Assembly: GCF_030684315.1 (NCBI RefSeq) | Contig: NC_081372.1 | Span: forward strand, 55,805,070-55,869,069 | Origin: Stegostoma tigrinum | Lineage: Eukaryota | Length of the DNA stretch: 64,000 nt | Direction of reading: 5' to 3' | In this document: one piece after another, positions 1 through 64,000 of the stretch | How positions within the stretch are numbered: position 1 is the stretch's first letter | Layout of the letters: every line of letters starts with the position of its first letter | Translations under genes and position numbers: made by a program | Notes under the pieces: generated by a model | Seen by the model: the letters and a program-made list of their open reading frames with translations, nothing else | The model's database searches: none | Told to the model about the DNA's origin: nothing

Positions 1-84
1 GATGCTGCCTGGCCTGCTGTGTTCATCCAGCTCTACACCTTGTTATCACAGATTCTCTAACATCTGCAGTTCCTACTATCTCTC
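1..84 (+). mobile_element. 3' end of a Penelope-like element pLTR (family 1), truncated by the window edge
   Basis: gatgctgcctggcctgctgtgttcatccagctctacaccttgttatc... matches the terminus of the GIY-YIG-encoding copy at 25081-25930. Confidence 0.8.
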
Positions 85-85
85 T

Positions 86-2890
86 TAAACCAGTTAGACC
101 AACTGCTTGTAAAGAAGAAACAGGCAGACCACCTGGCATTAACTAAAGCACTAGAAATCCTAACAAGAACAGCCCTTGAAAATCCACAAAGTCCTCCTTG
201 GTAACATCTGGGGGCTAGTAACTAAATTAGGGAGAACTGTCTCACAGGCTAGTCAAGGAATCCTGATATACAACGGTCCAGACAATACCATCACTACTTC
301 TAGGTATATCCTGACATGTCAGTAGTAGAGGTGGCTACACACTGATATACATTTGGAAGGGAGTTTCCCTAGGTGTTCTCAACATTAACGCTGGACCCCA
401 TAAAATCTCATGGCATCAGGTCAAACATGGACAAAGAAATCTCCTGCTCATTAAGTAGTAATACCACCATGAGCCCACACTCAGCTAACAAACCAGTGCT
501 CCTCCATGTTGAACATCACATGTAGGAAGCACCAATGGTGACAAGGGCACAAAGTATTTTGGGCAGGGAATTTCATTGCCCATCACCAGGGGTGATTTGG
601 CAGCAGGACCACTGACTGAGCTTGTCAAGTTCTAAAGGACACAGGTGCAAGACTGGTCTGCAACAGACGGAGGTGACAAAGGAACCAACACAGAGTACAT
701 ACATACTGGACCTCAGTATCACCAATCTGTCTGCCACAAATACATCTATCCATGACAGGGCCTGTAAAAGTGAACTACTGCGCAGTCTTTGTGGAGGCCA
801 AGTCCTGTTTTCACACTGACGACACCTTCCCTCACATAACGAGGCGCCATCATAATGCTGAATGGGACAGAATGATCGAGCAGCTCCAGACTGGTTTTCT
901 ATGATGTTCTGTACAGCTTCAACATCAGCCAATTTGCACTCAAACATGTGAAAATTAATGGGGCCAGCACGTCACCCACTCCAGTGCCATCAAGCCAGGA
1001 TCAACCCTTGTTCAACGAAGGGTTCAGAGCAGCACGTTAGGAGCAGCACCAGGTATGCTCAAAAATGAGGCACCCATCTTATGAAGGTACGAAACAGGAT
1101 GGCTTGCATGTTGGACAGCATAAGCAGCACTTGACAGATGGAGCTAAGTGATCCTATATACAAAGAATCAGATCGAAGTTCTGCAGTCATACAACACCTA
1201 GTTGTGAATGTTGGTGGACAATTAAACTGCTCACTTGAGGACTTACCTCCAAAAACATTCTCATCCTCAATAATTGGGAAGATCAGCACAGTAACGTGAA
1301 AGGTAAGGCTGAAACATTTGCAACAATCTTCATCCACAAGTGCCGAGTAGATGGTGCACTGTGACCTCCTGCACCACAGATGCCAGTCTTCAGCCAAATC
1401 AATTCAGTCCATGTGATATCAAGAAATAACTGACGAAGGATATGGGTCCTGGCAACGTTCCAGCAAGAATACTGAAGACCTGCAGCCCAGAACCTCCCAT
1501 ACCCCGAGCCAAGCTATTCAATATAGCCATACCACTGTCAGCTACCACCAATGGGGAAAAATTTCCCAGGCATATTCCGTATATATAAAGTAGGACAAAT
1601 ACACGTTAGCCAATTGCTGCCATGGTCTACTCTCAAATCAGTAAAATAGTGGAATTGGTCATCAACAGTGCTATCAAACAGCACCTGCTCAGTAACACAC
1701 TGTTTGGGTTCCGACAGGACTTCATTGCAGTCTTGATTCAAACTTAGACAAACAGCTGAATTCAAGAGGTGAGCTGAGAGCGATAATCTTTGACATTAAA
1801 GTTGAATTTACAAACCGTGGCATCAAGGAGCCTTAGCAAAACTAGAGTCAATAGAAATGAGATGGGAAACTCACTAGTTCAAGTCAAACTGATAAATAAG
1901 ATGGTCGTGGTGTTGGAGGTCAGTCATCTCAGCTGCAAGACATCTCTACAGGAGTTTCTTGGATTGCGTCCTTGGCCCAACCATCTTCAGCTGCTTCAAT
2001 GTTCCCTCTATCTCAAGGTGAGAAGTGAGGATAGACACTGCTGCCTGCACAATGTTCAGCACCATTCACAGCTCCTCTGATACTGAAGCAGTCCATGTTC
2101 AAATACAAGGTTTTGTTAAGATCCAGGCTTGGGATAGCAAATGGAAAGTAACATTTGTGCCACACAAATGCTGGGCAATAACCATCTTGAAGGAGAGAGA
2201 ATCTTACCATTCATTGCCCCTTACCATTCAATGATATCAACATCACTGAATCCCCACATCAAATCTTGGATTACTATTAATCAGAAACTGAATTGGACTA
2301 GTCTACCACACAGCTACAAAGAGCAGGTCAGAGGCTAAGAATCTTGCAGCAAGTAATTCACCTCTTGACTCCTGAAAACCTGTCCATCATCTACAAAGTC
2401 AGGAGTGCGATGGAATACTCTCTACATGCCTATGTAAGTGCAGCTGCTAAAACACTCAAGAAGCTTGCCACCATCCAGAACAAAGTTGCCCACTTTATTG
2501 TTTCCTGTTGTGTTGCCTTTCAGATCCTCAGCAACAGTGCGTCCCATCGTCAAGACACATTACAGAAATTAACCATGGCTCCTTAGACACCACTTCCAAA
2601 CTCCCCCCAAGCATCGTCATCTAAAAAGGACAAGGACAGCACATAACATGGGAACACCATCACCTACAAGTTTCTGTCCAAGCCACTCAGTATCTTGACC
2701 TGGAAATATATTGTTCTTGTGAGGCTCAGTCAAAGTCCTCAAACTCCCTTACTAATGGTATTGCGAATTTACTAACAGCATATGGACCGTAGCAGTTCAA
2801 GGAGGTAGCTCTTTGCCCTTGAGAAGGCAATTAGGAACAAGCTCGAAATGCTAGTTCAGCAAGTGACGCCCACGTCCCATTAGTGACCAG
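86..2890 (+). mobile_element. Degenerate CR1/L2-group LINE (endonuclease-RT ORF2 relic plus 3' tail)
   Basis: Frameshifted RT-like segments (IKQHLLSN..FGFRQ.., VWHQGALAKL, LGPTIFSCF). The tail aaggcaattagg...gacgcccacgtcccat is shared with SINE copies in the window. Confidence 0.8.
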
Positions 2891-4788
2891 AACAAACTGC
2901 AGATGATGAAACAGTATTTTGGGTGTTGGAATGTTAACAGCGCAGCAGTTACCTGCAGCTAAGAAAATGGTATTACACGAAACTGGTTTTAATAAAAAGG
3001 ATAAATGAATATTATATATTTAATGCAAATACAGGTGCATAATGTAGGATTTCAAAGAACGATTAATGCTTTGAGAATGTTCTCATCATAATTAATTTCA
3101 TGAATAAACTGTCACGTATTTAACAGTGGTTAGTTTTATTCTTAATAACAAAATCATATGTATTATATAAACCAAAACATTCTTACTGAGGCTCAGTTTT
3201 ATATTTAATGGCACCACAGCTTCTTCATAGAAAGAGAAACGGGGAGGAGGAAACATGTTGAGACGAAAGATGGACCAAAAATGTCTGATATGAGCAAAGC
3301 AATCTGATTTATCGTTAAAACTTCATGAAAGTATTCATTGAGAAATTGCTCATAATTCCACTGTAGGATGTACACAAGAAAACAAGTCAACATTTGATTT
3401 TAATATTAAAGTTACCTTGACTTGAAATCAGTCCTACATTTACCAGTGGCTTAGTGAGATGATACACAATGGTTAACACCACTTTAGGCTGGTACTTCAG
3501 TATCCATTTTCGGAATTTACCAATTAAATGGACTTTTTTTCCCTATTATTCTATTTATGTATAGCATCAGTGGTATGTTTGAAAGGATCCGTGTGTTTTC
3601 CCATGGATCTGGTTAGCAAACTTTATTTTGTTTGTTTGGGACGATGCCAGGACCGCCCAAAAGCACAATATGACAACACACAAAACTCGGAGGAGATTTT
3701 TTTAAAAACGCCATTAGAGCCAGGGGTTTTATAGCAAGAAAGAAAGATTAAAGCACAGGTCTACTGTAGCAATCTAAACCTCAAGACTTCAGCGGGCTTC
3801 AGAAGGTAGATGCTAAAACTAAAAATCAAGAGAATACTGAACCGAAAACGTTTTGCTCACTATTTAAGGGCTGATCATTTCCTTGCACAATAGTTTGGTG
3901 GTCTCCTCTTGCACTCAGCCTAAATTACTGATTGTGGAGTCCAATGGATGAGATGAGATTTCTTTTAATGCATGCTGAACAAAAGTGAACTTTTATACTG
4001 TTCCCTCAAGTCAGCTTGTCATTTCAGAAAGATGAGAATTTCAAACCATCAATTTTCTATGTGGAATTTTACCAATAAGACAGTATTACCTCGCTCTGCA
4101 ACAGGTACAACTACACCCAACCTAATTCAAAGATGAGCCTGTGTTCTTGTCCTCCTCAGAGTCAATTCACTGTGAATTAACAAATAAATTTCCATTCTTT
4201 ACAAGAAAAAAAAACTGCACGTTTCAAATAAATCTAAATGCAGATGATGCCTGTTGTTAGGTTAGGTGAGTTTGGATAGAACTTACTGAAATTTTCACCA
4301 TTTCTTCAAACATATCTAAAACATTTATCATTGATACAAAGAATTTTGGCTTCATTATAACTTACTGATTTTCACTTTTTTTAAAAAGGAGTTTCAATCA
4401 TTAAAAAAATTGAAACACTTCCACTGGTCTAGATGAAATCGACCAATTCAATCGGTTTACAATACATGACTGGTGTGGTAGAATACGTGCAAGAAGTACT
4501 TTTGCAGTAGAGCAGAGTGCAGTTTTCACATTTCTTGAAGAAGTTGCAAAGCAGCAGGAGATAGGACTACAGGACATTAAGCCTTGTGAAACCCTCCCTT
4601 GTGATTTCAAAGGAAAAGGTATGTGATTGGTTACTGAGCACTTGGCTCACTTGTTTTACTTGAGAGTCTAGCAAAAGTGAATTTTAAGATGTCTCAGATA
4701 TCGTAAAAAAAAATTTCAAAACATTCCAATCAATCACCTACAACAATAAGTTTTTATGAGTAAAGCCTACCATAAGTGAGAAAATACA

Positions 4789-5183
4789 TTCAGAAATAAT
4801 GGGAACTGCAGCTGCTGGAGAATCCAAGATAGAGCGTAGAGCTGGATGAACACAGCAGGCCAAGCAACCCATTTCCTTCCTACTAACCTCATCCCGCCCC
4901 CTTGACCTGTCCGTCCTCCCTGGACTGACATATCCCCTCCCTACCTCTCCACGTACACTCACCTCTACTGGCTCCATACCCGCCTCTTTGACCTGTCTGA
5001 CTCCTCTCCACCTATCTTCTCTTCTATCCATCTTCTATCCGCCTCCCCCTCTCTCCCTGTTTATTTCAGAACCCTCTCACCCTGCCCCATTTCTGACAAA
5101 GGGTCTAGGCCCGAAGCATCAGCTTCTATGCTCCTAAGATGCTGCTTGGCCTGCTATGTTCATCCAGCTCCACATTTTGTATC
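4789..5183. mobile_element. Penelope-like element family 1, inverted-end (palindromic) insertion with 12-bp TSD
   Basis: A minus-oriented end (about 4792-4866) is joined to a plus-oriented pLTR (about 4868-5183). TGAGAAAATACA flanks it at 4777-4788 and 5184-5195. Degenerate hammerhead at about 5093-5120. Confidence 0.85.
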
Positions 5184-5935
5184 TGAGAAAATACACTAGA
5201 TAGTTTAGGGTTTCATCAGAAATTAATTAGCACATAATAGATGGCAGGGAAACGGATATATGGCAATTTCAGGATGAGTATGCATCTGGATAGCTGTTTA
5301 ATCCACACAAATGTCTGCAGCAAGTGTTCTGAGACAGTGGAAATTTTGGCTCAGAGTTATTGACCTGGAGGCCAAGTCACATATGCTGTGGCACATCAGG
5401 AAGGGGGCTGTTAATGTCAACATGGTCTCTTCAAAGGAGGGCACATCTTAGGACAGGGTCTTCAGAATTCATCAGCAGACAGGGGTGACAAGGAGATGGG
5501 AATACATCAGTGTCAACGACACAGGTAGAACCAGAAAAGAGAGACAGTCAGTTGAAGGGGGTATGGAGAAGTTATATACTCATTAAAAAGTAAAACCTTA
5601 AAAAGGCAAAAATCTCCGGATCACTATCACAGTCACAAGAAATGGCACTGAGTGAACAAGACTGGAGAAATACATATTGATTGGCCTTTGGAGCAATGGC
5701 ACTAGTAATGGGCAAAGTGAAATCTGCATCATTGAGACAGTTTAAGCCTGAATCACAGTGGGACTGGTATTCTCGCTAGCCAGATATCTGGGGAAGTTAG
5801 TAAGTTTCAAAGTAGAAGGGACTTAAAATAAGGAGAATGAGGGAATCAAGTTTGGGTAGATGTACCAAATTATGGAGTATAGTCGAGGCAGGACAGCAAA
5901 ATCCCAACATTAGAAATGAAGGTCTTGTGAATAGA

Positions 5936-6545
5936 TGTTATGGAATTCAACAAACAATTTCAAAATATATCAAGGATACAGCCTGGAACTCAACTTTTTG
6001 TTTTATTTAAAGGCAAGTGTAAGGCGCTGTGCTCCAAATGTGATCTGACCTGGTCCTCCACTAGGCTTTAAGTAAAAACATATTATTCTTACAACATGGT
6101 TAAAATACAAACAAAACACAATTGGCCTAACAAACATTATTGAAACACTTATTTTCTGTAACTGCAAATCAACTGTACCAATAAAGCAGCATCCCATCAC
6201 ACACCCGTGGCAGAGGCAGATACAGCAAAACAGATTTTCTTCAGGTGCTATCTCCTTTGGGTCCAGACAAAAGGAACACCAAAAGAAACAATCGAGCACC
6301 AGAGAGAAAATTCTAGCTTTTCGGGGCAAAGAGAGAGAGCTGTATCTATCAGCTTCAACGGCCAACTTCACTCACTTATGTTTCTTTTGCCTAATTTTTA
6401 AAAAAAGAGTTTCAAGCTGTTTAAAACTGCTTCTGAAGCACGCAAGTCAAGACTTGCTGTTATGAAAAGTAACAAAGGACAAAGCTGAAGGGTCTGCATC
6501 TGAACGAGTACAGCCTTCAAAACAAATGTGCACTTTGCTAAGACA
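5936..6545 (-). mobile_element. Probable solo LTR-like repeat, related to 27220-27880
   Basis: Shares blocks with about 27320-27660 (cca.atgtga...ggctttaag.aaaaca.a.t..att.ttaca; gagaga.agctgtatcta..agctt). No TSD identified. Confidence 0.45.
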
Positions 6546-6559
6546 AATCAGGGCAGGAC

Positions 6560-7305
6560 TTGTAACCGTTAACGCTAGGGCCCTGGAGAGTGTTGCCAAA
6601 CAAAGGTCTTGGGGTGCAGGTTCACAGTTCCTTCAAGGTGGAGTTGCAGTTAGAATGGGTAGTGAAGGCAGCATTTGGTACACTTGCTTTTGTTGGTCAG
6701 TGCATCGAGTATAGGAGCTGGGATTTCATATTGTAGTTGTACAGGATATTCATTAGACCACTTTTGGAAAACTACATTCAATTCTGATTTCTGTGATAGG
6801 AAACAGGTTGTGAAACCTGAAAGGGTGCAGAAAAGATTTAAGGATGTTGCCAGAGTTGGGGGGGTTTAGCTATAGGAAAGGCTAAATAGACTTGGGCTAC
6901 TTTCTCTGGAGCATCAGAAGCTAGGGAGTGACTTAAAAGGGGTTCATAAAATCTTGAGGGGCATGGATAGGGTAAATAGACACTGTCTTTTCCCTGGGAT
7001 GGAGAGTTCAAAACTAGAGGGGATAGGTGTAAGGTGAGAGGGGCAAGATATAAAAGGGACCTTAGGGGCAACTTATTCACGCAGGAGGATGGCGCATGTA
7101 TGGAATGAACTGCCACCGAAAGTGCTGGAGGCTGGTACAATTACAACATTTAAAAGGCACCTGTATGGGTATGTGAATAGGAAGGGTTTAAGAAAGGCAC
7201 AAGCCAAATGCTGGCAAATGGGACAACATTTATACAGGATGTCTGGTTGGCATGGACGAGTTGGATTGAAGGGTCTGTTTCCATGCCGCATATCTCTGAC
7301 TCTAA
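6560..7305 (+). mobile_element. CR1 LINE 3' fragment (HER1-like)
   Basis: ERVQKRF..LP, WNELP..V.EAGTITTFKRHL motifs, then the typical 3'UTR gaagggtctgtttcc...ctctgactcta. Confidence 0.9.
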
Positions 7306-7724
7306 GTTCAGAACAAGAGAATTGGGTGCAAAATCAGTGAACATTTTTGTTACAAAATTAAGATTGTAGGTATCTCGGAAATAATTCCTCAAATGGTTTG
7401 GTCAGTTGGAATGGTTGACTGAAACCACAAGATTGTCAACTAAGCAATACCAAGCACAGAAAGTGAAACAGGAGTACAAAATCACCAACAACCTGTTATG
7501 AACATGCCTCAGCAACTCTGCTGTTTCTCACTTCAGATATGTTGCCTTCCATTTTAATAAGTGTTGCATTAATTGATTCTATGTTTAGGACACTTTTTGA
7601 ACAATGATTCTTGTAATAACAAATGCATTTTTCATAATACATTACAGAAGAACATGTGGATAGGTCACTGTATTTGCCAGTTTCAGTGGAGCTAACATCC
7701 CAATCAGAAGTTGTTCATACAGTC

Positions 7725-8260
7725 AGTCATAAAGCACGGAAACAGATCCTTCAGGCCAACTCGTCCATAATGACCAAGTTTCCACGACTAAATTAGTCCC
7801 ACTTGCCTACGTTTTGCCCATGTTCCACTCAATCCTTCCTATTCATACACCTATCCAAATGTCTTTTAAATATTGTTACTATATCATTTACCATTTTGTC
7901 TGGCAATTCATTCCACACACAAACCGCCCTACATGTGAAATAGTTGCTCTTTGACTCCCTTTTAAATCTTTCTCCTCTTGCCTTAAAAATATGTTCCTGG
8001 GTTTTTAAACTCACCCACACTAGGGCAAATGACTTTTCTATTCACCTTATCTATGGTCCCTCATGATTTTTCAAACCTCTATGATGTCACCCATCTTCCT
8101 CTTATGCTCCTGGGGAAAACAAGTTCCAATCTCAACTTCCAACTCAAACTTTCCAGCAAGATCCTGGTAAATCTTTTCTGAGCCCTCTCCAATTTAATAT
8201 CCTTCCTAGAGCATGGCAAACGGACTGCACGCAGTACTCCAACGTGTAGATAACTGGGAT
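7725..8260 (-). mobile_element. CR1 LINE 3' fragment
   Basis: Minus-strand ORFs LERAQKRFTRIL and FKARGERFK..VWNELP..FKRHLD. Confidence 0.88.
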
Positions 8261-8289
8261 CGAGTGAATTCTTCAACGTTACAAGGAGT

Positions 8290-9500
8290 GTAGGGGCATT
8301 CTTCACAGGAAAATTAAGTTGGCAAAAAGATAATAGGAGATAAGGTTATGTACCAAGGCTAAGGATAATCCAAAGAGATTTTGCAAGTATATTAAGAGCA
8401 AAATAGCAACTAGGGAGAGAATAAGGCCACTTAAAGATCAACAAGGTCATTTGTGTAGAAGCTCTGGAGATTGGGGTGGGGGGGGGGGGAGAAAGAGATA
8501 CAAAATGAGTATTTTGCACCAGTTTTTAATGTGGAGAAATAAATGGAGGCTAAGGAACCTCATGAAATAAACACTGGATGGCTTGAAAACAGTCCACAAT
8601 TCTGAAGAGGAAGTGCCGGAGGTCTTAAAAAAACCTAAAAGATGGATAAATCCCTGGAACCTAATCAAATGTATCCCAGGAAGTTGTGAAAAAGTTAGGG
8701 AAGAAATTGCAGGGCTCCTAGCACAGATTTGAGTCATCTACAGCCACAACTAAGATGCCAGAGGACCAAACTGTGACTAACATTGTACTTTCATTTAAGG
8801 GCCAAACGGAGAAGTCTGGGAATTACAGACCTGTAAAGTCTGACATCAATAGTGGGTAGGTTGTTGGAGGGGGTTCTCAAAATTATGATTTACATGTATT
8901 TGGAGAGCCAAGTGCTGATTAGGGATATTCATCAAGACTTTGCACATGGGAAATCGTGTCTCACAAAGTCAAGGTTTTTGAGAAAGTACCCAAAAGGCGT
9001 GATGAGGGCAGTGGCAGACATTGCCTACATGGACTTCAGTAAGACATGTGACAAGATTCCATATGGTAGACGAATTAGTAAAGTTAGATCAGATGGAATT
9101 CAGAGTGAACTTGCCAACTGCATATAAAAATCAGCCTGACAGTAACAGACAGAGGGTGGTGATGGAGGGTTCTTTGTCAGAGTGGAGGCCTGTGATCAGC
9201 AGTGCTCTGCGGAATCAGGGCTGGGTCCACCATTAGGAGGCATAGTTAGTGAGTTTGCACAGAACATCAAACTGGTGGTATAGTGGACAATGAAGAAGTT
9301 TATTTAAGATTAAGAAGGGATCTTGATCATTTGGGCTAATGGGCTGAAGAGTGGCAGACGGAGTTTCATTTGGACAAATGAAAGGTATTGCATTTTGATA
9401 AAACAAACAAGAGCAGGAATTGTATAATTAATGCTAGGACCTTGGGTAGAGTTGTAGAACACAGATACTCAGGGGTTCCAGAACATAGTTCTTTGAAAAT
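8290..9500 (+). mobile_element. CR1 LINE ORF2 internal fragment (RT)
   Basis: GNYRPV.LTS.VG.LLE, DIAYMDFSK..DKIP and QRVVMEG..S.WRPV motifs. Confidence 0.88.
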
Positions 9501-10627
9501 TAACCTTTAATTACAGTTCTGTGCTGCATGAAATTTAATCATAATATTTTCTGGCACTAGTAAAACACCAGTCTCTGCCACTGAGAACAATACTGTTGTA
9601 TTATTGGTCTCCCATTCAGATTCAATTGATATTCAATACTTCCTCCTTCAGTGTAATTCTATACTGCCTGCCTGTTAGATGGAGTATTTCCCAGTAGGCA
9701 TGGAAGGGAATCATACAGATCATTTGCACCCTGCAGACATTCACCACGAGATGACTCTTAGTCAGTCTGCACTCAAGGATACAGCACAGAATCAAGCTTA
9801 ATTAATCATGCCAATACTTATACTACACTCAAGACTCCATCCATTTTTCACTTCAATTGACTATCACAACCGACTGTTCCCTTATCCCTCAAATGCTGGT
9901 CTTGCTTCTCCTTAAATACATGTGCATTATTAGCTTCAACCATTCCCTCCAGCACTGAATTTCACATTTTTTTAACCATTTCATGAGTACATTCTTCTAA
10001 ACTTCTTACTGTATTTCTTAATGGCTATATTGCGCTGAGGGTCCCTAATTATGCTCTTTGCAACAACAGGAAGTTGCAATCATTATTACAACCTTACATC
10101 AAATTTTAAAAGGTATCCTATTAGGTCATCCCTCATTCTGCTTTCAGAGCAAAAGGCACAAGCATTAGCCATTTTTTCTGATCTGTATATCACATTTTAA
10201 GTCTTTCTTCAACCTCTCAATGCTTTATCTTTTCGGTAATATTCAAACCAAAACTGCAGTATTCTCAAGTGTGGTTTAACCAAGGTTCACTACTTCCCTT
10301 TGCAATTCCTGTAGAATTAAACACAAGCTTTCAGTCTGCTGTTAAGAGCTGTACGGATCTGTGACATAATTATAGTAATCCATGTATCTGTAATTTGCAG
10401 TCCCTTTTGTTCCTCCACCCTACCTAGTCTCGCACGTTCCAAGTAATAAGTGACTTCTCTATTCTACCAACCAAAATAGACTGCCTCACATTCATCTAAG
10501 CTGAATTTCATTAGCCAATTATTAACGAACTGTCATGATATATGTTCTCCCAAAATTCTTGCAATCCTCACTACTGACAATTACTGAACCTCCTAAACCC
10601 CTTCCTACCTATCTGGTAGCCATGACG

Positions 10628-11305
10628 TGGAGGTACCAGTGTTGGGCTGGGGTGAACAAGGTCAGAAATCACACAAGAGATAATAGGAACTGCAGATGCT
10701 GGAGAATCCGAGATAACAAGGTGTAGAGCTGGCTGGACACAGCAGGCCAAGCAGCATCTTAGGAGCACTAAAGCTGACATTTCGGGCCTAGTCCCTTCAT
10801 CAGAAAATAAAATCTGTAAACATGCCTTGTTCAGATACATCATCTAGTAAATACACCATATTTCTTTTGTTCTGGTTTTGGTCAATATCTGCCTCTGGGT
10901 GGGAGGAGGGATTTGTGTTGAAGTTTGACATTGTAATGCCTCATTTTAATGCTGTGAGCAAACAAAAGAATTGCATTGCTATTGTAGTCACGCTTGGTGA
11001 ATTTATAATTCGAAATATGTATATGAAGTATTTCAAGACCTATTTATTCCTCTCCTGATGTATCATTAAGAGAATTAAAACAACAGTTCCGATTGAGCGG
11101 TCTCATAATTTTTGGCATTCTGAAGACGATTGGCTGAAGACGATTTTTCTGATGAAGGATCTAGGCCCGAAACATCAGCTTTCCTGTTCCTAAGATGCTG
11201 CTTGGCCTGCTGTGTTCATCCAGGTCTAATCCTTGTTATCTCAGGTTATAGTCCAACAGGTTTATTTGAAATCACAAGCTTTTGGGATGCTGCCTCTCTA
11301 TGAGG
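10628..11305. mobile_element. Nested structure: a PLE family 2 end interrupted by an inverted pair of PLE family 1 ends enclosing a captured 325-bp segment
   Basis: Family-2 halves at 10628-10676 and about 11242-11305; family-1 ends at about 10677-10807 (-) and 11144-11243 (+); insert at 10813-11136. Confidence 0.8.
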
Positions 11306-12551
11306 CACAATTAGTCAGTTTACGAAGAGAGGCTTTAAAATTGTCCCATGAGAGGACAGCTTCAGTAAATGTTAAACAGGTTCACAACTTCTAATTAACA
11401 GCACCAGTCTAAAAGAACATTAGCTTCACTGCAGAACAACATTACTCTACTCAAAAGACTGACTAAAAGGTTAGACACGCCAAACATGCATTACCCTGAA
11501 CCACCCTCACTGATCAATTTAAAACTCAATTATCTGCAGTACTGTGACAGGATAAAGGCTAAACTAAGAATCATTCTTTTTTTACAATGTGAATGAAACT
11601 ATGCCACAAATATAAACATCATGTGTGACTGGCAGAACACACTGCAGTCGGATACCTATTATACAAATAAAACAGAAAACAGTACCGGTATGTTGGGTGT
11701 CCAAAAATGATGCTTGCTTGACTAGTGAACATTCTAGAGGTTATGCTGAACATATTATCTGGTAAACATGCTAAGCTTGTAGAATGCAGTGATGCAGCAA
11801 GGGAATGGGAATGCCTGGTTTGCTGTCCAGAGTTGAAGGGGGCACAAATGCACCAAATGGCTTCCTCAAGTGCTGTAGTAATTCTGACTGACTAAGCTAC
11901 CAAGGTGATCATTAGAAGCATGGTTTACAGTCTAACTCTTCCAATTCAAATTCAAAAAAGTTTATTGACTGTACAGCCAAAATGTCACAAAAGGAGACAG
12001 CATGAAGCAAAACAAAGCCAAAAAGTTATTGTGGGCAACTTTTACTTTAGACTTTCCCAATCCCAATCAGTTTATTCCTCTCAAAAATCGAGTTATCATT
12101 ATTTTGCATTCTCCATTTTTGGCAACACACAAACCAGCAAAGTGCCTTCCCCCATATCTCTATCTTATGGCATGGACAACTTGTTCAATAAGCAAATCTA
12201 AAAACAGCACAGATTTTAGCCCTCATTTACCTTGCCCAGCCGATCGTCTTCAGAATGCCGAAAATCATGAGACACTCAATCAGAACTATTGTTTCAATTT
12301 TCTTAAATGACACATCAGGAAAGGAATAAATAGGTTTTGATATTCATATACATGTTTCGAATTATAAATTCACCGAGCATGGCTACAATAGCAATGAAAT
12401 TCTTCTGCTGGCTCACAACAATAAAATGAGGCATTACAATGTCAAACTTCAACACTGATCCCTCCCCCACCCAGAGGCAGATACTGACCAAAACCAAAAG
12501 AAATCCAGTGTATTTACGCAAAGATGTAACTGAACAAGGCATGTTTACAGA
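10813..12551. repeat. Long inverted repeat, arms 10813-11136 and 12237-12551, spacer ~1.1 kb
   Basis: Manual alignment is colinear over ~320 bp at roughly 85% identity. ORFs 10822..11058(+) and 12315..12641(-) are near-identical translations. Confidence 0.93.
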
Positions 12552-13069
12552 AAAAGGCAGCATATGCTTCATCTGGAACAGTCTTCTGTAAAGGTGTATC
12601 TGGCAGCACTGCCTGAAGGCACAACTTTCGTAATATCGCAAAAGAATATAGTTCTGGAATGTGCGCTGTTGCCAGGGTATAAGGTGAGTCAGTCAGTTAC
12701 CCCAAGGACCAATGGGTACCTGCAGACTCAAAGGCTCCTATTCATGAAATGGGGTAAAAAAAACAAACCAGAAAGCCCATGGGTTGGGGCTAGTGCACAA
12801 AATGATTTGTCACGGGGATGGGGGCTGCCAGTGGTGTTTCGTCCAAGCAGTCTTCTCAGGACACCTTTGCGAATTGAGAACTGAGTTTCAATTTTAACAC
12901 ATGATACAAGAGGAAGGGTAGGTAGGAGGGAAAGGAACTGTCAGGCAAGAGTGTGACAAAATGAAGATACACCCACCTAACAAGCAATTAGCCAGTTTCT
13001 AGATCAATTCTAAATCACTTGTACTTTTCTTTCAAATATTGCCAAATTCTCCCTGCTTAGCAAAACAAC

Positions 13070-13785
13070 ACTGGGTCCTGGAGAGTGTTGGTGAACAGAC
13101 AGACCTTGGATTACAGGTTCATAGTCCCTCAAAACTGGAGTTACATGCAGATGGGATAGTGAAGGTGGCGTTTGGTGTGCTTGCTTTTAATTGATCAGTG
13201 CATTCGGTATAAGAGTTGAGAGGTCATGGGGCTGTACAGGACATTGATTAGGCTAGTTTTGGAATATCGCATTCGATTCCAGTCTCCCTGCCGATAGGAA
13301 GGATGCAGTGAAACTTCAAAGGGTTCAGAAAAGATTTACAAGAACGTTGCCAGGGTTAGAGGGTTTGAGCTATGGGGAAGGGCTGAATAAATGGGCTACT
13401 TTCCCCTAAAGCACACAGGCTGACGGGTGACTTAATAGAAGTTTATAAAATGAGGGGCATGGATAGTGTGCATAGCCAAGGTCTTTTCCCTAGCTTTCGA
13501 GAGTCCAAAATTAGAGGGGATAAGTTTACGATAAGAGGGGAAAGATTTAAAAGAGGCCTAAGGGGCAACTTTTTCTATGCAGAGGATGGTGTCAGTATGG
13601 AATTGAACTGCCAGAGGCTGGTATAGTTACAACATATAAAAGACATCTGGATGGGTACATGAATAGAGAGTTTCAGAGCGATATGGGCCAAATGCTGGCA
13701 AATGGGACTAGATTAGTTTAGGATAGCTGGCATGAATGAGTTGTACCAAGAGTCTGTTTTCATGCTATACATCTCTCTGATTCTA
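13070..13785 (+). mobile_element. CR1 LINE 3' fragment
   Basis: Same family as 6560-7305 (RVQKRFTRTLPGLEGLSY; 3'UTR gtctgttttcatgct...ctctgattcta). Confidence 0.9.
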
Positions 13786-14984
13786 TTGTCAATCCCAATT
13801 ATGCAACCAACCAATGCCACAAGTACGAACATTTTCTTGATTTAAAAACCTATAATATGAAAAAAAATCTGGACGCATTTTAAGATAACAGTTGACTTCT
13901 CACTAGTTTGCTCGGAGTCATATAAATTTTAATGTAACAGAACATCAATACTTTGATCAGCGGTTACATTGACAATGTTGCTTAGAATGGTAATGAAACG
14001 TCTGCATACAACTGAATAACTGGCTCGGTCAGCAAACAATTGCATCCACAACCCGAGCTACAAATTTTTGCTAAGACCTTAATTCACTAGGCATTCTCCT
14101 CATTCAAATTTTAACTTGGAGACTTTCAGTATCATAATCATAGCAGGAAAGTTTTGATGGGTTATTTTAAAGACTACAGGATGTTTCCTTGATTATGTTA
14201 ATCCACTCGAACGGAGGTATTTAAAATCAATGACAAGATGTTTTCCGGTCACTTATCTTATGATGCTCCCACATGAACATAAAATCCCATCAACAGGTGT
14301 GAAGGGATTTCATAATGAATACACAAGAGACAGCAAGAGTTATAATAACGTCTGACACTGTTTTAATTATGTACAGAAATAGTGTCATGGGATTTATCAT
14401 GTAGCTCTCAAATTGAAACTTGAATGAGATCCATATCTGGTGCACTTTTGCTCAGGTACACATTCATTGACTAACATTAAATTTGGAATCTGTTGGCACA
14501 CACAGTCTAGAGAGAACATTCATATGAAATGAGCCATGGAAACCTATGGATAGCAGGATCTAATAAAACCACTAAGTTGAAGTAAACTAACACTGTGTCA
14601 AAGAAAGTACATATAAAAACAGGACAGAATGAAGTCTTTTGTTTAACAGCTTATTCACTTTTCAGTTGTTTATCAGAAGCAAGGGAATTGAATTTTGTTG
14701 AGACACAGGTTCTATGGTTCAATTGTGATTTCCATCTACAAAAAAGGCTGTTGGTATCTTATGGTCTATCCATCTTGGTCTTCTCACTATGCTTAAGGGA
14801 TAAATTCCGAAGAGTAGGTGACCGAAAATATTTGTTTTTGAACATTATGTGAGAAACAAATATGTTTCAAGACCATAATGTCCTCAAATCTTGTTTGATG
14901 GCTTGAATATAGAATCTAAATTGAGATGCGTGTAAAAATAACATTGCCTACTACAGCGTTTTTTTGCTTTTTGATTGTTTAACT

Positions 14985-15310
14985 TATGGTATGTGGACAG
15001 CACTACCCAAGTCGAATTTATTGTGCATTACTGTTTTCTTGGTTGTTAGGAAAGTGCCAACCATATTACTGTGGTTCTAGAATCACATGTAGCCACACAA
15101 GTGGAGATGGCAGATTTTCTTCCCTTAGGGACATAAGTAAACCATTGGGCTTTTATGTCAATCAACATTAGTCACCTGGACTAGATTTTAGTTCCATATT
15201 TGCTCATGGAACTCAAACTGCCACACAAGATTTGAACCCATTTCTCCAGAACATTAGAATGGAGTTTTAAGATTACTAGTCCAGTAACACTACCATTAAA
15301 CCACCATCGT
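14985..15310 (-). mobile_element. tRNA-derived SINE (probably Meta/MESC-core type), degenerate
   Basis: Contains tcacatgtagcc...gatggcagatttt.ttccct..gggacat.agt.aacca core and a B-box-like gatttgaaccc. Confidence 0.7.
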
Positions 15311-16009
15311 TCTGTAGATTTAAAAGTTGCAATACTCAGTTTGAAGCTATCCTGCCCACTATTCCTCAACCAACATTGTGTCACTTAGGAAGAGTTTTTG
15401 ATCTGATGCATCAGATGTGTGACATTTTTCTAGTTAGTTATGGCAGTATTCATATTCATAGAGTGTACTTGTCTTCAGTGACAAAGACGTAGGAGTGGGA
15501 TTTGGCAAGGCTTTGTAAAATTAATGGACTTGGCTGTGTGCCTCCGAAAACCTGCAATATCGGTCATGAACTAGTTCAAGAACTTGACAAGTGCCTCAAG
15601 ATTAGCTTCATAGGGGAGCACAATCAAAAAAATGCAAGGCTAATGATGTGCCATCTTGGAGCTAATGTAACATCTTATCTTGGGAAAGTACAAGAAATTC
15701 CAACTTTTGCGACAGGCTTTGTAATTATGCAATTAGTTTAAAACTTTGCATACTTGCAGGCATTGTCCATGATTGAGCTAGTTCAAATGTTCTGACCTGC
15801 AAGGACAGAGCTATCATTTCAGCAGTGGGATTTCTTTTCAAGATTCAGCCCTAAATAACCCTGCAACGAAGCATCCTGATGGCGCGGATGACCTTAGCCA
15901 GTCAAACTAGGGAAAATTTCTTGATGTTGTGTTCATAAACTCTCAGATATAACCAGTTAAATACCCATAAACCCACTTGACAATTGGAATCATTAAACCC
16001 ATACTAGGC

Positions 16010-16230
16010 AAGACCATAGGATGAAGGGGTAGGCCATTTGACACATAAATCTGCTCTGCTATGCAATTACATCATGACTGATCAGATAATCCTCAACTCT
16101 ACTTGCCTGTCTTTTGCACAGAAGCCTCAACTGCCTCACTGATTACAAGTTTATCTCGGCCTCTAACATACTTAACAACCCATCTGTGAAAGCAAGCTAC
16201 AATAAAGAATTCCACAGGCTGACTATCCTC
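16010..16230 (-). mobile_element. Old CR1 3' tail fragment
   Basis: agaccatagga...gtaggccatt...atcatgactgatc is the reverse complement of the CR1 tail seen at about 27100-27215. Confidence 0.65.
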
Positions 16231-16839
16231 AGAAAACAAAATATTGAAGAGTCGAAGCTTCCATTGGCTGAATAATAAAGAACTGCACTGAATTGCAAGG
16301 CAGTGTCAAGCATGCACAAATTGTTTTAAAATAGTCGGGGATCACGTAATGCCTGGATAAGTTCCACAAAAATTGCAAGGAAATCAAAATTTAACACTTA
16401 TAAGTTTGATTTTTAAATCATGGGAGTCAAATTCATGAACAGAGCTCTTTCCAGGGAGGAAAAGTACAGTTGATGATTTCTGTTCTTGCTATGCTGCAGC
16501 ACTGATTCTGGGTTTAGCTAAGGAATGTCACTACGAGGTTACATTTGACTCATCAAGCTTTACTTTTGCACAGCTTGTACATACAACTTCCATAAAGGAA
16601 GGCCTAGGTTATCTATGAATAGCCCTTTGCCCAGGAAGACAGGCTGAGCCAAAGGGATGCCTGGTAGGAAAAAGAAATTGGATGTAAAAGAATACTGTAT
16701 TTTGTCATGATGGCAGGACAACAGCCTTCTCTTGGCAAAACAAAATACATAAACTACTGGCTTATAATAACAATAGTACGGTACACAATAAAATAATCTA
16801 TAAATATAACAATAAATTCTACAAATAACAGACGTCTTA

Positions 16840-17330
16840 TGTTGTTATTAGCCAATCTGGTGATTCTGTCAATAATTAGACAAAGACTTCCCATATTTCA
16901 TTTCAAAATCTGCAAATTTCACAAGGCTGAGAAATATTGTGAACTGTGAAGACAGCAATTAAAGTCCTCTCTTTAGAGAATATTAAGTTAATATTTAGAT
17001 GGGGTGCTCAAAATTCATGAGGTGTTTGAACGTAGTTGGAGAGCTCTCCATGGCAGAAATATCAATATTTATAGGACAACTGATTTAAGGTGATTGGCCA
17101 AACTACAGATGACAGGGGGAACAACTATTTTCTTTAATGCAACAAGTGATTAAGCTAATGAATGAATTACTTGAGCATGTGGCGGAAGCAGATTTAATCA
17201 CGATTTTCAAAGAAGAATTGGATAAGGACTTAAATGGGAACAAAATGAAGGGCTATGGAACAACATCTGCTCTTACAAAGACTTGTAAATAGCCCATAAG
17301 GTCGTATGAATCTAACAGTGTCCTCTGGAA
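16840..17330 (+). mobile_element. Degenerate CR1 3' fragment
   Basis: gtggcggaagcagatttaatc..ttttcaaagaagaattggataag resembles the CR1 ORF2 C-terminus. Confidence 0.6.
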
Positions 17331-17794
17331 TAACCATTTCAATGATTCTGTTCACTGTCTCAACTACCAAATCTTGCCAATAAACCCAAGATATACACAG
17401 AGCAGCAATTATCTGTTCAACCAATCCACCCTGTTTGTTCAGCTTCTATATTTAGCTTTTTAAAAATATCATGATGGCTCTTCCTCATTTGTTTTAGGGG
17501 AACTGTCTATGATGTTCCAGTGTAACAGATTTTCTAACCGTGATTAATTCTACCTTGTGTATGTCATGAGATTGCAGGATTGTATAGTTACGAACTTGTA
17601 CTCATTAATCAACTCTAGTGTACCTAGCCAAAGCAGATATGGGCAAAGTTGAATTTGTGCGTGTTTATGGGCAACATTTGCTCATCTGTAATTGCCCAGA
17701 AGGCATTTAAAGAGTCAACCGTATTGCTGTTTTTCTGGATGCAGGGCAGACCAAGTAAGGACTGATTTTCATCCCTAAGTGACAGTTGGTCTTT

Positions 17795-18087
17795 AGATTA
17801 GATTAAATTCGATTCCCTACAGTGTGGAAACAGGCCCTTCGCCCCAGCAAGTCCACACCGCCCCTTGGAGCATCCCACCCAGACCCATTCCCTATAACCC
17901 ACATGCCCCTAAACACTTCGGGCAATTTAGCATGGCCAATCCACCTCGCCTGCACATCTTTGGACTGTGGGAGGAAACCGGAGGAAACCTACGCAGGCAC
18001 GGGGAGAATGCGCAAACTCCACAGAGAGTTACCCGAGGCTGGAATCGAACCTGGGTCCCTGGCGCTGTGCGGCTGCAATGCTAACCA
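17795..18087 (-). mobile_element. HE1-type V-SINE inserted into an older SINE (remnants at about 17660-17790 and 18095-18200)
   Basis: Reverse complement has A box tggttagca, B box ggttcgattcc, the V-domain ggtttcctcccacagtccaaagatgtgcagg and a CR1-derived tail. Confidence 0.9.
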
Positions 18088-18834
18088 TACAACGGTGGTT
18101 ATATGGTTGCCATTAGGTTAGCTTTTAAACCAGATTTTAAATTGAATTCAAATTTCACCAGTCACGGTAGCATGAATCTGCAATATCACACTGCCACCAC
18201 CTCAAATAATGGAAAACCACAATAAGATCTCACACTGCCAATTTTAGTTTCTTGTTTTAAAAATCTTTCAGGATCAACACATGACAGTTGGGTACTTAAA
18301 TAAAACATTGAAAAATTACTAATGTACTTTGGGGGCTGAACTTCACTTTTAGCTTTGAATTTTATTATAAAATGGCCAAGTTTGCGCTGTTTGATCAAAA
18401 AAGTGCACTCGCCTTTCCTAAACTACTTTTGGTAGAAAAAGCAGTAGCCTTTCTTATATCAAACAGATTAGTGTGGTTATATTGCAATGGGAAGAAAGGG
18501 AAAAGCATATGTGTACTTTTGACTGTAATTAAAATTATGAAAAGGCTGATTTGAAAAGGTAACTGCTCATGTCATGTATATGTAGTAACAACCAATAAAA
18601 TTGGACATAATAATCAATGATTAATAAACTTGAGAAGTCATCTTGGTCTGCATGCATGGATCTTTCTGCATGTTTTTCAAAATAAATCTTTTACAGCATA
18701 AACATAAATAAGTTTATGCCAAAAAACATGTTAATATTATTAGGGAATAGCTAGTGATTTAAACAGTCTACCTAGGAATTTACATGTCTTACTATTAAAC
18801 ACTAAGAATTTGAAGCAGAATTATCCAAGATATT

Positions 18835-19190
18835 ATTCATATTTATTTATTCATTAAAGGGAAGACAGTGTCGCTGGCAAAACAGCATTTATTGCCTATC
18901 CCTAATTGTCCAGAGGACAGTTCAGACACTGCCGTGGGTCTAGAGTCACATGTAGGGCAGGCTACGTAAGGATGACAGTTTCTTTCCCTAAAGGACATTA
19001 ATGAATCAGATAGGCTTTTCCGACAATTGACAATGGTTTAATGTTCTTCATTAGACTCTTAATTCCAGACATTTTATTGAAGTCAAATTCCACCATCTAC
19101 CATTGTGGGATTTGAACCTGTGTCCCCAGAATGCTATCTGGGAATCTGTCTTAACAGTCCAGCGATAACCGCTAGGCCATCCATTCCCCT
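18835..19190 (-). mobile_element. Near full-length tRNA-derived SINE (probably Meta/MESC core) with LINE-derived tail
   Basis: tRNA-like head at about 19100-19190, core gagtcacatgtagg.cag...gtaaggatg.cagtttc.ttccctaaaggacatta, tail cagcatttattgcc.atccctaattg. Confidence 0.8.
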
Positions 19191-19904
19191 TAAATTAAAT
19201 ATGTTAACGTTAATATTCCAGATATGTGCTACCATGGCTGAAGGTGAAATTTGAATACAATTTAAAATAAAATCTGGATTAAAAGCTAACCTAATAGCAA
19301 CCATGCAACCAATGTTGTAAAGACAAACTAGTTCATTAATACCATTCAGGAAAGAAAATGTCTTTATTTGGTCTGAAGACTCCAGAAAAACAGAAAACAT
19401 TTACGAAATATATGTTCCACCCAACATTTCATATTTGCTCATTAGATTAAATGTATTAAAAAGCCCAATTCAAAATTAAGGTTTGAGAATGCTGAAATCT
19501 TTAGTATAATTAGAAGCGGAAAAGAACAGCTTTGAAATATTGTATTCCATAATTTGTGTTCACTTCATTTTCTAATTGAGTGGATTATAGGAATGGTCAG
19601 GATGAAAAATATGAAGCAGTATGAATCTTGGCCCAAACATACTTACATGAAGCACAAACCCAGATTCAAAGGATTCGGAATTCTGCACTGTTCCACAGAC
19701 GAGCAAACCCAAGATGTGATAACCACATGTGTAAACAATTGTTTCAACAAAAGCTAGAACAAACCTGGAATACCAATGTGTATTTACAAGCCATAAGTCT
19801 CACACATACTGGCGTCATGTCCTATTTCACAAGTGAAACGTGACCGATTGAATTTTCTCTTTGATAGAGCAGTCTACTGACTAGAATTAAACCTGAACAC
19901 AGAC

Positions 19905-20275
19905 AAAGAAAAAATCATACAGCACAGAAACAGACCCTTTGGTCCACCAAGTCCATGCCAATAATAATCCCAAACTAAATTAGTCCCAATGCCTGCATTC
20001 GGCCCACGTTCACCCAAACAGTTCTTATTCATATACTTATCCAATTGTCTTTTAAACATACTATCTGTGCTCATATCCACCATTTCCTCTGAAAGTTCAT
20101 TGTATACATGAACCACAGTGGGGAAAAATTGTATCTCATCTTTTTTGAAATCTCCCGTCTTAAAAATAGGCCCTTTAACCTGGAATTCCTCCACCCTATG
20201 AAAAAAAAACTTGGCATTCACCTCATTTTTAACCCCTCATGATTTAATAAACCTGTATACGGTCATCCTTCAATA
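19905..20275 (-). mobile_element. CR1 3' fragment
   Basis: ORF 19874..20221 contains NELSEEMV..FKRQLDKYMN; tail gaccaaagggtctgtttctgtgctgtatga. Confidence 0.85.
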
Positions 20276-22985
20276 TGATTTTTAAAAAGCATTAGGATAC
20301 ATTTAAGACATCCTGGAAAATATATTGCACAGAGTCAGGTGATACAGTTGACCCAGACTTAGGGAAATGTGCACCACGCCAGATCGCACCTTCATAGGTC
20401 CAACACTTCATGTCAGTAAAGCCATAGTGCAGTTTTACAAAAGTTGTAACAAAAGCCTTCTTAAATACAAAATGAAAAGGCATGATTAACTATACTCAAA
20501 AACCAGGTCTGCATCAGGAACATGATTAATGCTTGCTTAAATCCCAGAGTTCCTCCAATTCCTGAACAGCAAGTAAACTGGAACCTAACACTTCATGTGC
20601 CTGATACAGCTCAACAGGTGACAAACGAAGTCCAAAGGATATCTATCATAAATAAAGCTACTACCCAAATTACGTAATACAGATCATCTGTATCTCGATT
20701 ATCTGTTAGAGATTAAATTGAACTGTCACAGTTTTAGAACCGTCAATTAAATGGACAAATCTATCCAAGAAAGCAAACCACAGAACCAAACAGTTCCAAA
20801 TTAAAAATTCTTTTATTGAGAATGCAAAATAATGTATCAGTATGGAAGGCTTGCTTTCTTTCCGACTGTAGATGTCTGCAACTGTCTGTATTGCTATTTC
20901 AAGATAAATATACATTGATGCAGTAATCAAAAGTGAAATAGACAGTCAGTTTCTATACTTGCTTACTAAAATATATCAGCTTATGATGTAAATGAAAACA
21001 CATTCCTTACTTGACATCAACAACCAAGCTAACAGCGTAAGATAAAGCTCCCAAAGGATGGCTCTTCATTCTTGCTGGCATGAGAAATACAAAAATATAG
21101 GTCTGTACTATCTTTTAATTTCACATCAACTATTTAAGCAGTACAAAACTGACAACAACCTCAAACAATCATGCACAGTACAGAAGTTGCATTTGATGTG
21201 CATTATCCAGTACTGCCATCACCCGGGTTATTTAGCTTAATGACCACTACTACAGTTAAGCCACTGCATCAATATAATGGAACATCCTTTGCTAATTCAT
21301 CTCAAAAATGATTGTGGAAGTTGCAGACAACTAGCTGGCAATACTTCACATCATTGAAAATGTTATTTGCAAAGAACCTAAATTTGGAAACTTGAAAATC
21401 TGTAATCTAGGTTGCACCACTAGATGTTTTCACAGTTTAATTATAAGTGCTGCAATATTTCATCAACTCATCATTACATTAAATCCTCCCTAACACCTTC
21501 AATATGACTGTGTAGAAACACTGTACAACACACCTAAAATTGTCATACAAATATTGGTAAATCAAGTGAAAATCAGAACAAATTTATATACAAATAGCAT
21601 TCTCTGCTGTAGGCAAAGAGTTAGGTGGTAGGGGTAACTTGACTAGAGTATGTAGAATATAATGCTGAGTAAAATGATCAATGTACTGCAGCATTGCACT
21701 TGAGCTTTAAGGGGAGTGGTGAAACAGGGAGTTTTGTGAAAGAGGGAAGTGATTATCCCACTTTCCCTCATTGATATTAAAAGTAGAAATTCTCACCAAA
21801 GGGAAGTCTTAAAGAATTTGCAACAGAAGAGGAAACAGAGGCAGTGGAGGGGACTCAGGGAACAGAAACAATGAAATTAGTGACATCACAGGAAAAGCCC
21901 CAAGTAACTGCTAATTTGAATGTCAACTGTAAATTGCTTTCAGATTAAATGTAAACTGGATAATTATTTTACAGATTAAAAATTAAACAGCAGGAAGTTT
22001 AAAATACAAATCAAGCAAACTTGGTCTAAACGGGCATCTTATGAACCAGCACTCTTGCTAAACCAGCAAAGGTTATATATCTCAATGAAATTTAGAGTAT
22101 TCTGTCCAATTACCTCAATACAAATGTACTTGTTCAATCAAATAACTACATGAAATATCAACAGTTGTTTCAATTTTGAGTCAATTTATCCTCAAATACC
22201 ATAATCTACCATAATGTCAAGAGTAGTCAGTTGAAGGTGTATGGGAGAAGGCTGTAAGTACGTTTTACTTAAGGCAAAGCTGCATTATTATTCAAGTGAT
22301 TTACACGGCATATAAAGTATAACAGTGATGTATATGCCCCCCCATGCCTTACATTTCAATACTTAATGCGTTTTTAACATTGATAATGTGGACTCCTTGA
22401 TTATTCAGAATATTTACTGATCAGCACACACCTGATCCTATAGGTGCCAAATGATTTTTAACAATGTCCATACTTAAATGGGATAGTAAGAACTCAGATG
22501 CTGGAATCAGAGATAACACAGTATGGAGGAACACAGCAGGCCAGGCAAGACACAAGGTCAGGTGACATGTAGTACCTGCACAATGCAAGAGTTGGTGGAC
22601 CTCTCTGTGGTTCACAGTGATCACATCTACAGCAAATCTTTGCTTAAGGAACTCAGTCTCAAAGTTCATGAGCAGAAGTCTGAGCTTCAAACATTGCATC
22701 ACATTAGGGAGGGGGAAAGAGTTACCTCAATGTGTATGTTCCTGGGGGCAATCACACCCCATAGGTTAAGTACTTCAAATCTGGCCAGTGATCAGGGATA
22801 GAAGAATGTGATAATTAACATAGGTAGAAGAATTTAGTAAGGAAGAGCCTCAGCTCTTGACCTTGTCCAACAGGTATGAGGTACTTGACCCCTGTGTGAA
22901 TGAGGAAAAGGGCTTTTTGGGAGGGGGGATGGGAAAACAAGCCACTGCATTGTAGCACAGGAAGCCATTCAAGAAAATGGGTGGC

Positions 22986-23009
22986 GGGGGGGGGGGGGGG
23001 GGGGGGGGG
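22986..23009. repeat. Poly-G run (24 nt)
   Basis: Seen directly, inside the CR1 ORF1 region. Confidence 0.9.
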
Positions 23010-25080
23010 CGGGCAGCATGGGGATTCTGCAATTCGGGATACAGACAGCGTCCTTTGTAAACAGAACTGAAAGTCCCGCACAGTAAGTTGCCTGCATTGT
23101 GCCATGGTAATGGACATCTTGATCTAGCTTAACAGGATGCTGAAGTGGAAAGGAGAGGATCCACTTGTCATGGACAATATACAGGCGAGAGGTTCTGCTA
23201 GCGGAATATCAGAAATTAGGAACAAAATTGAAGAGCTTGGCTTCCAGGGTTATAACCTCTGGATCATTATCCAAACCGGGTGCAAACTAGCATAGAAGTA
23301 AGAAAATTGGAAATAAATGCATGGTCAAAACAGTAGTGTGGGAAAGAATGTTTCTATCTCACGGTGCTTGGCATCAGTATTGGAACAGGTAGGAACCTGA
23401 ACTGACTTGGGATGAATGATCTCATGGAAAGGCTAAATAAGGCGATCACGGGGTTCAGTTTGTAAATGGGAGGTGGCAGGGGGGGTGGGGGGGGAGGGGG
23501 AGTCAATATAGTTTCTAAATCAATTGACAGGACTGAGAATGGGAACACTCCGAGGAGCATCTTGAGTAAACTGAAAAAGACAGTAAGAGTAAACAGGAGA
23601 ATAAAACATTAGTACTGAGGCTCAGGTTACAGAGTATGGTCTAAATAAAAGTTTAAATTCGAATGCAGAGAGTGTAAAGATCGAATTAAATGAGTTGAAG
23701 GCACAAATTCAAATTGAGATTGATTATAGTATGAGACACAGCTGCATGATGGTCATTTGGGAATTAAATACACCAAACTGCAAGACTTACAGGACAGACA
23801 AGGAAAATGGCAGGAGGTGGAGTGGAATTAATCTTATTTACTAATTTGAAATGATTTTACTTCAATAGGAGGGAGGATCAAATTACGATAAAGTATTCAG
23901 TGGAGTACAAATGGCTGGAAGTGAGGAACAGCAAAGAATCTAAAACTGTAATAACATTCTGTATAAACTCCAAGTACAGCTCTGAAGAGCTAGATTGTAT
24001 AAATGTAGAAATTAGACAAGTGTGTAGCAAAGCCTGAGTAATATTTTAATGTTAACAAAGATTGGGAGAGGCAGACAAACACATCGGAAATGTAATGAAT
24101 TTCTGGAATGTGCCCAGGGTAGTTTCCGACAGCAACGTGCCCTGGGTGCAACAAGGTGGACAAACAAACAAACTATATTGAATTTAATAATGAGTAATGA
24201 GCCAGATTTAATTAATAATCTGATTGTGTGCAAACACTTATGCAAAGTGAAAATCATGACTCGAAATGCAGGCAAATGGGACTAGTTTAGATTGGGAAAC
24301 CTGTTCAGCATGGACAGGTAGGACCGAAGAGCTTGTTTCCATTCCGTGACTCTAGGTAGGGTCAACTTTAACGAGATGACACAGGCTGTCCACGTTAAAC
24401 TGGGAAAACCTGCTTATGGGCAAAACAACTGAAGAACGGTGGAGGATATTCAAAGAAACATCTAACAATACAAAACCAGTTTATACTCGTGGGAAAAGCT
24501 GCACTTTATGTAAGAAATAGCCATGCATAACTAAAAAGAGATAAGGGACAGAATAAAACTAAAAGGAAGGGCTTACAAAAATGCTAAAAAAAAGCATAGA
24601 TCTGCTGAACGGGAAAGATATAAAGACCAGCGAAGGGCCACAAAGCAGACTTATAAAAGCTTCTGAAAGAGAGATCACAAAAAAACACTTACTGGGGACA
24701 TCAAAATCAATACAAAGAAATTTAACAGTTGCGTAAAAGAAAGCGGATCTGTAAGGAACAACACTGGCCTACTAAAGACTGAAACTGGGGATTTCGTCAA
24801 TGCCTGAGGGGAAATGGCAGACATGTCCAATGACTACTTTACCTCATTATTTACACTACAAGAGGAGGATAGCTTGACAGAGGTTCAAAGGAAATTAATA
24901 GTTTTATTCAGTCCCTGTTCCATGAAAATAAGTAAAACGTAAAGAAATTAATGGAATTAAAGACTAGCGAATTCCCATGGATCTGATCATTTCCATCCAA
25001 GGCTGTTAAAAGGTAGTAGGTAAGCACACTGCAGATACCCTAACTATAATATTTCAGAGTTCCCTACATACAGGAGTCAT

Positions 25081-25930
25081 CTGAGATAACAAAGTGTGGA
25101 GCTGGATGAACACAGCAGGCCAAAGAGCATCAGAGGAGCACAAAAGCTGACGTTTCGGGCCTCGACCCGTCATCAGAAAAGGGGGATGGGGAGAGGGCTC
25201 TGAAATAAATAGGGAAAGAGGGGGAGGCAGACCCCGAAGATGGATAGAGAAGATAGGTGGAGAGGGAGTATAGATGGGGAGTTATGGGAGGGGGTAGGTC
25301 AGTCCAGGCAGGAAGGTCAGTCAAGGGGGATGAAGTTAGTAGGCAGGAAATGGAGGTGCGGCTTGAGGTGGGAGGAGGGGATAGGTGAGAGGAAGAACAG
25401 GTTAGGGAGGCGGGGATGAGCTGGGCTAGTTTTGTGTTGCTGTGGGGGGGAGAGAAGAGATTTTGAAGCTTGTGAAATCCACATTGATACCATTGGGCTG
25501 CAGGGTTCCCAAGCGGAATATGTGTTGCTGTTCCTGCAACCTTCAGGTGGCATCGTCATGGCATTGCAGGGGGCCCAGGATGGACATGTTGTCTAAGGAA
25601 TGGGAGGGGGAGTTGAAATCGTTCACAACTGGAAGGTGCAGTTGCTTATTGCAAACCGATGTTCTGCGAAGCTGTCCCCCAATGTAGAGAGAGCCACAAC
25701 AGCTGCAGTATATCACAATGGCAGATGTGCAGATGAACATCTGCTTGAGGTGGAAAGTCATCTTGGGGCCTGGGATGGGCGTGAAGGAGGTGGTGTGGGG
25801 GCAAATGTAGCACTTCCTGCGGTTGCAGAGGAAAGTGCTGGGTGTGGTGGGGTTGAAGGGGAGTGTGGAGCGGACAAGTGAGTCGCAGAGAGAGTGGTCT
25901 CTCTGGAAGACAGACAAGGGTGGGGATGGA
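25081..25930 (-). mobile_element. 5'-truncated Penelope-like retroelement (Neptune-like) with GIY-YIG endonuclease relic, pLTR and hammerhead motif
   Basis: ORF 25543..25917 has the Cys linker CNRRKCYICPH, then F.CTS..VIYC..CGSLYIG (GIY-YIG). Another frame gives QEQQHIFRLGTLQPNGINVDF. Confidence 0.9.
25149..25176 (-). ncRNA. Minimal type I hammerhead ribozyme motif (PLE-associated)
   Basis: CUGAUGA-C-GGGU(CGAG)GCCC-GAAA-CGUC: intact core boxes, 4-bp stem II, palindromic ACGU stem III and a GUC cleavage triplet. Stem I is weak. Confidence 0.7.
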
Positions 25931-27219
25931 AAAATCTCTGGATAGCAAAACTGAACATCTCACTCTGCATTTTAAAATGGGCAAAAAAAGAGGAAAAGCA
26001 AGGAATTTCAGACTAGTTACCATCTCTTCTGATGTGGAAATTGTTGGAGCCAAAAAAAGGACAGTTACTGAACACCTTAAACATTTACAATGAATCATAA
26101 AGACCAGCATGGATTCATGACAGGTATGTCATGCCTGGACAAACCTCAATGAATTTTAAGAACTGAATAAACTAACATTTGGGAATGTCTATGGATATTG
26201 CTTATATGGACTTTCAGAAGATATTTGATTAAGTCCCACATTAGAGACTTACATCAGAATGAAGACCACAGAATTGAGGGAAAATTACTGATGCTGTTGA
26301 GAAATTGGTTGAGTGGTAACCAGAAAGTAGGGCTAATGAGTAGGTAATCAAGTTGGCACAATGTGACCAGTTGGGTCTGTGCTAGCTCTCAACTGTTCAC
26401 GTTAATAAATAACCAAATCATTAATAAATAATGATTTGGTTAATGGCATAGATAGCAAGATATCCAAATCTGATGACACAAAGTTAGGCAGCATTCTTTG
26501 ACATTGCAGATCATAGCATTAATTTACAAAGCAATACTGGCTGACTAAACAAATGGGGGAAAACTGCTGCAGGAAGAGTTCAATGTAAGCAAGTGGGAGG
26601 TTACCTATTTTGGACTTAAAAAGGATGGATCATGGTGATTTCTAGATGGGATGAAGTTAAATACAGCGGAGGTCCGAAGAAATTTGGGGTTCAGTTCCAT
26701 AGACATTAAAATATCACAAAGGAGGTGCAGAAAATAAATCAAGAAAGCTAATGGAATGCCGACCTTTCCATATAGAAGGCTTCAGTACAAGGATGCAGAA
26801 AATATATTGCAGTTATATAAAGTCTTGGTTGAATACCACTTGGAGTACTGTGAGCAGACCCAGGCACAGTACTCAGGCAAGATATATTGGCCTTGGAGGG
26901 AGTACAATGTACATTTACAAGAAAATCAATCAAGTCCAAGTATCAAAGTTATGAGAAGATATTATACAAATTAGAGATAATCTTCTAAATTCTAAAGAAA
27001 ACTAAGGGGTAATCTGATAGAAGCCTTCAAGATATATTGGATACTGGATCAGTCGTTAATTTTATATCTGAGATAATGTCTTTGCTCTACAAAGAAAACT
27101 AAGGGATATGGGCCAAAGCCAAGTATATGGAGTTAAGTTGTAGATTAGTTATGATCTCACTGAATAGTAGAAAAGGCTGGAGGGGCTGAATGGCCTACTC
27201 CTGTTTCTGTATTTCAACA

Positions 27220-27880
27220 GGAGCCGAGTAATGCTGGTTTCTGGAACAGACTAAACCCTCTCAAAATATATCAATGGGATAGCTTTGACTCTAAGTTTTA
27301 TCTTATTTAAAGGCCTGGGTTCCAGATGTGAGTCACTTGGTCAAAACTCTTGGCTTTAAGCAAAACATAATTTATACTTACACCACATACAAAAGTTGTA
27401 TGACAGAATTGGCATAACTTTAACTATTGAAATACTTAAAATTATTTAACTACTAGCTCATCAACTGTTCCAATATAGCAGCATCCCAGAAACAATCCCT
27501 TGGCAAAGGGAAATTCATCAAAACAGATTTGCTCACTTGCTATCCTTCTCCAATCCCAGAGAAAGGAAGAATTTAAAAAATTCAAAGGAATGAGTCCAGC
27601 TGCAGAGACAGAACTCAAACTATTTTTCTGGGAGAAGAGAGACAGCTGTATCTAACAGCTTCCATCAAAACCTAAGCTTCAACAACTGAAAGCAAAAACT
27701 TTAAAACTGTGTGAGCCTGACTCCATCCACTCATGCTTCTTTTATCCACCAAAACCCAAAGTTATTTGCTCTGCTTTCCCTGAAACAGACACCTCATACC
27801 AAGTTCACAATACTTGTTTACAAGAGAAATGGGACATAATAAATTCCTCTTAAAAGCAAGTTAGTCTCCAGCTTCAGACA
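27220..27880 (-). mobile_element. Probable solo LTR-like repeat, related to 5936-6545
   Basis: Shared blocks with 6030-6360; boundaries uncertain. Confidence 0.45.
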
Positions 27881-30800
27881 TGTAAATCAGCCCCTGATTA
27901 AAAAACAGATTGACTTAATGTTCATTTTCTCCCCAGCAAGTGAAACAATCGGGTCTTCAACCACTTCCTATTCAAGGATTCATAAAAAGGATGTTTACGG
28001 ATCACCCCTTCCTGTGAGAGTATCTTTCGATGGACAAATATTTCAGGACTGACAGGAATAGAATCATGCTTATGATAGATGGCCAAATGGTGCACCATAA
28101 GATTGTTGGCTCATTGACATAAACATCACTTGTGAGAGCAGCAAATGACTTAAACCTGTGTAGATACATACTGGTACTAAAAACATTGCCAAATGTGGTC
28201 CATAAATTTTAAAAAAATCCTGAACTTGACACCAAATAATTCAATCACATTTCATTTTAGACACTGGTGTGCTCATTATTTGAGTAAAAAAATTCAGAAT
28301 AACTGCCTTTACTTATTCACACAGTCCTTTCTTATTAGGTTTAGTCCTTGTTAAGCCGCACTGGGGTGGAATAACCAAATTTCCTCTTTCCTACAGCTGT
28401 GCAAAATTTTCATTATTTACTCCGATACTATTTTCAGAAGTTTAATGAATCCACTGCCACTACCAAGTCACAAATTGCAATGTGACTATAAAAGTACAAC
28501 TTACAAGCCTCTGATCAATTATCTTAAATGTAGATCCTTAGGGTACCTTCATTACTGCCAATGGTTTCTCCTTCTTTACTCTCTATCAAACCCTTGAAGA
28601 TTTTGAAATAGCTGTATTAAATCATCGCTTTGTACTCTTGCCTATTTACAGACCCTCTATGAATTGTTAGCAGCCTCTCAATTTCTCATGCGGCCTTGAA
28701 AGATATTTGCACATTTTACTAAGTTCCACATATAGGTGTTAAGGCCAAGAAAATTATGGGTTATGTTACCATTACTGATTCTTCCAAAAAAACGAATAAT
28801 TTTACTCTTCATTACATTTCATCCATCATGCATTTGCATTGTATACTCCAGTCCAAAATCACTTATTTCTCAAAAAAGGGCAGTCGTCCCAACTGAACAC
28901 CTCTGGACACATCTCTCCGATTTCCAACCATAACTCATTATTACTCTGCTTTCTGGTTTTTCTTCGTTAATTACAACCAAGCAATCACTACCAATTTAAT
29001 CCCATCAGCTTTGATTTTTCCAAAGGGAAAAAAAAACCCTTTCATTTAGAGAAGTGCTCTGGATTGCAAATGACATTATGAATCAATGAAGTATTTTTGC
29101 AATAATGCCAGAACAGAGACCTAAAGTGCACATAGGCTTACACAAATGAAATTGAAATAGCCCATGTATGCTCTTTGAGAAAAACACTGACCAGGAAATG
29201 AGACCCTATTGTTCTTCATGAGGGATCACTTGCTCCAAGACCATTTAATGTCACTTCTAAAATTAAACAGAGTAGCACTTCCTCAATCATTCACTACATA
29301 GTATATAGCCACAAGTAAAATATTTCTCTGCGCAATTCTGTCCACATAACCACTCCAACATGTACCGTGCATACCTGAGAAACAAATACATTTGCGGAAA
29401 AACAGGTTCACTAAACCCGAAGGTGATTTATTTAACAGACAGCACTGTAGCTCTGCTACATTCCTTTAAATAAGAATCACCATTCCCTGGCTACTATGCA
29501 GGATTACTTTAAATATTTTCTTTATGTTCAAGAGGGTGTCTAGAAATCACTGCTAGCAAAAAAAATGGAGTGAGCATTAGAAGCTGAGGTTTCATTCATT
29601 AATTCACATAATTGAAACTAATATATTGAATTGTTGCATCTGCCTATTGGACACAATTGGCACAACCTTGGCACATGCTAAAAGAATTGCAAAATTACAT
29701 AGAGAAGGTCTTGTTTTCAATAATCAGACAGTTCCTCAAACTAGTTCAATTAAAGTTGCAAAATTACACCTAATGTACTAATAGTCTTAATAGGTCCAAC
29801 TGATCAATCACATTTCAATTTCTACAAAATTCTAAAAAAAAGGAAGCTGAAAAGTTCAATGCAAATTCTTGAGGTTTTCCTGCCACACATTCACAAACCC
29901 ACATTAACACAATCCCATCCTGTTTCCAAATCTGTTTGATGTTCACCACTGAATATATCAAACTTTATACTGTACTTATTTCATACAGGTTTGAGGAAAG
30001 TAATAATAATTTAATATTTTAACAGGTATAGCCATTCATTTTGTAAATCAGACTGTGATATACATTAAAGAGCAATTAAGTATCAAGTTTGGCCATAAAA
30101 AATGAATTACAGCATCTGAGATTGACTTCAACCTGTCATGTCTTTGGAACATGATTAAGATATCAATAGCTCAAAAGTCTTTGTGGGAAGCAAAATATGA
30201 CAACATGTAAGTTTTTTGAACTCATATCCCAGATTGATATTTATGGCTTTTCATTTTAAAAAATTGCACTTCATACACCCAGCGTTTTAAAGTAAGACAT
30301 TATCAATCCTTTCCACTTAGATTTCACAAACAGTTTAAATTACTCAAGCTTCAAATGTCAAGCTAGTTAAATCTTTTAAAGTAACTAGTTTAAGATTATA
30401 TAACAAAAAAGTTGCCAAATTGAATGGCAATCTGCCAAAAAAAGACCATATGCTATCAGTTTTAACAGCCATCAGGTTTCTGGAGTAATCTGTAATAGCG
30501 TTGCAATGTGAAAAAGGCTCCTCCTCCTGCTCGTTAAATACTAAATACCATTGCCACCAGTCCTGAAATAGACAATCAACTCATTCTCAGCCATCATTCT
30601 CTAAAACAAAAGACTAAGAATGACACAATCATATCTTAATCACAACCAATTAATTATTTACATATAACTGACTGCAAAAATAGACAGCCTATTTTCAGCC
30701 CAAGACCACCTTTTCCAATGTTGGACTGACTCAGTACGTTCCCACCTATTTCTATCGTGATAGTCATAAGAGGCTTTTGTAGTTTTTCTCTGTAGGCTTG

Positions 30801-31589
30801 AAATCATTTGAAAGCTATATTTGTGAAAGAACAAAAACAAGAAAAGACAGCATAGCTCCACACTAGGTTACACAGACTTGTGTTGGGCATTGCACAATGT
30901 TACATTAGGAGGTAATTTCTAGGGGAGAACAAACTTCCTCTCGTGCTATCCATGGTATAACACATAGTGCAATGTTCTGGTACTTGTAGCAGCCATATAT
31001 AAAACAGTTCACGTTAATGATCGCAGAGTACTGAAAAAGACAAACATCACATGCAGACTTTTACAAGCAAGGTGTCTGATACTTAAAAAAAAGTCATTCC
31101 TTGATTGAATTTACCAAGTAACTTATCCGATCTTGATAAACAACAGCAGGCAGTTTAAACTGTCAAATTGCAACTAAAGCACAAAAACACGCTATGCAAC
31201 CAGACAGTATTCAAAAATAAACTTTTTTTAAAATTTTCCTGACCTACAATTTTTCCAACTGCTTAAACTGATAGTCAACACTTCAGATTGCAACTGGATT
31301 CAATCCTGACATTGTACATTTTCACTCTATTTCAAATACACATAGCACATTTAAATTACATAAATACCATATTAAAAACAAAATCAACAAAAATTACTAA
31401 AATAAACGAGGGCATTAAAGGCCACCAAATCCTAATATAGCATTGTTACGTGTTGCACTGAACTTCCAGCTTTCAGGATACTTGACTACATGATAGAATG
31501 GCAAGATGGAGCCTATGATAAACCTGCGCAATGAAGTCAAACTAGAAGATCATATTCTGTTCCTACAAAAATACTTGTAAAAACAGATG

Positions 31590-32590
31590 CAAACATAGAC
31601 GCAAGCAGTAGACAATTCAGCTCACGTCTGTCCTGTCGTTCCATATTATGCCTAATCATCTACCACACTGCCATTTTCCAACAGCATCCCATGTACCTTT
31701 ATGTCATTAGTACCTAGAAATCAATTAATCTTTATCTTGAACATTCTCAATGACTAAGCTTCCATAACCCTCCTGGGTACAAAAGACAAAAATCACAGAA
31801 TCATAAAAGGTCCTTCGACCTATTACATCTGTGCCACCAAAAATATATTACCGCCTACACTCATCCCACCTTCCTGTTCTAGGCCCATAGCCTTAAGTGT
31901 TATATTTCAAGGGCTCAATCAAATACTGAGGTTTTGTGTCTGAACTACATGCTTGTACAGTGCATTCTTGACTTCTACCACCCTCTGGCAGAAAACATTT
32001 TTCAGCAAATCCCTTACAAACCTCCTGCCTTTCACTTTAAAATTATGCACTACCTTCCACGTAAAGTATGTCTTCCTCAACTGAGTCCGAAAGGCCTGTC
32101 CCTGTTCTAAGATTGTGTTTCCTGATTCTAGATGCCCCCTCCCCAAGCCAGAGGAAACATCCTTAACCATCAACCTGATCAGTCCTGTGAAGATTTTGGG
32201 GAATCACTGTGATCACCTCTCATTCATTTTAACTAGACAATGTAAGCTCATTGTCCCCACCAACCCAGGAATTAGACAGATATACATCCATTGCAGTCCC
32301 TCAAGATATGTACATCCTTTGTTAAGCAATGGGACCAGACCACACATTTCTTTAGATGCTGTCTCATTATAGTTCTAGATGAATGAAGACAGATATCCAT
32401 AACGTGAGAAACTTGAGAACAAGACATGACAACATGCCAATTGCCATTAAATGCTTGCTACAGCCAAATGCAAGCTTTCAAAGGTTCACATACATATACG
32501 TCTGTTGATCTCCCATTGAGCAACTAACCTGGCTGGGAATATGGAAATACAATCTGCATAATCTCACGTTTATCAACAGTTATTTCCCAT
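31590..32590 (-). mobile_element. Cluster of nested, degenerate CR1 3' fragments
   Basis: ORF 31919..32173 contains FKVKGRRF..DL.KNVF.QRVV; CR1-type tails at about 31600 and 31795. Confidence 0.7.
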
Positions 32591-32599
32591 CTCTAAGAT

Positions 32600-32712
32600 G
32601 GGCTCTTGTGGTGCAGCGGTAGTATCCCTTCCCATGGCCAGGATGCCAAGGCTCAAGAGCCACCTGCTCCACATGTGTGTCATACCATCAATGAACAGGA
32701 TGATAAGAACAT
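32600..32712 (+). mobile_element. Short tRNA-derived SINE (~120 bp family)
   Basis: gggctcttgtggtgcagcggtag...ggctcaag...gaacagg.tgat.agaa. Related copies at about 35075-35160, 40157-40470, 45115-45205 and 55953-56047. Confidence 0.65.
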
Positions 32713-33040
32713 ATTTATCCTATCTGCTATGTTGTCGCTGAATCACTTATCCAGTAGAAATCTACTTAAAACCCACTACATCTTAGAATTCTCAATTTCA
32801 TTTTTACACATACATCATATATATGCATTGCTGGTTAGCCCAGCATTTATTGTCCATTCTTAGCTGCCCTTGAGAAGGCGCTTACAATCCATCTTCTTGA
32901 ACCATTACAGACTATCTGGTGCAAGTACACTAACACCACTAGGAAGGGACTTCCAGGATTTTAACCCAGCAATACTGAAGGAATGGCGATGTATTTCCAA
33001 GTCAGGATGGCGAGTGGCTTGGAGGGGAACTTGCAGGTGG

Positions 33041-33991
33041 TGTTTTACCTCTCTGGGATAGCAGGCTGAAAATCAAGCTCCAGCATTCCTCGGGGTGTCA
33101 CAAAATTCAAAAATTTTAGAAGGTCTGTAGAATTCCCCAGTTTAGCTATCATTGATATCTAGGTTGACAGAAAGCACAGATCAGCTTTCTGTACTTAAGC
33201 AAAACTGCTCTTTATTTCAAGTCATTAGATCCTAACTGCAGGAAATTATTTTGAATAATATACAAGCTTATTAGACAGAAGACCCCTTACACAAAGGATA
33301 GAAATGCAAAGGAAAGAGGGTATTATGGAGGGAAAGAAGAGCAAAGCAGTTTAGTAGTCCCTATCCACAGGGTTTGTGAAGATAACTCTTAAGTTGATTA
33401 AAACTTTAGTATTTGATCCTCGTCCAGAGGCTCCCATGTTTGCAGGAAGCATAGGATGGCTGGTTCACACTTACAACAATCTCCAATTTATTCATTCAAG
33501 TCAAAGTTTATAGTAACCAAGGTGTGTGTCTGTGTGTCTGCCTGTCTGGGGGGAGCAGTTGGGGGTGGGGAAGCATGCAAGAGAGCGAGCACAAGAGAGA
33601 GGCAGACAGTTTCTGAGCCTGTAGAGATCAGGTGGTTTCTCCTCATCTTATTCACAGCCTCAAGCTAGTCAATCACCTGGAAACCAAATCATACAGTTGT
33701 TAGCACACAGAAGGTCTCCATGAATCAATAACTGGTCACTAGTCCATCGACCAATTTGGTGACTGTCACTAGATGAATTTCCATTTGTACACAGCCCTTG
33801 GTTCCAAGTCCTCTCCAAACCATCCACTACCACTTGAACCAGGTGTGTAAACAGTACTGACAATCAGTGTCAGGTTCCCTACTTTCAAAAGTTGGAGTAA
33901 TCCTTCAATAATCCTTGGTTTTTAAAATAATTCTTTTTCTTTTGCAGCCCACAATCAAAAATGCAGAAATATAAAAATTACAGTCTTTACA
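33041..33991 (-). mobile_element. Solo LTR (TG...CA, 4-bp TSD GTGG) inserted in a minus-strand LINE tail
   Basis: Begins TG at 33041 and ends CA at 33991, with GTGG on both sides. The host LINE (32815-33040) resumes at 33992. AATAAA on the minus strand at about 33210. Confidence 0.65.
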
Positions 33992-34219
33992 GTGGTGGCA
34001 TTCCCACACAGCAGTTGCCCTTGTCCTTCTAGGAAATAATGATTGTGGACTGGGTGCTGTCAAGCAGTCTTGGTGTGTTTCTACAGCGTACAGCCTCAAA
34101 TAATGCTGATCTTGCCTAGCACATGCCCTGTATGCCTCTAAGTCTTTTGGATTCGTACATCCTTTGCTTACAACAATCTACATGTACTGCTCATGAACAA
34201 ATCTTTTCACTGTATTTCA

Positions 34220-34680
34220 GTATATTTGACAACAAATAAATCAGATGGCACATACTACTACTAATGAATGCTGTGATGGAAAGAGGGAATGTTTTGTGGA
34301 TGTGGTCCAAATGAGAGAGCTGCTTTATTCTGAATGGTGATAAGCTTCAAATTTTTGGATCTGAAATCACCCAAGCAAGTGAGGAGTATTCCATCATACT
34401 CCCAACTTGGGCCTTGCAGACTAAGTTGGTGCGAGTTACTCTCTGCAGGATTCCTTGCCCTCAAGTGCTCTTCTGCCACAGCATATACATGGTTGATTCA
34501 GTTCCATTTCTGGTCAGTGGTAGAAAGTGGAAAATTTAGCAGAGGTAATGCCAAATGACAATGGTTTGATTGTGTCTTATTGGAAATAGTCATTGCCTAG
34601 GATTGTACTACACAAATATTAATGGTTATTTGTTAGTGCAAACTTGGATACTGTTCAGGTCAAGCTGCATCCAAACCTGA
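34220..34680 (-). mobile_element. CR1/L2-group LINE fragment (same family as 86-2890)
   Basis: Reverse complement of the atggaatactc..cacttgc..gg.tg / ccattcagaataaagcagc blocks seen at 2400-2490. Confidence 0.7.
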
Positions 34681-35169
34681 AAGAAACGAGAGAGGGCAAA
34701 GATCTGAAAGATGGTCAGTTGGTAAAGGTGCTACGTACAAGCAAAAGTCTCTGCAATTATGGTGCAGAAACCTCCAAACTGAGCTGTTAAAGATCCAGTT
34801 TGATAAGTGGCCACAAAGAAATTGGCTTAAAAAGCATCATATAGCTTTACTATCAAATATAAAGCTTATATGGACATTTTAAAACATTTCTAATGGACAT
34901 TTTTAAAACAAGAACTATTGCAGGTGGAATATGATTGCACACCACTGTCCCAGAAGGTAGAAACATTACCAGTGAGCCACAATTCCATTTTGAAAAGATT
35001 TACTTTCTCAGAAATAAAGCCCATCATTAATAAGCTCTTTATTAGAAGATTTATACCATCTGACGCAGTCTACAAAGAATATACTAAGCAGTGTCCCGAT
35101 CTCTGGGCCAGAATGTCCAGGCTCAAGTTCCATACGTGAGACGTGTCTGGATAGGTTGTTTTTTTTTAA

Positions 35170-35990
35170 AAGTCTATGCAATGCAAGCTAATGCAATCAG
35201 GGAAAATGAGAATTAACTAAATGACTGAAGTAAAAGTATAAAACAATGCATTTGGGAGGGTTAACGAGGTAATAGTACAACACCGTACTGTTCTGCCATT
35301 CAAAAGATCAGCAGGACAAGGTGTGCATGCACAATGTTCTGGAAGGCAGCAGGACAAGTAGACAAGGTGGTTAAGGTTAACATACGGAATACTTGCCTTT
35401 ATTCATCAAGGCAGTGAATGTAAGAGCAAGGACGTAATGATGGAGCTATGTAAAATGTCAGTCCTCTAGTTGTTATCTAACTGTTTGCCGTTCCAGTCAA
35501 TCCATGAGGAGAATGTGTATGCACTAAACAGGGTGCAAAATGGATTCACCAGGACTCTGCCCAAGCTGGAGTGATTCAACTGTAAAGCGAGAAAAGATAG
35601 GCTGGGGTTATTTTCTTTATGGCAGAGAGTTTAGGGTTAATCCGTAAGGTATACAAAGTTTGGGGGGCATGGACAGGGTATATAGGAAGAAAAAAATTGC
35701 CCCCTAACTACTGACCCCTACACCAACGGAAAAAGGGGGTTTAGGCTGATTGAGGAAAAATCTTCTCACCCAGAAAGTTGTGGTATTTGGAACGCACTGC
35801 CCAAAAGTGAAGGGAGAAGGGAGGAACTTTGAAGACATTTACAAAATATTAGAAAAACAATTACAACATTATTGCATGCAAGGCTACGGACCAAGTGGTA
35901 GAAAACAGGATTGGAATAATGCATGTTTGATGATTGACTCAAAATGATGGGCCAAAAGGCCTCTTTTCATGCTGCAAAGCGGCACGACAG
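35170..35990 (+). mobile_element. Degenerate CR1 3' fragment
   Basis: RVQ..FTRTLP.LE and LRKN.LTQKVV..WNALP motifs; tail gggccaaaaggcctctttt. Confidence 0.8.
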
Positions 35991-37884
35991 TAAATTGCCA
36001 CGGTGACAATTCCAGTTAATGAAGAACAGTTGCTACTGTTTTAGTTATCAGAACAGAAAATGGGATGGCAGGCAGGTGGGTGGAATAGAACAAAGCATTC
36101 ACTTCAATGCTTGTTCAGTTTTCTCTCAAAGCATAATTTTATTGCATGGCAAATAAAGCATTCAAAATAAAAGATGACATATGACAAGCTTCTCTACTAA
36201 TAATTTCAATGAATTTGAAAGGAATGAGTTTCTAAAGCATTCAGAGGCAATGGATCCCTATTTCAGTGTCTTCTGGCTTTCTGTAGCACAGAAACCCTTT
36301 TCATTCTCAACAGCGTGTTCAAATTTACAAGATACTCCTTCGCCAGCCTTGAAATGTTTGGTTCAGCTAATTACAAAACTGGATCTAAAAATGTGTAAAC
36401 TTCACACAAAAAAACTAACTTGAATGATCAGGTACAGGCGTAGCAAAAAAAAAGTTAAAATCTTATCAACCCCTGTAGTGTGTTACTACTTTTAGATCCC
36501 ATTTGCAACACTTTTCCAAAAAGCAAAAGAAAATTGCTCTGAACAGATAAGAAGCTAAGATGCATACAGTATACAACCTTCTCTTCAGAAAGCTACCATT
36601 CAATTTCATCAGGTTCTGTCAAAGCCAGAATAATTTCACTACAGGTGAAACTGCTGCCTCTTGAACAACTGAGCGATTACACATAATTAAGTATGGCCAT
36701 TGTATATGCACTGACAGGACAGCCTGTGGGTAGACAATGCTCGAAATGGGCTGATTGGATCATAGCTTTTGGTACAGTGACGTCACCTTCAATGTAACAC
36801 TAACAATAGGCTTCAGGAGAACTGGTGAAAGCTTGGGCCCCAGCTGAAGTGAGACAAACTCTGAATGAAGAGTGTCTGCCCTCTACAGCCATCACCAGAC
36901 CATCTTCAACCGCCACAATACTTGGATGTCAGATGTGCTGTTTTTCCTGTTTAACCCCCACCTACCTCAGAATCCTGGTATTCACCCTCATTGCAGTTAT
37001 TCACATTAGAGATATTCTGAAATGCAATGTTTTACTGTACTTCAATGACACAGGTCGTGACAAGATTGCACGTGTGTTCTGTGTGTCATCTGGTAATGAT
37101 GTTCATAATTAACACAGTGGTGGCCACTGAACATTATAAAGCATACCAAAAGTCCTCAATGTTCAAACCAACCAAAACAACAAACACATAGGAAAAAAGG
37201 TCCTGATGATACAAGACTGCAAAAAATCTTTCAATCACTTCTGGTGGTCCACACCTTTATTTCCCTCTTCTTGCACTTTCCAAAAATGGTTAACAACAAC
37301 AACGTGCAGCACAGCAGAGTTTAAGCAAGTGGGCCACCATGCAATGTGACTGACTCTTAACTACCCTTTGGGCAGTTAGGGATGGGCAATAAATGCTGGC
37401 CTAGCCAGCGACACCCTCATTCCCCTGAAAGAATAAAAAAAGCAGGAATGCAAAAAACCCTTTAAAATCCATGTGAAGTGTTAACCTTGATACAGCAAAT
37501 ATTTAACTACAATGTACCCACTCCTCAATCATCAAAGGTTCCATCACATGCTTGGTGGAAACAGAAGAATGAAAATTCCAACATTCAACAATTGTATCCT
37601 ATAATACATTCCATTTCTACTTTGAGTGTATGAAACAGAGTAAAGTATTTACATTGTTAAAAGAAAACCTTGGCATTCTTTAACAACGCACTGATATCTG
37701 GCTACATAGTGTTTCAAACAACATTAAGTCTTAATTGTCAAAGATTTTTTAAAAATTCATTTCTGGGATGTGTCACTGACAAAACCAGTTTTTGTTGCCT
37801 ATCCCGAATTGTCCTTGAGTTCGTGATGGAGAACCACATGAACTGTTGCAGTTTGAACGGCACAGATACATCCATGATAAGAAA

Positions 37885-38335
37885 AGGCAAGATGCTGCAG
37901 ACGCTGGAAATCAAAAAAGAATAGTGGAGAAACAGTTCTGACAGCAACTGCGAAGAGAAAAACATAGCTCAGCTAAACAACAGGAATTGCCAGCAAAACC
38001 CAATGGGTCAGGCAGCATCTGTGGAGAAAAAGCAGAGGCAATGTTAACTGTGCTCTCTACAGAGCTACCGCAGACCTGCTAAGATTTCCAAGCAATTGCT
38101 TTTCTTGACTTCCAGCATCCGCAGTTGTTTTTTTTTTGGTTTAGAGTTAACGCTAAGTTCAGTCCAACTGTTCTTCAGACATACCCAAACCCGGAATTTT
38201 TTTTAAAATGGGGATAACAAGACGTACAAGCAGGCCAAGCTGTGAATTTTTCTGAACGAGGGTCTAGGTCAACCTTCCTGCTTCTCTGATGTTCATCTCC
38301 AGCATCTGCAATTCCTACTATCTCAAACATTTTTT
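37885..38335. mobile_element. Degenerate PLE-type inverted-end remnants (older family at 37885-38135; family 1 at about 38210-38325)
   Basis: ctgcagacgctggaaatc versus gacttccagcatccgcag in inverted orientation; gataacaag...agcaggccaagc followed by ttctgaacgagggtctagg...ctccagcatctgcaattcctactatctc. Confidence 0.6.
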
Positions 38336-38344
38336 TTAAAAAAA

Positions 38345-41300
38345 ACACCAGGTTTGGTGCAGCAATAGCGATATATTTCCAAGTAAAGAGTGCACAGGAG
38401 AGCATGAGCATATGTGCGGCACCCATGCATTTGTTGCCCTTGTTCTTCTTAGAAAGAATTCAGATGCTAGAAGATGCTATAGAAGAAGCCTGGGCAAATT
38501 GCTGCTACGTATCATGTAAACAGTGGCAGCACTGTGTACTATGTATTGGTGGCAGACGAAGCAAACAATTAAAGTGGTCAATTTAGTGCTGATAATGAAA
38601 TCTTCTTGGTCCTATAAAGCAACAACTGAAGTTGGAGGTACCACTCAACCTGGAAAGTCAATCATGCTTCTGACATTGGAAATTATGAACAGCAGGAAGT
38701 CAGGAGGGGAGACTAACTTGAGATTTCCTAGCTGATCTATTTTTTGGTTTTATCCTTTCATGGTTTGCAGGCATTGTTGGTAAAGCCGATATTTGATGGT
38801 CATTTTTAAAATGATCCTTAGAAAACAGTTCATCACCATCACCTTATATCCAGTGCAGGTACATCATAGTACTTGTGGGAAGAGGTCTCCAGGATGATGA
38901 CCAATGGCACTGTAGTTCCAAGTCAGGAAATTGCCAAGTTTTCATATCAATTTAATATATTCATTCATGCAATGTGGGCTTCTGACTAGACCAGCATTTG
39001 CCACTGCTGAGATGGTGGTAATGATCAACCTTCTTGAAACACTGCAGATGGGTTCACTTGCAATTGGTGTTGGAAAGGGGATTCCAGGATTTTCACCAAG
39101 AAAAAGCAGGAAGGAACACAAGTCGTCAAGATGATACGCAGCTTGTAAGGGAACTTGCAGGCAGTGTTCTCATGCATAATCTGCCCTGGTGACAATGGTG
39201 CTGACAAAAAAGGACACTAAGTCACTGCAGTGCATCTTGTAGATAACATACACTGGCACCACTGTGCATTGGTGGCAAAGGAAGTAAACATTGAAGGTGA
39301 TGGATGAGGTGCCTATCAATTGGACTGCTGTGATCTGAACTGTTTTTTATTACTTATTTAAAAGGTGTGGAGATCACTGGCTAGGCCAGAGCTTATTTCC
39401 ATCCTGACTACCCAGAGGGCAAGGCTGAATCAACTATATTGCTGTGGGTCTGAAGTCAAAAGATAGGCCAGACCAAGACATTAATGAGCTAAATGGCTTT
39501 TTAAACAAGCAGTTACATGGCCATCCTGAGGCCAGCTCTTTATTCCAGATTTTATTGAAGTCAAATGTCACCATCTGCCAAGGTGGAAATTGAACCCACA
39601 TCCCCGCAACACTGACACAGGGTTTTGAATTACTCATCTAGTAACATTGTCACTACGCCTCCCCATATGTTGAACTTCCTGAATGCTGCTGGAGCTGCGC
39701 CGACCCAGGCAAGGGGAGAGCATCCTATCAGCAAACGGCTTGTAGACTGTGAACAGGCACTGGGTAGACAGGAAGCAAGTTGGTTGCCATAGAATTTCCA
39801 GTCCCAACTTGTTCTTGTAGCCACAGTATTTATATGGCTAGTCAATGGCAACCCCCAAGGTAATGAGAGTGGGGGGGATTCAATGATACTAAAGGGGTCA
39901 TGGACAGATTGCATGTTTGAGCTGGTCATTGCCTGACACTTACAATGTGTTAATATTACTTGCCGCTTCAGCCTAAGCTTGGATGCTGTTGAAATCTTAC
40001 TGCACTTGAACACTGCTGGTTGTTTCAGTAACTGAGAAGTCAAGTGCCAACAAGCAAATTTCAGTAACAATTACATACCTCCACTTTTGGTGGAGGCAAA
40101 GTAATTAATAAAGGAGCTGAAAGTGGTGGGGTAAAATACATTACACTGCTGTTGAAGGGGATCTTGTGGTGCAGTGACTAGTAGCCCTACATTTGAGCTA
40201 ACAGTCCTGTGTTCAAATCCCACCAAGCTGTAGGAACATTTAAAAACCATCTCTGAGCAGGTTTGATTAGAAATTATCTATCCTACTGTTGATTTCTTGT
40301 GGCACAGTAATTACACCTCTACCTTTGAGCCAAAGTTCAAGTTCCAATTGCTTCAGAGGTGTATCATTATTGATGAGAAACCATTTCTTTACAGGAGTGC
40401 TGGAAGCCCAGGCTCAAATCTCTCCTAGAGCAGAGGTATGACCTATCATAATAGACCGATTAGATAATATGCTTTGATGTCCGACTCGTCCATCTAAGTT
40501 TCTAGTTAATGAAAACTGCCAGGATACTGATGATTGGGGGTTCAGTGATGATAAAGTTGTTGAACATCATGACAGTTAGGTTCTCTTGTTGGAGACGGTC
40601 ATTATATAGCACTTGCTAATTATCAGATGAAATCTGAATGCTGTCCAAGTCTTAAATGACGAAGTAGTCCATATCGATGAACAGCATCTGAAGAATCAAA
40701 TATGGTGTTTAACACTGCATACCAGTGAATATTTCCACTTCTGACCTTATGATGGAGAGAACGTCCTTAACAAAGCTGATTATGTCTAAGACACTACCCT
40801 GAGAAACTCCAGCAGTGATATCCTAGGTAGAGATGAATGATATCAAACAAACACTCAACTGTCCCCTCTCTAGTTTTAATGACTTTTCATTTTACTATTT
40901 CTACTGACTTTAAATTTTCCTGAGGCACCTCGATGCCACACTCTGTCAAATGCTGCCTTGAAGGCAAAGACAGTCTATCAATTTGCCTCAAAAGTTCAGC
41001 TTTTTGGTCCACTTTTGGATTAAAGTCGTCACTAGTTCTGGAACCAAGTTAGTATCAGGAACAAGCTTTTACTGAATATGTGGAATTAGTTAGGAACGTC
41101 AATGACATGTTTCATTCATTTCCTGATGAGGCAGCGACTAGCCAGAATGCACTGGTCTTGTTATCCTGTGGACCGGATATACCCAGACTACCAAAATTCC
41201 CAAATAAATACCAGTGTTTTTAATTACACTGGAACAGCTTGCTAACAGAACATGGCTAGTGCTGGAATACAAATCTTCAGTACAACAGATGGAATCTCAT

Positions 41301-41480
41301 CAGGGCAAACGGTCTTTACTCTTTATGCTATTTCTTGATGACACACAGGATGAATGAAATTAGTTGAAGATTGGAGGTTCACACATCACAGTGCCAAAGG
41401 GGCCAAGATGAATCATCCACTCAACACTTCTGGCTGACGATCATTGCAAACATTCAGTCTGGTCTTTATCGGCTGACAAA
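38345..41480 (-). mobile_element. Mosaic of minus-strand CR1/L2-group LINE fragments with nested SINEs (39350-39665 -, 40157-40470 +)
   Basis: Repeated reverse-complement matches to 1450-2890, e.g. gatgccacactctgtcaaatgctgccttga and gggaacttgcagg. Confidence 0.7.
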
Positions 41481-43676
41481 CACCATTTAGGATGAGAAAT
41501 TTTGTTTTTATTTGCATTCACTAACTTCCTCCAGTTGTTATTCCACACTGCCACTGGTCCTCAGTTTCTCTACTCTCTTCAGGAGCAGTATAAGCTGCAA
41601 ACATTTTGACAATCATCAGCTGCATTGCCTGCTTAGTTTCACCTTCTAACAAACCGGTTTAACCTCAAAATGTCCTCGCCAAGAGACTGGCAAAGTCAAA
41701 GTCAATCTCCAAATTCTTGCTATGTCACCATAATTAAAATGGAGATTTAAATTCAAATCCTCAACTTGAGAATTCATCATCAAGCCTTCCTAACAAAATA
41801 TTCAGGAGTACCTGACAATCATTTCAGGAACCTGTCACTCCTTTTTGCTACATATTCTTCTACAATATATAGACACTGCAATGTGAAAAACAACAAAAAA
41901 AAGAACAAGTAGAACTTACAAAATTCACCAATATCAATGAAGATACTAAGTAAATTGGCAATAAAATTTTAAATATATAATAGCTCACATTATATTAGAC
42001 TTTATTGTTAGTACTTCCACTGTTTAAGAAAACGAATGCAATGTATCCAAGTGACTGTTCTGTAGCCATTTCAACAACTTTCGATATATTTAACTTCAAG
42101 AACTGGATAGCCACTCTGACTTAGTGATTTCTTAGGGAGATTCCACAGGGATCACCGACAATGTCATATAATAAACAATACTAACAAGAACAAATATAAC
42201 CATTTAATACTTAAAGATGAGTGCTAAAAGTGATGTCTGAACATACTTCACAAACACGTCAGTACATATAACAATACACTATACAATGCTGAAATGAAAA
42301 TCTTAACATTTGTGTATCCTTCCTACTCCAAACAAAAACCAAGTCAACCTCACCTTCCCAAATATTTAGGCAAATCTTTTGATCACAATTTTTTTTCGTC
42401 AATTGTTTCCAAAGAGAGAACCATTCTGAACTCGAAACAAAATGTACTCAAAGAAGGTTTAACTGGTTGATTACTAGAATAATTATTACGCAGTACAGTT
42501 GGTTACTGTGAGTTTTAAAGGAAATCTCATTTTCTCCCTTCGGTTCTACAAAGTTTGCCTTGAAGACAAATCGGACAAACATACATTTAAACTGGCAGTT
42601 AAACTGTTTGCATTAACTGAAGTAAAAACAATATTTAGTAACTCTCACTATAAAGTGCAAATGGACAATTTTGGTGGATTCAATTTGGTGATCATTTGAA
42701 TTGAGTTACATTGTGCCAAAGTAACATTTTGTATAGACTTTGCACGAACACAATCGTCAGACAAAATGCATATCTACTTTTGCTAGAGTATGCTGGCTGA
42801 CCAGTTCCAGTGACACAGTCATTGCATTAAAATCTGTACAAACACTATTTAAATGTTTGTCTAAATAGAGAGGGGAAATAATGCTATCTTGCAAAATAAA
42901 TCTCAAATTAATCAGCATCTTATCAGTATTTTCACATTTTACATTTAAAGGGTGTTTAATTAAATTACAGCCTTAAAACATGTCCCATTAACATGTCTGA
43001 GCTACCTAAAATTGCACTTCAATTCAAAAAATGGACCACATTTTTTTGAAAAAATGGTTTCATTTCTGTGTGTAGCTTACACAAACCACTTCTTGTGCCT
43101 ACAAGCCAATCCTCTTTAAAGTTTCTGTAGTCATCTCAATCATTTAAATTTAACTTTTAATCATCTGAGTATGCAGTAAATCATAAAATGTTCAATCTTT
43201 TATCTGATCTAATAAAGTTGCGACAACCTGTTAGCCACCTACCCATTTCGGTAGTTTACAAAACATTTGTAAGCTGCGTGCAGAATCTTAAAATTTAAGT
43301 ACATTTGGAATCAAATCAGCCAACTCTTGATTTAATGCATTTAGAGCAATACCTTGAATTGGGAAGTTCTGAAAATACTGTTAAATGCAAAATTGGATAT
43401 TACCCAGCAATAAATTTGCAGTGACATTAATTCTCACAACAAGATGATTTATAGACCAAAAAACAAGTAATCCAGCTCAAAATTATACATAGGGAATAGA
43501 ATCCACTTAAAAAATATCTGCACTACTACAATGTTGTTTGAACTTCATTGCTTGGGACAAAAATCAATAGATAAAAACAATACTAACAGAATCTGATGAG
43601 TTGCTACATGATTCATGGGCAAGAAAAAATAGAGCAAACAAATAATAATATTCAAAAAGATCCAAGAGATATTTGA

Positions 43677-43895
43677 GAAGTTGTAGGAACTGCCGATGCT
43701 GCAGAATCTGAGATAACAAGGTGTAGAGCTGGATGAACACAGCAGGCCAAACAGCATCAGAGGCGCAGGAAGGCTGACGTTTCTGGCCCAGACGCTTCTT
43801 CAGAAAATTGGAAAAGGCAGCTATAGGCCTCAAACATCAGCCTTCATGCTCCACTTGGCCTGCTGTGCTCATCCAGCTCCACACCTTGTTATCTG
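43677..43895. mobile_element. Penelope-like element family 1, inverted-end insertion with 13-bp TSD
   Basis: Minus-oriented end with extension (43677-43807) and plus-oriented end (about 43823-43894). AAGAGATATTTGA flanks it at 43664-43676 and 43896-43908. Confidence 0.88.
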
Positions 43896-44654
43896 AAGAG
43901 ATATTTGAACCTGGTTATAAATAAAACAAAGGAATACCTTAAAGCAAAAAAGGAACCTTAAAATAAATTGTATTTTGAACAGGACAGATTTGCATTGCAA
44001 GACTTGGTTTGGCTACAGTTACAAATCAAAAAGACTGAACTAGAAACAATACAGGTTCCAGTAGACTTATGAGCATTTAAAAGGAAAAAAATTAAAAAGG
44101 AAAATACATTAACTTGTAATATACTACATTTCTGGTCTCCATAACTATTAGTAACTGATATTTACTTCTGGGTGGGGGGCAATCACAAATGAGGATGTTA
44201 ACATTGAAAAAAGTCAAACATCTTTCACCTTGGGTATCAGGTGTAATCAAGCACCACCACACCATTCAACGATATTCAAAAACTCCTAACGTAACAAGGA
44301 AATTAAGATTAGGAAAAATTCAAATGATTGGAAAATATTAAAACTGATGAATGAAACATGCATGTTGGTTACTCTCATTTGTCCTAAATTTTTATTACAT
44401 TCTGCACTGTTATAACAAATCGCCACTATGTCACAGATCAAAGTACGTGCACAACCCTCTATGAAGCTGCCCTTTCACCAAGGTCTTGTTCATATCCTAG
44501 TGGCCACGAGGTTGGGCCGTATGATACGTGCTCGAGCCTAACAGTCAAGGTATTGAAATCTTACTTTTACTGAACTATTTTGGTTTAATTTTAACTATAT
44601 GTTTTTGAAAAAGTTAAGTACCGCCATTCTCCACTCGAAGACGGTGCTAATTTC

Positions 44655-45055
44655 AAAGAACAAAGAACAAAGAAAATTACAGCACAGGAACAGGCCCTTT
44701 GGCCTTCCAAGCCTGCACAGATGAAGATCCTCTGTCTAATCTGCCATCTATTTTCTAAGGGTCTGTGTCCATTTGCTCCCTGCCCAAATATATCTTAAAA
44801 GACGCTAACGTGTCTGCGTCTACCACCGCTGCTGGCAACGCGTTCCAGGCACCCACCACCCTCTGTGTAAACTTTCTACGCATATCTCGCCTAAACTTTC
44901 CTCCTCTCACTTTGAACTCATGAACCCTAATAATTGAGTCCCCTACTGTGGGAAAAAGCTTTGCTATTCACCCTGTCCACACCCCTCTTGATTTTGTTGA
45001 CCTCAATCAGGTCCCCCCCTCAATCTCCGTCTTTCTAATGAAAATAATCCTAATT
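44655..45055 (-). mobile_element. CR1 3' fragment with (TTCTTTG)n tail
   Basis: caaagaacaaagaacaaagaa tail; acagcacaggaacaggcccttt; gcgttccaggcacccaccaccctctg. Confidence 0.9.
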
Positions 45056-45324
45056 TCGGCCTGGTAATTCTGGGGTAGCCTTCTTCGTTCAACCAAAACA
45101 GGCAAGGCTCAACACTCATTCCTAATGGAGATGCAGGTTCAAGTGCAATCCGTTTCAGGAGTAGAACATACTAACATTTTTGAAGATGTTGATTAGAAAA
45201 TATTACCAGGTAGATAATTTATCATTTCTAATTTCTCTTGCAGTACTGACGTGCTAAATTATAGGTACTATGAGATGCACCCAAAGAATCATGTAAAATA
45301 CATTTTGGCAATTTTATTCCAAGA

Positions 45325-45710
45325 TCTCTGGAGAGAAGGAGGAAGACAGGTGACCTGATCGAGGTGTACAAAAGGTAATGAGAGACATGGATAGTCAGAG
45401 ACTTTTCCCCAGGGCAGGATTGACTGCCACGAGGGGTCATAGTTTTAAGGTGTTAGGAGGAAGGTATAGGGGAGACGTCAGAGGGAGGTTCTTCACCCAG
45501 AGAGTTGTAAGTGCATGGAATAGTTTACCAGTGGTAGTCGTGGAAGCAGAGTCATTAGTGACATTTAAGCGACTGCTGGACATGCACATGGACAGCAGTG
45601 AATTGAGGGGAATGTAGGTTAGGTTATTTTATTTTTGGATTAGGATTATTCCACGGCACAACATCGTGGGCCAAAGGGCCTGTACTGTATTGTACTTTTC
45701 TATGTTCTAT
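45325..45710 (+). mobile_element. Relatively young CR1 3' fragment
   Basis: Open ORF 45378..45617 (TRGHSFKVLGGRYRGDVRGRFFTQRVVSAWNSLP..FKRLLD); tail ttctatgttctat. Confidence 0.92.
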
Positions 45711-46764
45711 CTTTAACTGCTAGAGAAAACAATTTTTTTCTGCACCTATGAGTCCCTATCCAGAGACCAAAAAGTAAGAGCTGGTGTCCCTACCAACTGA
45801 GACTGCAAATACAAGAATTCAACATTGTCTTGCTGGCCAGAAAACTGCATACACAAGTTACTGAGCAAAACGTTCGGGTAAAGAATTTCTCAATTTTGCA
45901 CAACTTCACAATGACACCAAATTAAAGGCAATTACAATGAAAATATCAAATGCATACCCCAGCATAGTCAATGGTCTGCACAATATTCTACACAATATAC
46001 AAAGCCATTTACTTTCCATTCCAAAACGACAACTGTCGTTTGGCATTTCAACTCAAAATATTCAACATTTTTAAAACATTTAACAGCTGCTTTCCACATT
46101 GCTAAATAACCACAATACAGCATAGGAAAATTCATCTCCCATTTTACAACATAAAAATCATCCTAATCATTCAATGCAAGTCACTGAGGAATCCGTTATC
46201 AGAGTACAAAATTAAAACTGGCTCAAATAGAGCAAGGAGACAAATTCTCTTGCACACAATTTAATCCATATGCTTTTGAAAAAGCATTGTCAAAACTCTA
46301 CAATGCGGAAAAGCGATGGCTGTTTTACAACAAATAGCAACAACATGGACTATACTGTGCCATTCTTATTAGCTTATTAGGGGGAAAAAAAGCATTACGA
46401 CATGTTGATTTTGCACTTACAAATATCCCCAAAAACAAAAATTATTGGAAGATGGAGGAGTGTAAATTTTACCAAAAGTTAGATTTGATAAAGGCCACTC
46501 CTGACTGATAGACACTTCTTCCCCAGAACAATAAAAAAATTACCTCCAGTCATGCATTAAAAAGCACGTTTTAGCTTAACTGCCGTTCAATAAGTGAATA
46601 TATAAAGTAACATATCTGATTTCCCCAAGAGCACTCTGGAAATTAACTCCAGAAATCCAGAATTTCATCAGCTTCCAATTCGTAAGGCGCCACATAAAAG
46701 ATTATTTAAAAAGCTAGTGTTACTAGCGATATACTAGCATTGATAGCAGAATGCCTAAAAACAG

Positions 46765-47950
46765 AGACAGAATAAATGGGTCATTTTCAGTTTGGCAAAT
46801 GAACCATTAGAAAACCCCAAGGATTAGTGCTGGAGCTTCAAATATTTACAATCTATAATAGTGACTTGGATAAAGGAACAGACTATAGTGCAGCCAAAAT
46901 TGCAGAATGGTACAAGGATGGACAGGAAAACAAGTTGCAAGGGATATACAGAGATTCTGCAAAAGAATTCTAAGTGCAGGTTAAATGAGCAGACAAAAAA
47001 TTTGTAGATGGAATACGTGAAGTTGTCTTTGGCAAGAACAAAAAAGCAGATTATTTAAGTGGAGCAAGGCTGCACAATACAGCAGTAAAAAGGAACCAGA
47101 GTGTCCTCATACATAAATTACTAAAAAGTTAGTTATAATGTATAAGCAATTAGGAAAACAAATGGAATATTGGTTTTTATTGTACTGGTATTTCTGCTAT
47201 AATGCATGTTCCATTAAAGCGAATTGGCTATAAAGCGACTTATGAATTGTAGATGCTGTTGGGATAACACTAACTTTCTATTGTACAGTATAGCAATTTC
47301 CCTATGATGCGATTTTCTATTGTGCAAGGTCACACAAGAACACAACCATCACACTAAAGGAGAAAGGCCTGTAATGGGAATGAAGCATGGAAATAGGAAA
47401 TTCCTACTACACTTGTGCAGGGCACTAGTAAAACAACACCTGGACTGCTGTTGGCCATTTTGATGTCCTTACTGAAGCAGGGATATGCTTGCATTGGAAA
47501 CAGTTCAAAGAACATTCACTAGGCTGATCCCGGTGTTATTTTATGATAAAAACAATTTTAGCAAATTAGATTCGTAGTCAATTGAAAGAGAAGTACGTGA
47601 GGTGACCTTATTGAAATACAAGATTCAAAGGAGCCTTGTCAAACTAGACAGTGAGATACAATGTTTCCTAACATGGAGAAATCAAGAACTACAGGGGAAC
47701 ATTTGAAATTAGCAGGCCTTCCATTCAGGAAAGACTAGGAGGAATTTTTTCTCCTGGAGATAGCTCACCTATGGAATTCTCATCCTGAGAGCAATGGAAG
47801 CTGCATGATTCGACATATTCAGATTTATCAAAGGAGTCAAAGGTTTCGGAGTTCATGCAATAAAGTGGAGTTAATGGGGAACAATCAAACCAGCCATGAA
47901 TGGAAAAAGCAGCTCAAAAGGCCAAAATGCTTATGCCTTTGCTTATTTGT
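46765..47950 (+). mobile_element. Degenerate CR1 ORF2 3' half
   Basis: PQGLVL..Q.FTIY..DLD (RT) and ALETVQRTFTRLIP motifs; CR1 tail at about 47880-47950. Confidence 0.8.
47185..47371. mobile_element. Tc1/mariner (Tigger-like) MITE nested in CR1
   Basis: TA on both sides; imperfect TIRs (ctggtatttctgctataatg versus revcomp caggcctttctcctttagtg). The host CR1 reads through once it is removed. Confidence 0.6.
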
Positions 47951-48971
47951 ATCCTCATGATCAGACAGAATACAACCATGTATTCTTGCAACAAAATCCA
48001 CTGGCCCAATTCCAGGTTACATCCAGCGTATGATCCCATCGAAAAGCTCTGAGAAAGTTCTAGTTTCTACCTTTTTTAAGCTTATCATATTTCTAAAACA
48101 AATACAAATAAAGCTGACAAATACTAATTTTCAGAAAAGTACACAATTATAATAAAACACATTCCATTTTAAAGCAATTTCACATTGAAATGCCCCAAAT
48201 CTAAATGACTAATGCAGGTACTAATCTCTGATAGATAAGCATTAATGAAAAAAAATGTCAGGCTGTAGACCAGCAAACACAATAGAACTGGCTGAGACAA
48301 AGATGAAAACATCATCCTGAGTGCACGAAGGCAAGTGTCAGATGTATCACAGAAAACTCACTTCACACTTCCCCATATATATCTGCTCAGGAATAGCGAA
48401 ACCAGACAAACAGATTCTAATTTGGAGAAAAGGGCTTCAGTATTTCACCTCTAGTGGTGTCCTGAATAGGGTTTATGGGTTCCAATGCAATTGCAAATAT
48501 TTGCACTAGTTTGGGTATTACACAAACAGCACAGCACTAAGTTTTCAATATTTTAATGTGGCATTCAGAAAACCTGTATGAAGGTTCTCCAGAAGTTTGC
48601 AAAATCAATGATGTTACAGGGCACTATATTGGTCAAAGAAATCTCATTAAACTGGTCTACATGCCAATATTTTAACAACCAGCACCATTAACAATCAATC
48701 ATTCTCAATTTGCCATAAAACAATTTCCTCTTGCAGTTTAAAAACTCCAGTTGATCAACAGAAAATGCATTCTTTCAACAAGGCATATTTGCAAGCTCGG
48801 TGTATGAAGATTACCCACACCCAAATATAACAAGCTCTGTCCATAATAGCAAACTGAGATTCAACGTTACTTTACCAAAGCCCTAACATTCAAGTAGACT
48901 GAAGCTCAGGTAAATTGCAAGTAAAATTCTCATATTTATGCCATTTGCTGGAGACTTCATAAGCCACTTAC

Positions 48972-49091
48972 CGGTGTAAATTCGAAGTTTTTCTGATTCG
49001 CTAAGTTTAGAATGTACTCCAATCGAAACTGATTCTCTGGATTGGCTAATGGGACTGGTGGTACAAGCGTATTCATTGCACCCACTATGGT
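48972..49091 (-). CDS. GNAS: GNAS coding exon equivalent to mammalian exon 5 ([40 protein letters not shown])
   Basis: Acceptor ttttattatag|ACC, donor CCG|gtaagt, 120 nt, phase 0/0. Matches the Gs-alpha helical domain. Confidence 0.97.
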
Positions 49092-49880
49092 CTATAATAA
49101 AATTAAGAACAATCATTCAGGGTCAATCGTTTAGATCACTGTCCCCTTCTCCAACCCCCAACCCATCTGGTTTACTCATTGGCCATCACATTCTAATCAA
49201 TTTCTAGCCTCCACGATGCTGTTTATTATTCAAGAAATGATATAAGGCAATTTTGCACTAGCACAGTCAGCAGGCTATTCAACAACAGAAGTCACAATAA
49301 AGAGTCTGGGTTGATCCTGTTTGTGTTGATCACATTTTTCAACAGGGATAGGGATCACAAGCAGGAGAGCAATTTATGGCTCCCACAAATATCCGGATTC
49401 CTTAGGTCAGGGACATACCAATCTCTACCAACTCAAACCAATATTAGCTTACACTGATGATAAAACCTGGGACATGCCAGAGATCAGTTCTAAGAGTAAC
49501 TGACTCAATTCTATAGCATGAGCTCCAAAGATTGTGAAACAGAGCACAATATCAACTTCAATGATGTGACTGATGCAAGGGTCACAAAATTTACAATTCT
49601 TGCTCTGCAACCTAATATTCAATCACTCAAGTTAGCTAAGCTACAATAAATATTACTGACAGAAGCAGAGGAGGCAGAATGTGAGTGACTCAAACCACTT
49701 CTTATTTGATCAGTTGTAATAGTGGAAACCACTACATCATGATGGGTTTTATCTATTCTGATAGATATGTACATCAAGTCTGAAGTCAGAACTATTAAAA
49801 ACAATCAACCAGAATAATACTTTATTAGTAACAGTTGTACATACATAAGCAAGCTAGGTAAAGACAAAAGAAGGGCTTAC

Positions 49881-49935
49881 CTCTATAGCTTCTTTAATAT
49901 TATTTTTAATATCTTGAATTTTCCGTTTTTTCTCA
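49881..49935 (-). CDS. GNAS: GNAS coding exon equivalent to mammalian exon 4 (D-EKKRKIQDIKNNIKEAIE)
   Basis: Acceptor cttctcttcaacag|T, donor GAG|gtaagc, 55 nt. Phase is compatible with exon 2 (GA+T = Asp). Confidence 0.97.
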
Positions 49936-50081
49936 CTGTTGAAGAGAAGTATTGAATTATTCTTTTAAAATATTCACATATTACAGTAGCAGTTACAATT
50001 GGCAGCTCAAAGGTTTTACCCTTTCATAAATATAGTTCTGTCTTTTTGCAATTTTTTTTCTGATTAAGGGCAAAGTACACA

Positions 50082-50397
50082 GGTAGCACAGTGGCTCAAT
50101 GGTTAGCACCGCTACCACTGTGCCAGGAACCCAGATTCAATTCCAGTTTCAGGTGACTGTGTGGAGTTTACACATTCTTCCAGTATCAGTGGGGTTTCAT
50201 CGAGGTGCTGCAGTTTCTTCCCACAGTCCAAAGATGTGCACGTAAGGTGGAATGGCCATGCTAAATTATCCATACAACCAGATACTTGTAGGCTAGGTGG
50301 CTTTGCCATAGGAAATGCAGGATTACAGGGATAGAATGCTCTGGGTAATATGGACTCGACAGGCCGAATGGCCTGCTTCCACACAGTAGTGATTCTA
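50082..50397 (+). mobile_element. HE1-type V-SINE in GNAS intron 2
   Basis: gtagcacagtggctcaatggttagcac head, V-domain cccacagtccaaagatgtgca, CR1 tail ggccgaatggcctgcttccacac. Confidence 0.88.
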
Positions 50398-51469
50398 TCA
50401 ACACGAACAGTCAATTTCCTAACCTCCAGAAAGAGGGGCAAGAGTTTACACTTCACATCTATACTAAAGTTGCACTACAGTTCCAGAGTTGGAAGTCTCA
50501 CATTACTTCACAGTAACAAAAGAGTACTGTCAGCCACTGGTTGAACTGCGTAAAGCGTTATCCTAATGTGGTCTCCAATTTAATTTAATTAAATACCAAG
50601 GGAATCTATGCTGTATAAACACCTAAAATTGAACTACTGGGAATATCATAACATGCACATAACTCTCTCCTGAGCATAAAGTTCAAATTCTAGCTAGACA
50701 ACTACTAATCTGAGACCAATAGTTACAGTCTAAATACAGAATTTAAAATAAAACCATAAGTTACAGATGAAAGCACATTTCTCACTGGTTAACCTGTTTG
50801 CTTTAGCAGAAAATGTTACTTTGTTAATCCCCTTGTCATGTTTCATTACAGAATCCCAGACTTCCAAAGGATTCCCACTTGGTGTTGACCAGCCAAAATA
50901 AAGCACAGATTTTTTCAATGGCGTGATTTCTATTAACAAACCAAAAGTGAGCAAAATTTTAAAAAGTATGATAACAGCAACTAAATTGTAATATGCCAAT
51001 CTGCAGGACAAACAGTTGAACAAAATTAGTGCAAACCTTCAAACTAAACAATCTGTATTTAAATAGCATCTTTAATGCACTAACATCCCAAGCTAAATCA
51101 TGAAGTGTTACAAAGCAAAACTTAAACACCAAATAAGGAGTAACCTGCACAGACAAAGAATTGCTTGGCCAAAGAGATGGTCATTAAGAAATAAAGCTTG
51201 TACATTGAAATCTACTTCAAACTTGAAAATCTCAGAAGGAAACAAGAAATTTTGCATAAATGTTGGACATTTGAAAGCCGACTGCATTGACCACTGAAAT
51301 TTCCAAATGTGATCCAGTTGATTATTAGAGAAGCCAGGGCCACAGTATCCACCAAGCCTTCAACTTTGAATGCATTTAAAATAGCAAACAAATATTTTCA
51401 GTAAATGTAACTCAAATGCAAATATAACATTTCATAAAATGCACACACATGAAACTATGCTATTCGGTA

Positions 51470-51762
51470 TGGGGAAGCGATAGCCTTGTGGGTTCAAATC
51501 CTGCCACACTCCCCACCCCGTGGGTGGAATTTGAATTCATTAATAAGATTTGGATTTAAAGAGTCCAATGATAGACCATGAAAAACTCATCAGCTGCACT
51601 GATGTCCTTTCAGGAAAGAAACTGCAATCCTTACGTGATCTGGCCTGGAGATGTGTCTGCAGACACACAGATGTGTTTGATTCTTAACCAGCCTCCGGGC
51701 AAATAGAAATGGGCAATAAATACTGCCTAGCCGGCAACCCTCATCCCATGAATGAATAAAAA
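51470..51762 (+). mobile_element. tRNA-derived SINE (Meta/MESC-like core) in GNAS intron 2
   Basis: B box gggttcaaatcc, core gatgtcctttcaggaaagaaactgcaatccttac..g.tctggcct, tail gggcaataaat.ctgcctagcc...cccatgaatgaataaaaaa. Confidence 0.78.
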
Positions 51763-52170
51763 ATCCAATTAATAGTGAGCATTTGACTGAAAAAAAACTT
51801 GCGCAAATTAACTGTTTCCAATGTGAGTTATGAGAAATGAATTCAAAACTGTCAACTGTATTCAAGCTGTTGCTATATAAAAAGGTAAGCTTAAAAGTAG
51901 AACAGATTATCACAATTTACAAAAATAGGCGTGCAAAATATTGATATGTTTATGTCTAAAATTAGTGTGTTTAAATTTGTTGTAACACAGGCAGCCATAT
52001 TGGAGAAAAAGGGGGCCATGGCAGGAGGCGGACTGCAAGCAGGGAAACCAAAACCAGCTGAAAAATGAAAAGAAACACAATAAGGCAAACCCAGCTCAGC
52101 CACATCGATAATGAAATAAGGAAACTGCTCTGGCTTCACAGGAAACCTTAAAAACAATATCGACACTTAC

Positions 52171-52243
52171 TCGGCATGAAATCCATTGACGTGTAAAATT
52201 CGCATCTGCTTGACGATAGTGCTTTTACCGGATTCACCAGCTC
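52171..52243 (-). CDS. GNAS: GNAS coding exon 2 (P-loop GAGESGKS; ...[16 protein letters not shown])
   Basis: Acceptor attacag|GA, donor GA|gtaagt, 73 nt, in frame with exon 1. Encodes the G1 box GAGESGKST. Confidence 0.98.
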
Positions 52244-53290
52244 CTGTAATAACGAAATGCGATTTTGAATAAAATAATTCTCAACTCAAAAGCACAATTT
52301 TCTCATGTTTAGACCCACAGTAAAAGGTTTGGGTTCTTTCATTCTCCAAAAGTCTCAAAACACAATGAATTTTTAAAAAACATTTCACTCAATTTATCCA
52401 CTTTCTCGGCGTTTCTTACACAAGATTAGCTTCTTACTACAGGGTCCTCTCCCTTTTTCCTTCAAAAATAACTTCACGACCCACCTATCACTTGAGCAGC
52501 AGTTAATCAAATCTGGTATTCCCCTTCCCTCCCCTACAGTTTACACCATTTTAAATAATTAAAACAGCCTTCAAAAATACACAATATCAACAAGCCTAAC
52601 ATTTCTAACCTCTCAGAGCAACTAAGTGTGTATTATCTGACTTGGACCCATTTGTAAATTAAAACCCATTTCCAGCAACAAGCGGCCTCCATGTTTATAC
52701 AGTTAGCAACAGGCCCTTCCACCTCCTCAAACCCTCCATTCAAAAAAGCAACACATCTCAAAAACAAATAACGCGACAAATTACTGCTTTAGAAAAGAAA
52801 CATCCAGAATTTGAAGGACCCACACGGGCAATAACAAAAAAAATTCCTTCCAACGACAACAGCAAGCCTCCATGTTGTATTATTTTTATATACACATACA
52901 CAGACGCTAAAGCCCAGGAACCTGCAACGTTTATTTTTAAAAAAATCCCCACCTTCACAGGTCTTTCTCTACTCGAGCTGTTTAATTTAAAGATTGGCTT
53001 TATTGTTAAAAAGGAAGCGGAGATTGTGGTTGGGTTGGGGGGGCGTTATAAATACAAATCTCCAAGAAATAAATCATTTAATTTACACCCACATCAGGCC
53101 CTCGTCTCCCCCAGCTCAGAAGCCATTTCCCCATCGTGGCCTGTCAGTGCTGCGGCTTCGAGATGGTTCTGCAGCCGGCTACCGGCTCAGTACTTTTACC
53201 CCGCCTTGAGTGAAGTAGGGGGTGAAGTTATCGGTTTCTTTCCTCCCCAATCCCCCGGGGGGAGAGTCCCTAACGCCTACTCCCTGGAGA

Positions 53291-53999
<709 letters not shown>

Positions 54000-54460
54000 C
54001 TAGGCCCCGGACCCACCGAGGGCACAGCGCCGGGCCCCCGGCTCCCCGTCAAAGCCGTGAGAAAGGGCCCCGAACCCCCCAGGGACAACTTTTCCTGTCA
54101 ACTACAGCCCTCTCTCCCTCCCCCCCAACACTTCTACACCCTTAGTCGCCGCCCAAATAATAAAAGATGGAGGGGAAGATCCAGCTCAGATCGGGTGAAA
54201 ATTATTAGTGAATAATCCCGCTTGGCCGCTACTGAAATCCAGTCAGATCCAAGGCCGCCCGTTTTCCTTCACTGTCGACACTCCCTGCCGCTTCGGTTTG
54301 TTTTCCGCCCCCCTCCCCCGTAAAACCTCCTCTCCTCCCCCTCCCCCGCCGCCAGGGGAAGGCGGCTGGCCGAGTTTGGGGGTGGCTACAGGCTGGGCTC
54401 GGCCGCGGGAGAGCAGGGCTTCCTCTGTCGCCGAGGGATGGGCATAGACCGGGGACCCGG

Positions 54461-54540
54461 CTCTCTCTCTCTCTCTCTCGGTCCCTCCTCCCTGGGCAGG
54501 GCTGGAATGGGATGGGCTGGGCTGGGCTAGGCTAGGCAAG
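54461..54540. repeat. (CT)n tract followed by a degenerate (GGGCT)n pentamer repeat
   Basis: (CT)9 at 54461-54479 and gggctgggctgggctaggctagg at about 54514-54536. Confidence 0.85.
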
Positions 54541-57099
54541 GCAGGGCCAAGGCCCGGCCCCGGAGACCCTCTCAGTTCGTGGGGGGGGCAGAGAGAGAGA
54601 GAATATCTTTTCAGCAATTCCTTCCTTTTTAAAATGGCTCGGGATGGCCCGTGGGTTTTTTTTTTGGGTCGTTGTTCCTCTGTCCGGGAATGTAAAGCAG
54701 AAATCAATATCACGAAGGTGAGAAATGGAGGCGGCGCCGGCTCTTCTCGCTCTATTTAATTGCTCTCTCCCTCCTAGTCCTGCTGGTGTCCTCGCCTTGC
54801 CACGGAGTGGATGTCTTCTTGCTCGTTTTCTCTTATTTTTCTCTCCCCTGGGGGGACTCAGCTTTCTTTCCTCCTCCCCCACCTAAACAAAACAATTTCC
54901 CTCTCGGAGTCGGCTCAGTTTCCTTTCTGGGTTGGTTTTCCAGTGTGTGCAATTTCTGCTTTCAGTTGCCCGCTGACGGTTTGCTGTCTTTTCGCCCCCG
55001 GTGTAAATCCTGCCCCTTTTGCTGGCAATCTGGTTTGTGGTAAACACAAGCTCAAGTCTTCTGGATTATACGAGGGAGAAAAGCGTCTCCTCTTCTCGTC
55101 CCCAGGTATGTAAAGCTTTTTTTTCAAAAAAAAGTTGAGGAATATTTCTACATAGTATATTTATCTTATTACACCGAGCAGTCCTGCCTGCTACTGCATC
55201 TGTAGAGAGGCGGAAAAAAAGCAGAGAGAGAGAGTGGCACTAGTGAAACGGGTGGGGCAAACATCAAGCTGTACCATGGGTACCTCCACTCTCACATGAT
55301 AACAATAGCGTCACTACACTGCATGCCAAGGCGCCCTCTTTAAAGATTCAGACAAGGGAACCAACGCAACAAATATGGAATTCAAGAAAATCAAAATCCA
55401 TTAAAAACTAGAGTGCTAAAAAGGGATAATGCTTTTAGTGTTCTTCCATTTCAATCTGCATTTTCACTGAAGGTGGTCTTAATTCTACACTGGGGAACCT
55501 TTAACATGTCCAAATTAACATTTACCAGGATACCACTCGAGCATACTCATCCTTATTTGCAAAATTGTGAACTTATTTTGTCATATTTCCATCTTTGACT
55601 TGTACTTTTCAGGTGGTGACACTATACAGAAGACTAGTGTCAGCATAGAAGTAGCTCCCATACATTTTGAAAACCAGTAACTTTACATCAATTAATTCAA
55701 TAAGGAGAAGTGTGCACTGTATGTTTTGTTATTTTTATGTAGGAAATCACAAACCGACATTGTGCCCAGTCTTTTTTTACTGATGGTTCAAAACACAAAC
55801 TGGGCAGAAACACGATTGGCCAACATTTTTGCTTAAAATCATGTAGAATTTGTCAGCATACCTACATAGTACAGACAGTCATTATGATGACAAGACTACT
55901 GAGGTGTGAAGGGTGCCATGGCTGAGTCCAATTCTCCCCTAACCAAGATAATGGGGTGCTTGTGGTGTGGTAGTTGTGCCCCAACTCTGATCTAGGAGGC
56001 CTCGAGTCAAGTCTCACCGACATCTCTGACAAGCTGATTTTAGAAAATAAAGCAAAGGTTTGACTGAGCTCAGTTTCTTGTTTTAAAAAAAAAATCACCA
56101 AATACAGATTTATTTTAACCATACCTAGTTCTAGCATAGAATATAAAATAATTTTCTGACCAAGAACTGCAAAGTCAATTCAAATCACAAAGTAAATCTG
56201 TATACTAATATTCTTGGAAAAAATTGTACATCTTACTGACGTGTGTCATTAATAATGTGTAAAATTGGCTAACAAGTTTAGAGGATAGGAGTTTGAGCTA
56301 TAACTCTCCAGAATTAGCAAGTCAAATTTACACCACGCTGCTGTCTGCCTCACAGAAATATCATTTCATCCTTAGTCTTGGTTGTTTTGAAGAAGCTGTT
56401 AATTTTGATTTTTAATACTTACCCTTCTATGCTATGGTGACTTTACTCACTATGACTTTACCATTAATATTGAATGCAGAAAGTTACCATTAGTAATTAA
56501 GAACAATACACCCTTTTTAGAATGTGATAATCGATCAGCTTTACATGAACAATATTCCCACTCCAGAAAAGGAACAATTTAAACAGTTTCTTATTTTTAT
56601 GCAACTTGTTTTAAAATGTAAAATTTCTGAACATTTAAGCTTGTTAATGTTGACTGTTCTATCCAATTTTCTTCCAACCTTTAATTTTCTTTCTGATATT
56701 ACTTACTTTCCCCTGTTATTTTGTTGGTTCCCTCTAAACTTTTAAATCTTGTTGGTTGAGAAGGTAAACTGACAGCAAATCATATAAATTAAGGTTGAGA
56801 TGCCCTGTTGTCCTCAGCAGTTTCAGCACTTCCAGCAGATTACAGCACGTTGTCCAAATCAAGCTGCAGGGTGCTGGCTAACTAAAAGCACACACTACGT
56901 ATGCTATCTGTATGTGGCTCAGTGGACTGCTTTCACTCATTCATCCATTGAAAACTTCAGATGTGAAATTGTCTGCCAGTCAGACTTCCACACCCCCTCC
57001 CCTCCCCCCCACCCCAGAGTACTGAAACCACACTGTCATAAATTACATTTCTACACGACCATAAACTGTCCCTTCTCGATTTGACTGCAGCTTTCATAC

Positions 57100-58640
57100 A
57101 GTTGACACCACCTTCAAATGAGGCTGTATTGTTGGCCAAGGGGCAAACTGCTATCATTGGTGCCATGTTGTCTGTTTCATTGTAGCAGAGAATCACTTGC
57201 ATTTTTTTTCTGATCCCAAACTTCTAACTCTGGTGTTCCTCAAGGATCTATCCATGGAGCTCCTCCCATTGCTCATCTACATGCTGACCCTTGGTTACAT
57301 TTTGCAATAGGAGAGCATTAATTTTCAGAATTGAAGTTGTCACTGTCCAGTTCTAACTCATTCATCACCAACTTCTCTACTATTGTAATGAGAAGTTTCG
57401 TCCAATTAAAGATTTAGAAAACAGAAGCCATTATTTTTGGTCCCTGCTCCAAACTTTGTTTCCGAGCTACTAACTTCGACCTTCCCCATAGCAACAGCAC
57501 ATCTGATGAAACCCTCAGCCTTGCCTTTCTTAACTTTAGACTATTCCACCATACTCCTGACTGCTTTCCCACTTTCTACCTTACTTAAAGTGGATGTCAT
57601 CTAAAACTCTCTTGTCAGTATCTTAATGCCATTCTCAAATCATCCTTGTGTTCACTGACCTACTTTGGTTCCCATTCAAGCAATATCTTGATTTTACAAT
57701 TCTCATTCTGGTTTTCAAATCCCTCCATGGTCTTACCCTCCCTTTCTCTGCAAAGGCAAGAAAACGTTTGACACACTTGCCTTCATTGGTCAGAACACTG
57801 AGTATAGGAGTTCGGACGTCATTGTTACAACTGTACTGGAATATGGTGAGGCCACTTTTAAGAGTACTACATACAATTCTGGTTGTTTTTGTGTAGAAAG
57901 GATGTTGTTCAACTTGAGAGGGTGCAGAAAAGATTTACAAGGCCATTGCCAAGGTTTGAGATACAAGGAGAGGCTGAATAGGCTGGGGTTTGTACCTTCT
58001 GGAGTATCAAAGTTTATAAAAGCATGACTGTCATGGATAGGGTGAATAGTGGTGGGTAATTTTCCTATGGTGGGTGTTGTCCAAAACTAAAAGGCATAGT
58101 TTAAAAGAGAGAGGGGAAAAATTTAGAAAGGACCTGAGGAGTAATTTTTCCACACACAGGGTAATGCATGCATGGAATGGGTACAACTACAACATTTTAA
58201 AAAGGCATTTGGATGGTTTTTAAAGGGTATGGGCCAAATGCTGACAAGTGGGATGAGGTCAGATTAGGATATCTGGTTGGCATGAACGAGTGGGGCAGGC
58301 GGGTCTGTTTCCATGCTGAATGACTATGATTCTATCTGAGCTCCTCTAATTCTGATTTCCTGCAAATGCCTAATTTCAATTACTTCATCATTGGTAACCA
58401 GGCAATCAAATGTCTCAGTTCAAACCTCTGAAAACCCTCTTTATAATTCTCACAATCTAACACTATTCTCACTTCTCTGCTTTAAGACAGTCCTTGAAAC
58501 TTACCTCTTTGAAGTGTTTGGTCATCTGACCTAATATCTCCTTATGTGGATTAGTGTCATTGTTGGTTTTGTAATGCTTCTATGAAGTGCCTTGAGATAT
58601 TCTGTTACATTAAAGGCACTAAATGTAAGTCATTGCTATC
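57100..58640 (+). mobile_element. L2-type LINE 3' fragment interrupted by a CR1 3' fragment (about 57750-58335)
   Basis: GVPQGSI.G..LLIYML (RT), LLWFP.KQ.LDF.ILILVFKSLHGL and an L2-like tail taaaggcacta. The nested CR1 has LERVQKRFTR. Confidence 0.8.
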
Positions 58641-60609
58641 ACGATCTTCTCTTTTCATTTTCATTGCATAAATTTCTGAAAGTTGATTAGAATCCTCGTC
58701 AAGTGTGTTTTTGGACCCTTAATATTGTAATTAGCCAATCTTGAATACTGCTAAAAACACTTTCAAATATTATTTATCAAACTGTCACATTAATACACAG
58801 TACTTTCTGGCACATTGTTAGTATGACCTGACACTAACTATATATTTGCAAATGAAGTATGTACAAAAAGGGAAAAAAAAAATCCACCAACATCATTGTT
58901 GGACTCCATAAAATGATAGAATTTGGGCATCAAGAAATGGATTAACTTAGAGTCAAACTGAAAAACTGATCTTCAAACAAAAAAGTGAGGACATTTGAAA
59001 TATACATCAGAAATTGCTTTGGTCAAAAATCCAGTTCAGAATTTCTGGCAGAATACTCAAGAATAATAATGAACAGATTCAAATACTGTCTGGCAATTTG
59101 TTTTTATTAAAAGATAGAATAATGGGATTGTGTCCAAATGGTTTGATTGAGAAGTAGTTTCCTGTGCAAATACTTTTTATTACTTTACTGAGTACCATGA
59201 AATGACTTTCCAAAACAGTCAAAAGGAGCTTCTAGCACTGATCAACTTTTATACGGGAGATGAAATTACCAAGATCATTAACTGAATATTATACAAACAC
59301 TGCTTAAAAACTGGTTCAGATGTTGCAAAAAGGTGTTTCTATTGCTTTTGGTCAAAAGCATTTCCCAAGCATCCCATTAGTCCAGTCTGAATTTCTGCAC
59401 TAATGCATTCTCTATTCGAATGTAGACAGGCACTCTTTCTGATTATTTTTTTCTCTTACGTCTTAGCCGTCAAACACCAAGACAACTACTTTTCCAATAG
59501 CTACAATGTAATAAAAATACTAGCTCGTGTTATAAACTGAAACAATAAACAGATGAGAAAATTAATCAAACTGTCTCTAAATATAATGCATCCAAGTGTT
59601 TCTGCGGTTGTGAATTTTTAGTAGTACAATTTGAGGAAATATTTCTGTAGATCGATTGCTGATAATTTTACCCAATTTAGCTCTAATCCTTGACTAGTTT
59701 TTTTCCCCCCTCTTTAACATTCATAAAAAGATTGGAGACAGTGTAAAGTTGAAACTTATGGCAGCCTATATTTAATTGTATCAATCAGCTTTCAACGCCG
59801 AGCAAGTGAGTGCACTTTAAAGGTACAAAAGTGTGAAGCATTATAATTTAGCAGTGTTATTTTGTTTAGACATTATACTTCATTTCACTATGCAACCGTT
59901 GAAGTGTATCATTGAAATGAAGGTTAATTGTGTTTTCTTATGTAACAAACTAAGCTTTCAAATAAATTGTTTATTTAGTTTGCAAGTGTCACATATCCAA
60001 CAGGAATGTGTATGTCTCTCTACTGAGTCAAAGATCATCATTGGTTACAGAAACAGACAAACAAAAGCAAAGGTATATAATAAATTAAGCCCTGCAATGC
60101 AAAACCTCAAAACTTATGCATTTGTGCATTAAACACATTAAAGCGCTCCAGCCCCACTACTTATGTTCCCCAATTTATTTTGGCCTTCGAGAAAGTTCAA
60201 GGCAGTCAATCAATCTCCTGTGAAATTTTTCCTTACTCTACCGAAAGGAAAGCAAGATTAAGAATTCCAAGATCTTCATCAAATATGATCATTCATATTA
60301 TAGGCAAAAGCAAACTATTCTGGAAAATTTAAGTCTCATTTCAAACCAGATATTTATTTACCTTTCTTTTATTGAAGAAAGATAAAGGCACAATGTCACT
60401 TAAGACAAGATGCTTTTAAGTATCAGAGGAACATTATCAAGGAAATGGTTGAAGAGAAATTTATGATCTGCTAGAAAGATCGAGTCAGAAATGTGTTTAA
60501 ACTCTGAAGATATTGTATTCATTTTCTGAAATTACCGACACTAATATAGTCACAATGAAAAACCAAAACAAACGTCATAAACAAATAATGAGAGACAGTT
60601 TGCACTGGT

Positions 60610-61165
60610 GTATCATAGAATCATACAGTACAGAACAGGCCCTTTGGCCTATCTAGTTGGTACTGCCAAAAATATACTATGGCCTATCCTAGTCCCACTT
60701 TCCTGCACCAGACTCATCACCCTGAATGTTATAACATTTTGCATGCTCATCCAAGTACTTTTAAAAATGTTGAGGTTTCCTGCCTCAATTACCCTCTGGG
60801 CAGTGCATTTCAGATTACACCACTCTCGAGGTGAAAAGATTTTTCCTCAAATCCCCTCTAATACATCTGCCTTTTATTTTAAAGGCATGTTCCTCCTTCA
60901 ACAAAAGGGGAAAAGTTGCTTTCTATTCAGCCTGCCCATGCCCCTCAACCTTCTCTGCTCCAAAAGAAAACAACTTCAGCTCATCCAGCCTCTCTTCACT
61001 GATGAAATGCCCCAATCCAGGCATTATCCTGGTCAGTTTCCTCCACACCCCCTCCAGTGCAATCACATTCTTCTTGTAGTGCAGTGACCAGAACTGCAGT
61101 ATTCCAGCTGTGCCCTAGCCAAAAGTTCTGTACAGTTTCAACAGGACCTCCTTGTTCTTATAATA
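60610..61165 (-). mobile_element. CR1 3' fragment
   Basis: tcatagaatcatacagtacagaacaggccctttggcc tail and the ORF2 C-terminus in reverse. Confidence 0.85.
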
Positions 61166-61376
61166 AACCATCCACTCTGAACTTGTATTATCATCTAAAG
61201 GGCAACCTCATTTGGTCAAAATAGAAAAATAACCTGTTCAATGTATCCAAAAACAAATATCAACTAAAAGTTTGATATGTTTTAAGTTAGTAGGGTCAAA
61301 GATTTTAAGATGATTCATTAAATTTGCATGATCAATAATATGATCCATGGCATAAAGGCTGGAGAGGAAATGGGAG

Positions 61377-61690
61377 CACAGCGTGGCACAGTGGCTCAGT
61401 GGTTAGCACTGCTGCCTCACAGCACCAGGGACCCAGGTTTAATTCCACCCTTGGGCGACTGCCTGTGTGGAGTGTGCACGTTCTCCCAGTGTCTGTGTGG
61501 GTTTCCTCAGTGTGCTCCAGTTTCCTCCCACAGTCCAAAGATGTGCAGGTTAGGTGGATTGGCCGTGCTAAATTGCCCCATAGTGTTCAGGGATGTGTAG
61601 ATTAGGGGGAATAGGTCTGGGTGGGATGCTCTGTGTCAGTGTGGATTTTTGGGCCAAAGGGCCTGTTTCCACACTGTAGGGATTCTATGG
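61377..61690 (+). mobile_element. HE1-type V-SINE, near full length
   Basis: gcacagtggctcagtggttagcactgctgcctcacagc head, V-domain, tail gggccaaagggcctgtttccacactgtagggattctatg. Confidence 0.92.
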
Positions 61691-62208
61691 GCTCCAAGCT
61701 ACTTCAGGCTGACTGAAAAGCTGGAATCCGAAGAATGAAATGGGATAGGAATGGCAGTTACAACCGTCCCACTCCTGACAGATGCCTTGTAGAAGACACA
61801 GGCATTAATGGTCAGTTGAGTAATATGCTACAGCGTTCTCTTCTGCACTCTGGTGCTGGACTCTACCATTATTGTGAATAGGGATGTTCATGTAGATCTC
61901 TCCTCAGTTTAATTGCCACTACTACCATTTGCAGCTGAAGAAAATTCAGAGTTTTGACCTGGTCTGTTGGTTTGTGCCAGACAAAATGTTCACCAGTTTG
62001 GCACTTCCTTTTTTTGGTGTGCCTGTTCCCACTCCTGGTATTTTCCTGCATACCTCATTGAACCAAGGGTGATCCTCTGGCTTGATGGTAGTGATGAGAC
62101 AAGGATTGTAATGATAAATTTAGGATCAAGACAGACAGATTTTGGGTAAAGGTAAAGCTGCCATGGTCCAAGAGGACCACAAGAGCTGCTCTGTAATCAT
62201 GGAGAGAC

Positions 62209-62524
62209 GATGTGGAGGTGCCAGCGTTGGACTGGTTGAACAAGGTCAAAAGTTATGTGACACCAGGCAGGGATTTTAAAGAAATTCTGGGATTTGCATT
62301 TTAATCAATCAAACCATACATCTCCTATCTAACTGATTGATTAAAGATTTAACATGAGCGAATCAGCCAGCCATTTCAGGCTTATTTAATACATTTGCAA
62401 TGGCTGGATGATCTTTTACTAATAAATTCTGCGTCTTGATGCCTGTGCACATGATAAAGGAGCAATGCTCTAAAAGCTAGTGTTTTCATAAACCTGTTGG
62501 ACTATAACCTGGTGTCATGTGATT
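62209..62524. mobile_element. PLE family 2 inverted-end insertion with degenerate hammerhead
   Basis: gatgtggaggtgccagcgttggactgg...gacaccagg (-) joined to ...atgataaaggagcaatgctctaaaagctag...cctgttggactataacctggtgtc (+). Possible TSD ggagaga. Confidence 0.65.
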
Positions 62525-63319
62525 AGGGAGAGATAGTTGGTGCTGAGTTCAATAGAGGGTTACTGCACCTCAAGTAAGCCAAGTTGAGAAAGTGGAACCT
62601 ACATGGTTATTTTAGGTGGTACGGGAATTGAATCCACACGATTGGTGTTCCACTGCATTACAAACCAGCTGCGCAGCCGACTGAGTTTGAGACTATCGCA
62701 TGTTGCAGAATACAGTTCTGCTGATGACCCATAGCACCTCATGAATGCCCAGTTTTGAACAGCTATTAGCAGTTGTGAATCTGTGCTGTTTAGTCTGCTG
62801 GTGGAACATGTCCTCAAGACAAGACCACTCCGGTAGGTTGAAGACAATCAGGTCAAGACATTTGTTCCTTTTGTTGGTTCTGTCACGATTTGCTGCAGGC
62901 TCTATCTGGCAGCAGTATTCTTCAGGACCTGAGGACAGTATGAGGACAGTCAGTAATTAGCTGGATGTTTCCTTGCCAGCCAGATGTTGTGATGTGTCAC
63001 TCAGTCCGGAGTCACTGTTGAGGACTCAGAGCCACTCTTGTCAGTACACCACTATACTGCTATCTCTGGTATATCTGTCCTGCCCATGGAACATACCCAG
63101 GAATAGTGGAGGTGTCAGTGTCAGTTGAAAGGTACGATTCGGTGAGTACATTGAACTGTCATCATTTGCTTTCGACTAGTCAGAGTTTCAGTTCTCCTAC
63201 TTGGTATTAAGATTTTGCCGCGTTGTTTGGGCTGAGTCAGATATGTTGTGTCCCATTTCTAAGTTAATGCTAGATCAGTTTTATTATTATGTTTTTGTGC
63301 AGTGGTCTGATAGAACCTC

Positions 63320-63600
63320 CTGGCTTAAGTAAGCCATTGCAGAGGTAATTTAGAGTTAAATCAGCATCTGGAGTCACATGCAGGCCAACCAAGGTAAGGA
63401 CTATAGGTTTTCTTCTTTAACTAACATTGTCAGGCAGAGGGGTACGATTGTTAATCTGCTAACTTCACATTAAACATTGTCAAATCTGGTCTTTTGTTCT
63501 AAACTTGTATAATTAACTTTATATTTCGATTTGAACATATCTCCAGCATGTTAGCCCAGGTCTGAGGATTAGAGCTGACAAACATAACTGCAAATGTTGC
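63320..63600 (-). mobile_element. Degenerate tRNA-derived SINE (Meta/MESC-like)
   Basis: Contains the ctggagtcacatgcaggccaaccaaggtaagga core. Confidence 0.6.
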
Positions 63601-64000
63601 CCTTGGCTAAGCTGCACTTTTGTGCTCACTGCCCCCATCCCTATCCTTCCTCGTCACCACTACTACTGACCCAGGCTTTACACTTTCAATTACTTCCTTC
63701 CTTTACAGCGCAAAAAACTGTCACAGAAAAGGACTTTTGTTAACCCTTCTCCATGGGTTCAGCATCTTATTTTTTTCCTCCTCCCCCCAGGTAGCACCGT
63801 GGGATATTTTTCTACTTTTAAAAACAGTAGATAAGTGCAAATTGCATTCATTCTTCAAACAGGACTAAATAAATGGCCGTGGTATTCCTTGACTAGGGGA
63901 AAGGTTTCGCAAAATCCCTGTTCTTTACAATTATTTGTTGATCCCAGTGGGAATATTGGGAATTAGACAGATTGGTGGGGGCGAGGGGGAGAAACGCATG

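Follow-up and report, generated by a model that had tools for sequence, protein, structure and literature searches.

Two opposed ends of a Penelope-like element (PLE) in Stegostoma tigrinum enclose an inverted copy of host DNA whose donor lies 1.1 kb away. The reading we favor, at about even chances, is that one PLE insertion occurred at a processed double-strand break and was closed by a locally templated DNA patch. The window, by which we mean the whole stretch of 64,000 nucleotides that was analyzed (contig NC_081372.1, positions 55,805,070 to 55,869,069), has a base composition of 39.5% G+C and contains 0 N.

Opposed PLE ends enclose an inverted copy of nearby DNA

The cassette is 567 bp long and consists of a tail, a left arm (-), a 5-nt spacer, the inverted copy, a short restart and a right arm (+). 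Its parts, its target, the donor and the host exons are as follows:

10624 to 10676 (-): target, left half of an older "family 2" repeat end (37 of 44 columns against 62209-62251; score 51)
10677 to 10709 (-): 33-nt PLE tail (extension), on the left arm only, recognized by its sharing among copies
10710 to 10807 (-): left PLE pLTR arm with a decayed minimal-hammerhead core starting at 10803, defined by BLAST, alignment and pattern
10808 to 10812 (no strand): 5-nt A-rich spacer between the left arm and the captured copy
10813 to 11136 (-): captured inverted copy of 12237-12551, 324 bp (282 of 325 columns), running against the strand skew of the intron
11134 to 11144 (-): 11-nt restart, in which donor 12243-12253 is copied once more; it is linked to the long copy by an overlap of 3 nt
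11145 to 11242 (+): right PLE pLTR arm without a tail, with a decayed hammerhead core from 11149; its last 1-3 bases are common to the target
11243 to 11305 (-): right half of the older family 2 repeat end (38 of 42 columns against 62472-62511; score 61)
12237 to 12551 (+): donor, intronic DNA, with flanks free of PLE sequence and no surrounding duplication
48972 to 53789 (-): four G-protein alpha exons with canonical AG/GT borders (Pfam G-alpha E 1.5e-8 for one exon)

The two arms, 10710-10807 (-) and 11145-11242 (+), are identical at 86 of 98 positions, and folding indicates that they could form a stem of about 100 bp. A first-pass annotation had placed PLE ends at 10677-10807 (-) and 11144-11243 (+) and had described inverted termini of about 100 bp enclosing host cargo. 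Both descriptions stand, with 98-nt arms around a local copy and the 33-nt tail on the left one. A search for direct and inverted repeats located the restart at the right inner junction, where 11134-11144 repeats 11120-11130. At the left inner junction we looked for a template for the spacer 10808-10812, and for complementarity between it and the donor end, and found neither. The cassette itself contains no open reading frame.

The patch and its donor

Self-BLAST of the window aligned 10813-11136 with 12551-12237 at 86.5% identity over 325 columns (E 2e-104). A global alignment of copy and donor is colinear, with 282 matches, 32 substitutions (22 of them transitions) and 11 gap columns, and the similarity comes to a sharp stop at both arms. 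The local score of the pair is 428, compared to at most 33 among 200 Markov-shuffled queries. These results bear out the initial description of the 324 bp as a colinear reverse-complement of 12237-12551 at about 85% identity. That description had also failed to recognize the segment as any other repeat; indeed, sensitive BLAST (word size 7) returned no third copy of donor or patch in the 64-kb window. Whereas the repeat families of the window recur at up to 9 other places, the donor recurs at none beyond the patch.

The donor lies 1.1 kb from the cassette in inverted orientation. We found no duplication above 5 nt around 12237-12551 and no repeat-like ends, and its flanks (11900-12236 and 12552-12900) contain no PLE matches. 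Because no PLE lies beside the donor, 3' or 5' transduction, or read-through from a source element, is ruled out. We also rejected a coding or TE-protein origin, on Pfam and protein comparisons that are weak negatives: four open frames that overlap or adjoin the donor gave no Pfam match below E 0.04, and for one of these frames none of 27 candidates among longer proteins reached E<=1. The region 10500-13000, which takes in cassette and donor, yielded 5 chance-level matches at E<=10 in Rfam, likewise a weak negative.

Strand composition favors 12237-12551 as the native copy and the patch as its derivative. On the top strand, the A-T skew is +0.19 in the donor and -0.13 in the copy, against an intron mean of +0.08 (155 tiles). 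Two of the 155 tiles, in a tiling that includes the copy itself, have a skew as low as the copy. Scored in-sample under five Markov models, with the tiles part of the training, 0-4 of 148 tiles reach a value as low as that of the copy. The lack of a surrounding duplication and of flanking PLE sequence also argues that the donor is native and was not carried in by read-through. The local donor that had been proposed at first pass thus gains support from the skew. CpG sites have decayed on both sides (3 in the copy, 2 in the donor), so neither sequence looks constrained and both are probably neutral. Separately, a 9-nt inverted match between 11287-11295 and 12555-12563 could halt synthesis at the donor end; it is 1 of 28 inverted pairs in 2.2 kb, and we give it no weight.

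The four G-protein alpha exons lie at about 53652-53789, 52171-52243, 49881-49935 and 48972-49091 on the minus strand, in a gene that we take to be GNAS (G-alpha-s). A G+C-rich island at 53-55 kb coincides with the 5' part of the gene. Because motif scans of 1-48971 revealed no convincing later G-alpha exon, the cassette probably lies in one long intron, with the later exons beyond the window, and the intron after the fourth exon seen measures at least 49 kb. The G-alpha transcript has the sequence of the bottom strand and passes 12551-12237 ahead of 11243, which places the donor 1.0-1.3 kb before the insertion site. With the gene on the minus strand and the donor upstream, the orientation fits either of the templates suggested at the outset, chromosomal DNA or nascent intron RNA.

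The arms match a family identified as a PLE

Four other insertions in the window were used for comparison:

4789 to 5183 (no strand): sister inverted-end insertion with element sequence inside and a 12-bp target-site duplication; control
25079 to 25940 (-): long copy of the arm family, truncated at its 5' end, whose decayed coding sequence for RT thumb and GIY-YIG is 70-73% identical to two shark proteins
43677 to 43895 (no strand): sister inverted-end insertion with a 16-nt spacer and a 13-bp target-site duplication; control
62208 to 62526 (no strand): family 2 inverted-end insertion with a 7-bp target-site duplication, which gives the uninterrupted target sequence

The long copy at 25079-25940 runs from the same end as the arms into decayed coding sequence, and through it the arm family is identified, on sequence grounds, as an EN+ PLE (RT with C-terminal GIY-YIG). 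The protein relatives found for the family come from whale shark and zebra shark only. One shark protein, P0001, has Pfam matches to GIY-YIG at E 8.6e-5, above the cut-off, and to RVT_1 at E 9.3e-5, below the cut-off; the other, P0002, has a GIY-YIG match only, below the Pfam cut-off. For the decayed frame at 25079-25940, Pfam gave no GIY-YIG, an Atlas look-up was empty, and so was a PDB search of P0002. The same copy has no tail or clear duplication (best 5 nt) and, by eye, apparently lies inside a decayed LINE.

The 33-nt tail is found on the left arms at 4789, 10677 and 43677 and on copies at 1 and 22480, and it is absent from right arms. A one-sided tail of 30-40 nt is among the features described for PLEs (PMC3846280, PMC8557442, PMC11167929).

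Both ends had also been annotated as carrying a hammerhead. What remains of this is a decayed core pattern, CTGANGA..GAAA, in each arm (10803 (-) and 11149 (+)). The pattern is unspecific, however, occurring at 14 places in the window, most of them outside the arm family. Rfam gave no match of any kind in the window at gathering score and no hammerhead at E<=10 in 10500-13000, and the minimum-energy folds of the arms contain no three-way junction. The palindrome that permits dimer cleavage in minimal hammerheads (PMC4209133), ACGT, is intact in the copy at 25176 and altered in both cassette arms. As a separate observation, three of the eight resolvable inner arm ends (10807, 11145 and 43807) end in one and the same T-run, which adjoins the hammerhead core on its 5' side. 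This shared stop lies upstream of the expected cleavage site and perhaps reflects a defined RNA 5' end.

A single insertion with loss of target bases

The two flanks of the cassette are consecutive halves of one older family 2 end, as seen by comparison with the two arms of the sister 62208-62526. They score 51 and 61, compared to a maximum of 23 at 1636 control positions. Because the whole cassette splits this older repeat end, the 567 bp went in as a unit, and the empty site rebuilt from the sister repeat substantiates the single insertion that the first-pass annotation had postulated. The sister has 3-4 bases between the two halves that are absent at the cassette; the target lost 3-4 bp and shows no target-site duplication above 4 nt. 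In contrast, all three of the other inverted-end insertions have an exact target-site duplication (12, 13 and 7 bp). The patch-bearing insertion is therefore the sole duplication-less one among four, and the chance of the missing duplication and the patch falling together is 1 in 4.

The apparent ages of patch and arms agree, with wide intervals that fit "same event" and "soon after" alike. Copy and donor differ at 32 of 314 positions (K2P 0.111, 0.074-0.153) and the arms at 12 of 98 (K2P 0.134, 0.064-0.224), and the two divergences are indistinguishable by Fisher's test (p=0.58). Each arm has 6 differences in 94-95 positions from the sister majority.

The target was another inverted-end family, which the cassette entered about 10 nt short of its end; going by this single case, PLEs may favor pLTR-like targets. 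The anole PLE protein is described as cutting in its own pLTR (PMC11167929).

Other inverted-end insertions and local pairs in the window

The sisters at 4789-5183 and 43677-43895 share the layout of the cassette, as had been noted, with only PLE sequence between the ends of the former and 16 nt between those of the latter. The interior of 4789-5183 matches the long copy at 25079 in 237 of 323 columns. For the 16-nt spacer at 43808 there is no template nearer than 13 kb in the window; by eye, spacer bases 43813-43823 share 10 nt with 12553-12562, just past the donor end and 31 kb off, which we take as chance. Within the family 2 insertion, 187 bp (62269-62455) have no local source or other copy in the window. 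This segment holds a 51-nt imperfect inverted repeat (62362-62412) and is presumably the family 2 element's own sequence. Judging from its layout, family 2 is presumably itself a PLE. One of the four inverted-end insertions in the window carries a patch. In all four the tailed arm is on the left, which is the sense of the host transcript and has a chance of 1 in 8.

A scan of 179 tiles of the window for local copies revealed no second clear case. Seven tiles had a strong match within 3 kb; four of these represent the present finding, one is a multi-copy repeat, and two belong to the pair 18088-18186/19213-19319. We considered this pair as a fold-back at a SINE junction and dropped the idea because an old repeat carries on to the left of the SINE, where the sequence scores 33-40 in four of five comparisons (shuffle maximum 28); the pair is best taken as two copies of that repeat. 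Their mutual score is 111, compared to 37-48 to three other copies. Taken at full length, 17700-18186 and 19213-19400 are opposed old repeats 1 kb apart and 80% alike, the left one split by the SINE at 17811-18087, and it is possible that they represent an older local inverted duplication.

Proposed mechanism and alternatives

Two opposed arms imply two cDNAs, one per break end. The first-pass annotation had the polymerase switching template from PLE to local sequence and back; this would leave both PLE pieces in one orientation, which does not fit the opposed arms. In the mechanism that we favor, priming would have started on break ends that were blunt or had been trimmed, whereas the cut at the sisters would have been staggered. 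The PLE RT would then have primed one short cDNA per broken end, by analogy with the anole PLE in vitro, and both cDNAs would have ended in the T-run that adjoins the hammerhead core on its 5' side. The right-hand cDNA end (bottom strand) may next have folded back about 1 kb on its own strand, a direction that we infer. There it would have copied 11 nt and then, after slipping back with an overlap of 3 nt, 315 nt. Finally, a homology-independent join would have linked the patch strand to the left cDNA end, and gap filling would have followed. The patch may have been made by the PLE RT or by an end-joining polymerase of the host, and synthesis could alternatively have been primed across the break from the left arm.

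Because the new strand read from the right arm has the top-strand sequence of the donor, its template would have been the bottom strand, which means either the same DNA strand folded back, with more than 1.3 kb of resection, or the nascent RNA of the gene. Within the single-event view, we place about two thirds of the weight on DNA and one third on nascent intron RNA, making DNA the more likely template. Since duplication or loss is fixed before priming, the missing target bases suggest a processed break and tilt the balance to DNA. Sequence matches at the junctions were spotted only in hindsight and carry little weight. On the restart side, the donor start shares 6 nt with the cDNA end (P about 0.07), a match that shrinks to 3 nt when the search range is narrowed. 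At the donor end, 7 nt match (P 0.01-0.025), but in a polarity unsuited to priming or annealing. The fold-back mechanism also has points against it: it requires more than 1.3 kb of resection, whereas L1 fold-backs measure 52-220 bp and adjoin the target, and it rests on a single case in a 64-kb window. The product looks like a dead insertion in an intron that is decaying neutrally, and not like a cassette able to move. The window contains no second copy of it and nothing pointing to mobility.

A single event might also have used RNA throughout, with the PLE RT jumping from the 5' end of its own RNA to nascent G-alpha pre-mRNA, copying 315 nt and jumping to the 3' end of the other cDNA. We regard this as a tentative possibility. 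The gene is on the minus strand and its donor segment is transcribed 1.0-1.3 kb before the site, such that a tethered transcript would hold the donor; additionally, the right-arm strand is the exact complement of the G-alpha RNA, the left join lacks homology as end-to-end template jumps do, and one such L1 event has been reported (PMC10191854). However, strand and side would match by chance in 1 of 4 cases, and DNA fold-back predicts the same match. The absence of a target-site duplication suggests instead that a DNA break was processed, and the available sections of PMC11167929 do not report template jumping by the PLE RT. Broader still, and doubtful in our judgment, is the proposal that the PLE RT routinely connects its opposed cDNAs through a jump to the still unspliced nascent transcript of whichever gene the element enters. 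The resemblance of both donor ends to the cDNA end, and the three of eight resolvable arm ends that stop at the same T-run, would fit an RNA with a defined 5' end and a subsequent jump.

Lost target bases also bear on a two-step history, which would leave the missing duplication unexplained. Here an ordinary inverted-end PLE insertion, a near-perfect palindrome, would later have broken at its center, and host repair would have left a templated patch, with the PLE merely a fragile site. The arms can pair into a stem of about 100 bp, the sister at 43677 is a short-spacer form, and the clock intervals leave room for delay. We nevertheless consider this history unlikely, given that the two arms are preserved up to one shared base, at which the left arm at 43807 has its inner end as well, and that copy-donor divergence is not below arm-arm divergence beyond noise. 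It is quite improbable that the 315 bp represent a repeat, dispersed or of low copy number, or came in a ready-made PLE-framed cassette from elsewhere, and lie close to their counterpart by chance. The window has no third copy while other repeat families reach 9 places, there is no Pfam, Rfam or protein match (weak negatives), the donor has neither a duplication nor repeat-like ends, and the similarity ends exactly at the arms; on the other side, the search was confined to 64 kb, and the close pair 18088-18186/19213-19319 proved to be an old repeat. The reverse direction, with the cassette loop as source and 12237-12551 as the later copy, is hardly credible. Although the copied stretch is the whole loop between the arms, strand skew favors 12237-12551 as native, the 11-nt restart is present in the cassette only, and the origin of the loop would be left unexplained.

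Comparison with known systems

Pack-type TIR elements and MITEs also have inverted ends of about 100 bp around host cargo. The cassette differs from them in that its ends are retroelement cDNAs, it lacks a duplication, and it is present as a single copy in the window.

Among PLEs, opposed pLTRs with a one-sided tail of 30-40 nt are the typical layout (PMC3846280, PMC8557442), opposed minimal hammerheads lie 100-700 bp apart in Schistosoma (PMC4209133), and copies without a target-site duplication have also been reported (PMC3846280). According to PMC11167929, the protein of the anole PLE cleaves both strands and elongates both, beginning at two sites whose positions set the tail; two such sites fit the tailed and tail-less arms of the cassette. 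Inverted-pLTR PLEs of the Pen2a_Av type resemble the cassette in their opposed pLTRs and one-sided tail. In the available sections of those reports their interior is element sequence or its content is not analyzed, whereas the cassette contains host DNA and has no duplication. In Adineta vaga, host DNA does lie between pLTRs (an NRPS gene, Pen1 spacers and other captures; PMC3846280). These captures include a gene that has introns and for which an empty allele exists, as well as "a few other cases" that are non-coding, and no nearby donor is named in the available sections of that paper (PMC3846280). Both the NRPS type and the cassette consist of non-element sequence framed by pLTRs, in one insertion with an empty site. 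However, the NRPS gene has two direct pLTRs plus one inverted and an 8-bp duplication, whereas the cassette has two opposed ends and no duplication. Its donor, moreover, lies 1.1 kb away and inverted with no PLE beside it.

Closer parallels to the copying step come from other retrotransposons. L1 fold-back duplications of 52-220 bp beside the target are described in three plus one events, at 0.3% and 0.1% (PMC10191854). The same report also includes one co-insertion of local pre-mRNA made near the site, and templated genomic inserts and inverted duplications at target sites have been described as well (PMC11702581). Like the cassette, L1 fold-backs have local sequence copied inverted into a retrotransposon junction; unlike it, they belong to another class and come with a duplication and poly-A, while the cassette has 324 bp from 1.1 kb away between two cDNAs. 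The cassette is compatible with a pre-mRNA co-insertion of this kind, its donor being upstream in what is probably the same transcription unit and its copy antisense. In R2 (PRINT), the cDNA 3' end snaps back and primes on the cDNA or on nearby target DNA before joining (PMC11371274). The cassette shares an inverted local copy at a cDNA 3' end with R2 snap-back, although R2 (PRINT) is an engineered system in human cells with a site-specific target and one cDNA. Overall, the cassette works like a snap-back or locally templated junction with PLE ends; it is not a transduction, an Adineta direct-repeat type or a MITE. In the main text of open-access papers, we came across no case in which inverted PLE ends enclose sequence from a local donor. 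The available sections of PMC13174262, PMC9977147 and bioRxiv 10.64898/2026.07.22.740005 contain nothing on local donors between PLE ends.

Significance

The new feature for PLEs is a nearby, identifiable donor between inverted ends; the parts are ordinary and the combination unusual. Host capture between pLTRs (Adineta) and local inverted or pre-mRNA co-insertions (L1, R2) were already known. According to PMC11167929, the late steps of PLE insertion, second-strand synthesis and end joining, still await validation, and PMC3846280 leaves open where host DNA between pLTRs comes from. The cassette serves as a fossil intermediate of these late steps, in which donor, direction, age and empty site are all readable. 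By extrapolation, four inverted-end insertions per 64 kb correspond to probably thousands in the genome. Therefore, the side and strand of donors relative to transcription can be counted, and DNA fold-back can be separated from RNA capture. If the PLE RT did routinely jump onto nascent RNA, the inverted pLTR pairs of shark genomes would amount to a large-scale record of local pre-mRNA capture, and such jumps would explain intron-containing host sequence between PLE ends. A genome-wide count in sharks could help to show how PLEs finish their insertion and whether nascent RNA is copied.
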